From: Thermostichus sp. DRC_bins_24
GTDB lineage: Bacteria > Cyanobacteriota > Cyanobacteriia > Thermostichales > Thermostichaceae
Assembly (NCBI GenBank): GCA_039794845.1
Contig: JAUQVK010000004.1
Location: 1 to 62,292 of the forward strand
DNA length: 62,292 bases
Direction: 5' to 3'
Shown here: piece after piece, positions 1-62,292 of the stretch
Numbering within the stretch: position 1 is the stretch's first letter
Layout of the letters: each line of letters starts with the position of its first letter
Program-made: the position numbers and the translations under genes
The notes under the pieces: model-generated
Seen by the model: only the letters and a program-made list of their open reading frames with translations
Databases searched by the model: none
Told to the model about the DNA's origin: nothing

Positions 1-262
1 GGAAGCGGAAGCCGCCTGCCAAGTCGGTCTGTCGGGGGTCGCTGACCTGGATCGGTGGCGTGGGGCAGGAATGCTCAAGAGCGATCTTGGGAAGCCCGCG
101 CTCTACCTGCTAGGGTGTTGGCGTTAGTCTGCCGCTGGGCATTGCGTCGGGAAGATGTCACTAAGGTTAAAAGTAAAGGCCCACTTGGAACCAAGACAAG
201 GGGCCTCAGGGTTTGGAAAACCAGACCAGATCAGTTCAGGGATCCGAATCAGCCTTGCGGGA

Positions 263-616
263 TCAATGCTGCAAGCGCTGAGCCAGGAGCTGTTCTTCTA
301 GGGCAGCGATGCGGTTGTAGGCGGCAGTCAACTGAGCGCTCAGCCGCTGCACCTGAGCTTCTGGGGCAATGTCATGTCCCATACTGCGACTGTTGACCAC
401 AGGCATCTCCTCATCCAGCAAAAAGCTGTGGCTACCATCTTCCACCAGATCGGAGGTGAGAACGCCGTAGCGGGAGGGGGTGGGGGTATTCTTTTTGGCA
501 TCTTGAGCAGCCAAGAGAACAGCGGCCAATTGCTCGGGCATACGCTCGATGGCAGCTTTCAGCTCCTGTATTTGCAATTCCAGATGCTCAAAATGATGCT
601 GCAATGCCTCGCTCAT
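263..616 (-). CDS. Conserved cyanobacterial hypothetical coiled-coil protein
   Basis: 117-aa ORF; C-terminal QVQRLSAQLTAAYNRIAALEEQLL resembles a widespread cyanobacterial hypothetical family. Confidence 0.8.
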   Translation of the reverse strand: MSEALQHHFEHLELQIQELKAAIERMPEQLAAVLLAAQDAKKNTPTPSRYGVLTSDLVEDGSHSFLLDEEMPVVNSRSMGHDIAPEAQVQRLSAQLTAAYNRIAALEEQLLAQRLQH

Positions 617-720
617 AACGGCCCTATTATCTGACTACCTTCATTGAAAGAGGCAAATTCCTCGTCTGCCCCTTCTTCCTCCAGATCATTTAACGATTGG
701 GGCTGTGGTTCAATCGACAT
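613..720 (-). CDS. Putative 35-aa acidic small protein (not in ORF track)
   Basis: MSIEPQPQSLNDLEEEGADEEFASFNEGSQIIGPL*; TGA overlaps the next ATG (ATGA); in-frame GTG at 726 has AAGGA 5 nt upstream. Confidence 0.4.
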   Translation of the reverse strand: MSIEPQPQSLNDLEEEGADEEFASFNEGSQIIGPL

Positions 721-954
721 GCTCACAGATTTCCTTAAGATCGGACTGTCAGATGAGATTCAACCCAGGGATCCCCGTTCGCTTGGTGGCATCAGCCTTT
801 GACAGGGATCCAAAAAGCTGTCAACTTGACGATTGAAGCTGACTCAAGGGGAGATCAATCCCTGTGACAATCCACAATTGAGGCACGCTTTCTCCAACCC
901 ATTTTTGTATTTGGTTCAATTCATTTCTATTTCCCAGACAAAAAGACTGTAGAT

Positions 955-2070
955 ATGCCGGATGATTTTCGAGAAACCCAGCAGCGAGGCTACACTCTCC
1001 CCGTCTTTGCGGTTGCCTCTGCCAAAGCAGCTCTCCATCACCTGGTGGGGATCCCATTGGAAAAAGAATCGGAGCAATTCAGCATTGCTGTGCAGATTGA
1101 ACCTGAGCCCCACGCGCCGGCAGATTGGGTCAGAATCCCGGTGGAGCAGCGGGCTTGTCTGGGGGGGAAAACAGCGTTGGCCATCACCCGCTCAGATCCC
1201 GGTCCTCATTTGGATTTAACCCGAGATACCCCCATTTGGGCTTGGGTAAGTTTGGAGCCTTTTGTTCCAAATAGTCCCCCTTTGGTCTTAGAAGCTGGAG
1301 AAGGATTGGGTCGACAAACGGATGGAAATCCGGCTATTTACGCCTATGCCAAGCGGTTGTTTGAGATCAATCTGTTGCCAGGGATCCCGCCAAATTGCCG
1401 GTTACGGGTACGTATTATTTTGCCGGAGGGGAAAGCCTTGGCGGAACGGACTTCAAACGCGGCTTTTGGGGTGCTGGAGGGGCTGGCCCTTTTGGGGACT
1501 CGCGGCGTGGTGGAGCCATCCACGACCGAAGACCGTTTGGAAAAAGCTCGCCAAGACTTGCAACTCAAGCTGGAAAACCACAAAGATTTGGCCTTTTGTG
1601 TGGGCAGCCATGGGCAACAGGTGGCGCTGCGGCTAGGGATCCCAGCAGAGCAGGTTCTGTTGGTGGCCAATTGGATCGGGCCTTTGTTGGTGGAAGCGGC
1701 GCTGCGGGGGGCAGATTCCATTCATTTGCTGGGCTACCACGGCAAGTTGATCAAGCTGGCGGGGGGAATTTTTAATACCTCCAGCCATGTGGCCGATGCC
1801 CGCCTGGAAATTTTGGCGGCAATGCTCATTCGTTGTGGGGGAACGGCTGAACAGGCACGGCAGGTGCTCGGGTTTGGAACGGTAGATGCCGCTGTGCAGT
1901 ATTTGAACGGCCTGGGTTGGGCGACCGCGGTGATGCAGGGGTTGACCCGGCAAATCTTGGAACGAACTGGGCGCTATATCCAGAAATATGCCAATCGGTC
2001 TTTGCGGCTAAGGGTTACGTTGTTCGATCGGCAGGGGCAAATCCTTGGCCAGGCAGGGATCCCAGAATAA
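955..2070 (+). CDS. cbiD: Cobalt-precorrin-5B C1-methyltransferase
   Basis: [61 protein letters not shown] motifs. Confidence 0.95.
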
Positions 2071-2126
2071 AAAAGGATCCCTCGCCAGAAGGATCCCGAA
2101 GGGTTATTCAGATTGTCTTAGGTGGG

Positions 2127-5100
2127 TTAGTCGAATCGGGTTCGGAAACTGAAGTTAACCGGATTGGCCAAAGGTACCCCACTCAAGCTGGTGACCCCGC
2201 CTGCCGGGAAGGTGACATCGTAGAGAGTGAGTCGATTCAACAGCGTGCCTCGACCACTGACGGTGAGGATGAAGCGGTTCCCCTCAATGGCCACCCGGGG
2301 GCTGGTGGCGATATCGGTGGTGCGGGTATCGAGAATGGGCAACAGCCGCCGCCGCAAGACAAGGGTTCCCGTTCCTCTCTGGATGGGTTGATCGAAGGTG
2401 AGGATGATTTGGGTATCTCGGGGTACGCCAATTGCGCCATTGGCCGGGGTCGTGGAAACCACCACGGGTGCAACCGGATCAGTCGGGCCACTGCCTGTTG
2501 GGTTCAAGCCGACGATCACCGGGTCGTGGTCGGAAGACCGGAAGGGATCATCGGAGTAGAACAGGCTCTGTTGAGTGGGGCTCTTGAAACTGAGGCCATA
2601 ATCCAAACTCACAGGCTCATCGGCGTTAATGTGCCACTTATCTGATCCGGTGACCTGGCTGTTGAGGCTGCTGTTGGCCAGGGCATGGTCTAGGGATCCC
2701 CACTGCCCTTGGAAGCTGAAGGAGTAGCTGTTGGGGCCATTGAGGTTGGTGAATCCACCCGCCTCTAGGGTTTTGATCGGGTCTTCCATGGCGTAGGCGT
2801 TGATATCCCCCATGATCAACACGTCCGGATCCGTGGAACCGGTGGGGTTGGTGGTCAACCAGGTGAGGATTTGCTGGGCCGCACGGGTGCGGTTGCCGTT
2901 GCAGTTGCCCTGGAAGGGATCATTGTCGGCAGGGTCACAAGGGGATCCCTTGGATTTGAGGTGATTCACTACGGCAGTAAAGTCTGCGCCAGTGCTCTTT
3001 TGTCGGAAGGTGACCGCAATGGGAGGCCGATGGCGGCGACCGGGGCCTTGCTGCAATTCTCCGGTTTCCAGCAGAGCCGGAACCGTACCGGGGGCAATTT
3101 CCACCGTGGCGGGCTTGTAGATAAAGCCGTTGGTGATGGCATCGCCGCCGACGGTCGGGACGCCCAAGTTCACGAGTTCGTAAGTGCCGGATCCCATGAC
3201 AGCGTTGAGACCATTGACCAAATCCTGAATGGCGCTAGCTGGCCCAAAGCCATCATTCTCGAGCTCGATTAGGCCCAAAATATCGGCGTTGATCAGGCGA
3301 ATGGCATTGATGATTTTGTCCCGTTGTCGGGTGAACTCGGTGGCATTGCTGGCCCCACGACAATCCGATGGGATGGGGAAACAGTTGCCGCTGCCGAAGG
3401 TGTTGAAGTAGTTGAGCACGTTGAAGCTGGCAACTTTCAGGGATCCCCCGACGGCGGGCGGAGTTTGTGGCCGAGGATTGGTAGCTACAAAAGTGGGCAG
3501 ATTGTTGGGGTCGTTGGGGTGAATGCGGTAGTCGATGGTGGCATCGAGAGCCTCTTGGGTTCCCCCAATGTTGCGGCCCCGCAACTGCGTCATTATCCCG
3601 GTGATGTTGCTGACGCGATCGCCACCGCGTACCGTATTGGCGGCGCTGAGGCCCGCAGGGGCAGGGTAGATGACCGGATCGGGGTTTTGGGTCAAGAGGC
3701 GGTCATCGATGCGGATGCGGCGGTTGTTATTTTGTTCCTGCAGAACCGGAGCCTGGCCGGGATCGGCAATCTGGGTGGGGGTAAACAACCGTCCACCTGT
3801 GGCGACACTCAGTTCCCCATGCCGCCCCAACAGAAAAGAATCCGTCACAAAAAGGGGCTGCTCCCCAAAGGTGACCAACATGCCCTCCAGGGCTTCCCGC
3901 TCATTGGGGGTAAGGGGCAGGTTGATCGGTACGGGAGTGGGCAAGGGATTGTCAGAACTGCAGATGGCGAAGTTGTTAAAGACATTGGTGAGCTGGGTTT
4001 GTTGCCGGAACTCCGCCACTGTGCCTGTTACCTGCACGGCATCCCCAAGGTTGACAGTGTTGGCGGTGCTGCTGAACACAAAAATGCCATCGGAAGTGGT
4101 GGGATCCCCATCTCCAGCATCTTGCACATAATAGCCCTGTAGGTAGGTTTGGCCGGCCACGCCTTCGTTTTCAAAGTCGCCCACCACAATGCCAGAAATG
4201 GTGCGGGTTTGGCCCACAATTGGCGAGGCGAAGCCATTGCCCTGAATAGCGCCAATGGGAGTAAGGGTGACATTGGGATCGCACCCTCCACCGGGTTGGC
4301 CACCGCCGGATCCCTCCGCAAAGCTGACGCTATCCACCCGCCAACGAGAGGCGGAGCCGGAACCTGTACCCGAAGACTGATAGCGGAAGGCAACATAAAC
4401 CGGGCTTGTGGACGGGATCCCCGACAGATCAATCTCGCCGGAATCGACAAAGGTGCCTGTAGAGACGTTGGGAATGGTCAGAGCCGTCCAGTTGGCAGCA
4501 TTCACCGCCGCTGCAGTGCCCGCACCCCTGTAGTCGGTGGAGTAGAGAACGCTCAACTGTGGGAAAGGAATGCCATTGTCGCTGAAGGAACTCTCATTGC
4601 GGAAGGTCAGGGCGGGATTGTTAACAGAAGCCAGGTTCAACGGTGGCGTAATCAGCCAATCATTGGCCGGCAGCTGACCGCCAAAATTGTTGGCCTCCGC
4701 CAAAGAGTTGACACACCGCCAGGAACGGGTGGTGTCCCCATCCCCATCCACAATTTGCCAGCCCGCCGGGGCAGGGCTACAGGAGTCAAAACCTTCGGTT
4801 AGGGGTAGGTTGACCGCAGACGGTGGGGTAGGTGTCGGAGAAGGAGAGGGTGTCGGTGTGGGATCCCCGCCACAAAGCGCTGGGTTAGCGGCAGCGCTGT
4901 AGCTCAGCTCAACATCATCGATGCCGAAACTATCGCGGGATCCCGAGCCGGTCGAGGCAGAAAGGGCGGCAACGCGAATATAAACCGATTCACACTGATT
5001 GTTGATATCAGTGCCGAAGGGACTTAACCCATTGCCGGTGGCCAAGGTGGTGGATCCAAATTGGCCTGGATCCGAGAAGATTCCCAGAGCGGTGAAGGAG

Positions 5101-5723
5101 CCGCTGTTGCCCACCCGATAGTCTACAGTCCAGGTGGTAGAACGGGGCTGCACACTCAACATTTGGGCTTTCAGAGACAGGCTAAAGTTTTCCAAGCCCG
5201 CGGTGTCATCGATCTCGAAGACAAAGGCCGCTCCCGGATCCCCGAAGGTGCCCGTTTGCCGGATCCCCAAAGCTCGATCGAGCGCTGTGCTCTGCTCTGC
5301 TGCCGTTGCCGCTTCCCCCAAAGTTCCATCGCCGGAGGCAAAGTTCTTAAACCTCCCCGCGGTGTCCGCCCAAGCGGTGGGGATGGTATTAAAGGTTTGC
5401 TCAGTGCCCAATTGGGTTGCGGTTGCCCCGGTGCGCACCGTCCACCCGGCGGGCAAGCCAGAACCAATCTCATCAAAAGTTTGCGTGTAGGAGGTACCCG
5501 AGAGCGCCAAGTAGCCGGAGGCAGAAGAAACTTCGCCGGTGGTCAACTCTTCAATCACAAACTCTTCAATCACAGAGGAGCTGGTGGAGGTTCGTTCGGG
5601 TGCTACCGCCAGCGGGGATCCGGAGCCACATCCTTTCAAAGACACCAGCAGGGCCAAGCCAAAGGTGATCGCCACCCAAAGTTGACCAACACGGCGCCAA
5701 GCCGCCTGAGACCAAGGCTGCAT
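2127..5723 (-). CDS. ExeM/NucH family extracellular endonuclease, multidomain probable lipoprotein
   Basis: Lipobox-like LKGC; PT linker; DWLITP beta-sandwich; OB-fold (DGDPTTSDGIFV); EEP domain (VASFNVLNYF, NHLKSKG, GDINAY, LDH, SSDHDPV); C-terminal Ig-like domain. GGAGG precedes ATG 5723 (track start 5765). Confidence 0.93.
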   Translation of the reverse strand: MQPWSQAAWRRVGQLWVAITFGLALLVSLKGCGSGSPLAVAPERTSTSSSVIEEFVIEELTTGEVSSASGYLALSGTSYTQTFDEIGSGLPAGWTVRTGATATQLGTEQTFNTIPTAWADTAGRFKNFASGDGTLGEAATAAEQSTALDRALGIRQTGTFGDPGAAFVFEIDDTAGLENFSLSLKAQMLSVQPRSTTWTVDYRVGNSGSFTALGIFSDPGQFGSTTLATGNGLSPFGTDINNQCESVYIRVAALSASTGSGSRDSFGIDDVELSYSAAANPALCGGDPTPTPSPSPTPTPPSAVNLPLTEGFDSCSPAPAGWQIVDGDGDTTRSWRCVNSLAEANNFGGQLPANDWLITPPLNLASVNNPALTFRNESSFSDNGIPFPQLSVLYSTDYRGAGTAAAVNAANWTALTIPNVSTGTFVDSGEIDLSGIPSTSPVYVAFRYQSSGTGSGSASRWRVDSVSFAEGSGGGQPGGGCDPNVTLTPIGAIQGNGFASPIVGQTRTISGIVVGDFENEGVAGQTYLQGYYVQDAGDGDPTTSDGIFVFSSTANTVNLGDAVQVTGTVAEFRQQTQLTNVFNNFAICSSDNPLPTPVPINLPLTPNEREALEGMLVTFGEQPLFVTDSFLLGRHGELSVATGGRLFTPTQIADPGQAPVLQEQNNNRRIRIDDRLLTQNPDPVIYPAPAGLSAANTVRGGDRVSNITGIMTQLRGRNIGGTQEALDATIDYRIHPNDPNNLPTFVATNPRPQTPPAVGGSLKVASFNVLNYFNTFGSGNCFPIPSDCRGASNATEFTRQRDKIINAIRLINADILGLIELENDGFGPASAIQDLVNGLNAVMGSGTYELVNLGVPTVGGDAITNGFIYKPATVEIAPGTVPALLETGELQQGPGRRHRPPIAVTFRQKSTGADFTAVVNHLKSKGSPCDPADNDPFQGNCNGNRTRAAQQILTWLTTNPTGSTDPDVLIMGDINAYAMEDPIKTLEAGGFTNLNGPNSYSFSFQGQWGSLDHALANSSLNSQVTGSDKWHINADEPVSLDYGLSFKSPTQQSLFYSDDPFRSSDHDPVIVGLNPTGSGPTDPVAPVVVSTTPANGAIGVPRDTQIILTFDQPIQRGTGTLVLRRRLLPILDTRTTDIATSPRVAIEGNRFILTVSGRGTLLNRLTLYDVTFPAGGVTSLSGVPLANPVNFSFRTRFD

Positions 5724-5800
5724 CACTCTTCCTCCATACCCATCGCAAGGGATCCCTCTTTTCATGCCCTTCCATCAGTACCATCCCCAAGGGCGATCCA

Positions 5801-5830
5801 GAGTAAAGGCTGAGTTAAGCCCTGCTTAAG
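5801..5830 (-). promoter_or_regulatory. Pho box (SphR/PhoB site)
   Basis: Minus strand CTTAAGCA-ggg-CTTAACTC-agc-CTTTACTC: three 8-mers at 11-bp period resembling the cyanobacterial consensus CTTAACCT, upstream of the nuclease. Confidence 0.7.
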
Positions 5831-5878
5831 AGGTCAAGATTTCGTGAAGAAGAACGTCTCTGCAGGAAGGGTGTCAAG

Positions 5879-7342
5879 TTAATCCCCCAGTTCGGGATCC
5901 GGGCGAACCCGTACTTCCATCTGTCGCAACAAGCGCAGGGATCCCTCCGGCCCGTCGATCATCTGCTGCTCGTTGATCCAGTAGGTGGCAATGCCCAGAT
6001 CCTCCAAAAAGTCGATGTACGGAGCAGGGGGTGGCCCGTCGAAAACGGCAGCCTTTTGCACGGAAAAGCCCTGTTCAATCCAAGGCCCAAGGGCAAAGCG
6101 TTCGTAGTACAACAACTGCCCCACCACCTCCTGGAGGCTTTCTGCCGCATCCTTGTGATTGAGCAGCTTCACCTCCGCCAGGAGCAAATGGTCTTCTGCT
6201 ACCGCCAGAAAGTCGAAGGTATGCTGGTCTTCCCGAACCTCCAACCCTGCCAGGCGGAACCAGCGGCGGAAATGGTGCAAAATCTCGTTGTGGCGATCAC
6301 TGCGCTCCAACTGACGGCGACGACGACGTTCGGCCATCATCGGATCCGCCGCGGAACTGTGGGGGATCCCACTGCTGCGAAATTGGGGCGGTTCATCGGG
6401 ATCCAAAACCACCCTGCCCCCGGCCGGTTGATGGAGTAGAGGGGGCATCTGCGGCAAATGAGCGGATCCCCAGTGCATTTCCGGTTGCTCGGCCCAGGTG
6501 AGCAGGTGTCGATTCAGGGGGTGATCGGGGTGGGTATCAAACAGCTGACGAAACTGTGCCTGGCCGAACTGAAAGTCCAGACGAAATTGCTCGATGGAAA
6601 TGTGGCTGCGCCCCTGTTGCAGCATCTCCTGGCCAAAGTAGAGCATCACCAACAGCGGATAAACCGGCAGCGGGCGATGGGTAGGGAGCAACATCGCCCA
6701 CATGCTATCCGTCCAGTGGGGGAGCAAAATCTCCGCCTGTTTGCCTTTACCCACCACCTGCAACATTTTGGGGTGTCCCGGCTGCCAACCGCAGGGATGA
6801 TCGTCGAAGCCGCAGGTTTGCCGCCCCTGATCCACACTCAGGGGGTAGCGCCCATCGTAAATCCGAAAGGGGCAGAGATCTCGGTCTTCTGCCAAAAAAC
6901 GTTCGTCCTGCCAGAGGTGGGCTGCGAGGGCGTGACAGCCAATCCCCTCCTGGCTGTTGCAACCTTTGAGCCAGCGCCGTTCCGCCAATTTGCCCCCCAC
7001 TGTACTGGGGGCCAGAGGCCGCACCAAGCCATTTTCCGATTGGTTAAACAGGGGCCAAACCAAGGGATCCCCGCTCTCGGGTAGGGTGGGCAAGGAAGGA
7101 TGGGTTTTGGTGTAAAAGGGATCGCAAATGTGCTGGGCAACTTGCTGTAGGGGCAATCCGTGGGCGGATCCCACCCAAGGCAGCAGGGATCCCGAGCCGG
7201 CTTGGGCGCGATGATATTGAATCGCCAAGGCCACTTCCACCCCAACCGGACGCAGCTCAGGGGTTAACTGCCGATAGCGTTGCAGAAGCCGTGAAGCCTG
7301 TACAAACAGGTCGTAGCGCTGAACTGGAACTGCGTCAACCAT
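5879..7342 (-). CDS. Uncharacterised protein with C-terminal PD-(D/E)XK nuclease domain
   Basis: 487 aa; C-terminal FDFL...LAEVK...QEVVGQLLYY; N-terminal ~300 aa not recognised. Confidence 0.75.
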   Translation of the reverse strand: MVDAVPVQRYDLFVQASRLLQRYRQLTPELRPVGVEVALAIQYHRAQAGSGSLLPWVGSAHGLPLQQVAQHICDPFYTKTHPSLPTLPESGDPLVWPLFNQSENGLVRPLAPSTVGGKLAERRWLKGCNSQEGIGCHALAAHLWQDERFLAEDRDLCPFRIYDGRYPLSVDQGRQTCGFDDHPCGWQPGHPKMLQVVGKGKQAEILLPHWTDSMWAMLLPTHRPLPVYPLLVMLYFGQEMLQQGRSHISIEQFRLDFQFGQAQFRQLFDTHPDHPLNRHLLTWAEQPEMHWGSAHLPQMPPLLHQPAGGRVVLDPDEPPQFRSSGIPHSSAADPMMAERRRRRQLERSDRHNEILHHFRRWFRLAGLEVREDQHTFDFLAVAEDHLLLAEVKLLNHKDAAESLQEVVGQLLYYERFALGPWIEQGFSVQKAAVFDGPPPAPYIDFLEDLGIATYWINEQQMIDGPEGSLRLLRQMEVRVRPDPELGD

Positions 7343-7530
7343 AGTGCTGCAGAAAAGGGCTCCGCACCGCCTTGGGTAAAAGCTGCCATGGACACTCGCC
7401 TCGTCTCAAAAGCAGAGGCTATCGCAAGAGGATGAGCACTCCCTAACCGGCGTAGGGATATTCCCTGATTCCGCCAGGCTTCGAGTCAGTTGTCAGTGTA
7501 ATGGAGAAACCCAGGGGTGAGAAGATTTCG

Positions 7531-8925
7531 CTACTGCCGGGGCCACCGGGGAAAGCGAAAGGGGCGCTCGGTTTCCGCATCACGGTCGTACTCGGTGGGT
7601 CGGCCTGTATTGCCCTGAATCACCAAGCTGCCCACATAGTCCGCCTCTTGATACACACGGGCAATCTGTTCATGAATCTGAGCCATATCTTCGGCAGAAA
7701 CCACACCGTTGCTGGTGCCCTTGTAAAACTGAACCGTCACCCGAATCGGAAAGCGCGGATCCCGTTCGATCGGTAGGTTGTCGATCTCGGTAAAGGGGCC
7801 TTCCACCTCCCCATGGCCGATGACAGCGGCTTCCACATTGCTACGGCCCGCCATACCCGACTCGGCACTCATCAACGCCTGTGGGGCAGCCGGTACGGCA
7901 AAAGTCTGGAAATCCTGCTGAGGCTGTCGTTGTTTGAGAGGCACCTGGATCAGCATCACCATGTTCAGGGCTTCTTCTGCTACCTCTACCGAGTTGGGAT
8001 CCCGTGGGGTGGGGTCGGCGGCTTGCTCGGCTTGGAAATCCCTGAGGCGTTGTCCAGTCAAACTGGCCCGTTCGCCATTGTTGTTGAAGAAGAGGCGTTG
8101 CCCCCAGGTGTAGCCTGCCTCAAAACCTTGCGGACCAGAATCCAGTCCGCCATCCCCTCGATTGTCAACAACGGCGATGCTGGTACCCTCCCTAGTGGCC
8201 AGGATCGTCAGCACGGCTGGATTGCCAGGGTAAGACTGGTAGTTGAAGAGAACCGGGTTAAATTGGGCGGATCCCCCTTGGGGAATGGGCAAAAAGGCCG
8301 CCTGTGCACTCACCAAAACATGGCTATCCCGCGGGGCCAACAAAGACCGACGGTTGCCTGCCCAAGAGCTGCCATCGTGTAGGTAGCGGCGCAAATCAGC
8401 CAGTAGGTCGCGCAACGGGACAGGTTGCAGATCCGCTCCTTTTTCATTGCCCAGCAGCAGCCTTAACCCGTCTATCGGCAGATCGGCAGATAGATCGGTG
8501 AAATTGGGGTAGCGAATCACGGGCATGAGGCTGAGTTCGTAGCGGCCCGTTGCAGGATTGAACTGCTGCACTTGAATGGTCATGTCGCTGATGTTGGGGC
8601 CAAGGGCGGATCCCTTGTGGCGTCCGGTGTCTTCCCAGGTGACGTTGACAATATCCAGTCCATACCGCTGGGCTAGGGCACGAGCTTGGGGATCCCCGGC
8701 CATCGAAACGGTTTGGTCGATCACCTGCTTATAGGCTTGGTAGGCTTGCCATTCGGCAACAAGGGGGGGTGGGGCGGGGCGAGTCTGGGGGGTTTGGCCG
8801 AGCAGAAAATCCAATGGAGTGGCCTCAGAGGTCGGAACAAAAGCCGTCGGGGCGAGGGCTGCTCCAGCCAGGGAAATGCCAACCCAGCTCAACGAACGGA
8901 ATAGCCATGTCATGGGGGTGTGCAT
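7531..8925 (-). CDS. Uncharacterised secreted protein
   Basis: Long ORF; signal-peptide-like N-terminus from ATG 8925/8913 (track start 9078 probably too long); motif WEDTGRHKGSALGPNISDMT. Confidence 0.8.
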   Translation of the reverse strand: MHTPMTWLFRSLSWVGISLAGAALAPTAFVPTSEATPLDFLLGQTPQTRPAPPPLVAEWQAYQAYKQVIDQTVSMAGDPQARALAQRYGLDIVNVTWEDTGRHKGSALGPNISDMTIQVQQFNPATGRYELSLMPVIRYPNFTDLSADLPIDGLRLLLGNEKGADLQPVPLRDLLADLRRYLHDGSSWAGNRRSLLAPRDSHVLVSAQAAFLPIPQGGSAQFNPVLFNYQSYPGNPAVLTILATREGTSIAVVDNRGDGGLDSGPQGFEAGYTWGQRLFFNNNGERASLTGQRLRDFQAEQAADPTPRDPNSVEVAEEALNMVMLIQVPLKQRQPQQDFQTFAVPAAPQALMSAESGMAGRSNVEAAVIGHGEVEGPFTEIDNLPIERDPRFPIRVTVQFYKGTSNGVVSAEDMAQIHEQIARVYQEADYVGSLVIQGNTGRPTEYDRDAETERPFRFPRWPRQ

Positions 8926-9329
8926 AACCGGATCCCTTGTGGATGTGGGGAAGGATGCTATGACCCTAACCCTGGGAAAGGCCAAGGCTCTGACGGTTTC
9001 ACTTTTGGCAACAGGATCCGATTCCATAGGGCAAGCATCTCTACAATCTGATGTGCAATTCCTCCAGATCCCGAGCACTTCGTTCTTTGTTGCGCTCTCT
9101 CTTTGCAGCCTTTCCCGACTTTACAAAGAGCCTTGTGACCCAGAGGCTGGGTCACCTTAGATTGAAAGATCAGGCTGCAACCCTGTCAGGCAACCGCCTG
9201 AAATAGCCATAACGCCGGAAAAGGCTGTATGCGGCTTGAGCTGCAAAACCGATCCGTGGGATAACTCTGGTCGCCTTCCCGCTGGATTTGATAGATTCCA
9301 TCCATCGAGCGCAGCCAGAAGAGCAGGCT

Positions 9330-10256
9330 ATGTCTGTCGAAGCAACCTCAACTTTGCAAGATCCGCAGCGATTGATCCCGATCGAGCGCCTCAAACAACT
9401 GAATCTTCGCTCCAACTCCGCCGGGATCCGACAGCTCCTGGGGCATTTAACGGTGATGGCAGTGAGTGGCGGGCTGTGGATAACCCAACGGGAAGCCAAC
9501 GGTTGGATTGCTCTGCCGGCACTGGTGGTTTACGGGGCGAGTTTGGCAACGATGTTTGCCGCTTTGCATGAATGTGTGCACCGCACCGCTTTTGCCAGCC
9601 AAAAGCTGAATGATGGGGTGGCTTGGGTGGCGGGCCTGCTTTCGTTTTACAACAGCACTTTTTATCGCCGCTATCACAAGTGGCACCACCGCTATACCCA
9701 GATTCCCGGCAAGGATCCGGAGCTCGAGGATCCCAAACCCCAAAACTGGCTGGAGTATCTGATCGAGTTGAGCGGGGTGACCTGGTGGCTGGGCAAGGTG
9801 AAAGGCTACCTCCGCATGGCCAGCGGGCGGCTGGAGGGCTACCCCTACATTCCCGAATCGGCTCGTGGGGAGGTGACTCGTTCGGTGCGGCTGCAACTGG
9901 GGGTTTATGGTTTTGGGATCCTGGCTTCTCTTTTGTTGGGGGATCCCTGGATTGTTTGGTTGTGGCTGTTGCCCTTGGCGGTAGGACAGCCGATCTTACG
10001 CTTCATTTTGCTGGCAGAACACACGGGCTGTAGCCAAAACGAGGATCCCCTCTCCAATACCCGCACCACCCTCACCCTGTGGCCGATCCGCTTTTTGATG
10101 TGGAATATGCCCTACCACGCGGAGCACCACCTTTACCCCTCCATTCCGTTTCATGCCCTGGCGGCGGCCCATGAGCACCTCAAGCCCCATCTGGCCCATT
10201 TAGACCAGGGGTATGTGCGGGTGCATCGTCAGGTGGTTGGACACTTTCAGGCATGA
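9330..10256 (+). CDS. Membrane di-iron fatty-acid-desaturase-family protein (MocD/RtxC-like)
   Basis: His boxes HECVH, HKWHH, HAEHH; WNMPYHAEHHLYPSIPFHAL; TM segments. Confidence 0.9.
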   Translation: MSVEATSTLQDPQRLIPIERLKQLNLRSNSAGIRQLLGHLTVMAVSGGLWITQREANGWIALPALVVYGASLATMFAALHECVHRTAFASQKLNDGVAWVAGLLSFYNSTFYRRYHKWHHRYTQIPGKDPELEDPKPQNWLEYLIELSGVTWWLGKVKGYLRMASGRLEGYPYIPESARGEVTRSVRLQLGVYGFGILASLLLGDPWIVWLWLLPLAVGQPILRFILLAEHTGCSQNEDPLSNTRTTLTLWPIRFLMWNMPYHAEHHLYPSIPFHALAAAHEHLKPHLAHLDQGYVRVHRQVVGHFQA

Positions 10257-11269
10257 CGCAATACACCTGGAGCCTGAAGGATTTTCAGCTGCACTGTGGG
10301 ATCCGGCTGCCCCACATCACCCTTGTCTACGCCACCTACGGGGTACTTTCTCCCCAGAAGGATAACCTGATCCTCTACCCTACCTCCTACGGGGCTCAGC
10401 ACCCCGACCTGGACTGGCTGATTCGTCCCGACGGCATTCTCGACCCAGAACGGTGGTTTATTCTCATCCCCAATATGCTGGGCAATGGCCTTTCCACTTC
10501 CCCCAGCAACGATCCGGCCTGTGGTTTGCGGGAGGATGGCTTTTGGTTCAGCCACTGGGACAATGTGCGCCTGCAGGAGAGCCTGATTCGCCAACACTTC
10601 GGGGTTGAACAGATCCGGCTGATCTACGGCTGGTCGATGGGAGCGCAGCAGGCCTATCACTGGGGATCCCTGTTTCCCGAGAAGGTGGAACGCATCGCCG
10701 CCCTCTGTGGCACCGCCAAAACTACGGTTCACAATCGGGTTTTTTTGGAGAGTTTGCGCTCCGCCCTGACCGCCGATCCCACTTGGAACGGTCACCGATT
10801 TACCGGGATCCCGGAGCGGGGCTTTCGCGCCTTTGCCCATATTTATGCCAGTTGGGCCGCTTCCCAACCCTTTTTCAACCAAAAATGCTACGAACCCCTG
10901 GGGTATGCCTCCCTCGAGGAGTATCTGGCGCGGGCCTGGGAGGCCAGTTATCGCCGCCGGGATCCCCACAATTTGCTGTCGATGATCGAAACCTGGATCC
11001 GCTGTGATGTCAGTGATAACCCCGTTCACCGGGGAGATTATCCGGCTGCGTTGGGGGCAATTCGGGCCAAAACGTTGGTGATGCCCGCCCAAACGGATTT
11101 GTACTTCACCCCGGAGGATTGTCGGGCCGAGGCGGAACGGATCCCGAACGCCGTGTACAAGGTGATCCCCTCCATTTGGGGGCACCGAGCCGGGAATCCT
11201 TACCAACATCCGGAGGATGAAGCCTTTATCCGCACCGCCGTACAAGCACTTTTGGCGGATCGCCTTTAA
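10253..11269 (+). CDS. Alpha/beta hydrolase, homoserine O-acetyltransferase (MetX)-like fold
   Basis: GWSMG nucleophile elbow, DLYF Asp, WGH His; ATGA overlap with the desaturase. Confidence 0.9.
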   Translation: MTQYTWSLKDFQLHCGIRLPHITLVYATYGVLSPQKDNLILYPTSYGAQHPDLDWLIRPDGILDPERWFILIPNMLGNGLSTSPSNDPACGLREDGFWFSHWDNVRLQESLIRQHFGVEQIRLIYGWSMGAQQAYHWGSLFPEKVERIAALCGTAKTTVHNRVFLESLRSALTADPTWNGHRFTGIPERGFRAFAHIYASWAASQPFFNQKCYEPLGYASLEEYLARAWEASYRRRDPHNLLSMIETWIRCDVSDNPVHRGDYPAALGAIRAKTLVMPAQTDLYFTPEDCRAEAERIPNAVYKVIPSIWGHRAGNPYQHPEDEAFIRTAVQALLADRL

Positions 11270-11271
11270 GT

Positions 11272-11841
11272 TCATTCCCCCACAAGCTCGGCAACCGAAA
11301 TGGCAAACCCTGGCAACTCGATCTGAGTTTTCGCCGTCTCAAGGGCCGTGAACCACACTTCACGGGAGGCGGTGATCACCAAAATTCGCTGACTTTCTGG
11401 AAACACCAACCACACCTCCCGCCCCCCCGACTGTAAATACTCCTGTGCCTTGAGCAATAACGCTTCGGCAGCATCCTCTGGAGAGGCAATTTCGGCAATG
11501 AGGGGAAAACTGTGTGGCAGAGAAACGGCATCTGCGTATTGCTCCGCCAGATCGGCAGGGAGATAAGCAATATCCGGACGACGGCCTTGTTTCAGGGTAC
11601 GACAAACGGCTTCGGTGTAGATTTTGCCCCCTAGTGAATGGGCCTTGAGAAAGGTACCCCAAGCAGAACTGAGCCGGGCCTGGATATTGGCATGTCTCAA
11701 GGTCACCGCTTTTTTCTCCAAGCTGCCGTCTACCCATTCCATGCTTTGAGGAGGATGCTGCAAGTACTCCTCTAGGGATATTGGCCGCGGAGGCTCTGAG
11801 GATATGGCAGTTGCCAAGGGTTGAGCAAGCGTCATGGCCAT
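11272..11841 (-). CDS. Uma2 family endonuclease (DUF820)
   Basis: MEWVDG, RRPDIAY, IAEIASP, KAQEYLQSGGREVWLV. Confidence 0.92.
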   Translation of the reverse strand: MAMTLAQPLATAISSEPPRPISLEEYLQHPPQSMEWVDGSLEKKAVTLRHANIQARLSSAWGTFLKAHSLGGKIYTEAVCRTLKQGRRPDIAYLPADLAEQYADAVSLPHSFPLIAEIASPEDAAEALLLKAQEYLQSGGREVWLVFPESQRILVITASREVWFTALETAKTQIELPGFAISVAELVGE

Positions 11842-11932
11842 CGGTTCCCAAGTTCAGCCTCAGGCTTACCCTATCATGGGCCACTCTTGACCGGGGCAGC
11901 TTTTGTCGCGGGAAGGGGAAGGGATCCCTTTT

Positions 11933-11975
11933 TGTAGTAGGAGGCACATTTTTACCTGAGACCAAGACCTAGCCT
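11933..11975 (+). promoter_or_regulatory. Putative NtcA-activated promoter
   Basis: tGTA-gtaggagg-CACa (11934-11947, one mismatch to GTA-N8-TAC), exactly 22 nt, then TAGCCT (TAN3T) at 11970-11975. Confidence 0.6.
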
Positions 11976-11981
11976 AAGCCC

Positions 11982-13280
11982 ATGACACAGCCACTTTCTG
12001 AGATCGCCCGCGCTCAGGGCATCAACTACTTTCTGCTCTCGTTTATGGATCTATTCGGGATCCAGCGGGCCAAGCTGGTACCGGCCTCGGTGATCGACGC
12101 CATGGCGGATGGACAGGCGGGTTTTGCCGGGTTTGCCGCCTGGTTGGACTTGACGCCGGCGGATCCCGATGTGTTTGCCCAGCCCGATCGAGAGCGCTTG
12201 TTCCAACTGCCCTGGCAACCGGAATTGGCCTGGATGCCCGCTGACTTGATTCAGGTGAACGGGGATCCCTTGCCACAGACCCCCCGCTGGGTGTTGAAGC
12301 AGGTGCTCTCCCAAGCAGCAGCCATGGGCTTTCAGGTGAAAACGGGGATCGAATGCGAGTTCATGCTCCTGTCGCCAGAAGACTGGGCCATTTCCGATGC
12401 GCGTGACCGGCAGGCCAAGCCCTGTTATGACCAGCAAAGTTTGATGCGACGGTTTTCCGTCATCCGAGACATCTGCGATGGCATGCAAAAGTTGGGCTGG
12501 GATCCCTATCAAAACGACCACGAAGATGCCAATGGCCAGTTTGAGATGAACTGGCTGTTTGACGAGGCCCTGGTGACCGCCGACCGCCATGCCTTTTTCA
12601 AATACATGGTGAAAAGCATCGCCGAAAAACAGGGCTACCGGGCTACTTTTATGCCCAAACCCTTTGCCCACCTGACGGGCAATGGCTGCCATACCCACAT
12701 CTCTCTTTGGCAGGGGGAACAAAACCTGTTTGCCGATCCCCAGGGGGAATTGGGTCTTTCTCCGTTGGCCTATCACTTCATCGGCGGGGTACTGCACCAT
12801 GCGCCCGCTTTGTGTGCCCTCACCAACCCAACGGTGAATTCCTATCGCCGCCTTAATGCCCCCGTCACCCTCTCCGGGGCCACTTGGTCCCCCAACACCA
12901 TCAGCTACAGCGGCAATAACCGCACCCACACGATTCGCATCCCGGATGCCGGACGGTTTGAGTTGCGTTTGGCCGATGCTGCCGCCAACCCCTACCTTTT
13001 GGCGGCGGGTCTGATTGCCGCTGGATTAGACGGGATCCAACAGCAACGGCATCCGGGCCCACGCTCCGATAACAACACCTACACCGATCCGATTCCCCAT
13101 GCCCGAACCTTGCCCAGTTCTCTCCTCGAAGCCCTAGGCCACCTAGACCAAAACCCCATGTTCCGCGACCGGCTGGGGGATCCCTTTGTGGAGGCCTATC
13201 TCAAGCTCAAACGCCAACAATGGCAGGAGTACAGCCATCAGATCACCCCCTGGGAACGGGAGACAACTTTAGATTGCTAA
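11982..13280 (+). CDS. glnT: GlnT-type glutamate-ammonia ligase (gamma-glutamylmethylamide synthetase-like)
   Basis: RAKLVPA, GFAGFAAW, KPCYDQ, QNDHEDANGQFEMN, FMPKPF, SGATWSP, ELRLADAAANPYL. Confidence 0.88.
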   Translation: MTQPLSEIARAQGINYFLLSFMDLFGIQRAKLVPASVIDAMADGQAGFAGFAAWLDLTPADPDVFAQPDRERLFQLPWQPELAWMPADLIQVNGDPLPQTPRWVLKQVLSQAAAMGFQVKTGIECEFMLLSPEDWAISDARDRQAKPCYDQQSLMRRFSVIRDICDGMQKLGWDPYQNDHEDANGQFEMNWLFDEALVTADRHAFFKYMVKSIAEKQGYRATFMPKPFAHLTGNGCHTHISLWQGEQNLFADPQGELGLSPLAYHFIGGVLHHAPALCALTNPTVNSYRRLNAPVTLSGATWSPNTISYSGNNRTHTIRIPDAGRFELRLADAAANPYLLAAGLIAAGLDGIQQQRHPGPRSDNNTYTDPIPHARTLPSSLLEALGHLDQNPMFRDRLGDPFVEAYLKLKRQQWQEYSHQITPWERETTLDC

Positions 13281-13340
13281 CTTAGATTACCCGGCAGTGG
13301 AATCCCCTTCTGGGTTTACGCCCCGCCGGCGAACCCTTCC

Positions 13341-14372
13341 TCAAGTGCTTGGGGGTTTGCCCAGCAATTCTGCCGCCAACACAATGGCTTGCTTGAGGCT
13401 ATCGGCTCGGGCCACCCCTTGGCCAGCAATATCAAACGCGGTGCCATGGTCGGGAGAGGTGCGAATGAAGGGCAGCCCAATCGTCAGGTTCACGGCTCGG
13501 TCAAAAGCCAGCATCTTCACCGGGATCAACCCCTGATCATGGTAGAGGGCCAGATAGGCATCGGCCACCGACGGGGATCCCTGTCCATACCAGGCTTGGG
13601 CCGGCGATACCCACATCGTATCGGGGGGGATCGGCCCCCAGATGTTGGCTTTGGGGTAGGTTTGCAGTAGCTCCGTCAACCAGTCCTGCTCCTCACGCCC
13701 CAATTGCCCCTGTTCGCCCGCATGGGGATTCAGACCCGCCACCGCAATCACGGGATCCGGGATCCCAAAGGAATGGCGCAGGGATCCCACCAGCAAATCC
13801 AACTTGGAGCGGATCAGTTCTGGAGTGAGTGCATCAGGCACTTGGCGCAGAGGCATATGGGTGGTGGCCAACAAAACCCGCATCTGCCAGCCGCTGCGGG
13901 GGGAACGGGCCACAAACAACATCCCATAACGTTGAGCGTGGCTCAGCTGGGCCAACACTTCCGTTTGGCCGGGGAAAACGTAGCCCGCCTGGTGCCAGAG
14001 ATATTTGGCAATTGGAGCGGTGACGATCCCCTGAAACGCTCCTTGAAGGGTCTGTTCGAGTGCCCTTTTCAGGTAAACAAAGCTGGCGGCGCCACTCTCG
14101 GCATCCCCTTGGCCAATCCAGGTTGAGGACCATCGAAAGCCTGTGTCGCACTCCAAGATCGAGATCCCTTCGGGATCGGCCAACCGGGTTTGGGCCTTGT
14201 CTTTGAGCGCTTGGTAGGTTGCTTCTAAAACTTGCCGCTCCCCCACAACCGTAATTTGGGCGCAAGCTTGAATGTCGGGATCCGCCAGAGCCTTGAGCAC
14301 AATTTCCGGGCCAATTCCGCCGGGATCCCCTAAGGTCAGGGCCAGTTTGGGCGGTGGCAAGGGGCTGCTCAT
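13341..14372 (-). CDS. pdxA: 4-hydroxythreonine-4-phosphate dehydrogenase
   Basis: GDPGGIGPE, TAPIAK, GLNPHAGE, YHDQGLIPVK, RTSPDHGTAFDIAG. Confidence 0.97.
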   Translation of the reverse strand: MSSPLPPPKLALTLGDPGGIGPEIVLKALADPDIQACAQITVVGERQVLEATYQALKDKAQTRLADPEGISILECDTGFRWSSTWIGQGDAESGAASFVYLKRALEQTLQGAFQGIVTAPIAKYLWHQAGYVFPGQTEVLAQLSHAQRYGMLFVARSPRSGWQMRVLLATTHMPLRQVPDALTPELIRSKLDLLVGSLRHSFGIPDPVIAVAGLNPHAGEQGQLGREEQDWLTELLQTYPKANIWGPIPPDTMWVSPAQAWYGQGSPSVADAYLALYHDQGLIPVKMLAFDRAVNLTIGLPFIRTSPDHGTAFDIAGQGVARADSLKQAIVLAAELLGKPPST

Positions 14373-14557
14373 GGGGTTTTCTCTTTACGGCTCAACCGCT
14401 TTGTTACCCGTATCACCCGATAGCCAAGGGACCAGACCTAAAGAGGGTTCTCGACCCGATACGCCTAGGGCACCGCCGGTCCCATACCGCAGTGCAGGTT
14501 GAGACTGGGTTGCCGGGTGCGAGACAGAAGCACCTACCAATCTGCTAGGAAACCCGC

Positions 14558-16435
14558 TCAAGGGCCGTAACTGGATTGGCGTTGTTGGTGCAGTTCCTCA
14601 AAGGCTTGCAAAAAGTCTTCCTGCCGGATCACCAAGGTTTTAGCATCTACGACTTCCTCGGAGCTAGCCCGATGACGGCGAATCGCGGCAATGGCAGCTC
14701 GGTTACTGAGGAGAGCCAAATCCGCACCGCTCCAACCATCGGTACGCTCAGCCCAGCCCTCCAGATCCACATCTGGCCCCAGAGGACGGGTGCGATTGTG
14801 CACCCCCAAGATTTCCCGGCGTCCGGCCCGATCCGGCAGTTCCACCCTCAAATGGAGCTCCAGCCGGCCCGCCCGGGTGAGGGCGGGATCCAAACTGGCT
14901 TTGCGGTTGGTGGCGGCCACCAACAGTACCCCTTGGCTGGGGCGGATCCCGTCCAGTTCTGAGAGCAGTTGACCCAGCACCCGGTCGCTGACGCCGCTAT
15001 CGCCGGAATAGCTCCCCCGAGCCGGAGCAAGGGTATCGATCTCGTCGATGAACACCACACAGGGAGCACACTGGCGGGCACGGGCAAACAGTTCTCGCAC
15101 TGCCTGTTCAGAGGATCCCACCCATTTGCTGAGCAGCTCCGGCCCGGAAACCGCAATGAAGTTGGCCTTGGCTTGGGAGGCAATCGCTTTGGCCAGCAGG
15201 GTTTTGCCGGTGCCCGGTGGGCCGCTCAGGAGTACCCCTTTCGGCGCTTGCGCTTGGGCCTGTTCATACAGTTCTGGGTGCAGCAGGGATCCCTCGACTG
15301 CCTCTTGCAGAATTTGTTTGGCTTGGCCCAATCCGCCGATCTGATCCCAGCTCACCTGCGGAGATTCGATCTCCACCGACCGCAACACCGCCGGTTTCAC
15401 CTGTTGCAGGGCCAGTTGAAAGTCAGCCGCCGAAACCGATAAAGATTCCGGTGCAGCGCCCAAATCGGGTACCTGTCGCCGCAAGGCTGCATAGGCCGCC
15501 GCCTGACACAAGCCCCGCAGATCGGCCCCGACAAACCCCAAGGTTTGATCCGCCAGATTGTCCAGATCCACATCCGCCTCCAAAGGCATATCGCGGGTGT
15601 GAATAGCCAGAATTTCCCGACGACCCTCCCGATCCGGCACCTTGAAAATCACCTCGCGGTCAAACCGTCCCGGACGACGCAGAGCAGGATCGATAGTATC
15701 GGGCCGATTGGTTGCCGCCAACACCACCATGCCTTTTTGGGCGGCAAAACCATCCATCAGCCCCAGCATCTGGGCTACCAAGCGTTTTTCCACCTCCCCT
15801 TCCACTGCGGCCCGATTGGGCACCAGGGCGTCAATTTCATCAATGAACACCAAGCAAGGGGCAGATTTGGCCGCTTTTTCAAACACCTGTCGCAAGCGGG
15901 ATTCCGCCTCACCGTAATATTTGCCGATGATCTCAGGGCCGACAATGGCGATGTAGTTCACACCCAAGCTTTCGGCTAGAGCACGGGCGGTCAGGGTTTT
16001 TCCGGTGCCAGGGGATCCCACCAGCAAGACTCCCCGGGGTGGATCCAATCCCAACTTGGCCAGCAATTCCGGTCGCTTCAGGGGAATTTCCACCATTTCC
16101 CGCAGGATTTGCAGTTGCTCCTTCAGTCCCCCCACATCTTTGAGGCGCGGCCTGCTACCCGAAGGGGTTTGGGTCTGGGTGGGGTTGGCTGGGGCAGAAG
16201 CAGCCTGCTGAACTTGAGGCTCATGGCTCCAGGATGGGTCACCCCCTCCCGCTGCCGTTTGCACGCTACCCCGACGGGGGGGAATGGAACCGGAACGGGG
16301 GATCGAGCCGCCGAGGGGACGACTTTGTATGCGAACTTCGGTTCGCAGCTCCCCGCTTTGTTTTTTCTCATCCAGCCTCTGAGCCAACTCGATCAACTGC
16401 TCAATGCCTTGCACAAAGTCGCTTAAATCCGCCAT
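14558..16435 (-). CDS. CDC48/VCP-like tandem AAA+ ATPase
   Basis: Two AAA modules (GSPGTGKT/FIDEID/RRPGRFDRE and GPPGTGKT/FIDEID/RAGRLE); short N-terminus. Confidence 0.92.
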   Translation of the reverse strand: MADLSDFVQGIEQLIELAQRLDEKKQSGELRTEVRIQSRPLGGSIPRSGSIPPRRGSVQTAAGGGDPSWSHEPQVQQAASAPANPTQTQTPSGSRPRLKDVGGLKEQLQILREMVEIPLKRPELLAKLGLDPPRGVLLVGSPGTGKTLTARALAESLGVNYIAIVGPEIIGKYYGEAESRLRQVFEKAAKSAPCLVFIDEIDALVPNRAAVEGEVEKRLVAQMLGLMDGFAAQKGMVVLAATNRPDTIDPALRRPGRFDREVIFKVPDREGRREILAIHTRDMPLEADVDLDNLADQTLGFVGADLRGLCQAAAYAALRRQVPDLGAAPESLSVSAADFQLALQQVKPAVLRSVEIESPQVSWDQIGGLGQAKQILQEAVEGSLLHPELYEQAQAQAPKGVLLSGPPGTGKTLLAKAIASQAKANFIAVSGPELLSKWVGSSEQAVRELFARARQCAPCVVFIDEIDTLAPARGSYSGDSGVSDRVLGQLLSELDGIRPSQGVLLVAATNRKASLDPALTRAGRLELHLRVELPDRAGRREILGVHNRTRPLGPDVDLEGWAERTDGWSGADLALLSNRAAIAAIRRHRASSEEVVDAKTLVIRQEDFLQAFEELHQQRQSSYGP

Positions 16436-16614
16436 AACTGGAGGTCCCCATCCACACAAGTTGACCTGCGAATTAACCTGCCAAAGGTTCTAGCCCATCC
16501 CCATGGCTGGGCCTGTTCAGGTTCAATGAACGGGTCCCGGAATGGCTAGATGTTTAGTATGACACCCTTCGCTCAGCCTGCCGTCCGTAAAAAAGCCAGA
16601 ACGGAGACAATGCG

Positions 16615-17325
16615 TTACGAAGCCGCCACTGCTTTTGCCCCGACTTTTGAGCGTCGGCCCATCTGCGCTCGAATCCAGTTCAGCCAGGGATCCAACCCTT
16701 CCCCCGTTTTGGCCGACAGACAGAAGATGGGCACAGCAGGGTTGACTTCGCGGATATTGGCTTGAATGCGCTCCAGATCCACCTCCAAGACAGGGACCAG
16801 ATCCACTTTGGTGATCAACAGGCAATCCGCCTCTCGAAACATAATCGGGTACTTGAGGGGTTTGTCTTCCCCTTCGGTGACGCTGAGCAAGGCGACTTTG
16901 GCGTGTTCCCCCACCTCAAACTCCGCCGGACAGACCAAATTGCCGACATTTTCCACCAAGATCAAATCCAATTGCCGCACATCCAGCAATGATTCCAATT
17001 GGTGCAAGCCCCCCGCCACCATGGCCGCATCCAAATGACAGGCCCGCCCCGTATTGATGGCAATCACCGGGATCCCGTAGCGACGCAGCCGTTCTGCATC
17101 CAGCTGGGTGGTCATATCCCCCTCGATCACCGCCAGGCGCAATTGATCGGGTTGATGGCTGAGGGCGGCCAAGGTTTTTTCCAGCAGAGAAGTCTTGCCC
17201 GCCCCCGGCCCACTCATGAGGTTTAGGCAGGTGACCCCCCAAGCGTCGAAATGCTCCCGATTGTGGTCAGCCTGGTGTTGGTTGGCGTGGAGGAGGTTAA
17301 TCCCCATGTCCAGCACTTGATGCAT
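16615..17325 (-). CDS. hypB: HypB family nickel-chaperone GTPase
   Basis: [41 protein letters not shown]; no His-rich N-terminus. Confidence 0.93.
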
Positions 17326-17364
17326 GGTGGAGCCCGTGAGAGTTAACGTTCTGGAGAGAAAGCC

Positions 17365-17931
17365 CTAGAAGATGCGGGATTCGACCCTTTCAGGGCTAGG
17401 GACGGAGCCAGCGGAAAGTTTGCGCACCTCCGAACAGAAAGAGGCCATGCTGAATCCCCCGAACCGCTTGACCGTACTGGCGCGCAATCGCAGGTTGGGG
17501 CTGGCAAACCAAATGCGCTCCTCCGATTCGGTCATCTCATATTCGGTGTAGAGGGTGAGGGCCCCATCGGATCCCATCACATAGGTGCCTGCCACCGGCA
17601 CCTTCTCGGCATAGCCCTGATCCCGTAACAGTTGTCCACGCATGGGATCCGACTCGTCAGGGATCGGCACCAGCACCACATCCCCCGTGTACTCCTCGTT
17701 ATCCCACTCCTGTTCGCCATTCCACTGCACACGCGCTGCTCCAACAGCCCGCCGCGGATCCACCTTGAACAGCTCACAAATGCGAACAACCGCCGGATCG
17801 GCTGCGGCCAGCGTAGCAATTTGCACCTTCGACTTCCCGCCCTCGGAGCGGCGAAAGGCAAGATGATGGCTGGTACGCTGGCTCATCCACTCCCCGGCGC
17901 TCAGGGCAAAAAACTCCATAACGGTCATCAT
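17365..17931 (-). CDS. cpcS: Phycobiliprotein lyase, CpcS/CpeS family
   Basis: [54 protein letters not shown]; start 17931/17928. Confidence 0.9.
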
Positions 17932-17997
17932 GGCCGACGCGGGATCCTCATCGATGGAACAGGATTTGCTGATTTTAGCTTGCCCTACACCCAAGAC

Positions 17998-18516
17998 TCA
18001 CTCCTGCCGGTGTTGATGCTCGCGCCAGAACTGCTCCGCAAAAGCCACCGTCGGGTGAATGGGGGCCCGCGGATGGCTCAGCAGAGGCATATTGGCTTGC
18101 TCGGGTGTGCGGTTGCCCTTGCGCTGATTGCAGCGTTCACAGGCGGTGACCACGTTGTCCCAGGTGTGGGATCCCCCTTTAGACAGGGGTACCACATGAT
18201 CCAACGTCAGGTGATGGGTGCTGCCGCAGTATTGGCAGCTGTGATGATCCCGCCGTAACACCTCCCGCCGATTCACGGGGGGCACCCGCCAGGTGCGTTC
18301 TTTGCCCTTGATGGTGAGACGAATGTGTTCGGGTACTTCGATCACATGGCTGGGGGAGCGTACCTTCCACACCGGCACGTTCATCATCGACAGCGGCTCC
18401 GCCTTGCCCGTCAGCAGCAACACAATCGCCCGTTTGATGTTGACCCGGCTAATGGGCAAATAGTTTTGGGAGAAGACGACAATCGACTGTTCCAGAACGT
18501 GGGTAGCAGCAGTCAT
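17998..18516 (-). CDS. HNH endonuclease (McrA-like, cyanobacterial type)
   Basis: RREVLRRD, CQYC, LTLDHVVP, NVVTACERCN. Confidence 0.93.
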   Translation of the reverse strand: MTAATHVLEQSIVVFSQNYLPISRVNIKRAIVLLLTGKAEPLSMMNVPVWKVRSPSHVIEVPEHIRLTIKGKERTWRVPPVNRREVLRRDHHSCQYCGSTHHLTLDHVVPLSKGGSHTWDNVVTACERCNQRKGNRTPEQANMPLLSHPRAPIHPTVAFAEQFWREHQHRQE

Positions 18517-18652
18517 GGCTTAGCTCCTCCATTTGCCGCCATTCTCCTGAGGAATCTGCCGAATGGCAAGCTTTTCCCCGCAATTGGAATGAACTTGCAG
18601 ACTAGATGCCTCAAAAAGTCAAGCGGGCGTTGGATAAGTGACTATAAATTAC

Positions 18653-18681
18653 ATTGTAGTATTACGTATTACAAGCGTCCA
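18653..18681 (-). promoter_or_regulatory. Sigma70-type promoter with palindromic operator in the spacer
   Basis: Minus strand TGGACG-N17-TACAAT; overlapped by TTGTAGTA-N5-TATTACAA and a perfect GTA-N8-TAC (18659-18672). Confidence 0.55.
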
Positions 18682-18693
18682 GACTTTTGGGGT

Positions 18694-20106
18694 TTATCCT
18701 CTGGCTTCCAGGCCAAACCCGGCATAGGGCTGTAGTGGCATGGTTACAGTGAAAGTGCTGCCCTTGCCCGGCGCGGATTCAACACTGATTTGCCCGCGCA
18801 TATTTTCCACAAGCGCTTTGGCAATCGTCAGGCCGAGGCCAATGCCCCCTTGCTGGCGGCTACGGCTGGTGGACACCGAGTGGAACCGCTCGAAAATCCG
18901 CGACTGCTGCTCCAAGGGAATGCCAATGCCCTGATCCTGCACTTGCAGGAAGGCTTGGTCGGCGGATCCCGCCAGGCGCAAGGTAATGGGGGCGCTGGGA
19001 TCCGAGTAGCGAATCGCATTGGAGATTAAGTTGAGCATCACCTGCTTGAGGCAATCCCCATCTGCCATCACCGTCAGAGGGGTGGGATGATTGTCCACCA
19101 CAATCGGGTTGGGACCCAGTTGTCGGGCCAGAGCGGCAATTTCTTCCAAGAACCCATCCAAACGCAAAGGTTGCAGTTGCAGGCGTGATACCCCTGCTTC
19201 TGCCCGTGCCAAATCCAGCAAATCCTTAAGCAGGCGCACCACCCGCTGGGTTTCTTCCAAAGCAAGGGTGAGATTTTCCCGCTGGTGATCCGTGAGGTTC
19301 TCCCCACGCCGCAGGGTGCTTTCCAGGTAGCCGTGCACGATCGCCAAAGGGGTCCGCAGCTCATGAGAAATGTTGCTGAGCAGTTGTTTTTCCTGATCCC
19401 AAGCTGCCGAAAGACGATTCAACATGCCATTAAAGGATTCGGCCAGTTGCGCGACTTCGGTGGGGGCGTTCTCCAAGATCAGACGGGCTTCCGGCAAGGT
19501 TTGGGGGGAGAGGGTGGCAGAAAGCTGGCTGATGCTGTGCAAAGGCTGTAGAGAGCGGCGGATAAACAGGGATCCCAGGAAGGCGATCAGGGTGGCGGTA
19601 GAAACCCCGGATAGCACCAGAGTGCGCAGAAAGGCCAGGTAAACTTCGTAGGAATCCGTCACATCCGTAACGGTGGTAACCTTCAACCCGTTGAAACGAT
19701 TGGGATCCAGCGGTTGTCGACAGAGAATGAAATAGAACTCCCGATCCCGCATTAATGTGGGTACTGCAGGGGGGGTAATCAACACTTCGGGTTGATTGGC
19801 AAAGTTCCGGGAGGTGGCCACAACCTCTCCATCGGGGGTGGTGACCTTAAACCAGCGATCGGAACGGGTGTATTTGTCGATGGCCCGTTGAAGGGCTTCG
19901 GCCTCGGGGTAAAACTCCCGGTAAGTAGCCACATCCTGCTGAAAGACCATCACCGTCATTTCGTGCCAACGGTTCGTCCGCACCAACAGGTCATACCGCA
20001 AACGATAGGTGGCGATCCCCCCTGTTGTTCCCAAAACCGCAAGGCAGGCCCCCATGGAAATCAATACCAGCCGATTCTGCAAAGACCGCCAGAGAGAGGA
20101 AAGCAC
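18694..20106 (-). CDS. Membrane sensor histidine kinase (HAMP-HisKA-HATPase; ManS-like)
   Basis: Two TMs, HAMP, SHELRTPL, NLISNAIRY, DQGIGI, GIGLGL, GKGSTF. Confidence 0.93.
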   Translation of the reverse strand: MLSSLWRSLQNRLVLISMGACLAVLGTTGGIATYRLRYDLLVRTNRWHEMTVMVFQQDVATYREFYPEAEALQRAIDKYTRSDRWFKVTTPDGEVVATSRNFANQPEVLITPPAVPTLMRDREFYFILCRQPLDPNRFNGLKVTTVTDVTDSYEVYLAFLRTLVLSGVSTATLIAFLGSLFIRRSLQPLHSISQLSATLSPQTLPEARLILENAPTEVAQLAESFNGMLNRLSAAWDQEKQLLSNISHELRTPLAIVHGYLESTLRRGENLTDHQRENLTLALEETQRVVRLLKDLLDLARAEAGVSRLQLQPLRLDGFLEEIAALARQLGPNPIVVDNHPTPLTVMADGDCLKQVMLNLISNAIRYSDPSAPITLRLAGSADQAFLQVQDQGIGIPLEQQSRIFERFHSVSTSRSRQQGGIGLGLTIAKALVENMRGQISVESAPGKGSTFTVTMPLQPYAGFGLEARG

Positions 20107-20338
20107 CCGGTTGCTCCACTGTGATTGATTTAATCTATCGATGGGGGCTGATGTTCATCTGAAACCCAGATGAGAATTGACTGAATGCTTTAAGAATTGG
20201 TGGCTCGATCTCTCGGCGCGCAGCCCAAACGCTAACAATCCCACCATAAGTCGGATCCCAGACATTCAAGAGTTTCTTACGATCGGGGGCCAGACAGATG
20301 GGCTAGTATCCGGGAGATGGTCGGATCCTGGATGCCCC

Positions 20339-22546
20339 ATGACCTACCCGCTGCACATCGCCATAATTTGGCACCAACACCAACCGCTTTACAAAAGTCC
20401 GGTGGCGGGAAAATATCGGATGCCCTGGGTGCGCCTACACGGGATCAAAGATTACCTCGATCTCGTTCTGTTGTTGGAGCGCTATCCTCGCCTGCACCAA
20501 ACCGTTAACCTGGTGCCTTCCCTGATCGTGCAAATCGAAGAGTACGTGGCGGGGTCGGCCTTTGATCCTTACCTGGAGTTGACCCTAACTCCTATCGAGA
20601 AGCTCAACACCGAACAGCTGCGCTTTGTGGTCGAGCGCTTCTTCGACAGCCACTACCCCCACATGATCGAGCCTTATCCCCGCTATCGACAGCTTTACGA
20701 TCAGCGGGAATCCCAGGGGGTGAACTGGTGTTTGCAGTATTGGAACTCCCAAGACTTCAACGATCTGCTCGCCTGGCATAACCTGTCTTGGTTTGATCCC
20801 TTGTTTCAGGAGGATCCGGAAATCGAGGGTTGGATCAAAATGGGATCCGGTTTCACCCTGGCGGATCGACAACGGATCTATGCCAAACAGCAGCAAATCC
20901 TCAGCGCCATCATCCCTCAACACGCCAAAATGCAGAGCAGCGGGCAACTGGAGCTGACCACCAGCCCCTATACCCACCCGATTTTGCCCCTGCTGGTGAG
21001 CGAACGTTCGGCTCGGGTGGCCCGTCCGGGGTTGCCCTTGCCCCGCTACAGCTTTCATTGGGAGCAGGATGTCCACACCCATCTGGAGCGAGGTAAGCAA
21101 GTCTACCGGGAGCGGTTTGGCCGGGATCCCCGTGGGCTGTGGCCTTCTGAACAATCCGTGAGTCCTGCGATTTTGCCCCCCATTCAGGAACATGGCTTCG
21201 ACTGGATTATCTCCGACGAAGGGGTTTTGGGCTGGAGCCTCGGGCAACCTTTCCACCGCGATGAACAGGGCCATATCCTCGAGCCGGATAAACTTTATCG
21301 CCCCTATCGCCTGGAAACCGAACTGGGGGAACTGGCCATCATCTTTCGGGATCACCGACTTTCCGACTTGATCGGCTTCAGCTACAGTGCCATGTCCGCC
21401 GATGCTGCCGCCAAAGATTTGATCGGGCACCTGGAGACGATTCGCAATCGCCTGCCGCAAGACCAACCCTGGCTGGTGACCATTGCTCTGGATGGAGAAA
21501 ATTGCTGGGAGTATTACCCCCAAGATGGCAGGCCCTTCCTGGAAAACCTCTACACCCGTCTCAGCCAGCACCCCTCTTTGCGCCTGGTGACGGTATCTGA
21601 GTTTTTGGATCAATTTCCTCCCACCGAGTTTTTGCCGGCAGAGCAGCTGCACAGCGGCTCCTGGATCGAGTCGGATTTCACCACTTGGATCGGGGATCCC
21701 GTCAAAAATCGTGCCTGGGAACTGTTGGCCCAAGCCCGCCAGGTTATTCAAGATCACCCCAAAGCCAACCCACAAGCCTGGGAAGCCCTTTGGGCCGCCG
21801 AGGGATCCGATTGGTTTTGGTGGTTTGGCATGGGCCATTCCTCCGCCCACGATGCCATCTTTGACCAGTTGTTTCGCGAACACCTCCAAGCCCTCTACAC
21901 CGCTCTGGGAGAAACGGTGCCGATGGTGTTGCACTTTCCCCTCGAAGATCACGACGGCCTCGGGGATCGCCTGCCACAGGGGTTCATTCACCCCACCATC
22001 AATGGCCGACCGGCGGAACGGGAATGGACCCAAGCAGGCCGGGTGGAGATCGGCGGGGCGAGGGGTACCATGCACCGCAACAGCACGGTTCGTCGCCTTT
22101 GGTACGGGTTTGACCACTTCAATTTCTACTTGCGGCTGGATTTTAGCTCCGCCATTCAGCGCCCCAAGCAACTGCAGGTGCTCTGCTTCTACCCAAACCG
22201 CACCACCATCAACAGCGCCATTCCCCTCCAGGCTTTGCCGAATGAGGCCCCTCTTAACTACCATTACCGCCATCTGTTGCAGTTGTTTCTGCCTCCTCCC
22301 AGCACCGGCCAACATCCCGTCGAGGTGTCGGCCAAGCTCTTAGAAGCGGGCGAGTACCACAGTTGGCATGCCATTGACCATCAAATTCAGGCAGCAGTGG
22401 ATACCTGTCTGGAGGTGGCGGTTCCCTGGAGCAATCTGGGCACACAGCCGGGGCAGGAAATGCAGTTCATCATCGTGGCGGCAGAACGGGACATGTTTCA
22501 GGAGGCGATCCCCCCCAAAGCCACCATTGCTCTGCGTATTCCCTGA
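20339..22546 (+). CDS. Glycoside hydrolase family 57 (amylopullulanase-like)
   Basis: WHQHQPLY, HPILPL, GLWPSEQ, ALDGENCWEYY, AEGSDWFWW. Confidence 0.93.
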   Translation: MTYPLHIAIIWHQHQPLYKSPVAGKYRMPWVRLHGIKDYLDLVLLLERYPRLHQTVNLVPSLIVQIEEYVAGSAFDPYLELTLTPIEKLNTEQLRFVVERFFDSHYPHMIEPYPRYRQLYDQRESQGVNWCLQYWNSQDFNDLLAWHNLSWFDPLFQEDPEIEGWIKMGSGFTLADRQRIYAKQQQILSAIIPQHAKMQSSGQLELTTSPYTHPILPLLVSERSARVARPGLPLPRYSFHWEQDVHTHLERGKQVYRERFGRDPRGLWPSEQSVSPAILPPIQEHGFDWIISDEGVLGWSLGQPFHRDEQGHILEPDKLYRPYRLETELGELAIIFRDHRLSDLIGFSYSAMSADAAAKDLIGHLETIRNRLPQDQPWLVTIALDGENCWEYYPQDGRPFLENLYTRLSQHPSLRLVTVSEFLDQFPPTEFLPAEQLHSGSWIESDFTTWIGDPVKNRAWELLAQARQVIQDHPKANPQAWEALWAAEGSDWFWWFGMGHSSAHDAIFDQLFREHLQALYTALGETVPMVLHFPLEDHDGLGDRLPQGFIHPTINGRPAEREWTQAGRVEIGGARGTMHRNSTVRRLWYGFDHFNFYLRLDFSSAIQRPKQLQVLCFYPNRTTINSAIPLQALPNEAPLNYHYRHLLQLFLPPPSTGQHPVEVSAKLLEAGEYHSWHAIDHQIQAAVDTCLEVAVPWSNLGTQPGQEMQFIIVAAERDMFQEAIPPKATIALRIP

Positions 22547-22573
22547 GCCTGTTTTTCCCCTAGGATCCCTGGC

Positions 22574-23524
22574 ATGTTGCGCGATCTCTACCCTCCGATC
22601 CAGCCCTACAATCAGGGCATGTTGGCGGTTTCCCCACTGCACACCCTGTACTACGAGCAATGCGGGGATCCTGCGGGTAAGCCGGTGGTTTTTCTGCATG
22701 GGGGGCCGGGGGGCGGCATCGACCCTATGTATCGACAGTATTTCGATCCGCAGCGCTGGCGGGTGGTGTTGTTCGATCAACGCGGATGTGGGCAAAGTCG
22801 TCCCTACGCAGAACTGCAGGAAAATACCACCTGGGATTTGGTGGCGGATATCGAAGCGTTGCGCCGGCACCTCCACATCGATCGCTGGGTGGTGTTTGGG
22901 GGCAGTTGGGGCAGCACCCTCGCTCTCGCCTACAGCCAAACCCATCCAGAAGCCTGTCTGGGGTTGATCTTACGGGGCATTTTTTTGCTGCGTTCCTTTG
23001 AGATCCGCTGGTTTTATCAATCGGGAGCCAGCCACCTCTTCCCAGAGGCCTGGCAGCATTACCTGGCGCCGATCCCTCCCGAAGAACGGGACGACCTCTT
23101 GGGGGCCTACCATCGTCGCTTGACCCACCCAGATCGAGAGGTACGCTTGCAGGCGGCGCGGGCTTGGGCCATCTGGGAGGCCAGCACCAGCAAGTTGATC
23201 CCCAGCCCCGATTTGATCGAACGGTTCGGACGGGGGGAATTTGCCGAGGCCTTTGCCCGTATCGAGTGTCACTACTTCGTCAATCGCGGTTTTCTGGATC
23301 CCGAAGATCAGTTGCTCAGGGGTGTGGAGCGGATCCGCCATCTGCCGGGGGTGATTGTGCAAGGCCGGTATGATGTGGTCTGCCCACCCCTTTCGGCCTG
23401 GGAATTGCATCAAGCCTGGCCGGAAGCCGAGTTTCAGGTGATCCCGGATGCGGGCCACTCCATGACCGAACCCGGGATCCGCTCCGCCCTGATCGAAGCC
23501 ACCGACCGATTTGCCCACCTCTAA
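22574..23524 (+). CDS. pip: Prolyl aminopeptidase
   Basis: HGGPG, DQRGCG, GGSWGS, GRYD, AGH. Confidence 0.96.
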   Translation: MLRDLYPPIQPYNQGMLAVSPLHTLYYEQCGDPAGKPVVFLHGGPGGGIDPMYRQYFDPQRWRVVLFDQRGCGQSRPYAELQENTTWDLVADIEALRRHLHIDRWVVFGGSWGSTLALAYSQTHPEACLGLILRGIFLLRSFEIRWFYQSGASHLFPEAWQHYLAPIPPEERDDLLGAYHRRLTHPDREVRLQAARAWAIWEASTSKLIPSPDLIERFGRGEFAEAFARIECHYFVNRGFLDPEDQLLRGVERIRHLPGVIVQGRYDVVCPPLSAWELHQAWPEAEFQVIPDAGHSMTEPGIRSALIEATDRFAHL

Positions 23525-23837
23525 GCCGTTGCACCCGTCAATGTAGAGGGGGATCCAGAGATTCGGCTTTGGACGGATGAAGAACTTGAAGAATAATAAC
23601 GGGAATGCCGGCAAAAACCTGGGATCCAGTCCAGAAGCACGGCCAAGCCTATCGACAGTTACGGATTTTGGGTTTATCACTGAGGGAAGGGTGGCGCTAA
23701 CTGCCCTGACCATGGCTTCCGCCGTTTACATCTGGTGCATCTCCGGTGCATCTTTCGATGCATCTTTACCTAGGCGTTTCGCGGATCCGGACTCATCGTT
23801 TTTGTTTCTTTTTCTTCGCCGTTTCCAGGGTCAAACC

Positions 23838-24380
23838 ATGCAGAAACCAACCCATCTGTTCAAGCTTGCCCTTGCTCTGCCCGCCTCCTTTTTGCTGGCA
23901 GATGCAGTTGTGGCTTACCCCTGCGACTCGGTTGGGGGTGAAGTTTACAACTTTCACAGTCCCACGGTTCAGGTTAGCAGCAACGGTGCCAACAGCTTCA
24001 CGGTTCAGGTGGTACCTGCTTCCTCTACCCATGCCAATGGCTTTATTGGCGTCGCCATCGAAGCGGTGGATGGCCAGCAGGCCCAAAGCGCTATCGGTCG
24101 TCGTTTGTTCGGTTCTGCTCCCCAGGTTCAAGGGGTACAGGTGGTGGGTCTACTCAATGATGGCCCGGCCCAACTGGCCGGCTTGGCCCAAGGCGACATT
24201 TTGATCGGGGTGGATGGACAGCGGGTTACCTCTGTGCAGCATGTGCAGCAAATTATCCAAAACACTCCGGTGGGCCAATCGGTGCCGATTACCTTTCGCC
24301 GTGGCGGGCGCGTGCTGTCTACCGTAGTGGCGGTGGGAGATGGCCGGGTGTTGCGCCCCTTGATGTTGCAGCAGCAGTAA
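23838..24380 (+). CDS. Secreted PDZ-domain protein
   Basis: Signal peptide from ATG 23838; GFIGV...GPAQLAGLAQGDILIGVDG PDZ signature. Confidence 0.85.
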   Translation: MQKPTHLFKLALALPASFLLADAVVAYPCDSVGGEVYNFHSPTVQVSSNGANSFTVQVVPASSTHANGFIGVAIEAVDGQQAQSAIGRRLFGSAPQVQGVQVVGLLNDGPAQLAGLAQGDILIGVDGQRVTSVQHVQQIIQNTPVGQSVPITFRRGGRVLSTVVAVGDGRVLRPLMLQQQ

Positions 24381-24422
24381 GCCGGAGGATCCCTCTCTCT
24401 TTCGGGATCCCTTTCTCAACCC

Positions 24423-24734
24423 GTGGTGGCTACTGACTTAAGATCAGAGTGGGCGGTCTGGGCAGTGTGCGGCCTAAACTGTCTATTGTTTTTCGTCCTC
24501 ATCGCCCTTGTGCCTACAATTCGAGGCCTGAGGTCGGCCCTGCTGGTTACGGCTCGCTCCATGAATGAGTGGAGTGAGGCGGCTCAACAGGCTCTGGCTC
24601 CGACCCCGGCTGAGCTGCTGCGCCTCAGGAAGAATTTGCAAGAGAATCGGGCCACCCTTACCCGTTGGCAGCGACGGCTTCAGTTCTGGCAGGGGGTTCG
24701 CGGGGTGGTCTTTTGGTTGAGGCGCAGAGTTTGA
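24423..24734 (+). CDS. Hypothetical membrane protein
   Basis: N-terminal TM helix and coiled segment; fills the gap between co-oriented genes. Confidence 0.6.
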   Translation: MVATDLRSEWAVWAVCGLNCLLFFVLIALVPTIRGLRSALLVTARSMNEWSEAAQQALAPTPAELLRLRKNLQENRATLTRWQRRLQFWQGVRGVVFWLRRRV

Positions 24735-24745
24735 GGAAAGGGGGC

Positions 24746-26323
24746 ATGGAAGACAGTGGCCTTCTGGCCTACCCGATCCGGTTGCAGGTGATGGCCAACG
24801 CCCTGGCGGGGATTGCCGAAGAGATGGGGGCACGTTTAATTCGCGGCTCCTACTCCGCCAACATCAAAGAGCGTCGCGATTGCTCTACGGCCCTTTTTGA
24901 TGCCCAAGGGGCTTGTATTGCGCAGGCTGCCCATATTCCGGTGCATTTGGGGGCGCTCTCGGAAGCAGTACGGGTGGTGATCGCTGCTGGTCCCCGGCCA
25001 GGAGAGGTGTTCGTCCTGAATGATCCCTATCAAGGGGGATCCCATTTGCCGGACTTGACGATGGTGACGGCCATTCCCGCTCTGGGGGATGCCACCGCCA
25101 TTGCTGCTTATGCTGTCAACCGCGCCCATCACGCTGATGTGGGGGGGATGCGCCCCGGCTCGATGCCCGCCGATTCCACGGATATTTGGCAGGAGGGGTT
25201 GGTGATTCCGCCCGTGCGGCTGGCTTGTTTACATCCAGGGGGTGAGCTGCACTGGAATGACGATCTGCTGCGCCTGATCTTGGCCAATGTACGCAACGCC
25301 CAACAGCGCCGAGGGGACTTGCAGGCGCAGGTGGGGGCTAACGCCATTGGGGTACGCCGCTTCCGGGAGCTACTGGCTCAGTTTGGAGAGGAGGAAGCTT
25401 GGCGGTTGATCACCGGGGTGATCGACCACAGCCGCGAGCGCATGCGGGCACGCATTCGGGCTCTGCCAGATGGAGTCTACACAGCGGTCGATCAATTGGA
25501 AGGATACGGGGATCCCCCAGAGCCGATCTGGATTCGCGCCCAAGTTGAGGTAAGAGGAGACAGCCTGCGGGTGGATTTTTCCGGCACCGATGGGGCCGTT
25601 GCCGGCAACTTGAATGCCCCCTTGGCGGTGACCCGTTCGGCGGTGCTGTTTGCTTTGCGCTGTTTGCTGGATCCGATGGCCCCTAGCAATGCGGGGTTGG
25701 AAACGCCAATTGAGATCGTGGCTCCCTTGGGCTGCCTGGTAAATGCCGAGTTTCCGGCGGCGGTGGTGGCGGGCAATGTGGAGACCTCCCAACGCATCGC
25801 CGACCTGATCTTGCACGCCTTGGCCCCCGTGGCGGGATCCCTGAGCATTGCCCAAGGGCAGGGCACCATGAACAACTGTGTGCTGGGCAATCGCCACTTC
25901 ACCTACTACGAGACCCTAGGAGGCGGGCAGGGTGCCAGTTCCCAGCGGCCCGGCCCCGACGGGATCCACGTCGGCATGAGCAACACCCTGAATACCCCCA
26001 TCGAAGCCCTGGAGCTGGAGTATCCCCTGCAGGTGATCCGCTACGAGCTGCGCTCAGGCTCCGGCGGCCATGGCCGACAGCGGGGAGGCTGGGGACTGAT
26101 CCGTTCCCTGCGGGTGTTGGAAGACTGCACCCTCTCTCTGCTCACGGACCGACGCCATCACGCCCCTCAAGGGGAACTGGGGGGTGGCCCCGGACAGGTG
26201 GGGATCAACCAGCGGAACGGGGATCCCTTGCCCAGCAAGATCAGCCGCCCCTTAAAAGCAGGCGATGTGATCACGTTGCACACCCCCGGCGGCGGGGCTT
26301 GGGGATCTGGGGATCCGGCTTAA
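24746..26323 (+). CDS. Hydantoinase B/oxoprolinase family protein
   Basis: SANIKERRDCS, HIPVHLG, NDPYQGGSHLPD, HHADVGG, GNVETSQR, TPGGGAWG. Confidence 0.93.
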   Translation: MEDSGLLAYPIRLQVMANALAGIAEEMGARLIRGSYSANIKERRDCSTALFDAQGACIAQAAHIPVHLGALSEAVRVVIAAGPRPGEVFVLNDPYQGGSHLPDLTMVTAIPALGDATAIAAYAVNRAHHADVGGMRPGSMPADSTDIWQEGLVIPPVRLACLHPGGELHWNDDLLRLILANVRNAQQRRGDLQAQVGANAIGVRRFRELLAQFGEEEAWRLITGVIDHSRERMRARIRALPDGVYTAVDQLEGYGDPPEPIWIRAQVEVRGDSLRVDFSGTDGAVAGNLNAPLAVTRSAVLFALRCLLDPMAPSNAGLETPIEIVAPLGCLVNAEFPAAVVAGNVETSQRIADLILHALAPVAGSLSIAQGQGTMNNCVLGNRHFTYYETLGGGQGASSQRPGPDGIHVGMSNTLNTPIEALELEYPLQVIRYELRSGSGGHGRQRGGWGLIRSLRVLEDCTLSLLTDRRHHAPQGELGGGPGQVGINQRNGDPLPSKISRPLKAGDVITLHTPGGGAWGSGDPA

Positions 26324-26676
26324 CGGGCTCCCGAACTCAAACAGCGTAGGTGGGTGAAAAACAACTGCTCGCAGCGATGGATCACCTCATCCCGGCTGGC
26401 AAAGTGCTCCAGCCTTTGCACTTCTTGACCCTTCTCAAACAAGATCAACGTGGGCAAAGACCGTACCTGATAGCGGCGAGACAGCAAGAAATTCTCGTCG
26501 ACATTCACCCGCAGCACCTTAACTGCACCCTCCCACTCCGCCGAGAGGCGGTCGGTAATCGGCTGGATGAACCGGCACAACCCACACCATGGAGCGCCAA
26601 AATCCACCAAAACCAACCCAGTGCTTGTCAAAAGTTCTTGATTAAAAGTATCCAATGCGACTTGCAAGATCGCCAC
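26320..26676 (-). CDS. trxC: Atypical cyanobacterial thioredoxin TrxC
   Basis: WCGLC active site; downstream of an NnrU-family gene; probable GTG start at 26676. Confidence 0.8.
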   Translation of the reverse strand: MAILQVALDTFNQELLTSTGLVLVDFGAPWCGLCRFIQPITDRLSAEWEGAVKVLRVNVDENFLLSRRYQVRSLPTLILFEKGQEVQRLEHFASRDEVIHRCEQLFFTHLRCLSSGAR

Positions 26677-26707
26677 TCCCAAACTAAAGAAGTTCTTTGG
26701 GATCATG

Positions 26708-27448
26708 CTACCAGGCAACTCGACTGGCTGCGGACACCATTTGTGTATGGAAAGCGTAAAGAATCAATACAAAGCTGAACACACCCAGATAGGCCCAGCG
26801 AAAAAATTCTCGTGGGCGCAGCTGCTGCCGCTTTTGCAGAATCGCCAAGCCGGGGATCACGGAGGTGCGGGCCTTCAGCTCCCGGAAGGATTGGCCGTAT
26901 TTGCGCTCCAGACGGTGATCCCCGTGCCAGACCGCAAACAGGTGATAGGCAATCAACCCCACCGAGGCCACCACCATAAAGCTCGAGCCAATCCAAAGGG
27001 AATGAGCCACACACCAAATCACCTGGCCGACCATTTGTGGGTGGCGGGTGATGCGGGTAATCCCGGTCTCAAACAGATGAATTTCCGGTTTTTGAATGGC
27101 GGCAATTTCCAACAAATTAAAGGTGGCCGGATACAGAAAGAAAAACGAGAGCGCCGACAGGATCACCACGGTGGTGTGGATCCCGGGAAGCGCCTGCAGA
27201 TTCCACAGGATGACGCCGTCGTAGCGATGGTTAAAAAAGTAGATCAACAACAACGGCACCAAGCTGAGGCTCACGAGGGCAAAAAAGACCCGGTAAAGTC
27301 GGGCTCCCACCCAGGCTTCCCCCCAAGGGCGCAGGTAGGCCAAGCCGCTGTGGGCGCAGGCAAACCCCAGGATCAGGGCCAACATCGTCCAATGGGATCC
27401 ATAGGTGGCCAACCCCTGCAGGAGGTTGCTGACTGATGTGAGCTGCAT
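26708..27448 (-). CDS. NnrU family membrane protein (Z-ISO, zeta-carotene isomerase-like)
   Basis: HSGLA, NHRYDG, YPATFNLLEIAA, TGITRITRHPQ, HGDHRL. Confidence 0.9.
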   Translation of the reverse strand: MQLTSVSNLLQGLATYGSHWTMLALILGFACAHSGLAYLRPWGEAWVGARLYRVFFALVSLSLVPLLLIYFFNHRYDGVILWNLQALPGIHTTVVILSALSFFFLYPATFNLLEIAAIQKPEIHLFETGITRITRHPQMVGQVIWCVAHSLWIGSSFMVVASVGLIAYHLFAVWHGDHRLERKYGQSFRELKARTSVIPGLAILQKRQQLRPREFFRWAYLGVFSFVLILYAFHTQMVSAASRVAW

Positions 27449-27515
27449 CTTATGGGTTACTCCTTTTCCGTCGCCGCCTGTCTTATGCTTAAAGATAAGT
27501 TACATTGGGCTTTCC

Positions 27516-27917
27516 ATGCTTAAATCCTTGTTTCTGCGCCTTGTCGGCCTGCTCTTATCCGTAACGCTTTTTCTGGGCTGGGTGAGCCCAGAGGCCCAAG
27601 CGGCCCGCCTCACGGGCAAGTATTATGAAGATGGCATGACCATGATCCAAACCCTGCGCACGGTGCTCTCCGAAGGGGATCCCCTCATGAACCCGGAGGA
27701 GGCGCGGGCAGAGGCCATGGAGGCGATTCAAGAATTTTCTGGGCGTTACCACGGCCAACGCTACGACAAGCTGCAATCGTTTACCACACTGCGCACGGTG
27801 TTCAATACCTTGGCCTCCCAGTACCGCATGTCCAATCGGCCTCTCAAACCCGAGCAGGTGGAGCGGGTGTTGATGCAGTTGGATCGGGCGGAAGTGGCCC
27901 TGCGCCGGGAAGGCTAA
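27516..27917 (+). CDS. psb27: Photosystem II assembly protein Psb27
   Basis: LTGKY..D, SFTTLRTVFNTLASQY, NRPL, AEVALRRE. Confidence 0.85.
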   Translation: MLKSLFLRLVGLLLSVTLFLGWVSPEAQAARLTGKYYEDGMTMIQTLRTVLSEGDPLMNPEEARAEAMEAIQEFSGRYHGQRYDKLQSFTTLRTVFNTLASQYRMSNRPLKPEQVERVLMQLDRAEVALRREG

Positions 27918-28113
27918 GGTTCTCAAAACTTCCCGATCGGATCGAGATCACAGCCAGGCTTCCCCCGTTGACGCCAGGCTATTCCCAGTTGAGGGAACTC
28001 AGGAACTTCTTAGGTCCTCCTCAGATCTCCTCAAGCTTCCCATTCGAAAGTAAGGAGGGAGAGCCGAGAGTAGGGCGAGGTGCTCCTGTTTTCGGCAGAT
28101 TTGGGAGGTTGTT

Positions 28114-28614
28114 ATGGGCAAAAAACCTTGGATCTTGTCCTTGTCGCTGCTAATGCTTGGGAGTGGGGCTGTTGTCCTTCGGCAAATTCAGCCCCCACCC
28201 GCTCAAGCACAGGCTGTTACCGCTACCCAGGGATCCCTAGGGCCCTTTTTTGAGACGGATGGGTTGGCTCTGCGCGGCTATGATCCGGTGGCCTATTTCA
28301 TCGAGGCCAAGCCCGTGCAGGGATCCCTAGAGCATGAATGGGAATGGGGCGGGGTGACCTGGAGGTTTGCCCATGCCGACAATTTGGAACGGTTCCAAAA
28401 CAACCCAGAGCGCTTTGCGCCCCAGTACGGCGGGTTTTGTGCCTGGGCGGTGGCCAACAATTACCTGTACCCGGTGGATCCCTTCGCCTGGAAAATTGTA
28501 GACGACAAGCTGTATTTGAATGCCAACCAGCGGGTACAGCGTAACTGGGAGCGGGACATTCCTGGGTTTATCGAAAAAGCCGATCTCAACTGGCCGGGGC
28601 TGCGAATTCCATAG
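28114..28614 (+). CDS. YHS-domain secreted protein
   Basis: Signal peptide; GYDPVAYF, PQYGGFCAWAV, WKIVDDKLYLN, ADLNWP. Confidence 0.9.
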   Translation: MGKKPWILSLSLLMLGSGAVVLRQIQPPPAQAQAVTATQGSLGPFFETDGLALRGYDPVAYFIEAKPVQGSLEHEWEWGGVTWRFAHADNLERFQNNPERFAPQYGGFCAWAVANNYLYPVDPFAWKIVDDKLYLNANQRVQRNWERDIPGFIEKADLNWPGLRIP

Positions 28615-28626
28615 CCCCAAACGGCT

Positions 28627-29511
28627 TCAGACGGTGCGCAGGCTCACTTTAATGCCGACTCGGTAGATGCCGCTCTCGCAGAGTTCCAGGTGGCCATCCA
28701 TCTGTTGCAGCAATCGCTCGCTGACCCGCCAAGCGGCACTCAGATCCGGCTCGATCGGCACATGGCATCGCCCTTCTAGACTCCACTCCAGGCAGAGGCG
28801 CCCCTTTTCCTCTCCGGCAGGATAAGCTTGCAGGGCCATCGAACCGTAGCGCAGGGTGCGAATGCCCCAGCGGCATATCCCCAGTAACGCCTGTAGTAAG
28901 CCATAGGGATCCGCCCAAACGGTGAGGTCCTCTGAGAGGGGAGGTAAATCCGCCGCTGCAGGTGCCGAATCGGCCGGGTCTCGGAGGTGCAATGCCGGCC
29001 ACTCGTAGCGAATGCCCTGATCCTGGGCCTGTAAGCGAGTCAGGCTATGAACGTCCTGCAACAGTGGATAGAGGAGAAGTGGCTCCGGTTTTAGGGGTTG
29101 AATGGGCAAGTTGTGACGGGCGAGACGGGTGTACTCCTCTAAGAGCTTAATCAGGCGATCCACTCCTTCTTTGGCACTTTGGATGTATTCCCGCTCCTCT
29201 TCGGGGGAATCACACAGATTGGACAACACCAGTTGTAGGGATCCCATCTGGCTGCTGAGGGGGTTGCGCAGTTCGTGGCCAATACTGAGGAGCAACTCCT
29301 GTTGAAAGGCTCGCATCACCTCCGAGCGCTCAAAGGCAAATTGCCAATCCACCACCTTTTCCTCAGAGGTTGGGATTGGCTTCTGGGAGGGGCTATCGGG
29401 TTTGGAGCTGGCTGAGCGCAACGATTCCCTCAAAAGGTGTTCTGGATGGAAAGCTAGGGATCCCGCCTGTTTTGTGGTTTTTGGGTTTGGGAGGGGCATG
29501 TGCTGATCCAT
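28627..29511 (-). CDS. HisKA-containing protein with degenerate ATPase domain
   Basis: GHELRNPL H-box; no recognisable N/G1/G2 boxes; start uncertain. Confidence 0.75.
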   Translation of the reverse strand: MDQHMPLPNPKTTKQAGSLAFHPEHLLRESLRSASSKPDSPSQKPIPTSEEKVVDWQFAFERSEVMRAFQQELLLSIGHELRNPLSSQMGSLQLVLSNLCDSPEEEREYIQSAKEGVDRLIKLLEEYTRLARHNLPIQPLKPEPLLLYPLLQDVHSLTRLQAQDQGIRYEWPALHLRDPADSAPAAADLPPLSEDLTVWADPYGLLQALLGICRWGIRTLRYGSMALQAYPAGEEKGRLCLEWSLEGRCHVPIEPDLSAAWRVSERLLQQMDGHLELCESGIYRVGIKVSLRTV

Positions 29512-29572
29512 TCTGGATCCTATCTCGTTCTTCGAAATACACAAATGGAGCGCCGCCACTTATCCGGTAAAC

Positions 29573-30493
29573 TTACCCGGTGAATTGGGCGCTAACCACC
29601 CGTTCGATTCCCGCTAGATCCCGATGAACGTGGATCTGCTGGTAACAACCCATGACCTGCAACTGCTCCGCCACCCAAGGGGCTTGGCCTTGCATCACCT
29701 CCACTGCCCATAGGGAGTTCGGGGCAAGATAATCCGGCGCTTCCCGAATCAACAGCCGCAGACAGGCTAAACCATCTTCTCCGCCGTCAAGGGCTAGCCG
29801 AGGTTCGTGCAGCCTCACCTCTGGCATCAGGTGGGGGAGTTCAGCAGAGGGAATGTAGGGGGGGTTGGAGAGGAGGCCACGAATCTGCCCTCGCCAAGGT
29901 ACCAAAGGTTCGAACCAAGAGCCCTGCAACAATTTCACCCGCTCCTGGAGATGGTGGGTTGCCACATTGGCCGCCGCAACTGCCAAAGCCTGCGGACTCA
30001 AATCCACCGCCAACAGCTGCACCTGAGGATGGCTATGGGCCAGGGCAACAGCGAGGGCACCACTGCCCGTTCCCAGATCCGCAAAATAGGATCCCTGGGG
30101 CACAGGATGGGCCTGTAACCAAAGGGTTGCTTGCTCCAGCAACAACTCGGTTTCCGGACGCGGGATCAACACCGCTGGGGTCACCTGTAGCTCCAGACCC
30201 GCCCACTCCACCTTTCCCAACAGGTATTGCAGGGGAATGCGTTCTTCCAGCCGCCGTCGCCAAAGGGCTTGCACCGCCTGCAAGGGATCCCCATCCTGGC
30301 CGGGAGCCAGTTCCTCGAGCTCGTCCCTCGGAGCACGCCCCATCAGCCGCTGCAAGGGCCCCCAGCCCAGCTTATCCTTGAGCAAAATCTCCACCTCCTC
30401 GGCGGGGATCCCGGCGGCCTTTGCCATTGCTAGAGCTTGGGCACGCCACTCCAGTAAGCGCTTCACCCGCGCAGGTTCAGACAGGGATCCCAT
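29573..30493 (-). CDS. prmC: Release factor glutamine methyltransferase
   Basis: LIPRPETE, DLGTGSG, SNPPY, ALDGGEDGL. Confidence 0.96.
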   Translation of the reverse strand: MGSLSEPARVKRLLEWRAQALAMAKAAGIPAEEVEILLKDKLGWGPLQRLMGRAPRDELEELAPGQDGDPLQAVQALWRRRLEERIPLQYLLGKVEWAGLELQVTPAVLIPRPETELLLEQATLWLQAHPVPQGSYFADLGTGSGALAVALAHSHPQVQLLAVDLSPQALAVAAANVATHHLQERVKLLQGSWFEPLVPWRGQIRGLLSNPPYIPSAELPHLMPEVRLHEPRLALDGGEDGLACLRLLIREAPDYLAPNSLWAVEVMQGQAPWVAEQLQVMGCYQQIHVHRDLAGIERVVSAQFTG

Positions 30494-30514
30494 CGGAGAT
30501 GGACTTGTTAGAGC

Positions 30515-31363
30515 TTAAGGATTGGCAGGTCGAGCCAGAGATTGAATGTATTCGAGTGCAGAGCGGGAGGGAATGAAGGCGATCTTCTGCACATCCGCCT
30601 GAGCATCGGGGGCCAGCATCCGCTCCACCACAATGGCCAAAGAGGTGACCTCAATTTGGGTTTGCTGCACCACCTCTGGGTTTTGCGCTGCAGCCCGATC
30701 CAAAGTGCTTCTGAGGTCGTTGCGATCGAAGAAGAAGGGCACTACCTCATACCCGTCCTGTTCAATGGTGAGCAAGCCTTCCCCAGAGCGACCGTAGAAG
30801 AGGGGTACGCCGATCGCCTCCGGCGGTACATCTTGACCGGTTTGCTGCAGCACCTGCTTTGCCGCCTCAACATCGGAAGACCGAGGCACCACCTCGAAGA
30901 CAATATCCGCATTTCTGGCCCGCTCTTCTTCCGACTTCTCATAGGCGTAGCCCAAAGACAGCGGAACAACTCGGGCTTGGCTGGCCACATCAGGGCTACT
31001 GGCCTTCACCTGCTGCAACACCTGCTGGGCTTGGGCTTGATCCAACCAAAAAGATGCCACCTGTAGGGTGCGCCCCTCCCGCTCCACGTTGGCCACTACC
31101 GGCGTTCCGTCCTGAGAAACAATGGCAAAAACGGGCACCAAATTCAGTCGCTCTGCCACCTCTTGACGACTCATGGGCCCTGCCGGTGCCGCCTGAGCCA
31201 GCAGAAGGCTTTCTTGGGCTAGGACGGGAGCTGCGCTTAAGCCTCCCCACGCGATTCCGAACAAGAGCCCAGCCATACCGCTCGCTCGAGCTGCACGACG
31301 CCAAAGGGATCGCGCAGACGGTACCACATTCCAGCACATCATTCTCATCTCCACTCCCGGCAT
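30515..31363 (-). CDS. Tic22 family protein
   Basis: LNLVPVFAI...GTP, VVPLSLG, GVPLFY, VPFFFD; signal peptide; start uncertain. Confidence 0.85.
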   Translation of the reverse strand: MPGVEMRMMCWNVVPSARSLWRRAARASGMAGLLFGIAWGGLSAAPVLAQESLLLAQAAPAGPMSRQEVAERLNLVPVFAIVSQDGTPVVANVEREGRTLQVASFWLDQAQAQQVLQQVKASSPDVASQARVVPLSLGYAYEKSEEERARNADIVFEVVPRSSDVEAAKQVLQQTGQDVPPEAIGVPLFYGRSGEGLLTIEQDGYEVVPFFFDRNDLRSTLDRAAAQNPEVVQQTQIEVTSLAIVVERMLAPDAQADVQKIAFIPSRSALEYIQSLARPANP

Positions 31364-31744
31364 CCTGCCTTGTTCTGGTTGCTATGGGGTCAGATCCCTG
31401 GATGCTAGCCAGCAGATCCCCCTGGGACATCTCGCCTAGGCTGAACCTGCTCGATACAACTGGGGCTAGCGATGCGGCACACTCTCGGTATTAGGGATCG
31501 AGGTCGGTCATGGCTGACGATACCCCCGGCACACCTATCTTGACGAGCGCTCATGGGCCACCCTAGAAGCCAAGGTTAGAACATCTGCTCGGCCACTGTC
31601 GAGGGGGAAAGCCCCGGTTTTGGGTGGGGATCCCGCATCACCCATACTATATACGGAGTAATCAAAAAGCGATCCACACTAAATACAGATCCCGGTGGAT
31701 CCCGGTTGTGAGAGAGGCTAGCCCACCCGTGGGAGCTGGATGCC

Positions 31745-32560
31745 CTAAACAAACACCATCGGCTTGTGACGGATTTTCTCAAAAGCCGCAGCATCAAAAC
31801 AGTAGAGGGTGGCCGGCCGGCCCGCCCCTTGGGTGCTTTTCTGGCCGGTATCCCGCAAAATACCCAACTTTAGCAAGCGGGCGCGGAAATTCGAGTAATC
31901 GGAGAAGCCTTCCCCCAAAACGGTGCCGTAGAGTTGGTAAACCTCCCCTAGGGTGAAGGTGGTGGGCAAAATATCAAATGCAATTGGGCTGTATTCCAAC
32001 TTGGCGCAGAGGCGACGGCGGGCATAGCGGCAAATCTCTTGGTGATCAAAAGCCAAGGTGGGAAGTTGGTCGGCAGGATACCAGGCAATGCCTTCTACTC
32101 CATCCGCTAACAGTTCGGTATCTTGAAAGCGCACCAGGGCGAAATAGCTGACCGACAAGTAGCGCACCCCGTAGGCATCGGCAGCTTCACGGGGATCCCG
32201 CTCTGGCCCGCCAAAGGTGTAGAGTTGTTCGAGATACAGATTCTCTACGCGGATTTTCTCCGCCAAGATGCGATAGGCCGCTGCCTCTAGGGATTCCGAG
32301 CGCCGCACCAGAGTACCTGGCAAAGCCCAGTAACCACGAAAAGGGTCCTCCCGTCGCCGCACCAGCAGCACCAAGAGGCGATTTTGCTCGGTATCTATGG
32401 AGAAAATGACAGCATCCACCCCAACCCGGAACTCTGCCAAGTTGGTGCGTTCCTCCGCTGTGCCCCCGATGATGCGGGATCCCTGCATAGAATAGCCCCG
32501 AACTTCCACCAACAGCCTACCCAGTTTGCTGCCGGATGGGGATCCACCGGCTTGGCTCAT
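31745..32560 (-). CDS. nrtR: NrtR-type NUDIX/wHTH transcriptional regulator
   Basis: WALPG, LEQLYTFG..RDPR, LAFDH, NFRARLL, GRPATLY. Confidence 0.85.
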   Translation of the reverse strand: MSQAGGSPSGSKLGRLLVEVRGYSMQGSRIIGGTAEERTNLAEFRVGVDAVIFSIDTEQNRLLVLLVRRREDPFRGYWALPGTLVRRSESLEAAAYRILAEKIRVENLYLEQLYTFGGPERDPREAADAYGVRYLSVSYFALVRFQDTELLADGVEGIAWYPADQLPTLAFDHQEICRYARRRLCAKLEYSPIAFDILPTTFTLGEVYQLYGTVLGEGFSDYSNFRARLLKLGILRDTGQKSTQGAGRPATLYCFDAAAFEKIRHKPMVFV

Positions 32561-32689
32561 GAAAAGCCCCTAGCTGGAAAGGGTTTGGGGAGTAACCGCC
32601 AAGGCAGGTTCCGGCTCAGCTTTTTGGCGCAGATCCCGAAGTGTTTGAGGCCTCGGGGCGGGGGCCCCAATAAAGATCCCAGAAAGATT

Positions 32690-32727
32690 CAAAAAGATAA
32701 AGGGTGGATCTCGGGCGAGATCCACCC
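32690..32727 (-). terminator. Intrinsic terminator after NTRC
   Basis: Perfect inverted repeat GGGTGGATCTC/GAGATCCACCC (32702-32727) followed on the minus strand by TTTATCTTTTT. Confidence 0.75.
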
Positions 32728-32765
32728 CAAAGCTCAAGCAGGGCTGTAATTGGTTTGGACGGATT

Positions 32766-34172
32766 CTAGTTGGACAGATTGGCCTGGATCACCTCTCGGT
32801 ACTGGGATTTGGGCTTCACGCCGACCAGCTGGGCCACCAACGCCTTGTTTTTGAAAAACTGCACGGTTGGGGTGCCCGTTACCCCTCCTGCCTCCGCGAT
32901 CTCGGGGTCCTTCTCGATGTCGATATCCACCACATGCAACTTGTCTTGGAACTCATCGACGATTTTGTTCAGGATTGGCTTGAGGGCATGGCAGGGGCCG
33001 CAGGTGGGAGCGGTGTACTTCACCATGGGCGGCCGATCACTTTCGTGATAGAGCCGCCGCAGAGCATAGCCCCCTTCATGGCGCACAGCGTTCAAATCAA
33101 AGCCGTTGTCGCCGTTCTCCGCAAAACTGGCCTCCTCAACGGTAGATTCTGCTTCGGGAGCAGCGGTATGACTTGCTTCAGCATGGCTTTCGGGAAGGAC
33201 ATGAAACTCTTGGGCCAAGCCGTGCTCGGAGAGCCAACGCTCCGCCAGCATCGCCGCCATACACCCTGTGCCGGCAGCGGTGATCGCCTGACGAAACTCG
33301 TGATCCTGCACATCCCCGGCGGCAAACACCCCTTCGACACTGGTGGCCACGGATCCCGGCCGGGTGACGATGTAGCCGATCTCATCCAGCTCCAGTTGCC
33401 CTTTGAACAGGTCGGTGTTGGGTTTGTGGCCGATGGCGTAGAATAGGCCACCTGCAGGGAGTTCTTGGATTTCGCCGGTTTGGTTGTTGCGGATTTTCAC
33501 CGCGGTTAGGCGCAGTTCGTTCCCCAACACCTCTACGGCCTCGGTGTGCCAGTGCACCGTGATTTTCGGGTTGTTGAGAACGCGATCCTGCATAGCTTTG
33601 CTGGCCCGCATTTTGTCGCTTCGCACCAGCATGTGCACATGGGATCCAAACTTGGTCAGGTAAGTAGCCTCTTCACAAGCGGTATCTCCGCCGCCGATCA
33701 CCACCAATTCCACCCCCTTGAACATGGGCATAGCCCCATCACAGATGGCACAGGCGGACATGCCCCGGTTCCAGTAGGTGTCTTCCCCCGGCAGATGCAG
33801 GCGCTTGGCCGTAGCCCCGGTGGCAATGATGAGGCTGTGGGTGCGAACTTCCCGTTCTTCGGAACGGACGATGAAGGGCCGCCGGCTCAGGTCCACAAAG
33901 GTGACATCTTCGGTGTAAAGTTCAGCCCCCCAGCGCTGGGCTTGAGCCTTCATGTCCTGCATCAGTTGCGGGCCAGTAATGCCTTGAGGGAAGCCCGGAA
34001 AGTTTTCCACTTCGGTGGTGGTCATTAGCTGTCCGCCTGGGATCCCTCCTGCTTGGAAACCCTCAAACACGACGGGCTTCAGGTTGGCGCGCCCAGCATA
34101 AATGGCTGCTGTAAATCCAGCAGGGCCAGAACCGATGATCACCACATTCTCAACCCGACTTTGCTCTGTCAT
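32766..34172 (-). CDS. ntrC: NADPH-thioredoxin reductase with fused thioredoxin (NTRC)
   Basis: GSGPAG, CAIC, GGGD, AAGDVQD; C-terminal TCGPC thioredoxin domain. Confidence 0.92.
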
Positions 34173-34506
34173 GCGCTGTGTCTCCTTCTGCAACAGGGAT
34201 ACCAAGTCAAACTCATAATGACTACGTTTTAGCTTAACATCCTTTGACAGATTGGACGAGGTTAGGATCTGTTGCTCCCATTCTCACCTCATTGACGGTC
34301 TCCCCATTGCCGGTGGAGAGGGATTCTTGAGGGATTCTTCCGGCACCCACCCCCATCGTTTGAGCGGCCTTTGGGTTGCCCTCTGTCAACTTTTGGGTGA
34401 TCGGGTCGGCCTCTAGGGAGCCCTGGATCAGTTCTGTTGGGTTTCGGAGAGGGCGGATAAGCCCCCTAAGATAGTCCTAGAAATCTAGAGATTCATCCTG
34501 TTGCCC

Positions 34507-35424
34507 ATGACCGCTTCTCGTGTTGCCGCCCCCACCCTAACCAGTCGTTTGGTGAATGGTTTCCTCTCCATCAAGCCCCTGTTTCATTGGGCAAAAGGTC
34601 AGGCTCGCAGCCTGATGATCAAACGGGCCACCAACATCGGGGTGGATTGGTTGGGTCGGGTCCAAGCCTTGATGACCCAAGATCTGGCGGCAGAGTTGGC
34701 AGCAGTCGAAAATCCCGAGCTGGTTTACCCAAACTATTACCTGCGGCCCTTTCACGCCTACGATGCCGGAAATTTAAGCTGGGAAGCTGCCGTTGAGGTG
34801 GAAGTGGCTGCCTATGCCGTGCATGCCCGGATTTGGCCAGATGCCGGAGCCCAAGGGGATCCCCGCCTGCGCCAGAGCTACCATCGGGTGTTGCAGGAGC
34901 GGATCCCGGCTGCACCAGAGCGCATTCTGGATCTGGGCTGTAGCGTCGGCATGAGCACCTTTGCCCTCCAAGATCTCTACCCCGAAGCAGAAGTGAGCGG
35001 CTTGGATCTTTCCCCTTATTTTCTGGCGGTGGGCAATATCCGCGCTCGGGAGCAAGGTCGGCAGGTGAACTGGATCCATGCCGCGGCAGAGTCCAGCGGG
35101 TTGGAATCAGGCCGTTACGACTTGGTATCCGCCTGTCTGCTGTTTCATGAGTTGCCCCAATCGGCAGCCCGACAGATTTTGACGGAAGCACACCGCGTGC
35201 TCAAGCCCAGTGGTTATTTTGCCCTCATGGACATGAACCCGGCTTCTCCTGTGTATGCACAGATGTCGCCGGTGATCCTCACCCTCCTGAAAAGCACCGA
35301 GCCGTATCTGGATCAGTATTTCAGACTGGATTTGGTGCAAGCCCTAGAGCAAGCAGGTTTTGAAGAGATCACCCTGCAACCCAACACCCCCCGTCATCGG
35401 GTGGTGCTGGCCCGCGCCAGTTGA
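34507..35424 (+). CDS. Class I SAM-dependent methyltransferase
   Basis: FHAYDAGNL, LDLGCSVG, LDLSPYFL, LFHELP, KSTEPYLD. Confidence 0.9.
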   Translation: MTASRVAAPTLTSRLVNGFLSIKPLFHWAKGQARSLMIKRATNIGVDWLGRVQALMTQDLAAELAAVENPELVYPNYYLRPFHAYDAGNLSWEAAVEVEVAAYAVHARIWPDAGAQGDPRLRQSYHRVLQERIPAAPERILDLGCSVGMSTFALQDLYPEAEVSGLDLSPYFLAVGNIRAREQGRQVNWIHAAAESSGLESGRYDLVSACLLFHELPQSAARQILTEAHRVLKPSGYFALMDMNPASPVYAQMSPVILTLLKSTEPYLDQYFRLDLVQALEQAGFEEITLQPNTPRHRVVLARAS

Positions 35425-35445
35425 GGTGATTTTGGATCCCGACCC

Positions 35446-36648
35446 TTACCGTTTGCCCAAACCGAGGGTTTTTTCCACATGCTTGGCGGCGTAGGCCATG
35501 GCAAAGCAGCAGATGAAGTAAATTACCCCGATAAAAAACAGCACTTCCCTCTGGGTGCCCAGCCAATTGGGATTGGTAAACACCACCCGCCCCGCCTGCA
35601 ACAGGTCAATCAGGCCGATGATAAACACCAAAGAGGTATCCTTAAACAGGGTTAAAAACTCATTCACCAAAGCCGGTACTGAAGCCCTAAGGGCCTGGGG
35701 CAACACCACCAACCAAGTAATTTGAAAGGGATTGAGCCCCACCGCCTTAGCCGCCTCCACCTGCCCGCGGGACACCGCCTGCAACCCTCCCCGCACATCC
35801 TCCGCCACATATACCGCCGTAAACAAAATAAAAGCCACCTCCGCCCGAATGATCAGGTTCACGGAGAGTCCCCGTAGGAAAAAGGGCACCAGTAGCCAAG
35901 CGGCAAACAAAATCGTCGTCAGAGGAACCCCCCGCACCAACTCAATCAGCAGGGTGCAGAAAATCCGGATCACCGGCAGCTCCCGATTGGCCCGCCCCAA
36001 GGCCAGCAGCACCCCAATGGGAAAAGCAATGATCAAAGCCGCCGCCGCCAAAATCAACGTCAGCAACAACCCCGACAACTGCTCCGCCCGCACCCCCGGC
36101 AAGCGGTCCGTGATCTGGCCCAACAACAATTCCAAAGCAATCGGCAGCACCAACCCCCAGATCAGGATGGAAGCCAGCCGTAGAGACTGTCGCTGCCAGG
36201 TGAGGCCCAGACTGGCATAGGTGATAGCTCCCATGCCCAGCAGCCACCAGCGAGACTGGCCCAGGGGCAACAAACTGGCCAGGGCAAAAGCCACTCCCAA
36301 CACCAACAAATACTGGCGCAGCACCCCTCCCCAGGCTCCTCCCGCCATACCTAAGGTCGCCAAGACAATCCCCAGCACCACCCACACCCGCCACAGCTGG
36401 GAGCTGGGATAGGTGCCTGTGGCGAAGATCTTCAGGTTGGCAGGGATCACCGCCCAATTGGCCTGGCCAAAGGCCCAGTTCCAGAAGGTGGACACCACCC
36501 AAGCCAACACCAAAGCGGAGGCCAAGGTAAGCAGGGTACTGAACCAAGAGTCGAAGAGGTTGCGGCGGGCCCAAGCAACGGGGCTGAGCTTTTCCTGAGG
36601 GGGAAGCAGTTTCTCTTCAGCAAGAGGAGAAGAAAGGCTACTGGTCAT
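35446..36648 (-). CDS. Polar amino-acid ABC permease (AapM/NatH-like)
   Basis: WARRNLF, IELVRGVPL, GQVEAAKAVGL, LFKDTSL. Confidence 0.93.
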   Translation of the reverse strand: MTSSLSSPLAEEKLLPPQEKLSPVAWARRNLFDSWFSTLLTLASALVLAWVVSTFWNWAFGQANWAVIPANLKIFATGTYPSSQLWRVWVVLGIVLATLGMAGGAWGGVLRQYLLVLGVAFALASLLPLGQSRWWLLGMGAITYASLGLTWQRQSLRLASILIWGLVLPIALELLLGQITDRLPGVRAEQLSGLLLTLILAAAALIIAFPIGVLLALGRANRELPVIRIFCTLLIELVRGVPLTTILFAAWLLVPFFLRGLSVNLIIRAEVAFILFTAVYVAEDVRGGLQAVSRGQVEAAKAVGLNPFQITWLVVLPQALRASVPALVNEFLTLFKDTSLVFIIGLIDLLQAGRVVFTNPNWLGTQREVLFFIGVIYFICCFAMAYAAKHVEKTLGLGKR

Positions 36649-36651
36649 GGG

Positions 36652-37815
36652 TTATCGCTCCACCAATCTGACGCGGGCGTTGAGCCAATTCATGCCGTAG
36701 GAGACCACCAGGTTTATGGCGAGGTAGGTGGCCATGATGATGGCGAACATTTCCACCGAGCGCCCCGACTGGTTGATGATGGTGCTGCTGATGTTGAACA
36801 GGTCGGAAAAGCCGACGGCGATGGCCAAGCTGGAGTTTTTGATCAGGGTGAGGTACTGGGTGTTCAAGGAGGGGATCATAATCCGCAGCGCCTGCGGCAC
36901 GATCACCAGCCGGAAGGTTTCCAACTCCGATAGGCCAATCGCCCGAGAGGCTTCCCACTGTCCCCGCTGCACTGCCAAAAAGGAGCCCCGCACCACTTCT
37001 GCAATGTAGCAACCCGTGTAGGTCACCAACCCCAGCATCATGGCTGTAAATTCCGCCGAAAGCTTTGCCCCACCTCGAAAGTTAAAGCGATCCAGCACGG
37101 GAATATCCAGTCGCAAAGGAGCCTCGGGAAAGAGGATCCAACAGGCCACCGCCAGCAACAGCACACCCAGAACCACGAGAAGGTTCCGTTGAACCGGGCC
37201 CACATCCGGACGCCGCGCCAGCAGCACCTTGCGAATGCCCCAAGCAGCCCCCCCCAAGATTGCCACCGTCGGTAGCAACCACCAACTGGGATCCAAACTG
37301 GGCAGATTCACCCCCCGCTGGCTGATGAACAAAAAGCCGCCGACCGAAAAGCTATCGCGCACTCCCGGCAAGGTAAGGATCACCCCCTGGTACCAAAAGA
37401 TGACGATCAACAGCACCGGGATATTACGAAACACCTCCGTAATCACTGTGGCCAGCTGACGGGCCAGCCAGTTGCTGGAAAGGCGCGCTATCCCCAGGAT
37501 CATCCCCATCACCGTCGCCAAGACAATGCTGACGGAGGACAGCCAAAGGGTGTTCACCACGCCCACCCAAAAGGCCTTCAGGTAGCTCTCTGAGGGGTCG
37601 TAGGGGATCCCTTCCGTGATGCCAAAGTTGGCACTGTTGCGCAGGAAGTTAAATCCCAGGCTGACCCCCACCCGCCGCAGACTGGTCACCAGGTTTTGGC
37701 TGAGAATGCCAAACACCAGCAGCACGGCAAGAACAAAGGCCACCTGCAAAACAACCTTTAGAATCCGTTCATCCCGCCACCAAGGGGGATGGGGTTGGCT
37801 AGACAGGAGAGTCAT
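36652..37815 (-). CDS. Polar amino-acid ABC permease (AapQ/NatG-like)
   Basis: WRDER, ARLSSNW, FRNIP, GQWEASRAIGL, LIKNSSLA. Confidence 0.93.
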   Translation of the reverse strand: MTLLSSQPHPPWWRDERILKVVLQVAFVLAVLLVFGILSQNLVTSLRRVGVSLGFNFLRNSANFGITEGIPYDPSESYLKAFWVGVVNTLWLSSVSIVLATVMGMILGIARLSSNWLARQLATVITEVFRNIPVLLIVIFWYQGVILTLPGVRDSFSVGGFLFISQRGVNLPSLDPSWWLLPTVAILGGAAWGIRKVLLARRPDVGPVQRNLLVVLGVLLLAVACWILFPEAPLRLDIPVLDRFNFRGGAKLSAEFTAMMLGLVTYTGCYIAEVVRGSFLAVQRGQWEASRAIGLSELETFRLVIVPQALRIMIPSLNTQYLTLIKNSSLAIAVGFSDLFNISSTIINQSGRSVEMFAIIMATYLAINLVVSYGMNWLNARVRLVER

Positions 37816-37896
37816 GGGAACAAGAGTTGAGTTTCAAGAGGGATGGATCGCTTGGGCCACTTAGCTCAATGACCCTAGCAGGGCAAGGAGCTGCTT

Positions 37897-37945
37897 TTTG
37901 TACGGATTTGATTTGTACGGATTTGATTTGTATGGATTTGATTTG
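37897..37945. repeat. Tandem repeat, 3 x 15 bp (TTTGTAYGGATTTGA)
   Basis: Copies start at 37897, 37912 and 37927 (one mismatch), plus a partial TTTG. Confidence 0.9.
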
Positions 37946-38170
37946 GAGTGGATACGGCTGACAAAGGCCGGAGCTTGCAATCTATTTGAATAGAAAGGTG
38001 AATAGGAAGGGAGACGCAAACCCAAGACCAGGATCTCCAATCCAGCCGCTTCTCGGGATGGTTGATTCGGGATGCCCTCTCAGGAGATCCCCCTTCCCTC
38101 CAGAACCAGTGAACTTCAAAGGGGTAGCGAGAATCTCAGATCTCGGCCGGTACGGATCCTCCAATAAGGT

Positions 38171-38221
38171 GGGGGTCGAATTCCCCTCGGCCTCCGGTGG
38201 AAAACCAAGGGGAACTCCCCC
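38171..38221 (-). other. Stable mRNA stem-loop after the substrate-binding gene
   Basis: Minus strand GAGTTCCCCTTGGTTTTCC-ACC-GGAGGCCGAGGGGAATTC; ~18-bp stem with G-U pairs. Confidence 0.7.
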
Positions 38222-38259
38222 GTAGCCGCCAAGCACCACCCTCCTAACCCCTGTGGGGA

Positions 38260-39306
38260 TTAGCGGAAGGGAGGAGCGTACTGGATCCCGCCCTGGGTGT
38301 AGGGTTGGTTCAAGCCCCGGCTGACCCCCAGCGGCGTTAGGTGCCGCTCAAAAATTTCCCCGTAGTTGCCCACGGCCCTAATGATGTTCACCGTCCAGTC
38401 GGGGGCTAAGCCCATCACTTCTCCCAGGTTGCCATCTTGGCCCAGAAAGCGGCGGATGTCGGGATCTTCAGACTGGAGAAACTCGTCCACATTGGCACTG
38501 GTGATCCCCTTTTCTTCGGCATAAAACAGGGCAAACACCGTCCAGTTCATGATGTCGGAGAAGCTTTCATCCCCCTGCGGCACCAGCGGCCCCAAGGGTT
38601 CTTTGGAAATCACATCCGGCAAAATCACATGGTCATCGGGGGAAGCCAAGCTGGCCCGCCGAGAAATCAAGGCACTTTGGTCACTGGTGATGGCATCACA
38701 ACGGCCTTCCTCATAGGCATTGAAGGAGGAATCGTCCCCATCAAAGGTCACCGGCGTAAAGGCAATTCCACGGGCCCGGAAGGTATCGGCCAAGTTCAAC
38801 TCAGTGGTGGTTCCGGCGATCACGCAGATGGTGGCCCCGTCCAGATCTTCTAGGGATTCAATGTTCAGCTCTTTGCGGGTCAAAAACCCTTGGCCGTCGT
38901 AGTAGGTGGTGGGACCAAAGGTAACTGCCCATTCCCGGTCGCGGGTGAGGGTCCAGGTGGTGTTGCGGCTGATGATGTCCACTTCGCCTGCCTGGATGGC
39001 CGATTGCCGGTTGGCGGCCGTTAAATATACGTACTGAATTTTGTCCGGATCCCCAAACAGGGCTGCAGCCACAGCTCGGCAAATGTCGATATCAAAGCCC
39101 ACATAATTCCCGTCTTCGTCGAGATTACCGAATCCGGGCAACTGGTTGTTGACCCCGCAGATCAGCTCCCCCCGTGCTTTTACCCGCTCGGTGAGCTGGG
39201 CTTGAACCGGCAGAGCAGTCCAGCCAATGCTGCCCACCGCAATCGCTAAGGCTCCACCCAAAGGAGCCATCCAGTTCATCCAGTGTTTCATTGAAAGACC
39301 TCTCAT
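38260..39306 (-). CDS. Amino-acid ABC substrate-binding protein (AapJ/NatF-like)
   Basis: Signal peptide; RGELICGV, SRNTTWTLTRD, GTTTELNL, ISKEPLGP, VGNYGEIF, YAPPFR. Confidence 0.95.
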   Translation of the reverse strand: MRGLSMKHWMNWMAPLGGALAIAVGSIGWTALPVQAQLTERVKARGELICGVNNQLPGFGNLDEDGNYVGFDIDICRAVAAALFGDPDKIQYVYLTAANRQSAIQAGEVDIISRNTTWTLTRDREWAVTFGPTTYYDGQGFLTRKELNIESLEDLDGATICVIAGTTTELNLADTFRARGIAFTPVTFDGDDSSFNAYEEGRCDAITSDQSALISRRASLASPDDHVILPDVISKEPLGPLVPQGDESFSDIMNWTVFALFYAEEKGITSANVDEFLQSEDPDIRRFLGQDGNLGEVMGLAPDWTVNIIRAVGNYGEIFERHLTPLGVSRGLNQPYTQGGIQYAPPFR

Positions 39307-39479
39307 GGTGCTAGTTTATTGTTTTTGAGTTCTCAGCAAACCCGCTTATGCTCAAAGCCTCACATGTTGTGGTGTATAGCAATGTTACAAGGGCTACGGT
39401 TATGCTTCAGGAAGTTCTGTAATGGTACCAGTGCCTGCCTTCTCTACCTATCTCTATCTAAAGGAGAGTTGACCTTCCT

Positions 39480-40268
39480 ATGGAACGATCCCCCCGTGCT
39501 GTGTCTTCGCCCTCTCCGGCCGCCGTGGCCGATGCTGATATTATCCTGTGCGAAGATGTTCACAAGTGGTACGGCGAGTTTCATGTCCTGAAAGGCATCA
39601 CCACCAGCATCCGGCGGGGGGAGGTGGTGGTGGTCTGTGGCCCCTCAGGTTCCGGCAAGTCCACTTTTATTCGCACCATTAACCGGCTGGAGGAGCACCA
39701 ACGGGGCCGCATCATCGTCGATGGCATTGAGCTTACCAGCGACCTGCGCAATATCGATGCCATTCGTCGGGAAGTAGGCATGGTGTTTCAACAGTTCAAC
39801 CTGTTCCCCCATTTAACAGTTTTGCAAAACGTTACACTTGGCCCCATCCATGTGAAGAAAATGAAAAAAGCCGCTGCAACTGAGCGGGCAATGGAACTGC
39901 TGAATCGAGTGGGCATTGCGGAGCAGGCGGAAAAATATCCGGGGCAACTGTCGGGGGGGCAGCAGCAGCGGGTGGCGATCGCGCGGGCCTTGGCCATGAG
40001 TCCGGCGGTGATGCTTTTCGATGAGCCAACTTCTGCTTTGGATCCGGAGATGATCAAGGAAGTGCTGGATGTGATGCGGGAGCTGGCCCAGTCGGGGATG
40101 ACCATGGTGTGTGTCACCCATGAGATGGGCTTTGCCCGCGAGGTGGCGGATCGGATTATCTTTTTCGACCGCGGCAAGATCGTCGAGGAAAATACCCCGC
40201 AAGAGTTTTTTAACAACCCGAAAGAAGAGCGCTCCCGCCTGTTTTTGTCCCAGATTCTCTCCCATTGA
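39480..40268 (+). CDS. Amino-acid ABC ATP-binding protein (AapP/BgtA-like)
   Basis: [33 protein letters not shown]. Confidence 0.96.
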
Positions 40269-40288
40269 TTGATGGGCTGCAGCCCTGT

Positions 40289-41041
40289 TCAAACGGGGGT
40301 GAGCCGCGCCAAAAAGGCGCCTTCTGGACCTTGGTAAACGATTTGCCCTCGCCAACCGGCAGCCTGAGCGTACTCCAGAAGTGTTTCCGGATCCACAAAC
40401 AACCATGGGAAGGGCTCCCCCCGGTGGCCGCCGTACTCGGCAACAAACCGCACCACCCCCTCTTCAGGATCCGCAAGCGTGCCTTCTGGGGTATCTGAGT
40501 CTTCTGGTTCGTCTTCCCCGCGTAGGTCGGTGGAATCCAGAAGCAGTTGCCCCGTCGGCTGCAGCCAAGCTCGAGCCAAGGTCAAAAAACGCTCCAACCC
40601 TGCCAGGGATCCCACCAAGCCGATGCCATTCATCAACAGCAGCAGTGTATCGAAAGGGATTTCCGGTCCCGCCCAGTGAAAAACATCCGCCTGAATGCGG
40701 TTGTGAATGCCGCGTTCTGCCATGATCTGGAGGGCAATTGGGGAGCGATCCAGCCCCCAAACCGACAAGCCCCGTTCCTGCAACAGCAAGGCATGACGAC
40801 CTGTTCCGGCTCCAATATCCAATACCTGCCCACGGCACAGATCCAAGGCCAAAGCTTCTGCCTCGGGTAGGGCATCGGTGAAAAACACCTCTGGAGAAAT
40901 CACCTGCGGCTCGGCAAAAGGGGTCCCATCGGGACGATAGGAACACAGACGAATCGGCCCCTTGGCCTGCCCCCGCTGCCAATCCCAGAGGGCCTGCTCT
41001 AAGGGATCCCTGCCGTGCTTTTTGTCGGTAGCCTCTATCAT
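40289..41041 (-). CDS. Class I SAM-dependent methyltransferase
   Basis: VLDIGAGTGRH, LLLMNGIG, FPWLFVD; ATG at 41041. Confidence 0.88.
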   Translation of the reverse strand: MIEATDKKHGRDPLEQALWDWQRGQAKGPIRLCSYRPDGTPFAEPQVISPEVFFTDALPEAEALALDLCRGQVLDIGAGTGRHALLLQERGLSVWGLDRSPIALQIMAERGIHNRIQADVFHWAGPEIPFDTLLLLMNGIGLVGSLAGLERFLTLARAWLQPTGQLLLDSTDLRGEDEPEDSDTPEGTLADPEEGVVRFVAEYGGHRGEPFPWLFVDPETLLEYAQAAGWRGQIVYQGPEGAFLARLTPV

Positions 41042-41068
41042 GGTAGGGAAAGCTAGACCCTTGACCCG

Positions 41069-41284
41069 ATGGCGATCATCGCATTTCTTTACGCTGCTGC
41101 TATTGTTCTGTTGCTGACGGGATTGTTGGTTTGGGCTACATCCAACGCTCGCCGCATGAGTTTGGATACTGAGTTGCGGGCCAGTGTCCCGCCGGAGGAA
41201 TGCCCTGAAGCTGCACCCGCTTCCCTTCTGGAGCAGCTTGAGCGCCAATACCGCAACAGCCCCTCCTACAACGCCGATCCCTAG
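41069..41284 (+). CDS. Small hypothetical membrane protein
   Basis: 71 aa, ATG start, single N-terminal TM helix, fills an intergenic gap. Confidence 0.6.
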   Translation: MAIIAFLYAAAIVLLLTGLLVWATSNARRMSLDTELRASVPPEECPEAAPASLLEQLERQYRNSPSYNADP

Positions 41285-41339
41285 TCCCTTGCTCTGGGTT
41301 GGGATCCCGTTGCTTGCTCCGACTTTCCCCTAAAGATCC

Positions 41340-42773
41340 ATGGCTACCAAATCCCCGCCACCCATTGTTTACATTGCCCTGGGGCTGCTGCTCATCGGTG
41401 GGGGGTGTTATGCCGTGCGCTCGGGGCGAGTTCGCTTACCCGAGGACTTTTCTTTGCCACAGGTGCAGCTACCGGGGTTGGGCGGAGAGGCCGGCATCGG
41501 TACAGGAACGGGATCCCTGACCCTCAGCCGGGGCGAACGCACCCTGTTTGCCGATAGCAGCCCCACCACTGTGGCAGCGGCAGAATTGTTGCGACAGGGC
41601 AATACCACTGCGGCCATCCCGGTGTTGGAGATGGCCCTGCAGAACAACCGCAACGATCCGGAAGCTCGCATCTTTTTGAACAACGCCCGTGCCCAACAGC
41701 AGGGGAGTCCCCTCAGTCTGGCGGTGGTGGTGCCCATCTCCAGCAATCCTGACCGAGCCAAAGAGACCTTGCGCGGTGTGGCCCAAGCCCAAGAGGAGTT
41801 TGTACAACAGGGAGGCCTATCGGGGCGGCTGTTACAGGTGGTGATTGCCGACGATGGCGATGACCCCGAGCGAGCGGCAGCAGTGGCCAGAGCCTTGGTG
41901 GAAAACCCGGAGATCTTGGGGGTAGTGGGGCACAATGCCAGTGATGCCACCATTGCTGCTGCTGCCGTTTATCAGGCCGCCGGGTTGGGGATGATCTCCT
42001 CGACTTCCACCAGCACCCAAATCAGCACCCTGGGCAATGCCATTTTCCGCACCGTTCCTTCTGACCAAATTGCCGGCACCCAGTTGGCCCGCTATGCCCT
42101 TAATACCCTGCGTCTGCAACGGGCGGCCATTTTCTACAATCCCAACAGCGCCTACAGCTCAAGCCTGCGCAATGCCTTCGCCACCACCCTGGCCAGCGAA
42201 GGGGGCCAGATCACGGCGGAATATGACCTGTCGGCAGCGGATTTCAACCCGCAATCAAGCCTGCGTTTGGCCGTCAGCCAGGGAGCCCAGTTGGCTTTCT
42301 TGGCGCCAACCGCTTCGGTTGCCTCACAAGCCCTGGCCGTGGCCCGAGAGAATACCCTCCATCAAAGGCCCCTTACCCTGTTGGGGGGCGATGTGCTGTT
42401 TAGTTTCAACACTCTACAGCAGGGGGGCGAGACGGTGGAAGGAATGGTGGTGGCGGTGCCCTGGCATCCGGAGGTTCCCCGCAATCGTGAGTTTGCTCAG
42501 GTGGCGGCTCAGCTCTGGGGAGGGCAGGTGAATTGGCGGACAGCTCTGGCCTACGATGCCACCCGTGTCTTTTGGCAGGCCTTTGGTTCCGGATCCCCCA
42601 GTCGCAGTAGCGTTCTTGCTGCCCTGAGGGAGCCCGGTTTCCTCCTGAGCGACGGCGCTTCTGGACAGGTGCGCTTCTTGCCCTCCGGCGACCGCGATGC
42701 CCCGAATGTGTTGGTGCGCATTCAGCCGGGGAACCGCTCCGGGACAGGCTACGATTTTGTGCCGCTCCCCTAG
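41340..42773 (+). CDS. Membrane-anchored LivK-like substrate-binding protein
   Basis: N-terminal TM, RNDPEARIFLNNA, LRGVAQAQ, GVVGH, FRTVPSD, VNWRTALAYDA. Confidence 0.88.
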   Translation: MATKSPPPIVYIALGLLLIGGGCYAVRSGRVRLPEDFSLPQVQLPGLGGEAGIGTGTGSLTLSRGERTLFADSSPTTVAAAELLRQGNTTAAIPVLEMALQNNRNDPEARIFLNNARAQQQGSPLSLAVVVPISSNPDRAKETLRGVAQAQEEFVQQGGLSGRLLQVVIADDGDDPERAAAVARALVENPEILGVVGHNASDATIAAAAVYQAAGLGMISSTSTSTQISTLGNAIFRTVPSDQIAGTQLARYALNTLRLQRAAIFYNPNSAYSSSLRNAFATTLASEGGQITAEYDLSAADFNPQSSLRLAVSQGAQLAFLAPTASVASQALAVARENTLHQRPLTLLGGDVLFSFNTLQQGGETVEGMVVAVPWHPEVPRNREFAQVAAQLWGGQVNWRTALAYDATRVFWQAFGSGSPSRSSVLAALREPGFLLSDGASGQVRFLPSGDRDAPNVLVRIQPGNRSGTGYDFVPLP

Positions 42774-42824
42774 GGATCCCGGCAGACGCTACAGTGGGTG
42801 GTGCTCTGGACTCGACGGATCCCC

Positions 42825-43637
42825 ATGCCCAGCCCGATCACTGCCCGCTTTCAACACTTGCAGGGTGAAAAAGCCCTCATTCCCTACCTCACCGCCGGGG
42901 ATCCCGATCTGGCCGTCACTTTTGCCGCGCTGCAGGTTTTGGACCAAAATGGCGCCGATTTGATCGAGCTGGGGGTGCCCTATTCGGATCCCCTGGCGGA
43001 TGGCCCTGTCATTCAAGCGGCAGCCACCCGGGCCCTCAGCCGTGGGGTGACCCTCAGTGCCATTTTGCAGGGCTTAAGCCGGCTTTCTTTGCAAGCTCCC
43101 CTGATTCTGTTCACCTACTACAACCCCATCCACCAAATCGGCATCCCCAACTTTATGCACCAACTGCGGGCAGCGGGCTGTGCCGGCTTGGTTGTCCCTG
43201 ATTTGCCCCTGGAGGAGTCGGAACCTCTGCGGCAGGCGGCTCAAGCCGAAGGGCTGGATCTGATCCTGCTGGTGGCTCCCACCAGCCCTGCGGCCCGCAT
43301 GCAACAGATCGCCCAGCATTCCAGCGGCTTCATCTACTTGGTCAGCACCACCGGCGTCACCGGAGAGCGAGCCACTTTGGCGGAACGGATCCCGGTTTTG
43401 CTACAGCAGCTGCGCCAACACACCTCTCTACCCATCGGTGTGGGCTTCGGCATTTCAACTCCAGAACAGGCCCGGCAGATTGCCCTTTGGGGGGCAGATG
43501 CAGCGATCGTGGGCAGTGCCTTTGTGCAACGGCTGGCGCAAGCCCCCACGCCAGAAGAGGGGCTGCAACAGATTGGCCACTTTTGCCGAGATTTGAAGGC
43601 GGCGCTTCGAGCTGTGCCCCCCTTAGAGGGCCGATGA
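42825..43637 (+). CDS. trpA: Tryptophan synthase alpha chain
   Basis: [34 protein letters not shown]. Confidence 0.97.
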
Positions 43638-44040
43638 GGGGAAGGGCCCATTCCGGTTGCCCGCCTCTCAAAACAAATGTTTACAATTTGCAAGCTAGCT
43701 CAGCGGTCATTGCTCCGCTTATTAGAGCCTAAAGTCTAGGGATCACGGGTCGGGCAGGCGTTTCGGCGTCCAAGGGTTTGTAAATCTTCACAAAACACTC
43801 ATCCATCCCACGCTATAAAATTAACCTGGATGCTCGGCTGTCTGAAAGTCGCAGAAGTTCTTGACCTGTCTCAAAATTTGGGGCTCCGGTGGGGGTAGTT
43901 TTGAAGGAACCTGCTGCCACAGGATCCCTGGTTTTGGGGAAGCCAATGGGATCCCGCAAGGCCATCAATTGGGATCCGGCTTGTGAGAAGTTCGGCCAGT
44001 CGCTCATTCGGTTTTTGGAAAGACCAGAAGGAGATCGATC

Positions 44041-44559
44041 ATGCAAGACGCCTTTACCCGGGTGATTGCTCAAGCAGATACACGCGGTGCTTTTTTAAGT
44101 GATCAAGAGTTTGACCGTTTGGCAGCTTTGGTGGCTGAAGGCAACAAACGCCTCGACACCGTCAACCGCATTACCAGCAACGCAGCCCAAATTGTGTCCA
44201 ATGCAGCCCGTTCCTTGTTCGCTCAGGAGCCAGATCTGATCGCTCCCGGCGGCAATGCCTACACCAACCGTCGGATGGCCGCTTGCTTGCGCGACATGGA
44301 AATCATCCTGCGCTACATCAGCTATGCCACCTTGGCTGGCGACAGTTCTGTGCTGGAAGATCGCTGCTTGAACGGCCTGCGGGAAACCTACATCGCTTTG
44401 GGCGTGCCCGCCACTTCTGTGGCCAACGGCATCGCGGCCATGAAGAAAGAAGCCTTGGCTAAGATCATGGATCCGGCGGGTATCACTCCTGGCGACTGTT
44501 CCGCTTTGCAAAGTGAAGTGGCCAGCTACTTCGACAAGGCTGCTGCCGCCATCATTTGA
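44041..44559 (+). CDS. cpcB: Phycocyanin beta subunit
   Basis: 172 aa; [31 protein letters not shown]. Confidence 0.96.
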
Positions 44560-44712
44560 GTTGCCAGTTAAGGCCGGTTTGGCCATTGTTCTTTGATCCA
44601 TTTTTTCTGAGGAGGGCAAGTGACAAGACGGAATCCCTAGCCTTGGGTTCGGTCCGCTTCCCCCGCAGAACTTTCGTTAACAACAGAACCGATTCAATTC
44701 AGGAGTTGCAAG

Positions 44713-45201
44713 GTGAAAACCGTCATCACTGAAGCGATTGCTTCCGCTGACAATCAAGGGCGTTTCCTCAATGCCAGCGAACTGCAGTCCGTTTTTGGTC
44801 GTTACCAGCGTGCTGCCGCCTCTCTGGAAGCTGCCCGTGTCCTGACCAGCAACCAGCAAACACTGGTGCGGGAAGCTGTGCAAGAAGTGTTCAAGAAGTA
44901 TCCCTACCTGACCCAGCCGGGTGAAATGGGCCATGGCGACGTGTTTCAGGCCAAGTGTGCCCGTGACATTGGCTACTACCTCCGCTTCATCACCTACTCT
45001 CTGGTTGCGGGTGGCACCGGCCCCCTCGATGACTACTTGGTGGCTGGGTTACGGGAAGTAAACCGCTCCTTCAACCTCTCCCCCAGCTGGTACATCGTGG
45101 CCCTGCAGTACATCAAGGGTCGCGCCTTGGGTATGCTGAGCGGCCAAGCGGCCAATGAAGCCACCATCTACTTCGATTACGCCATCAACGCCCTCAGCTA
45201 A
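44713..45201 (+). CDS. cpcA: Phycocyanin alpha subunit
   Basis: 162 aa; [35 protein letters not shown] start after AGGAG. Confidence 0.94.
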
Positions 45202-45249
45202 GGGATCCCTGCTTTTTGTGAGTGGACGATCTCTTTCTTCGTCTTCCAA

Positions 45250-45297
45250 TCGTGTAAACGGGACGGAGTCCTTTCGTGTAAGTGGGACGGAGTCCTT
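45250..45297. repeat. Tandem direct repeat, 2 x 24 bp
   Basis: TCGTGTAAACGGGACGGAGTCCTT / TCGTGTAAGTGGGACGGAGTCCTT. Confidence 0.9.
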
Positions 45298-45525
45298 ACG
45301 GAGCAGGCGGCGGCTCAGAGAGGTCTGGGCTGCCTGTCCTCAGGTGGAGTGATCTCCTCGGATCCCCTCGATCTGTTCGAGTTGCCCGCCTGCTCTTCGT
45401 GTTCTGGGCAATTGCCTGATGGCGATGTAGCTTGGGCTTCGGGAGTAGCCATTGTGGTTTCTCTGCGGGTCGAGCCCTTTCACCCAGAGCCGTTTTCCAT
45501 AACAGAATCAATTTTGGGGAAAGCA

Positions 45526-45795
45526 ATGTTTGGTCAAAGTACCACCAGCCCTGAAACCCTAACGGAAGCTGGTAGCCGGGTTTACAAAATCGAGTACACT
45601 GGCTTGCTCAACCCACTGGATGCCCTGGCCACCTCTGAGAAGGTTCGCCGCAGCACCGTGAGCACCACCGTTCCCTACGCCCGGTTGTCTGCCGAGATGC
45701 GGCGCATTCTGCGGATGGGCGGCAAAATCGTGCAAGTGGCCGCCCTATCGGGGGCCAGCACGGTTCCTGCCGAGGACAACGGCGCTGCCGAGTAA
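45526..45795 (+). CDS. cpcD: Rod-capping linker CpcD
   Basis: MFGQ start, SRVYKIE, VPYARLSAEMRRILRMGGKIV. Confidence 0.9.
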   Translation: MFGQSTTSPETLTEAGSRVYKIEYTGLLNPLDALATSEKVRRSTVSTTVPYARLSAEMRRILRMGGKIVQVAALSGASTVPAEDNGAAE

Positions 45796-45832
45796 GGGAT
45801 CCGCCCGACTTGAACAGGATTGACCCGGTTCC

Positions 45833-46627
45833 ATGAACGGCTCCACAACGGTTCGCATGGCATCCAATACGGCAGTGCTGCCGCAGCAGCTCACCTGGGA
45901 GCAAGCGGTAGCTCAATTGCAGGGTGATGATTTGCAAGACCGTTACTACGCCGCCTGGTATTTGGGCACCGTTCGGGATCCCCGTGGGGTGGAGCCCCTT
46001 CTTTTGGCTTTGCAGGATGAGAGGGATCGCACCGCTTTGGGGGGTTACCCTCTGCGGCGCAATGCTGCCAAAGCGCTGGGGCAAATCGGGGATGTGCGGG
46101 CCGTGCCCGGTTTGATCGAAGCGCTTGCCTGCACGGATCTGCACGTGCGGGAGGAGGCGGCCTATGCCTTGGCTCAGTTGCAGGACCCACGGGCTGTGGA
46201 TCCCTTGCTGGCCCTGCTGCGGGTTCCGGAATCCGAACAGCCTTGGGAAGCCCTGATCGAGGCACTGGGCCAACTCAACGCTCGTCGGGCGGAGGAGGCG
46301 ATTCGTCCCTTCCTGAGTCATCCCTCTGAGCGGGTTCGTTCGGCAGCCGCCTGGGTGCTTTATCGGTTTACTCAGGCCGAGGAGCTCACCCACGTTTTGA
46401 CGGCATTGCTGGCTCACTCCAATTCCAGTTTGCGCCAGGCGGCCTTGTTCGATCTGGCGGAATCTGGCTGGGTGGCAGGAGCACCGCTATTGGCGGCAGC
46501 CGATGTGGCTCTCAATCTGCGCCTCAACGCCCTGAAGCGGCTGTTTGATGTGGCCGTTCAGTTGGGGCAAGTGCCGCTCCCTCAGGTGGCGGAGTCGATT
46601 ATCCCGCAACTGGATCATCTGCTCTAG
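45833..46627 (+). CDS. cpcE: Phycocyanin alpha-subunit lyase CpcE
   Basis: RYYAAWYLG, GGYPLRRNAAKALG, HEAT repeats; start may be 45857. Confidence 0.93.
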   Translation: MNGSTTVRMASNTAVLPQQLTWEQAVAQLQGDDLQDRYYAAWYLGTVRDPRGVEPLLLALQDERDRTALGGYPLRRNAAKALGQIGDVRAVPGLIEALACTDLHVREEAAYALAQLQDPRAVDPLLALLRVPESEQPWEALIEALGQLNARRAEEAIRPFLSHPSERVRSAAAWVLYRFTQAEELTHVLTALLAHSNSSLRQAALFDLAESGWVAGAPLLAAADVALNLRLNALKRLFDVAVQLGQVPLPQVAESIIPQLDHLL

Positions 46628-46692
46628 TCTCTCCGGCTTGGCATCTCTCGCTTCCGTACACCTTTTTTTAAGCTTCATACTTCACCTTGCTT

Positions 46693-47334
46693 ATGTCCGC
46701 TTCACCTGCTGCTCAAGTGCCTTCCGCCGCCGTTGCTCAACTGGTGGCGGAGTTGGAGCAGGCCACTTCTCCCGAAGAATTGCTGGGGGTGGTGAGAGCG
46801 CTGGGGGCGTTGGGACAGGTGGAAGGGATCCCCTACCTCATTCGCACCTTCGGCTTTAACCGTCCTGCGGTCGGAGAAGCAGCCTTGGAAGAGGTGCTGC
46901 GCTTCGGGGATGCGGCGGTTCAGCCCCTCTTGGAGCGGATCGATGGCTTTGACTACGGGGCAAGGGCCTATTCGGTGCGGGCTTTGGCCCGTATTGGCCA
47001 CGGAGATGCTTACCCCTTCTTGGTGGAGGCGATTGTGGCAGACTTTGCCCCCAGTGTGCGGCGGGCAGCAGTACGCGGATTGGGGCGGGTGGCTGCTCGG
47101 CGGCCCTTGCCCGATCAAGAGCGGGCCTTGGAGCTGTTGCGGCAGTGCCTAAGCGATGCCGACTGGGGAGTTCGTTATGCCGCCATCGGGGCACTGACGG
47201 ATTTGGCCCGTTCCGGTGAGCCCCTGTTGCGTCCCCAAGCCGAAGCCGGCATCCAGGTAGCCATGGATGATACGGATCCCCTGATTCCCCTCCGCGCCCA
47301 GTTGAGTCAGCAGGAATTGGCCGCCCATCCTTAA
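46693..47334 (+). CDS. cpcF: Phycocyanin alpha-subunit lyase CpcF
   Basis: GFNRP, DYGARAY, DFAPSVRRAAVRGLG, WGVRYAA. Confidence 0.92.
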   Translation: MSASPAAQVPSAAVAQLVAELEQATSPEELLGVVRALGALGQVEGIPYLIRTFGFNRPAVGEAALEEVLRFGDAAVQPLLERIDGFDYGARAYSVRALARIGHGDAYPFLVEAIVADFAPSVRRAAVRGLGRVAARRPLPDQERALELLRQCLSDADWGVRYAAIGALTDLARSGEPLLRPQAEAGIQVAMDDTDPLIPLRAQLSQQELAAHP

Positions 47335-47381
47335 TGATCTGCCCCACTTTAGTTTTTCTCGTTTCTTCAGGAGCACAACCC

Positions 47382-48107
47382 ATGTCTCTTCCTTTGCTTG
47401 CCGATCGCCCCACCACCCAAAACGTGCGGGTGAGCCGCTACTTTGTAGCCAGTGACGAGACCCCGCCCGCCTATCGTCCTGACGATCCGACCGGCGTGGA
47501 CAATGTCATTCGCGCCGCTTACCGTCAGATTTTCAGTGAGCACCTGATGCTGGAGTCCTTCCGCCAGAAGGCCCTGGAATCGCAGCTGCGCAACGGGGCA
47601 ATCTCGGTGAAAGAGTTCGTGCGGGGCTTGGGCAAGTCGGAGGTGTATCGGGATTTGGTCATGACCCCCAACGACAACTACCGCTTTATCGAGGTCACCT
47701 TCCAACGCTTCCTGGGCCGGCCCACCTACAACCAACAGGAGCGCATCAAGTACTCCATCATCATCGCCACCCAAGGACTGGATGGCTTCATCGATGCGGT
47801 GGTAGATAGCGAAGAGTACAACACTGCCTTTGGGGATGATGTCGTGCCCTACCAGCGCCGTCGCCTTTCCGAAGCCCCTGCCAACCTGGTTACCCCTCGT
47901 TACGGAGCCCGTTGGCGGGATGTCTCCGGTGTGAAGCGCTCCACCCGAGAAGTGGTGCGCACCTATCGCCTCACCCGTCCTCCCAAACCAGGAGAGCCGG
48001 AGAACTTCCTCAACATGGCGCGTATGCTCAACCCCACTCCGGCGGTGCGGCAGAACATCAGCGTCTTCGATCTCAAAATCCCCGACATGACCACCAGCCG
48101 CCGCTAG
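47382..48107 (+). CDS. cpcG: Rod-core linker CpcG
   Basis: MSLPLL, TQNVRV, AAYRQIFSEH, LESQLRNG, FGDDVVPYQRR; hydrophilic C-terminus (not CpcL). Confidence 0.93.
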   Translation: MSLPLLADRPTTQNVRVSRYFVASDETPPAYRPDDPTGVDNVIRAAYRQIFSEHLMLESFRQKALESQLRNGAISVKEFVRGLGKSEVYRDLVMTPNDNYRFIEVTFQRFLGRPTYNQQERIKYSIIIATQGLDGFIDAVVDSEEYNTAFGDDVVPYQRRRLSEAPANLVTPRYGARWRDVSGVKRSTREVVRTYRLTRPPKPGEPENFLNMARMLNPTPAVRQNISVFDLKIPDMTTSRR

Positions 48108-48152
48108 AAGCGTTATTGACTTAGCCGGGGTGGATTCCATCTGTCACCGGAA

Positions 48153-48196
48153 GGCTGACCGACCCGAGGCTGTTCAGGTCGGTCGGTTTTGCTTTG
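48153..48196 (+). terminator. Intrinsic terminator of the cpc operon
   Basis: GGCTGACCGACC ... GGTCGGTCGGTT stem followed by TTGCTTT. Confidence 0.7.
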
Positions 48197-48294
48197 AAGG
48201 ATCGGATCCCGGTTGCTAGAGCAAGATTCGCTCTTAATTCTGACGGTAGGGATTCGTTATAATCCTGGTGACGCTTCTTAACGTTTTGGGTCGC

Positions 48295-48606
48295 ATGAGT
48301 AATCCGGTGGTTCGGGCTTTTTTCGTCGGTAAAGCTGTAGCCGATGTTCTGCGGGAGCGTTGGGAGAGCACCCTCACCGATATTGCGGGGGAAGTGGGCA
48401 AAGTCTGGGCGGAGTTACAAGAGGGCTGGCAGACGTTCGCTGCAGATGTGATGGCCCGAGCCAACGCAGAGGCTACAGTGGCCGCCCACGAGATCACTCC
48501 ACCCCCCTTCAAAACGGACGATCTGCAGGCAACTTTAGACGACTTGCGGGCGGAAGTGGCGCAGTTGCGCTCCGAGTTGCAGAAATATCGGAGTCAAAAC
48601 GCTTGA
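48295..48606 (+). CDS. Conserved cyanobacterial protein (thylakoid-lumen/DUF6825-like)
   Basis: MSNPVVRAFFVGKA, DLQATLDDLRAEVAQLR; typical neighbour of the ABC1 kinase. Confidence 0.85.
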   Translation: MSNPVVRAFFVGKAVADVLRERWESTLTDIAGEVGKVWAELQEGWQTFAADVMARANAEATVAAHEITPPPFKTDDLQATLDDLRAEVAQLRSELQKYRSQNA

Positions 48607-50339
48607 ATGCTAGCACCTTTGTCTCCCCAGCACCCTTGGGAACAGAATCCGTCAAACCCTACACTGCCTACCGTTGGGCGCGAGAGAATTACACTCGCCA
48701 GGGCCGCATGTTGGACATTTGGCGATTCGTCCTCACTTGGCTGGCCTATCTCTGGCTGGATCAGCAGGCTTGGAGCTACGGGGGGCAGATTACTCCTGAG
48801 CGCAAGGCCAAACGCCGTCGAGCCAGAGCCATCTGGCTTCGCGAAACCCTGCTCAACTTGGGCCCGACTTTTATTAAGGTGGGACAGTTTTTCTCCACCC
48901 GCGCTGATCTCTTCCCCTCGGAATATGTGGAGGAGCTGGCTAAGCTGCAGGATCGGGTACCGGCTTTTGGCTACGAGCAGGTGGCGGCGATTGTACAGCA
49001 GGAACTGGGCAAACCGATTACCAAGATCTATAGCTATTTCGATCCCACCCCTTTGGCTGCCGCCAGTTTGGGACAGGTGCATCGTGCCAAGCTGAAAACC
49101 GGCGAAGAGGTAGTGGTGAAGGTGCAGCGACCGGGGCTGACTCGCCTGTTCACCATCGATCTGCAAATTTGTCGAGGGATTGCCGAGTTTTTTCAGTACC
49201 GCACCCGTTGGGGGGGAGCAGGTAGGGATTGGATTGGCGTTTACGAAGAGTGTCGGCGCACCCTCTGGGAAGAGGTGGACTACCTGAATGAGGGCCGCAA
49301 TGCTGATACATTTCGCCGGAACTTTCGGGACGTGCCGCAAATTGCTGTGCCGAGGGTGTATTGGCGCTACACTTCCCATCGCCTGTTGACGCTGGAATAT
49401 CTGCCGGGTATCAAGATCAGCGATTACGAAGCCTTGAGTGCGGCGGGGTTGGATCGCAAGGTTTTGGCCCGTCTGGGGGCGGAATCTTACCTGCGGCAAC
49501 TGCTCAAGGATGGCTTTTTTCACGCCGATCCTCACCCGGGTAACATCGCCGTGAAGCCAGATGGCACCTTGATCTTCTACGACTTCGGCATGATGGGCCG
49601 GATCCGCCCCGGCATCAAAGAAAAGCTGATGGTTACCCTGGCGGGTGTAGTCTCCAAAAATGCCGATATGGTGGTGGGATCCCTGGTGGAGCTGGGGGTG
49701 CTGGTGCCCACCGCCGACATGGCTCCGGTGCGCCGCTCGGTGCAGTATATGCTGGATAACTTTATGGACAAACCTTTTTCCAGCAGCTCTGCAGAAATCT
49801 CTGTGGCGGCAATTAGCGAGGATCTCTACGAGCTGGTTTATGATCAGCCGTTTCGGTTTCCAGCTACCTTTACCTTTGTGATGCGGGCCCTCACTACCCT
49901 GGAAGGGTTGGGAAAGGGCTTGGATCCGGAGTTTGACTTTATGGAAGTGGCCAAACCCTTTGCGGAGGAGTTGATGAACTTGAACGGAGCAGAAACCGAG
50001 ACCCTTTTGGCTCAAGTCAGCCGTCAGGCCGCCGAGTTCACCAGCAGCAGCCTGAGCTTGCCCCGCCGCATCGAATCCACCTTGAGCAAATTGGAACAGG
50101 GGGAGCTGCGCTTACGGGTACGCTCAAGCGAGGCAGAACGGCTGATGCGCAAGTTAAGTACTACGAGCTTGGGAGCCATTTACGCAGTATTATTCGCAAC
50201 TTTCTTCCTGAGTTCAACTCAGCTATTTTTGGCTGGACATGTTACTTTAACGGTTATCACCTTGGTCTTGGCTGCTCTCGCTGCTCTTGCTTTAGCCAGG
50301 GTACTCTTAAGGTTAAATCGGTCAGAGCGATTGATGTGA
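48603..50339 (+). CDS. AarF/ABC1/UbiB family atypical kinase
   Basis: LGPTFIKVGQ, AAASLGQVH, VVKVQRP, FFHADPHPGN, DFGM; probable TTG start 48603. Confidence 0.94.
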   Translation: MNASTFVSPAPLGTESVKPYTAYRWARENYTRQGRMLDIWRFVLTWLAYLWLDQQAWSYGGQITPERKAKRRRARAIWLRETLLNLGPTFIKVGQFFSTRADLFPSEYVEELAKLQDRVPAFGYEQVAAIVQQELGKPITKIYSYFDPTPLAAASLGQVHRAKLKTGEEVVVKVQRPGLTRLFTIDLQICRGIAEFFQYRTRWGGAGRDWIGVYEECRRTLWEEVDYLNEGRNADTFRRNFRDVPQIAVPRVYWRYTSHRLLTLEYLPGIKISDYEALSAAGLDRKVLARLGAESYLRQLLKDGFFHADPHPGNIAVKPDGTLIFYDFGMMGRIRPGIKEKLMVTLAGVVSKNADMVVGSLVELGVLVPTADMAPVRRSVQYMLDNFMDKPFSSSSAEISVAAISEDLYELVYDQPFRFPATFTFVMRALTTLEGLGKGLDPEFDFMEVAKPFAEELMNLNGAETETLLAQVSRQAAEFTSSSLSLPRRIESTLSKLEQGELRLRVRSSEAERLMRKLSTTSLGAIYAVLFATFFLSSTQLFLAGHVTLTVITLVLAALAALALARVLLRLNRSERLM

Positions 50340-51058
50340 TGCGACGATATGCCAGTGCTACGGATCCCGGCAAAATCCGCAGCAGCAACCAGGATGCCTA
50401 TCATTGCGATCCCGAGGGACGTTTTTTTATCGTTGCCGACGGCATGGGGGGACATGCTGCTGGGGCCACAGCCAGCCTGCTGGCGGTTGAAGCCATTCGA
50501 GAGCGGTTGGATCGGGGTTGGAAAACCGTGCCGGCGCCAAAACTGCTCAGCGAAGCCGTGGAAGCGGCTAACAATGCGATTTTGAAAGATCAGCGGGAGA
50601 ACCCAGAGCGGGCAGATATGGGCACCACAGTGGTGGTGGTGATGTTGGATCCCAACGACAACTGCTGGAGTGCTCACATTGGGGATTCTCGCCTCTACCG
50701 CCTGCGGGGATCCGAGATGCAGCAAATGACGGAGGATCACACCCTGGTGGCGCGCTCGATCCGACAGGGGGAACTGACCCACGAGCAGGCGCGGGCTCAC
50801 CCTTGGCGACACATTCTCGAGCGCTGCTTGGGCCGGCCTGACTCAGGCGCTCCCTCGGTTCAACCTATCACTGTTCGTCCGGGAGATCGCCTGTTGCTCT
50901 GTAGCGATGGCTTGACAGAGGAGCTGGATGACGAGCTGATCGTCGAGTATTGCCTCAAGGTGAAGGATCTGCAACAGATCCCTCTGGAATTGATTGAGGC
51001 AGCCAAAGAACGGGGCGGACGAGACAACATTACGGTGGTAATCGCCGAGTACGAATAA
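50336..51058 (+). CDS. PP2C-type Ser/Thr phosphatase (PphA-like)
   Basis: NQDA, VADGMGGH, HIGDSR, LCSDGL, GGRDNIT. Confidence 0.95.
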   Translation: MMRRYASATDPGKIRSSNQDAYHCDPEGRFFIVADGMGGHAAGATASLLAVEAIRERLDRGWKTVPAPKLLSEAVEAANNAILKDQRENPERADMGTTVVVVMLDPNDNCWSAHIGDSRLYRLRGSEMQQMTEDHTLVARSIRQGELTHEQARAHPWRHILERCLGRPDSGAPSVQPITVRPGDRLLLCSDGLTEELDDELIVEYCLKVKDLQQIPLELIEAAKERGGRDNITVVIAEYE

Positions 51059-51210
51059 CGCATGACCGGGCTTTTTTACACTGGCCAAAACCATCCGAAA
51101 TAACCATGAGGCTACGCGGGCTGTTTCCCGGACTGATGAGGCCCGTCTCGAGAAAATCTTGGCGGAACATGGAACCCCCCGACAAGGTTTAGAGGATTCC
51201 ATTGGAAGAC

Positions 51211-52032
51211 TTAGGGCAGGGCAGCTCGTCGGGAGCCCGCCAGGTGATCCAAAGTTTCGACCCGGACGAATCCAATCACCTCCAACTGACCGGATCCCAC
51301 CTTGAGGTTGAGAACCCGCAATAGGATCCCGAGATCTTCGAGCGCTTTCAGGTTGAACACCTCATTGAGCCCGCCCAAGAATGCCTCGGAGATCTCGTCT
51401 GGAACCCGCACAGAGGCAATGACAAACTCGGGATCCTGTAACTGCAGGCTTTGCCCCCCTTCCACGCGGATCCCGGCGTTGAACACCACATCAATGGATT
51501 GCTCCATCTCCCCATTGCGCTCTACGAGAAGAGCAGAAAGCTGGATGCGGTTCGGATCCAGGAAATCAATGCGGGGCTGGCGCAAATCAAAGCGGCTGGG
51601 TTCTTCTCTGCGTCCACCAAAGGGCAAATCTGCCTCAATGTTTTGAAATTGGCTTAAAACCTCTGGCGAGTTGAGGGCAGCATTCAAATCTTCTTCCTGC
51701 ACCACAATGCGTACCGCCGCCTGCAGGGGGCGATCCAGGCGCAGGGGATCCCCTTGAAAGGAAGAAGGGTTGATCGCCAGGGCATCGGTTTCCAGTTCCA
51801 ACACCTCGACGCGGGGAAAGGGCGCTCGATACAACCCCCGTCCGGCGATTAACAATCGATCCGCTTGACCATTGAGCAGGCGGTAATTGGGTTGGCTTTG
51901 GATGCGCACCTCCAATACTTCCGCCCGATCCAGTTGATCCAGCAAAAGCTGACGCGCCGATTGCTCGGCAAGATAGCCCACTCCACCACTCAACCCCGCC
52001 AACAACCCCAACAGCCCCGCCAGGATCTCCAT
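51211..52032 (-). CDS. LmeA/DUF2993 family protein
   Basis: N-terminal hydrophobic helix; PNYRLLNG, IAGRG, LELETD, EEDLNAAL. Confidence 0.8.
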   Translation of the reverse strand: MEILAGLLGLLAGLSGGVGYLAEQSARQLLLDQLDRAEVLEVRIQSQPNYRLLNGQADRLLIAGRGLYRAPFPRVEVLELETDALAINPSSFQGDPLRLDRPLQAAVRIVVQEEDLNAALNSPEVLSQFQNIEADLPFGGRREEPSRFDLRQPRIDFLDPNRIQLSALLVERNGEMEQSIDVVFNAGIRVEGGQSLQLQDPEFVIASVRVPDEISEAFLGGLNEVFNLKALEDLGILLRVLNLKVGSGQLEVIGFVRVETLDHLAGSRRAALP

Positions 52033-52131
52033 CTGCTCTGTCCAAATGTGGCACCCTCTCAGGCTAGCAAGCAGGATCCCTGGCAGCAGAGAAGATAGCT
52101 CTGCAAACCTCAGTAGCCAGAAGTACAAGCC

Positions 52132-52569
52132 TCAGTTAAGGACTTTCAGGGGGCTAGCTTCGATAGGGCGGTTGCCCATAAAGGTTTTGGCAATTTTCAG
52201 GCCATCCACCATCACCGGACGGTTTGAGACCGGATCGGTGATGAACCGAGTGCTGGAGGCAACGGTGGGGCGGCCTTCCCCCCAGGTCTCGACCACCTTG
52301 AGGCTGGAGGCCGTGACGGGGCGATCACCGTAATACTCCACCACCTTGAGCGTAGAGGCCCCTACAGGGCGATTGTCCGGGCCGATCTCACTGATTTTCA
52401 CATCTCCCACGAATATGGGTCGATTCAGAGGTTTGGCCAAGGCGCCGGACTCGGAAGCCGCAGGGGCAGACTCAGAATCCGCAGGGCGAGGTGCCAGGTT
52501 GAGACCATTAACAGAACCCGAAGCCTCCTGCTCTGGGAGGGTACTGGAACGACCATTACGAGCGGCCAT
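52132..52569 (-). CDS. Hypothetical protein with six RP(I/V/T) repeats
   Basis: ATG 52569 after AGGAG; tandem ~16-aa repeats. Confidence 0.8.
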   Translation of the reverse strand: MAARNGRSSTLPEQEASGSVNGLNLAPRPADSESAPAASESGALAKPLNRPIFVGDVKISEIGPDNRPVGASTLKVVEYYGDRPVTASSLKVVETWGEGRPTVASSTRFITDPVSNRPVMVDGLKIAKTFMGNRPIEASPLKVLN

Positions 52570-52827
52570 GGAAATCTCCTGAGTTTGTAAAGAATGGGGG
52601 GTGTGGCGAGCGGGATGCAATGGAGACCGCGAACAATGACGAATCTCTGGAAAGGCTAAAGGAAACCGGGGTTCCTAAATCTAAAGATATTCTAAACCAC
52701 CGAAGTTTCGTGGGGGATCCGTTTGTTACACAGACGCCGCCGGAAGGCCACCGCAAGATTCGGGAAAACCCCTGAACAAGGCCCAAAACGGACGATACAC
52801 TACAGCTGGAGTGAGTTGGCAAAAGCT

Positions 52828-53178
52828 ATGGCAAGGATCCCCCATTTGTATTGGGCCATCTGGGCAACACCAACTTTGTTGGTGTTGCTGCTGTTTCCCG
52901 GTCAAGCGGTTCGGGCCAGCGAAGGTGCTGTGCAAGAGTTTCAGGCACCCCAATTTGACCTGAACCTTGTCCGCTCTCGCTCGCTGCGGTGGCAACAGCC
53001 TTCTCTTTTCCCCCGGCGAGAGGATCCCCCGCAACCTGAGGCAGCATCGGAGGAAACAGAGCACCCCTTCTTGGAGTTCACTCTGGAAGAAAGCAGCACC
53101 GCCATTGCCCTGTTCGGGTGTGATTGCCCGGCCCATTTGAATCAACTGCGACAACTGCGGGGTCTGCCTTTGCTGTAA
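52828..53178 (+). CDS. Hypothetical protein with C-terminal CDCPAH motif
   Basis: Signal/TM N-terminus; LEFTLEES..AIALFGCDCPAH. Confidence 0.7.
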   Translation: MARIPHLYWAIWATPTLLVLLLFPGQAVRASEGAVQEFQAPQFDLNLVRSRSLRWQQPSLFPRREDPPQPEAASEETEHPFLEFTLEESSTAIALFGCDCPAHLNQLRQLRGLPLL

Positions 53179-53218
53179 GGCTTCAAGGATTTGGGTAGGT
53201 GTCAGGGATCCCTTTGGA

Positions 53219-54118
53219 CTAGGGCAAAACCGGCAGTACCGGCAAAATCTCAATTTCGGTACGCTGGGTTTGGCTGGGTTGGTCAGGCGACACAATCCGT
53301 CCGCCGGATCCCTGGGGGACGGTCTGGGGAGTTGGGCTGCTCATGCCATGCTGGGCAATCAATTGGTTGAGGCGGGCAATGCGCTCCGGCACCGGCGGGT
53401 GGGTGCGTAAGAAATCCGGCAGGGATCCCCGAGACTGGAGCTTGGCCAAAAATTGCGGCATCCCTTGCGGGTCAAACCCAGCTCGATAGGCCGCCCATAG
53501 GCCTTTTTCATCGGCAATAAACTCGTTTTCACGGCTCTGGGGTCGCCGGATCCCCACTTCCAAGGCCAGAGCCGCCAGGTTGTTGTCACTCACCCCCAGC
53601 AGTTGTGCCCCAAAGCGGGCGGTGGCAGCCTGTTGCAGTTGTTGCAGGCCGTGGCGCTCGCTGATGTGGGCCACCTCATGCGCCAGCACAGCGGCGATCT
53701 GGTCGTCGTTGTCGGCGGCTTCCAGGGCGCCGGTGGTGATGTAGACGAAGCCCCCCATCGTGGCGAAGGCGTTGATGGCGGGATCCTGAACCACCTGAAA
53801 GGTATAGGGCAAATGGGGGCGTTCGCTGCTGGCTGCCACCCGTTGGCCGATGCTATTCACCCGACTCACCCAATAGGGATCCGAGCTGAGGCGAATTGCC
53901 CCGCGATTTTTGAGCTGCTGATCGATCTGGCGACCCAAACTCACCTCTTGGGCATCGTTCAGTTGGCTCACCTGCATCAATTGAATGCCCTGGATCAACA
54001 GGCGGCCCAGATCTTGGGCGTGGGCAGGGGATCCCATCCCGGAGGCGAGCATGAACAATAGGGCAAAGACAGCGGGCCTTACCCGTACCGGCCTAGCGGA
54101 GGTTTGTTTTTGCAGCAT
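53219..54118 (-). CDS. M48 family metallopeptidase
   Basis: INAFATMGG, HEVAH, EFIAD, THP; signal peptide. Confidence 0.93.
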   Translation of the reverse strand: MLQKQTSARPVRVRPAVFALLFMLASGMGSPAHAQDLGRLLIQGIQLMQVSQLNDAQEVSLGRQIDQQLKNRGAIRLSSDPYWVSRVNSIGQRVAASSERPHLPYTFQVVQDPAINAFATMGGFVYITTGALEAADNDDQIAAVLAHEVAHISERHGLQQLQQAATARFGAQLLGVSDNNLAALALEVGIRRPQSRENEFIADEKGLWAAYRAGFDPQGMPQFLAKLQSRGSLPDFLRTHPPVPERIARLNQLIAQHGMSSPTPQTVPQGSGGRIVSPDQPSQTQRTEIEILPVLPVLP

Positions 54119-54348
54119 CAGGCCAACCCAAGACGGCTTACCTTAAGCTAACGATCCCTCCGTTGGATTGTCTTACCGCAAAGGCGAAACCCCTCTGCCA
54201 TGAAGGGCAAATGTTGAGAAATGCTCCACTGGGTTGGTGGAATGGATAGGATAGGACTCCCCATTTCTTGTCCGTCGGGCTTGAATAGGATCCTGTTCAA
54301 CCGCATTGAGCACTGTCGTTTATTCTTATCCCTCTGTGAATTGCTGTT

Positions 54349-55095
54349 ATGACGGGATCCCCAATCTTGAACTCTGAGATCTTTGAGCCGTCCCCAGCAG
54401 CCCGACGGAATTTGGGGGCAGGAAGCGTCTCTTTCCGTTCCGATGCCCACGGAATTCACCTGCACTTGCCCGCCGCCATGGACTGGGCAGAGATTTGGGA
54501 AAGCCTGATTTGGCAGTTGCGCAGCCGCAAACCCTACTGGGCTGGTATGGCTCCCCTTACCCTTTGGAGCCAACAGTGGGAGCTGGATTTGCCCACATTA
54601 CAAGCCCTTTCAGCCCTTTTGTCTCAGCATCGTCTGCAGTTGTGGCGCGTACAAACCACCGCCCGCTCGACGGCGATTGCAGCGGCTACGCTGGGTTATT
54701 CTGTAGAGCAATCTTCTCCACTGGAGGTGCCTCTCCCGATCCCGCCGGATACCATGCCTCTATACTTGCGATCCACGGTGCGCTCCGGCACTGCGGTTCG
54801 CCACAGCGGTTCGGTGTTTTTGTTGGGAGATCTAAATCCTGGCGGAGAGATCATCGCAGGAGGCGACATTCTCGTGTGGGGGCGCTTGCGCGGGTTGGTG
54901 CATGCCGGGGCCAATGGCGACGAGAAGGCCCTGATTTTGGCTCTACAGTTGGATCCGACCCAATTGCGCATTGCCGATCAAGTGGCCCGTCCGCCCGAAG
55001 GGGGATCCCTACCCAACACCCCCGAAGTGGTTTACTTACAAGATGGCGTCATCTGCATTGCCAGCATTCAGGATTTTCTGCGGAGAGGGGTATGA
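54349..55095 (+). CDS. minC: Septum site-determining protein MinC
   Basis: TVRSG, GDLNPGGEIIAGGDILVWGRLRG, QLRIAD. Confidence 0.94.
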   Translation: MTGSPILNSEIFEPSPAARRNLGAGSVSFRSDAHGIHLHLPAAMDWAEIWESLIWQLRSRKPYWAGMAPLTLWSQQWELDLPTLQALSALLSQHRLQLWRVQTTARSTAIAAATLGYSVEQSSPLEVPLPIPPDTMPLYLRSTVRSGTAVRHSGSVFLLGDLNPGGEIIAGGDILVWGRLRGLVHAGANGDEKALILALQLDPTQLRIADQVARPPEGGSLPNTPEVVYLQDGVICIASIQDFLRRGV

Positions 55096-55898
55096 GCCGA
55101 ACCATCGTCATGACCTCCGGTAAGGGTGGAGTTGGCAAAACCACAATAACGGCCAACCTAGGCACAGCCTTGGCCCGCTTGGGTCGCTCGGTGGTGGTGG
55201 TGGATGCGGATTTTGGTCTGCGCAATATGGATCTGTTGCTGGGGTTGGAGAACCGGGTGGTTTATACGGCCCTAGAGGTGATTGCCGGGGAATGTCGCCT
55301 CGAGCAAGCCCTGGTGAAAGACAAACGCACCCCCAACCTGTCTCTGCTACCGGCGGCCCAAACCCGCAACAAAACCGCTGTCAGCCCCGATCAAATGCGG
55401 CAGTTGATTGACAAACTCTCCAGCAGCCACGACTATGTGCTGATCGACTGTCCGGCTGGGATTGAACAGGGGTTTCGCAATGCGATTGCCGGAGCCAATG
55501 AAGCGATCATCATCACCACCCCCGAGCTTTCGGCGGTGCGGGATGCGGATCGGGTGGTGGGCCTGCTGGAAGCGGCACAGATTCAGCCAACACAGTTAAT
55601 CGTCAACCGGCTGCGCCCAGATATGGTAGCGGCCAGCCAAATGATGTCGGTGGAGGATGTGGTGGAGGTGCTGGCAATCCCGTTGGTGGGCATCGTGCCG
55701 GAAGATCGGGAGGTGATCGTCTCCACCAACAAAGGCGAGCCCTTGGTGCTCTCGGCCAACCCCCCCTTGGCAGCTCAGGCGCTGCAGCGTATTGCCCGGC
55801 GACTGGAAGGAGAAACGGTGGAGTTCCCGAATGTGGCCAGCCTAGGGGAATCTTTTTGGGAAAAGGCCAAACGGTTTTTGAACCAAAAGGTGATTTGA
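55092..55898 (+). CDS. minD: Septum site-determining ATPase MinD
   Basis: SGKGGVGKTT, DADFGLRN, DCPAGIE; ATG 55092 overlaps the minC stop. Confidence 0.97.
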   Translation: MSRTIVMTSGKGGVGKTTITANLGTALARLGRSVVVVDADFGLRNMDLLLGLENRVVYTALEVIAGECRLEQALVKDKRTPNLSLLPAAQTRNKTAVSPDQMRQLIDKLSSSHDYVLIDCPAGIEQGFRNAIAGANEAIIITTPELSAVRDADRVVGLLEAAQIQPTQLIVNRLRPDMVAASQMMSVEDVVEVLAIPLVGIVPEDREVIVSTNKGEPLVLSANPPLAAQALQRIARRLEGETVEFPNVASLGESFWEKAKRFLNQKVI

Positions 55899-55974
55899 CA
55901 GCCTTGCCACTGCTTTCCTCCAGATGATTTCAGATGAATTGAATGGCAACTTTGACCCGTTGGTAACTAAGCCT

Positions 55975-56274
55975 ATGCTCCTCGATTTTTTGGATCAGCT
56001 TTTCTCTCGGCACTCCGGCAGCAGCCGCGACCAAGCCAAGCAACGGTTGAAGCTGATCTTGGCCCACGACCGCACCGATCTCACCCCGGCAGCCCTAGAA
56101 TCGATGCGTCTGGAAATTTTGGGGGTGGTGTCGCGCTATGTGGAGCTGGACTCGGAGGGGCTGCAATTTAATTTGGCCACGGAAAAAGGCACTACGGCTC
56201 TAATTGCTAACCTGCCGATTCGCCGCGTCAAACCCCTGGAAGCCAGCCTGAGTTCGGAAAGCGAAGGGGCTTAA
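55975..56274 (+). CDS. minE: Topological specificity factor MinE
   Basis: AKQRLKLILAHDR, ALIANLPIRR. Confidence 0.95.
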   Translation: MLLDFLDQLFSRHSGSSRDQAKQRLKLILAHDRTDLTPAALESMRLEILGVVSRYVELDSEGLQFNLATEKGTTALIANLPIRRVKPLEASLSSESEGA

Positions 56275-56510
56275 AGGGATCCCACCTTTTCTCGCACGCA
56301 ACGGCGCTTTTCATAAAAGGGTTCCTGCTAACCTGCGGTTGAGGCTGTTCTCAACCTGAGCTACCTTGTAATGAAGTGCGACAGCAATGTCACATTCCGT
56401 TTTGTAATGATGTTCTTTCTTCGCTCACACCTTTGTCTGGCCCAGCCTGGAGTTACCCACAGCTACATCATCCAGTAGTCAAGCCGATCTAAGGGAGGTT
56501 GAGCCTCAGC

Positions 56511-58673
56511 ATGGAAAACTCATTTGAGCTGACGATCCTGTTTACGCTGGCCTTGGTGGCCGGGATCGGAGCTCAGGTGTTGGCCAATTTCGTTGGGGTA
56601 CCCAGCATTGTTTTCCTGCTGCTGTTCGGCTTGTTGCTGGGGCCGGATGGCTTGGGTTTGGTTCGCCCCCAAACCATGGGATCCGGACTGGAGGCGCTGG
56701 TGTCGTTGGCAGTGGCTCTGATCCTGTTTGAAGGGGGCTTGAACCTGAGGCTACAACGGCTGAATCAGGTTTCCGACAGCCTGCGCAACTTGGTCTTGGT
56801 GGGATCCCTGCTCACCTTGGTGGGGGGGGCGGTGGCAGCCCACTATTTGGGGGAATTTCCCTGGCGGCTGGCCTTTTTGTTCGGATCCCTGGTGGTGGTG
56901 ACGGGGCCGACGGTGATCAACCCCATCCTGAAACGGGTGCGGGTGGACTCGGCGGTGAGCACGCTCCTAGAAGGGGAAGGAGTGCTGATCGATCCGGTTG
57001 GGGCGATTTTGGCGGTGGTGGTGTTGCAGGTGGTGCTTTCCGGTCACCCCAGTTTTCTGATGGCCCTAGAGCAGTTGTCCAGCCGCTTGGCGATCGGGGC
57101 GGCGGTGGGGGCATTGGGGGGCTGGCTGATGGGCTCCTTCCTGCTCTGGTCACGGCAGTTTTTGACGGAGGACTTGCGCAACTCGGTGGTGCTGGCGGGG
57201 GCCCTGGGGGTGTTTGTTTTGGCCCAGTCTTTGCGCTCAGAGGCGGGGCTGATGGCGGTGGTGCTGGCGGGGCTGGTGGTACGGCAAAAGGCGGCGATTG
57301 CCGAGCGCAGTGTGCGGCAGTTTCACGGCCAGTTGGTGGTGGTGGCGATCTCGGTGCTGTTTATTTTGCTCACCTCCACCCTCTCCATCAAAGCGGTATT
57401 TGCCCTGGGCTGGGGATCCGTAGCCACAGTGGTTTGCCTGATGCTGTTGATCCGCCCCTTGAGTGTTTGGCTCTGTACCCTGAGCAGCGACCTGAATTGG
57501 CGTCAGAAGCTGTTTGTCGCTTGGCTGGCCCCACGGGGCATCGTGGCGGCTTCGGTGGCTTCTTTGTTTGCCATTCTGCTGACGGAACGGGGCATTACCG
57601 GGGGAGATGCCCTCAAGGCGCTGGTGTTTCTGACGATTTCTCTGACGGTGACGATCCAGGGGCTGACGGCAGCCTGGGTAGCGCGTTGGCTGGGCTTGGA
57701 TCAGGGCAGTTCTACCGTGATCATTGGGGATCATCCCCTCACCAGCCAGTTGGCCCAGTTGATGCGCTCCCTCAACCAAACGGTGGAAGTGATCCCGTTG
57801 CTTTCTACGTCCGGCCTGGGAGCCGCCAAAAATGGCCAGAATGGACACAAAGCCCCCCGACCCGCGGCCAATCTGCCCCCGGAACTGCCCTCCGCCAATG
57901 GCGATGGCCCCCACAAACCCGAGGCCATCCCCGGATCCCTGCAGGAGGCCGTGCTGAGCGAATCAGCTCTGTTGAAGGCGGATATTGAACATGCGGAAAC
58001 CCTGTTGATCATGACCTTGAATCCGCAGGTGAACTGGGCCATCGCCGAGCTGATGGTCAAACTGGCGGTTTCCGCCAACATTTGGACGGTGTTGCTGCCG
58101 GATATGCCCATCTCGGAAGGGATCCGCACCTTGCAAAACCCCTTCCCACAACTGCAGCGCTGGGCCAGTTATCTGGAGGCCAACCGCGCCGAGCTGCGTT
58201 CGATCACCCTACCGACACTGGCAGATTTGGGCCTGAAGACCTCTGGGTTCGGGCTCCCTGTTTCGGCAGCCCAGGAGTCGATTTCAGCGGCACGAGCAGC
58301 ACTGCTCAACCCCTTCTCCGCCCAGATGGGCCTGGAGGATCCCACCTTTGATCGGCTACGGGATCAGTTCGCCTACCGCATCAAAGCCGATCTATGTCTG
58401 CCGCTGTTGTTGTTGCGGCCCCAGCGGTTAGGGTACTGGTTTCGGGGAGGGGGCCGAGTGCGGGTCAGCGGCGATTTCTCTCAGCCCAGCCAGGTTTTCT
58501 ACCTGCCCGAGCCCGAGATTTGGCGCCGTGGGGATCGCATTTACTATCTGGAGCGCATTTCCAGCCCGGTGGATGCCGGTGCCAAAGAGTCGGATCCCCA
58601 AGAACGGGATCCACTGGCAACAGAACTCATACCCCAGTACGTGGAGGGCGTCAAGCTGCATTTTGACCTTTAG
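56511..58673 (+). CDS. CPA1 cation:proton antiporter with C-terminal cytoplasmic domain
   Basis: ILFEGG, VTGPTV, EGVLIDP, APRGIVAA; many TMs. Confidence 0.92.
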   Translation: MENSFELTILFTLALVAGIGAQVLANFVGVPSIVFLLLFGLLLGPDGLGLVRPQTMGSGLEALVSLAVALILFEGGLNLRLQRLNQVSDSLRNLVLVGSLLTLVGGAVAAHYLGEFPWRLAFLFGSLVVVTGPTVINPILKRVRVDSAVSTLLEGEGVLIDPVGAILAVVVLQVVLSGHPSFLMALEQLSSRLAIGAAVGALGGWLMGSFLLWSRQFLTEDLRNSVVLAGALGVFVLAQSLRSEAGLMAVVLAGLVVRQKAAIAERSVRQFHGQLVVVAISVLFILLTSTLSIKAVFALGWGSVATVVCLMLLIRPLSVWLCTLSSDLNWRQKLFVAWLAPRGIVAASVASLFAILLTERGITGGDALKALVFLTISLTVTIQGLTAAWVARWLGLDQGSSTVIIGDHPLTSQLAQLMRSLNQTVEVIPLLSTSGLGAAKNGQNGHKAPRPAANLPPELPSANGDGPHKPEAIPGSLQEAVLSESALLKADIEHAETLLIMTLNPQVNWAIAELMVKLAVSANIWTVLLPDMPISEGIRTLQNPFPQLQRWASYLEANRAELRSITLPTLADLGLKTSGFGLPVSAAQESISAARAALLNPFSAQMGLEDPTFDRLRDQFAYRIKADLCLPLLLLRPQRLGYWFRGGGRVRVSGDFSQPSQVFYLPEPEIWRRGDRIYYLERISSPVDAGAKESDPQERDPLATELIPQYVEGVKLHFDL

Positions 58674-58743
58674 CTAAGCCCCGCACCTATAGGATGGGTG
58701 TCGGGATAAAAGCCGAGTGAGTGGATCCGGATAGCCCGGCTCC

Positions 58744-60357
58744 TCAACCCGCAGCACGCGGGATCCCCAGCGTGGTGATGTAGAGGGCGGCCTCTGAGGT
58801 GGGGATCCCGAGCACTTCATTCACTTGATTGTCAAAAAAACCGGCAATGCCGCTCACCCCGATCCCCAGGCGGACTGCCGCCAGGTTCAGACGTTGCCCC
58901 AAGTGCCCAGCATCCAGGTGGAGATACCGGTAGGCCCGTTCCCCGTAGCGAGCTACGGCCTTGGCCAAATCCGCGGTGTGAAAAACAATCGCTGCCGCAT
59001 CCCGGCCCAGTTCTTGCCCCAGACACAGTTGGAAAACCTCACTGCGGAAATTTTTGAAACGAATCTGCCGCAGCTCTTGCGCCTGTACCGCGTAGTAGTA
59101 GCATCCCGCCTCCAGGCCCTCCACGCCATTGGCCACCACAAAGGTTTCCACCAAGCTGCGATCAAAATAATCGGGGGCGCCATCCAAACCCTGGGCTGCA
59201 TAGTGCTCGGCATGATAAGCAAAATCCAACAGGGCCAGCAGCGTTTGCAGGGGCAGATCTTCGCCGGTAAAGTGGCGGGTAGAGCGCCGCTTAAGAATGC
59301 TGCGCACCAACTCCTGCAGGTGTTGTCCCCAGTTGATGGGCTCGGTGGCGGTGCTGACGCGCAGGCAAAAGGGAAAGTTGTACTTGTCGCCGGCCGGTTC
59401 TGGGGGGATCTGCGGCGGGTTGAGGGGCAATTCACCCTCGATGCGGCTGACCCGATGGAGGAAGGGCAACCAGTCGCCATCCTTGAGGGTAGGCACGTGG
59501 GTGACGATGGGCGAGCTGAGGGCCGGGGCCGGGTTGCAAGGCCAGCTGCTCCGAGGACTTTCCGGGAGAGCTTCTGGGCCAGAGGACTGCCAAAGATCCA
59601 ACAGCGGGATCACCACCAAGGTTCCCTCCTCCTGCGGATTCAAAAACAGCAGTTCTTCCAGGATTTGGTCGCGAAAGCCCCCCAGCAAATAGGCTCGATA
59701 GCCGGTCAGGCTGGCCGCCAGCTCGATATTCCCCAGTAGGTGGCCACTGTCCAGACAAATGCGACGGTAGGCCCGATCCTCATAGCGCCAAGCGGAGCGG
59801 AAAAACACCGCCGACACCACCAGGGCCAGAGAACACTGGCTCAACACCTCCCCTCCCGGACAGCCGGCTTGCAAACGTTCCCAGCGGCTCTCATCCCAAA
59901 ATCGCACCAGGCTGTGGCTGCGCACCTGGTAGTTGTAGAGGCCCGCAGGGATCCCCGGGATCCCTTGGGAGATCAAATACAGCTCGGCGGGGTACAGCCC
60001 TCCTGCAGAAGGGGCCGACCGCATGTAGAAAGGTTGGTTGGCATAGGGGATCACCAAGGTCACCCCGTAGCTAAAAAACAACAGCTGCGAGAGCCGTCGC
60101 CGATGCCAAAGGGCCACTTGGGACAGGGCTTCTCCCTGCGATTGAAATTCCGATGCAGGGGAGGGGCCAGAGCCCGACCCATCCTGTTGCAAATGAGTGC
60201 GCAGGGACAATAGTTTTCCCACAGCGGCAGGATAGTCTTTGTAGGGTTGTGGCTGACGGCTCCAGTCCAGTTGACGTGGATTGCGGGCTAACCCTTCGGG
60301 AGAGTATTTGGTGAACTCGTGGTAGAGCAAACTGGCACAAGCGGTGGGCTGAGACAT
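58744..60357 (-). CDS. SagB/ThcOx family tandem nitroreductase
   Basis: RSAPSAGGLYP, WRYEDRAYR, KRRSTR, YGERAYRYLHLDAG. Confidence 0.9.
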   Translation of the reverse strand: MSQPTACASLLYHEFTKYSPEGLARNPRQLDWSRQPQPYKDYPAAVGKLLSLRTHLQQDGSGSGPSPASEFQSQGEALSQVALWHRRRLSQLLFFSYGVTLVIPYANQPFYMRSAPSAGGLYPAELYLISQGIPGIPAGLYNYQVRSHSLVRFWDESRWERLQAGCPGGEVLSQCSLALVVSAVFFRSAWRYEDRAYRRICLDSGHLLGNIELAASLTGYRAYLLGGFRDQILEELLFLNPQEEGTLVVIPLLDLWQSSGPEALPESPRSSWPCNPAPALSSPIVTHVPTLKDGDWLPFLHRVSRIEGELPLNPPQIPPEPAGDKYNFPFCLRVSTATEPINWGQHLQELVRSILKRRSTRHFTGEDLPLQTLLALLDFAYHAEHYAAQGLDGAPDYFDRSLVETFVVANGVEGLEAGCYYYAVQAQELRQIRFKNFRSEVFQLCLGQELGRDAAAIVFHTADLAKAVARYGERAYRYLHLDAGHLGQRLNLAAVRLGIGVSGIAGFFDNQVNEVLGIPTSEAALYITTLGIPRAAG

Positions 60358-60443
60358 AGCGGCAAGAAGGAGAAGAGAAGGGCAAAAGCCGAGAACGGGC
60401 GGAGGATTGCACAGGGGAGGATTTCACAAGTGTACCGCTCTCC

Positions 60444-60812
60444 TCAGGGAAACCAGCGACCCCCGGGAATGAGCCGACACCCCTGTACCTGCTCCGCTCG
60501 GCCCAAATAAACCCAGGCAAAGGTGCCACTATCCAGGCACAACCACTGCCGTTCGTACACCCGCGGATGCTCCTCCAGCTCATCCAAGCGGGACAACAAA
60601 GTCAGGGGAATGCGGTAGCACTCCCCGTAGAGCCTATTTTGGCCGCGGATCGCCATCGGATAGGGGCCGAGATCGTAGAGATCGATGTGGTTGAGGCTGT
60701 CTGTCCCCAGAAACTCTGCTCCTTGCATCAGGCTGTGGTACTGGCCGCCCCGCAGCAGGGAGCCGTAGACAAAAACCACTGTTGTTGATTCCGTTGTTGA
60801 TTGTTGATCCAT
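60444..60812 (-). CDS. Gamma-glutamylcyclotransferase family protein
   Basis: FVYGSL, GECY, LDELE, YER. Confidence 0.9.
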   Translation of the reverse strand: MDQQSTTESTTVVFVYGSLLRGGQYHSLMQGAEFLGTDSLNHIDLYDLGPYPMAIRGQNRLYGECYRIPLTLLSRLDELEEHPRVYERQWLCLDSGTFAWVYLGRAEQVQGCRLIPGGRWFP

Positions 60813-60831
60813 GACTTTGCAAAGTTAGGAT

Positions 60832-61446
60832 CTACTGGGGAGACTGGGCCAATTTTTCACCAATACGCGGCTCCACACCGGCCAGCAAGCGCTCGATATT
60901 GCGCCGATGGGTCGCCACCACATACAGCCCCCCTGCCAAGGCAAACAACAGATAGGGCAAGGGCTGAGCCGCCGCCCACATCAGCAAAGGCGCCGACACC
61001 GCCGCCAAAATCGAACTCAAGGAGACAATGCGGGTGAGGGCGATCCCCAGCAGCCACACCCCAAAAATTGCCAAGGCCACCGGCCAAGACAGGGCCAACA
61101 AAATGCCCAGGCTGGTGGCTACCGATTTGCCCCCTCTAAAGCCCAGCCAACAGGAACGGCTATGGCCAATCACCGCCGCCAACGCCGCCAAGACTGCCCA
61201 CCACGGGGATCCCAGCGCCAACCCCAGGGCCACCGCCGCCGCCCCCTTCAGAGCATCCACCAGCAACACCAGCAGTGCCGGTCCTTTGCCCAAAGTCCGC
61301 AGCACATTCGTCGCCCCCGTAGAGCCGGATCCTTGTTGGCGAAGGTCAATCCCCCCCCACCAGCGCCCCACCCAGTACCCCGTCGGGATCGAACCGAGGA
61401 AATAGCCGCTCACTAGGGCAAGGAGGGCCAAAAAAGGTGCGGGCAT
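60832..61446 (-). CDS. plsY: Glycerol-3-phosphate acyltransferase
   Basis: GSIPTG, GSGSTGATNVLR, GGKSVAT, HRRNIERL. Confidence 0.96.
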   Translation of the reverse strand: MPAPFLALLALVSGYFLGSIPTGYWVGRWWGGIDLRQQGSGSTGATNVLRTLGKGPALLVLLVDALKGAAAVALGLALGSPWWAVLAALAAVIGHSRSCWLGFRGGKSVATSLGILLALSWPVALAIFGVWLLGIALTRIVSLSSILAAVSAPLLMWAAAQPLPYLLFALAGGLYVVATHRRNIERLLAGVEPRIGEKLAQSPQ

Positions 61447-61702
61447 GTCAGGATCTTGAACGCTCTCCCCTCACTTTGCCACATTATCTGTTGCAGAGCA
61501 GGTACAGCCCTTGCGCGGGTTTTCTGCAGCAAGGATTGTGCTTCCTCAGCCTTCTAGAGAGCGGATCCTAACTCCCACAGTTGTTATACGTGACTAGCGA
61601 AAGGGCTGTAACAGCCTTTCCCAGCAGGGCAAACGCAGATTCAGGCTAGATTGGATCCCTCTGCGAACTTCTTGCGAACTTCTGTTGTTGGGGTCTGGCG
61701 GC

Positions 61703-62292
61703 ATGAGCTCTCCGGCTATCCAGTGGTATCCCGGTCATATTGCCAAAGCGATCGGCCAGTTGCGAGACCAGTTGCAGCGGGTGGATGTGGTGATCGAGGT
61801 GTTGGATGCGCGGATCCCGTTGGCCAGTCGTCATCCTGAGCTGGGGGGTTGGTTGGGAGAGAAACCGCGCCTCTTGGCTCTGAACAAAGTGGATTGCATT
61901 GAAGCAAGGGATCTGAAGGCTTGGCAGGATTGGTTTTTGCGGCAAGGTTTGCCAGGGGACGGCGGGCAAGGGGTCCCGGTCTATCCCACCAATGGTCAGT
62001 CTGGAGAAGGGGTGAACCGCCTCAAGCAGGCGGTTCTGCAACTGGGGCAATCGGTGAATGCACGGCGCCAGCAACGGGGGATGCGCCCTCGCGCCATTCG
62101 AGCCGTGGTGGTGGGCTTTCCCAATGTGGGCAAATCCGCCTTGCTAAATCGGCTGTTGGGGCGGCGGGTGGCGGACAGCGCAGCACGACCCGGGGTAACG
62201 CGGCAACTGCGGTGGGTGCGGCTGGGAGGAGAGCTGGATCTCCTAGACTCGCCAGGGATCATCCCCCCTTCTTTGCCCGATCAACAGGCGGC
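61703..62292 (+). CDS. rbgA: Ribosome biogenesis GTPase RbgA/YlqF (runs off the window end)
   Basis: Manual translation: IQWYPGHIAKA, DARIP, NKVD, GFPNVGKS, DSPG; not in ORF track. Confidence 0.93.
   Translation, partial: MSSPAIQWYPGHIAKAIGQLRDQLQRVDVVIEVLDARIPLASRHPELGGWLGEKPRLLALNKVDCIEARDLKAWQDWFLRQGLPGDGGQGVPVYPTNGQSGEGVNRLKQAVLQLGQSVNARRQQRGMRPRAIRAVVVGFPNVGKSALLNRLLGRRVADSAARPGVTRQLRWVRLGGELDLLDSPGIIPPSLPDQQA

Follow-up and report, generated by a model that had tools for sequence, protein, structure and literature searches.

As a rule, restriction enzymes do not persist for long and move together with their own methylases. The classical endonucleases of the Alw26I/Eco31I/Esp3I family are HNH nucleases, the site of Alw26I being GTCTC and that of Esp3I CGTCTC, while MutH, which is linked to Sau3AI, and NucS are maintenance nucleases. 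The site of Eco31I is GGTCTC (PMC4659465, available part), and a circular permutation of the C5 methylase is described as typical of the family in the accessible sections of PMC5944983. In R.BpuJI, according to the available text of PMC1874659, a recognition domain at the N-terminus is followed by a dimerising PD-(D/E)XK domain at the C-terminus, which is repressed until the N-terminal domain binds its site.

Here we describe a 487-aa protein encoded in the window, that is, the whole stretch of 62,292 nucleotides from Thermostichus sp. DRC_bins_24 that was analysed. With R.BpuJI, a type IIS enzyme with an AHJR-like PD-(D/E)XK domain, it shares the combination of a recognition N-domain and a predicted dimerising C-terminal nuclease, but it has the QxxxY subtype, no BpuJI_N, no methylases and a core distribution. 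The non-cyanobacterial relatives of its N-domain lie beside the same methylase pair as the Alw26I/Eco31I/Esp3I (BsaI/BsmBI-type) enzymes, whereas the cyanobacterial branch is without methylases and its W-R-N motif is replaced. MutH, NucS/EndoMS and Hjc have the same fold and follow the same pattern of a methylase-free, lineage-core restriction-fold enzyme; however, their N-domain is different, there is no sequence match, and the MutL of the carriers keeps its own endonuclease. McrBC, Mrr/MspJI, the SRA/PUA/EVE fusions and ScoMcrA are also alike in joining a reader to a nuclease without a cognate methylase, but the 487-aa protein matched no known reader in our searches and has the distribution and neighbourhood of a core gene.

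The ORF is genuine and its motifs are conserved rather than due to chance. Its GC content is 0.59, versus 0.58 for the window, and the protein contains the motifs GCNSQEGIGCH, LCPF, TCGF and PCGW, an Arg-rich helix (E338-R343), D377, E390-V-K392 and VVGQLLYY (Q409-Y413). C136, H137, C157, C177, C184, H351, D377, E390, K392 and Q409 are unchanged in 29/29 genomes, and Y413 is kept in 28 of them. Searches with Pfam, PADLOC and NCBIfam gave zero family matches to the protein, and a credible Pfam match was absent from all 31 aligned orthologues. The full-length structure model (pLDDT 77.9) consists of two domains joined by a loose linker (Table 1).

Table 1. Features of the nuclease gene in the window, with positions and strand
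Feature	Position	Strand	Remarks
Nuclease gene, whole ORF, 487 aa	5879..7342	-	Recognition domain and predicted PD-(D/E)XK nuclease
N-terminal recognition domain, aa 1-290	6473..7342	-	Common to type IIS-like R-M endonucleases
Helix aa 123-131, putative recognition helix	6950..6976	-	W-R-N in R-M relatives, W-x-K/R in the cyanobacterial clade
Cys cluster aa 136-184, putative structural metal site	6791..6937	-	C136, C157 and C177 family-wide; H137 and C184 in cyanobacteria
Linker aa 291-332	6347..6472	-	Variable, low model confidence (alignment and model)
Invariant helix DP..ERRRRRQL.R...H, aa 333-351	6290..6346	-	Runs into the nuclease
Predicted PD-(D/E)XK nuclease domain, aa 349-476	5915..6298	-	
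D377; E390; K392	6212-6214; 6173-6175; 6167-6169	-	Predicted catalytic triad
Q409-Y413	6104-6118	-	QxxxY
Predicted homodimer interface, aa 400-416 and 441-449		-	Two-copy model

Regarding the nuclease domain, the C-terminal ~130 aa (residues ~350-476, within a matched stretch of the model of residues ~300-480) align to proteins with the restriction-endonuclease fold, including Can2 (Z 8.9, rmsd 3.2, 125 aligned), the XisH family (Z 8.5), NucS (2vld, Z 7.1), Hjc (Z 5-6), McrC and BsmI, and Foldseek matched the domain to Cdn1 with an E of 9e-4. H351, D377, E390, K392 and Y413 are invariant in an alignment of 35 nuclease sequences. From these models the C-terminus is predicted to be a PD-(D/E)XK nuclease with intact catalytic residues; the fold matches and the invariant residues bear out what the preliminary description had read from D...EVK...VGQLLYY and the Arg-rich helix. 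The helix at aa 333-351 likely contacts the DNA backbone. When two copies were predicted together, the homodimer scored 0.47, while no control exceeded 0.00; of the solved structures, 20 of 30 homodimers but just 1 of 23 monomers attain this mark. The runs share at least 72% of their contacts, with a pLDDT of at least 76, and the contact path is formed by the QxxxY helix and helix 441-449. The prediction supports a homodimer through the nuclease domain, although dimers of a like fold have already been solved and it may therefore be recall.

The N-domain modelled alone reached a pLDDT of 92.8 and a pTM of 0.92. Foldseek found nothing at E 0.001 with this model, and among 48,161 structure chains none had a Z of at least 5 (best Z 4.1), the top rows being mostly winged helices, such as those of ORC/Cdc6, SarA/MarR and topoisomerases, at the background level of Z 3-4. 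PDB sequence searches gave nothing credible and an Atlas search no usable match. Judged from the model, the N-domain appears to match no solved fold in these searches, which does not by itself prove a new fold, and for a winged helix there is a hint only. PF11564 (BpuJI_N) had no match in any of the 31 members at E 0.1, and neither did the reader domains SRA, PUA/EVE, McrB-N and sulfur-binding in the Pfam searches of the same members; the sulfur-binding domain of ScoMcrA scored Z 3.3 against the N-domain, amid generic winged helices. The label Cys/His-rich, which had been given to this domain, was overstated: the motifs on which it relied are present, but three Cys are family-wide and a fourth is found only in cyanobacteria. 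The Cys cluster is also the lowest-confidence part of both structure models.

Distant homologues spanning the N-domain were found with phmmer over 1.84 billion representatives (for P0042, E 8.5e-17 over residues 5-287), and W124, Q131, C136, A138, C157, C177, P226 and F268 are invariant among 46 sequences. In the distant homologues the partner of the N-domain is DUF3883/NOV_C, HNH or the same QxxxY nuclease. Of the two fusions suggested earlier, HNH was thus found (and DUF3883 too), but the McrB-type GTPase was not found in the N-domain alignment search of 512-2000-aa proteins, which is weak evidence; a fusion to an AAA_21 ATPase showed only a partial match to the N-domain profile (positions 197-273, E 5e-6).

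The preliminary description could name no match for the N-domain. This holds for Pfam, PADLOC and the PDB, but its relatives are type IIS-like R-M endonucleases. We inspected 28 loci of non-orthologous N-domain relatives, some of them near-duplicates, and 25 adjoin an Alw26I/Eco31I/Esp3I-type methylase: both enzymes in 22 cases and the C5 enzyme only in 3, which are those interrupted by contig ends. As for the remaining three loci, two terminate just upstream, and in the other (L072) the gene has a type III R-M pair on one side and a Cap4-nuclease gene on the other. The m6A enzyme belongs to TIGR02987, the Alw26I/Eco31I/Esp3I family, the C5 enzyme is circularly permuted, and the two are either separate or fused. 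Inspection by eye showed the segment GxGSRSTYYGR (Eco31I/BsaI-type) in the DUF3883 group, specifically in L033, L034 and 19 of 24 further loci, and an M.Esp3I TRD segment in the methylase of L047; the reference for the TRD segments of M2.Eco31I/M2.BsaI and M.Esp3I was the available part of the supplement of PMC5944983. Since these segments are Eco31I/BsaI- or Esp3I-like, the R-M relatives are predicted to recognise GGTCTC or CGTCTC. Models of Alw26I-type endonucleases matched neither the 487-aa protein nor these relatives. The DUF3883 relatives carry a YD..EVK motif, and the same nuclease subtype as in our protein occurs in P0064 and P0051, where its fusion partners are a weak BpuJI_N match and MrcB_N, respectively. 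The R-M relatives are sporadic, being found in 2 of 401 phylum genomes and scattered over many phyla. We found no published description of this group, which from its sequences would be a type IIS-like endonuclease family reading unmodified sites in ordinary type II R-M. W-R-N is present in 145 of 148 non-cyanobacterial homologues (3 partial sequences unscored), whereas W-x-K/R is present in 53/53 scored cyanobacterial homologues and W-R-N in 0/53 (3 partial ones unscored). In the N-domain tree, which is unrooted, the cyanobacterial clade is not nested within any R-M subgroup.

Whole-genome searches found the gene in all 46 genomes of three basal orders (30/30, 14/14 and 2/2), which appear to be Thermostichales (the order of the window), Gloeobacterales (the order of G437) and the FACHB-261 lineage (that of G457) respectively. 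It is single-copy in the carriers; one copy is divided by contig ends, and two copies in MAGs are interrupted, one by an in-frame stop at a locus that holds 10 N (G410) and the other by a frameshift (G412). The gene was not found in the remaining 355 of the 401 class genomes. A deeper profile found no diverged orthologue in 401 phylum genomes; apart from the two R-M copies, what it matched elsewhere was either confined to the nuclease domain or weak and partial. The non-carrier cyanobacteria searched are viable without the gene, so its role must be dispensable or replaced in them. The close homologues have 47-90% identity, and the named ones belong only to Thermostichus, Synechococcus PCC 7336 and related bins, Leptolyngbya FACHB-261, Gloeobacter and Cyanaurora. 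No phage or viral relatives were found.

Judged by sequence comparison, retention in the carriers is mostly vertical and under strong purifying selection. The dN/dS was 0.04-0.08 in 8 of the 9 computable pairs and 0.19 in the other, with both domains alike. Compared with 33-49 best-hit pairs, the divergence from distant carriers falls in the 40-45th percentile. We compared nuclease and RpoC1 trees of 29 genomes chosen from the 46. The nuclease tree recovers each of the six families as a clade and has 17 of 26 splits in common with RpoC1; the patristic r is 0.88, the nuclease evolving at 3.4 times the RpoC1 rate. The supported conflicts between both trees are the placements of family f56 and of G401, and the former may reflect transfer. 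According to the available part of PMC11304991, most datings place the split of Thermostichales close to the Great Oxidation Event.

In the window one neighbour of the gene encodes an extracellular nuclease (ExeM/NucH) and the other an unknown protein of 515 aa, with no adjacent methylase, as had been noticed before. Furthermore, Alw26I/Eco31I/Esp3I-type methylases are absent from the 42 orthologue loci. A sigma-70 gene is head-to-head with the nuclease gene in 13/13 assessable Gloeobacterales, but this pairing is absent in the order of the window, and no sigma-70 promoter consensus was found near the gene. Elsewhere the neighbours vary (enolase, gcvH, ATP sulfurylase, secA, rbfA, frr), and no repair gene is a conserved neighbour. 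PADLOC recognised no defence system among 108 neighbours; its matches were domain cross-hits of seeming housekeeping or transposon genes, some confirmed with Pfam (sigma-70, SMC/RecN-type ATPase) and others named from their sequence (thymidylate kinase, AAA protease, GTPase, TnpB). The proposed anatomy of a DNA-recognition domain joined to a PD-(D/E)XK nuclease without a methylase stands, but the idea of a new defence effector does not agree with the 46/46 retention, the housekeeping neighbours, the strong purifying selection and the fixed recognition helix. Of the refuting condition given with that idea, a core syntenic housekeeping gene of a known family, the first half applies, as the gene is core and syntenic, but it does not belong to a known family.

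Regarding possible cognate methylases, TIGR02987 passed its cut-off in 0/46 carriers, and the permuted C5 query had no match in 26 of the 46 and distant ones only in the rest (best E 5e-34). These C5-methylase matches in 20 carriers include 7/7 genomes of family f43. The genome of the window itself (G000, 99.9% complete) has no PF00145, PF01555 or TIGR02987 gene, one Dam being the sole DNA methylase found, and it holds 3,546 GTCTC, 1,133 GGTCTC and 807 CGTCTC sites. The O/E of GTCTC was 0.82-0.96 in carriers versus 0.82-1.01 in controls, and no 4-6-mer was depleted in 9 carriers yet not in 5 controls, in a comparison that used the whole genome of G000 and samples of 80-118 kb from the others and covered sites shorter than 7 bp. 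As there is no cognate methylase, the motif is changed, the sites are kept and no 4-6-mer is avoided in carriers alone, it is unlikely that the protein cuts the site of its relatives or any short unprotected one; we discarded an unprotected short-site restriction enzyme for want of a carrier-specific 4-6-mer depletion. A link to palindromes was also discarded. The enrichment of HIP1 is reported as missing from Gloeobacterales and Thermostichales in the accessible part of PMC13756078, but the carrier G404 has 8,312 HIP1 sites, which excludes mutual exclusion with HIP1, and among the carriers some genomes are rich in GGGATCCC, some are rich in HIP1 and some are HIP-free. All 5 carriers examined for RuvC have it, and the MutL endonuclease motifs (which we take to be EQH.AHER, CR and CPHGRP) are intact in 4/5 carriers, the fifth not being extracted, and in 5/5 non-carriers. 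Therefore the nuclease fills no obvious repair gap, and a role as a stand-in for RuvC or MutH was rejected.

The reading that we prefer, and hold with moderate confidence, is that of a domesticated restriction-type DNase, dimeric and gated by its target, which most likely serves chromosome maintenance in the earliest-branching cyanobacteria. In the predicted homodimer, binding of a fixed DNA target by the N-domains would activate the two paired PD-(D/E)XK sites, the nuclease presumably staying quiet until then, as in BpuJI. The common ancestor could have been a type IIS enzyme that recognised a site with a GTCTC core, a root that the unrooted tree leaves to conjecture; the change from W-R-N to W-x-K would have abolished the activity on unmodified GTCTC, and this loss would have rendered the methylases dispensable. 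The target would most likely be a rare feature of self DNA (a lesion, a mismatch, a structure that is branched or stalled, or else a long site that is seldom present), because no 4-6-mer is avoided specifically in carriers; this would make the protein a maintenance nuclease comparable to MutH or NucS. Moreover, such long conservation of the target is easier to reconcile with an unchanging substrate in the cell's own DNA than with phages, whose targets shift. More tentatively, the last common ancestor of oxygenic cyanobacteria could have built an undescribed repair or maintenance nuclease from a type IIS enzyme, with a recognition domain whose Cys-containing fold is unsolved. Gloeobacterales, Thermostichales and the FACHB-261 lineage would have retained it for about two billion years, while the line leading to the remaining cyanobacteria lost or replaced it. 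It would then be a second independent 'MutH-style' domestication, with the free-living relatives as a new structural class of BsaI/Esp3I-site cutters.

A modification reader is possible for the N-domain, as the preliminary description had it, and the protein might be a type IV modification-dependent enzyme whose rewired N-domain reads a modified base in a context absent from self and cuts invaders. A reader plus PD-(D/E)XK without a methylase fits such an enzyme, and the own genome, which seems to bear Dam marks only, would be safe from self-cutting. The fusion of the same nuclease subtype to MrcB_N in P0051 points the same way, and fusions to MrcB_N and SRA are among the neighbours that the Atlas gives for the whole protein, all below 0.9 and therefore leads only. 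However, retention in 46/46 genomes since about the Great Oxidation Event, the housekeeping context and the invariant recognition helix are unlike an arms race, we found neither a patchy distribution nor a defence-island context, and, with the C5-methylase matches of 20 carriers, all of f43 among them, and the HIP1 sites of G404, an enzyme that cut 5mC in general would probably damage its own chromosome. We consider this explanation rather unlikely.

Two further explanations are less probable still. It is improbable that we are dealing with a site-specific chromosome-binding or regulatory protein, co-regulated with the sigma factor, for which cutting would be rare and directed at RNA/DNA hybrids or at one long, unique site. 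The weak winged-helix matches and the divergent sigma-70 pairing conserved in Gloeobacterales suggest it, and a site of 7 bp or more would escape the cross-genome comparison of shorter ones; nevertheless, a Z of 4 is background, the pairing is missing in the order of the window, and the catalytic residues are as invariant as any. A partnership with the orphan Dam, in which the protein cuts an unmethylated GATC-containing site (a split R-M) or nicks hemimethylated DNA like MutH, is quite improbable. A Dam-family gene is present in 40/46 carriers, including every single-contig one, and the commonest palindrome of G000, where Dam is the only DNA methylase detected, is the GATC-centred GGGATCCC, with 4,573 copies. 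MutH is also reported absent in all cyanobacteria in the available part of PMC5101192. Against this, Dam was not detected in six carriers, all six being multi-contig drafts, one of which is scored 100% complete, MutL retains its own endonuclease motifs, the predicted sites of the relatives are GTCTC-based, and the carriers are variously GGGATCCC-rich, HIP1-rich or neither. GATC is not avoided in most carriers either (O/E 0.67-1.13 versus 0.70-1.13 in controls), the CRISPR spacers at hand (30, some with repeat edges) being too small a set for this purpose.

The narrow distribution was probably noted in 2010. Gupta and Mathews reported 14 proteins that are restricted to Gloeobacter violaceus and two Synechococcus from hot springs, and the first of these Clade A signature proteins, CYA_0039, appears as 'Hypothetical (488)', its fold, family and function not being given in the available part of that paper (PMC2823733). 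The orthologues of the genus of CYA_0039 have 488 aa, and in one closed genome the gene lies ~36 kb from base 1. As length and genome position agree, CYA_0039 is probably this protein. We found no paper on glr4361 or, in main texts, on CYA_0039, and no description of the family in the literature, although one might exist in subscription papers or closed supplements. In UniRef, the record of one orthologue is labelled just 'Restriction endonuclease'. What appears to be new is thus a methylase-free, lineage-core restriction-fold nuclease with an undescribed family of recognition domains. A 'hypothetical' signature protein thereby gains a fold, an active site and an ancestry, all of them predicted, and its substrate becomes directly testable. 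A methylase-free enzyme with a frozen recognition helix, fixed in every searched genome of the oldest branches, suggests that the DNA metabolism of the first oxygen producers included a step not yet characterised, which would be something that later cyanobacteria dropped. As a by-product, the relatives would make up a widespread, non-HNH, type IIS-like endonuclease family with swappable nuclease domains and predicted Golden Gate sites (GGTCTC/CGTCTC).

The N-domain, that is, the recognition domain formed by residues 1-290 of the 487-aa protein, is also found in a family of type IIS-like endonucleases comprising at least 200 proteins. At the loci read around these relatives (L033, L047, L048, L049-L072) the domain is joined to a DUF3883, QxxxY or HNH nuclease, and the genes are adjoined by methylases of the Alw26I/Eco31I/Esp3I type. 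In contrast to Alw26I the endonucleases have a different architecture. This is an undescribed family with a new N-domain, and the predicted cutting sites of its members are GGTCTC or CGTCTC.

Coordinates of the genes and systems discussed (L, loci around relatives; G000, the window's own genome)
Feature	Location	Strand	Remark
Type IIS-like endonuclease family with shared N-domain	L033:8273-12522; L047:5992-10850; L048:717-6038; L049-L072		adjoining methylases
R-M system with serine recombinase and integrase	L033:6393-16784		flanked by two pieces of nifH-like gene
Broken R-M system	L071:2198-6288		3/3 R-M genes fragmented together
W-R-N-type relative without methylase pair	L072:2126-11003		type III R-M pair on one side, Cap4-nuclease gene and long ATPase-like gene on the other
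642-aa protein, helical N-terminal domain fused to AAA_21 ABC ATPase	L229:154-2082; also L232		
Dam-family DNA methylase	G000:C41:744-1523		sole DNA methylase found in G000
ExeM/NucH extracellular nuclease, choice-of-anchor J and Big_5 domains	window 2127-5765	-	directly downstream of 487-aa gene
515-aa protein, signal-peptide-like start	window 7531-9078	-	upstream of 487-aa gene
Uma2 nuclease-fold gene	window 11272-11841	-	
Small HNH gene	window 17998-18516	-	

Because recombination genes are present and nifH-like pieces lie on both sides (the second was found in L003), the L033 system suggests the cargo of a nifH excision element. The fragmented L071 genes point either to decay of the system or to poor assembly quality, and the Cap4-nuclease and ATPase-like genes of L072 are, as a guess, Lamassu-like. 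Regarding the ATPase fusion, its helical domain at L229 weakly resembles the final 80 positions of the N-domain.

The Arg-helix and QxxxY nuclease of the 487-aa protein also occur in the related proteins P0048-P0076, where they are joined to different N-domains. These span 300-400 aa, are unannotated and in many cases start with MKxFPHQ; one has a weak BpuJI_N match and one has MrcB_N. The nuclease is a shuffled module that has no Pfam model.

Neither a C5 enzyme nor an N4/N6 beta-class enzyme was found in the whole G000 genome; even so, GGWCC and several 6-bp palindromes are strongly avoided in it. HIP1 is very abundant in two carrier genomes of family f43, G404 (8,312 sites) and G407, which fall in one order with the GGGATCCC-rich genomes. 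Such abundance is hard to reconcile with PMC13756078, which states that Thermostichales lack HIP1 enrichment, unless the order is delimited more narrowly there.

Within the window, the Uma2 and small HNH genes are unconnected with the 487-aa gene finding. The 515-aa protein, which had no match in Pfam, PADLOC or NCBIfam, lies upstream of the gene in some nine genomes of the genus, and the ExeM/NucH nuclease adjoins the 487-aa gene in only some of the genomes of this genus.
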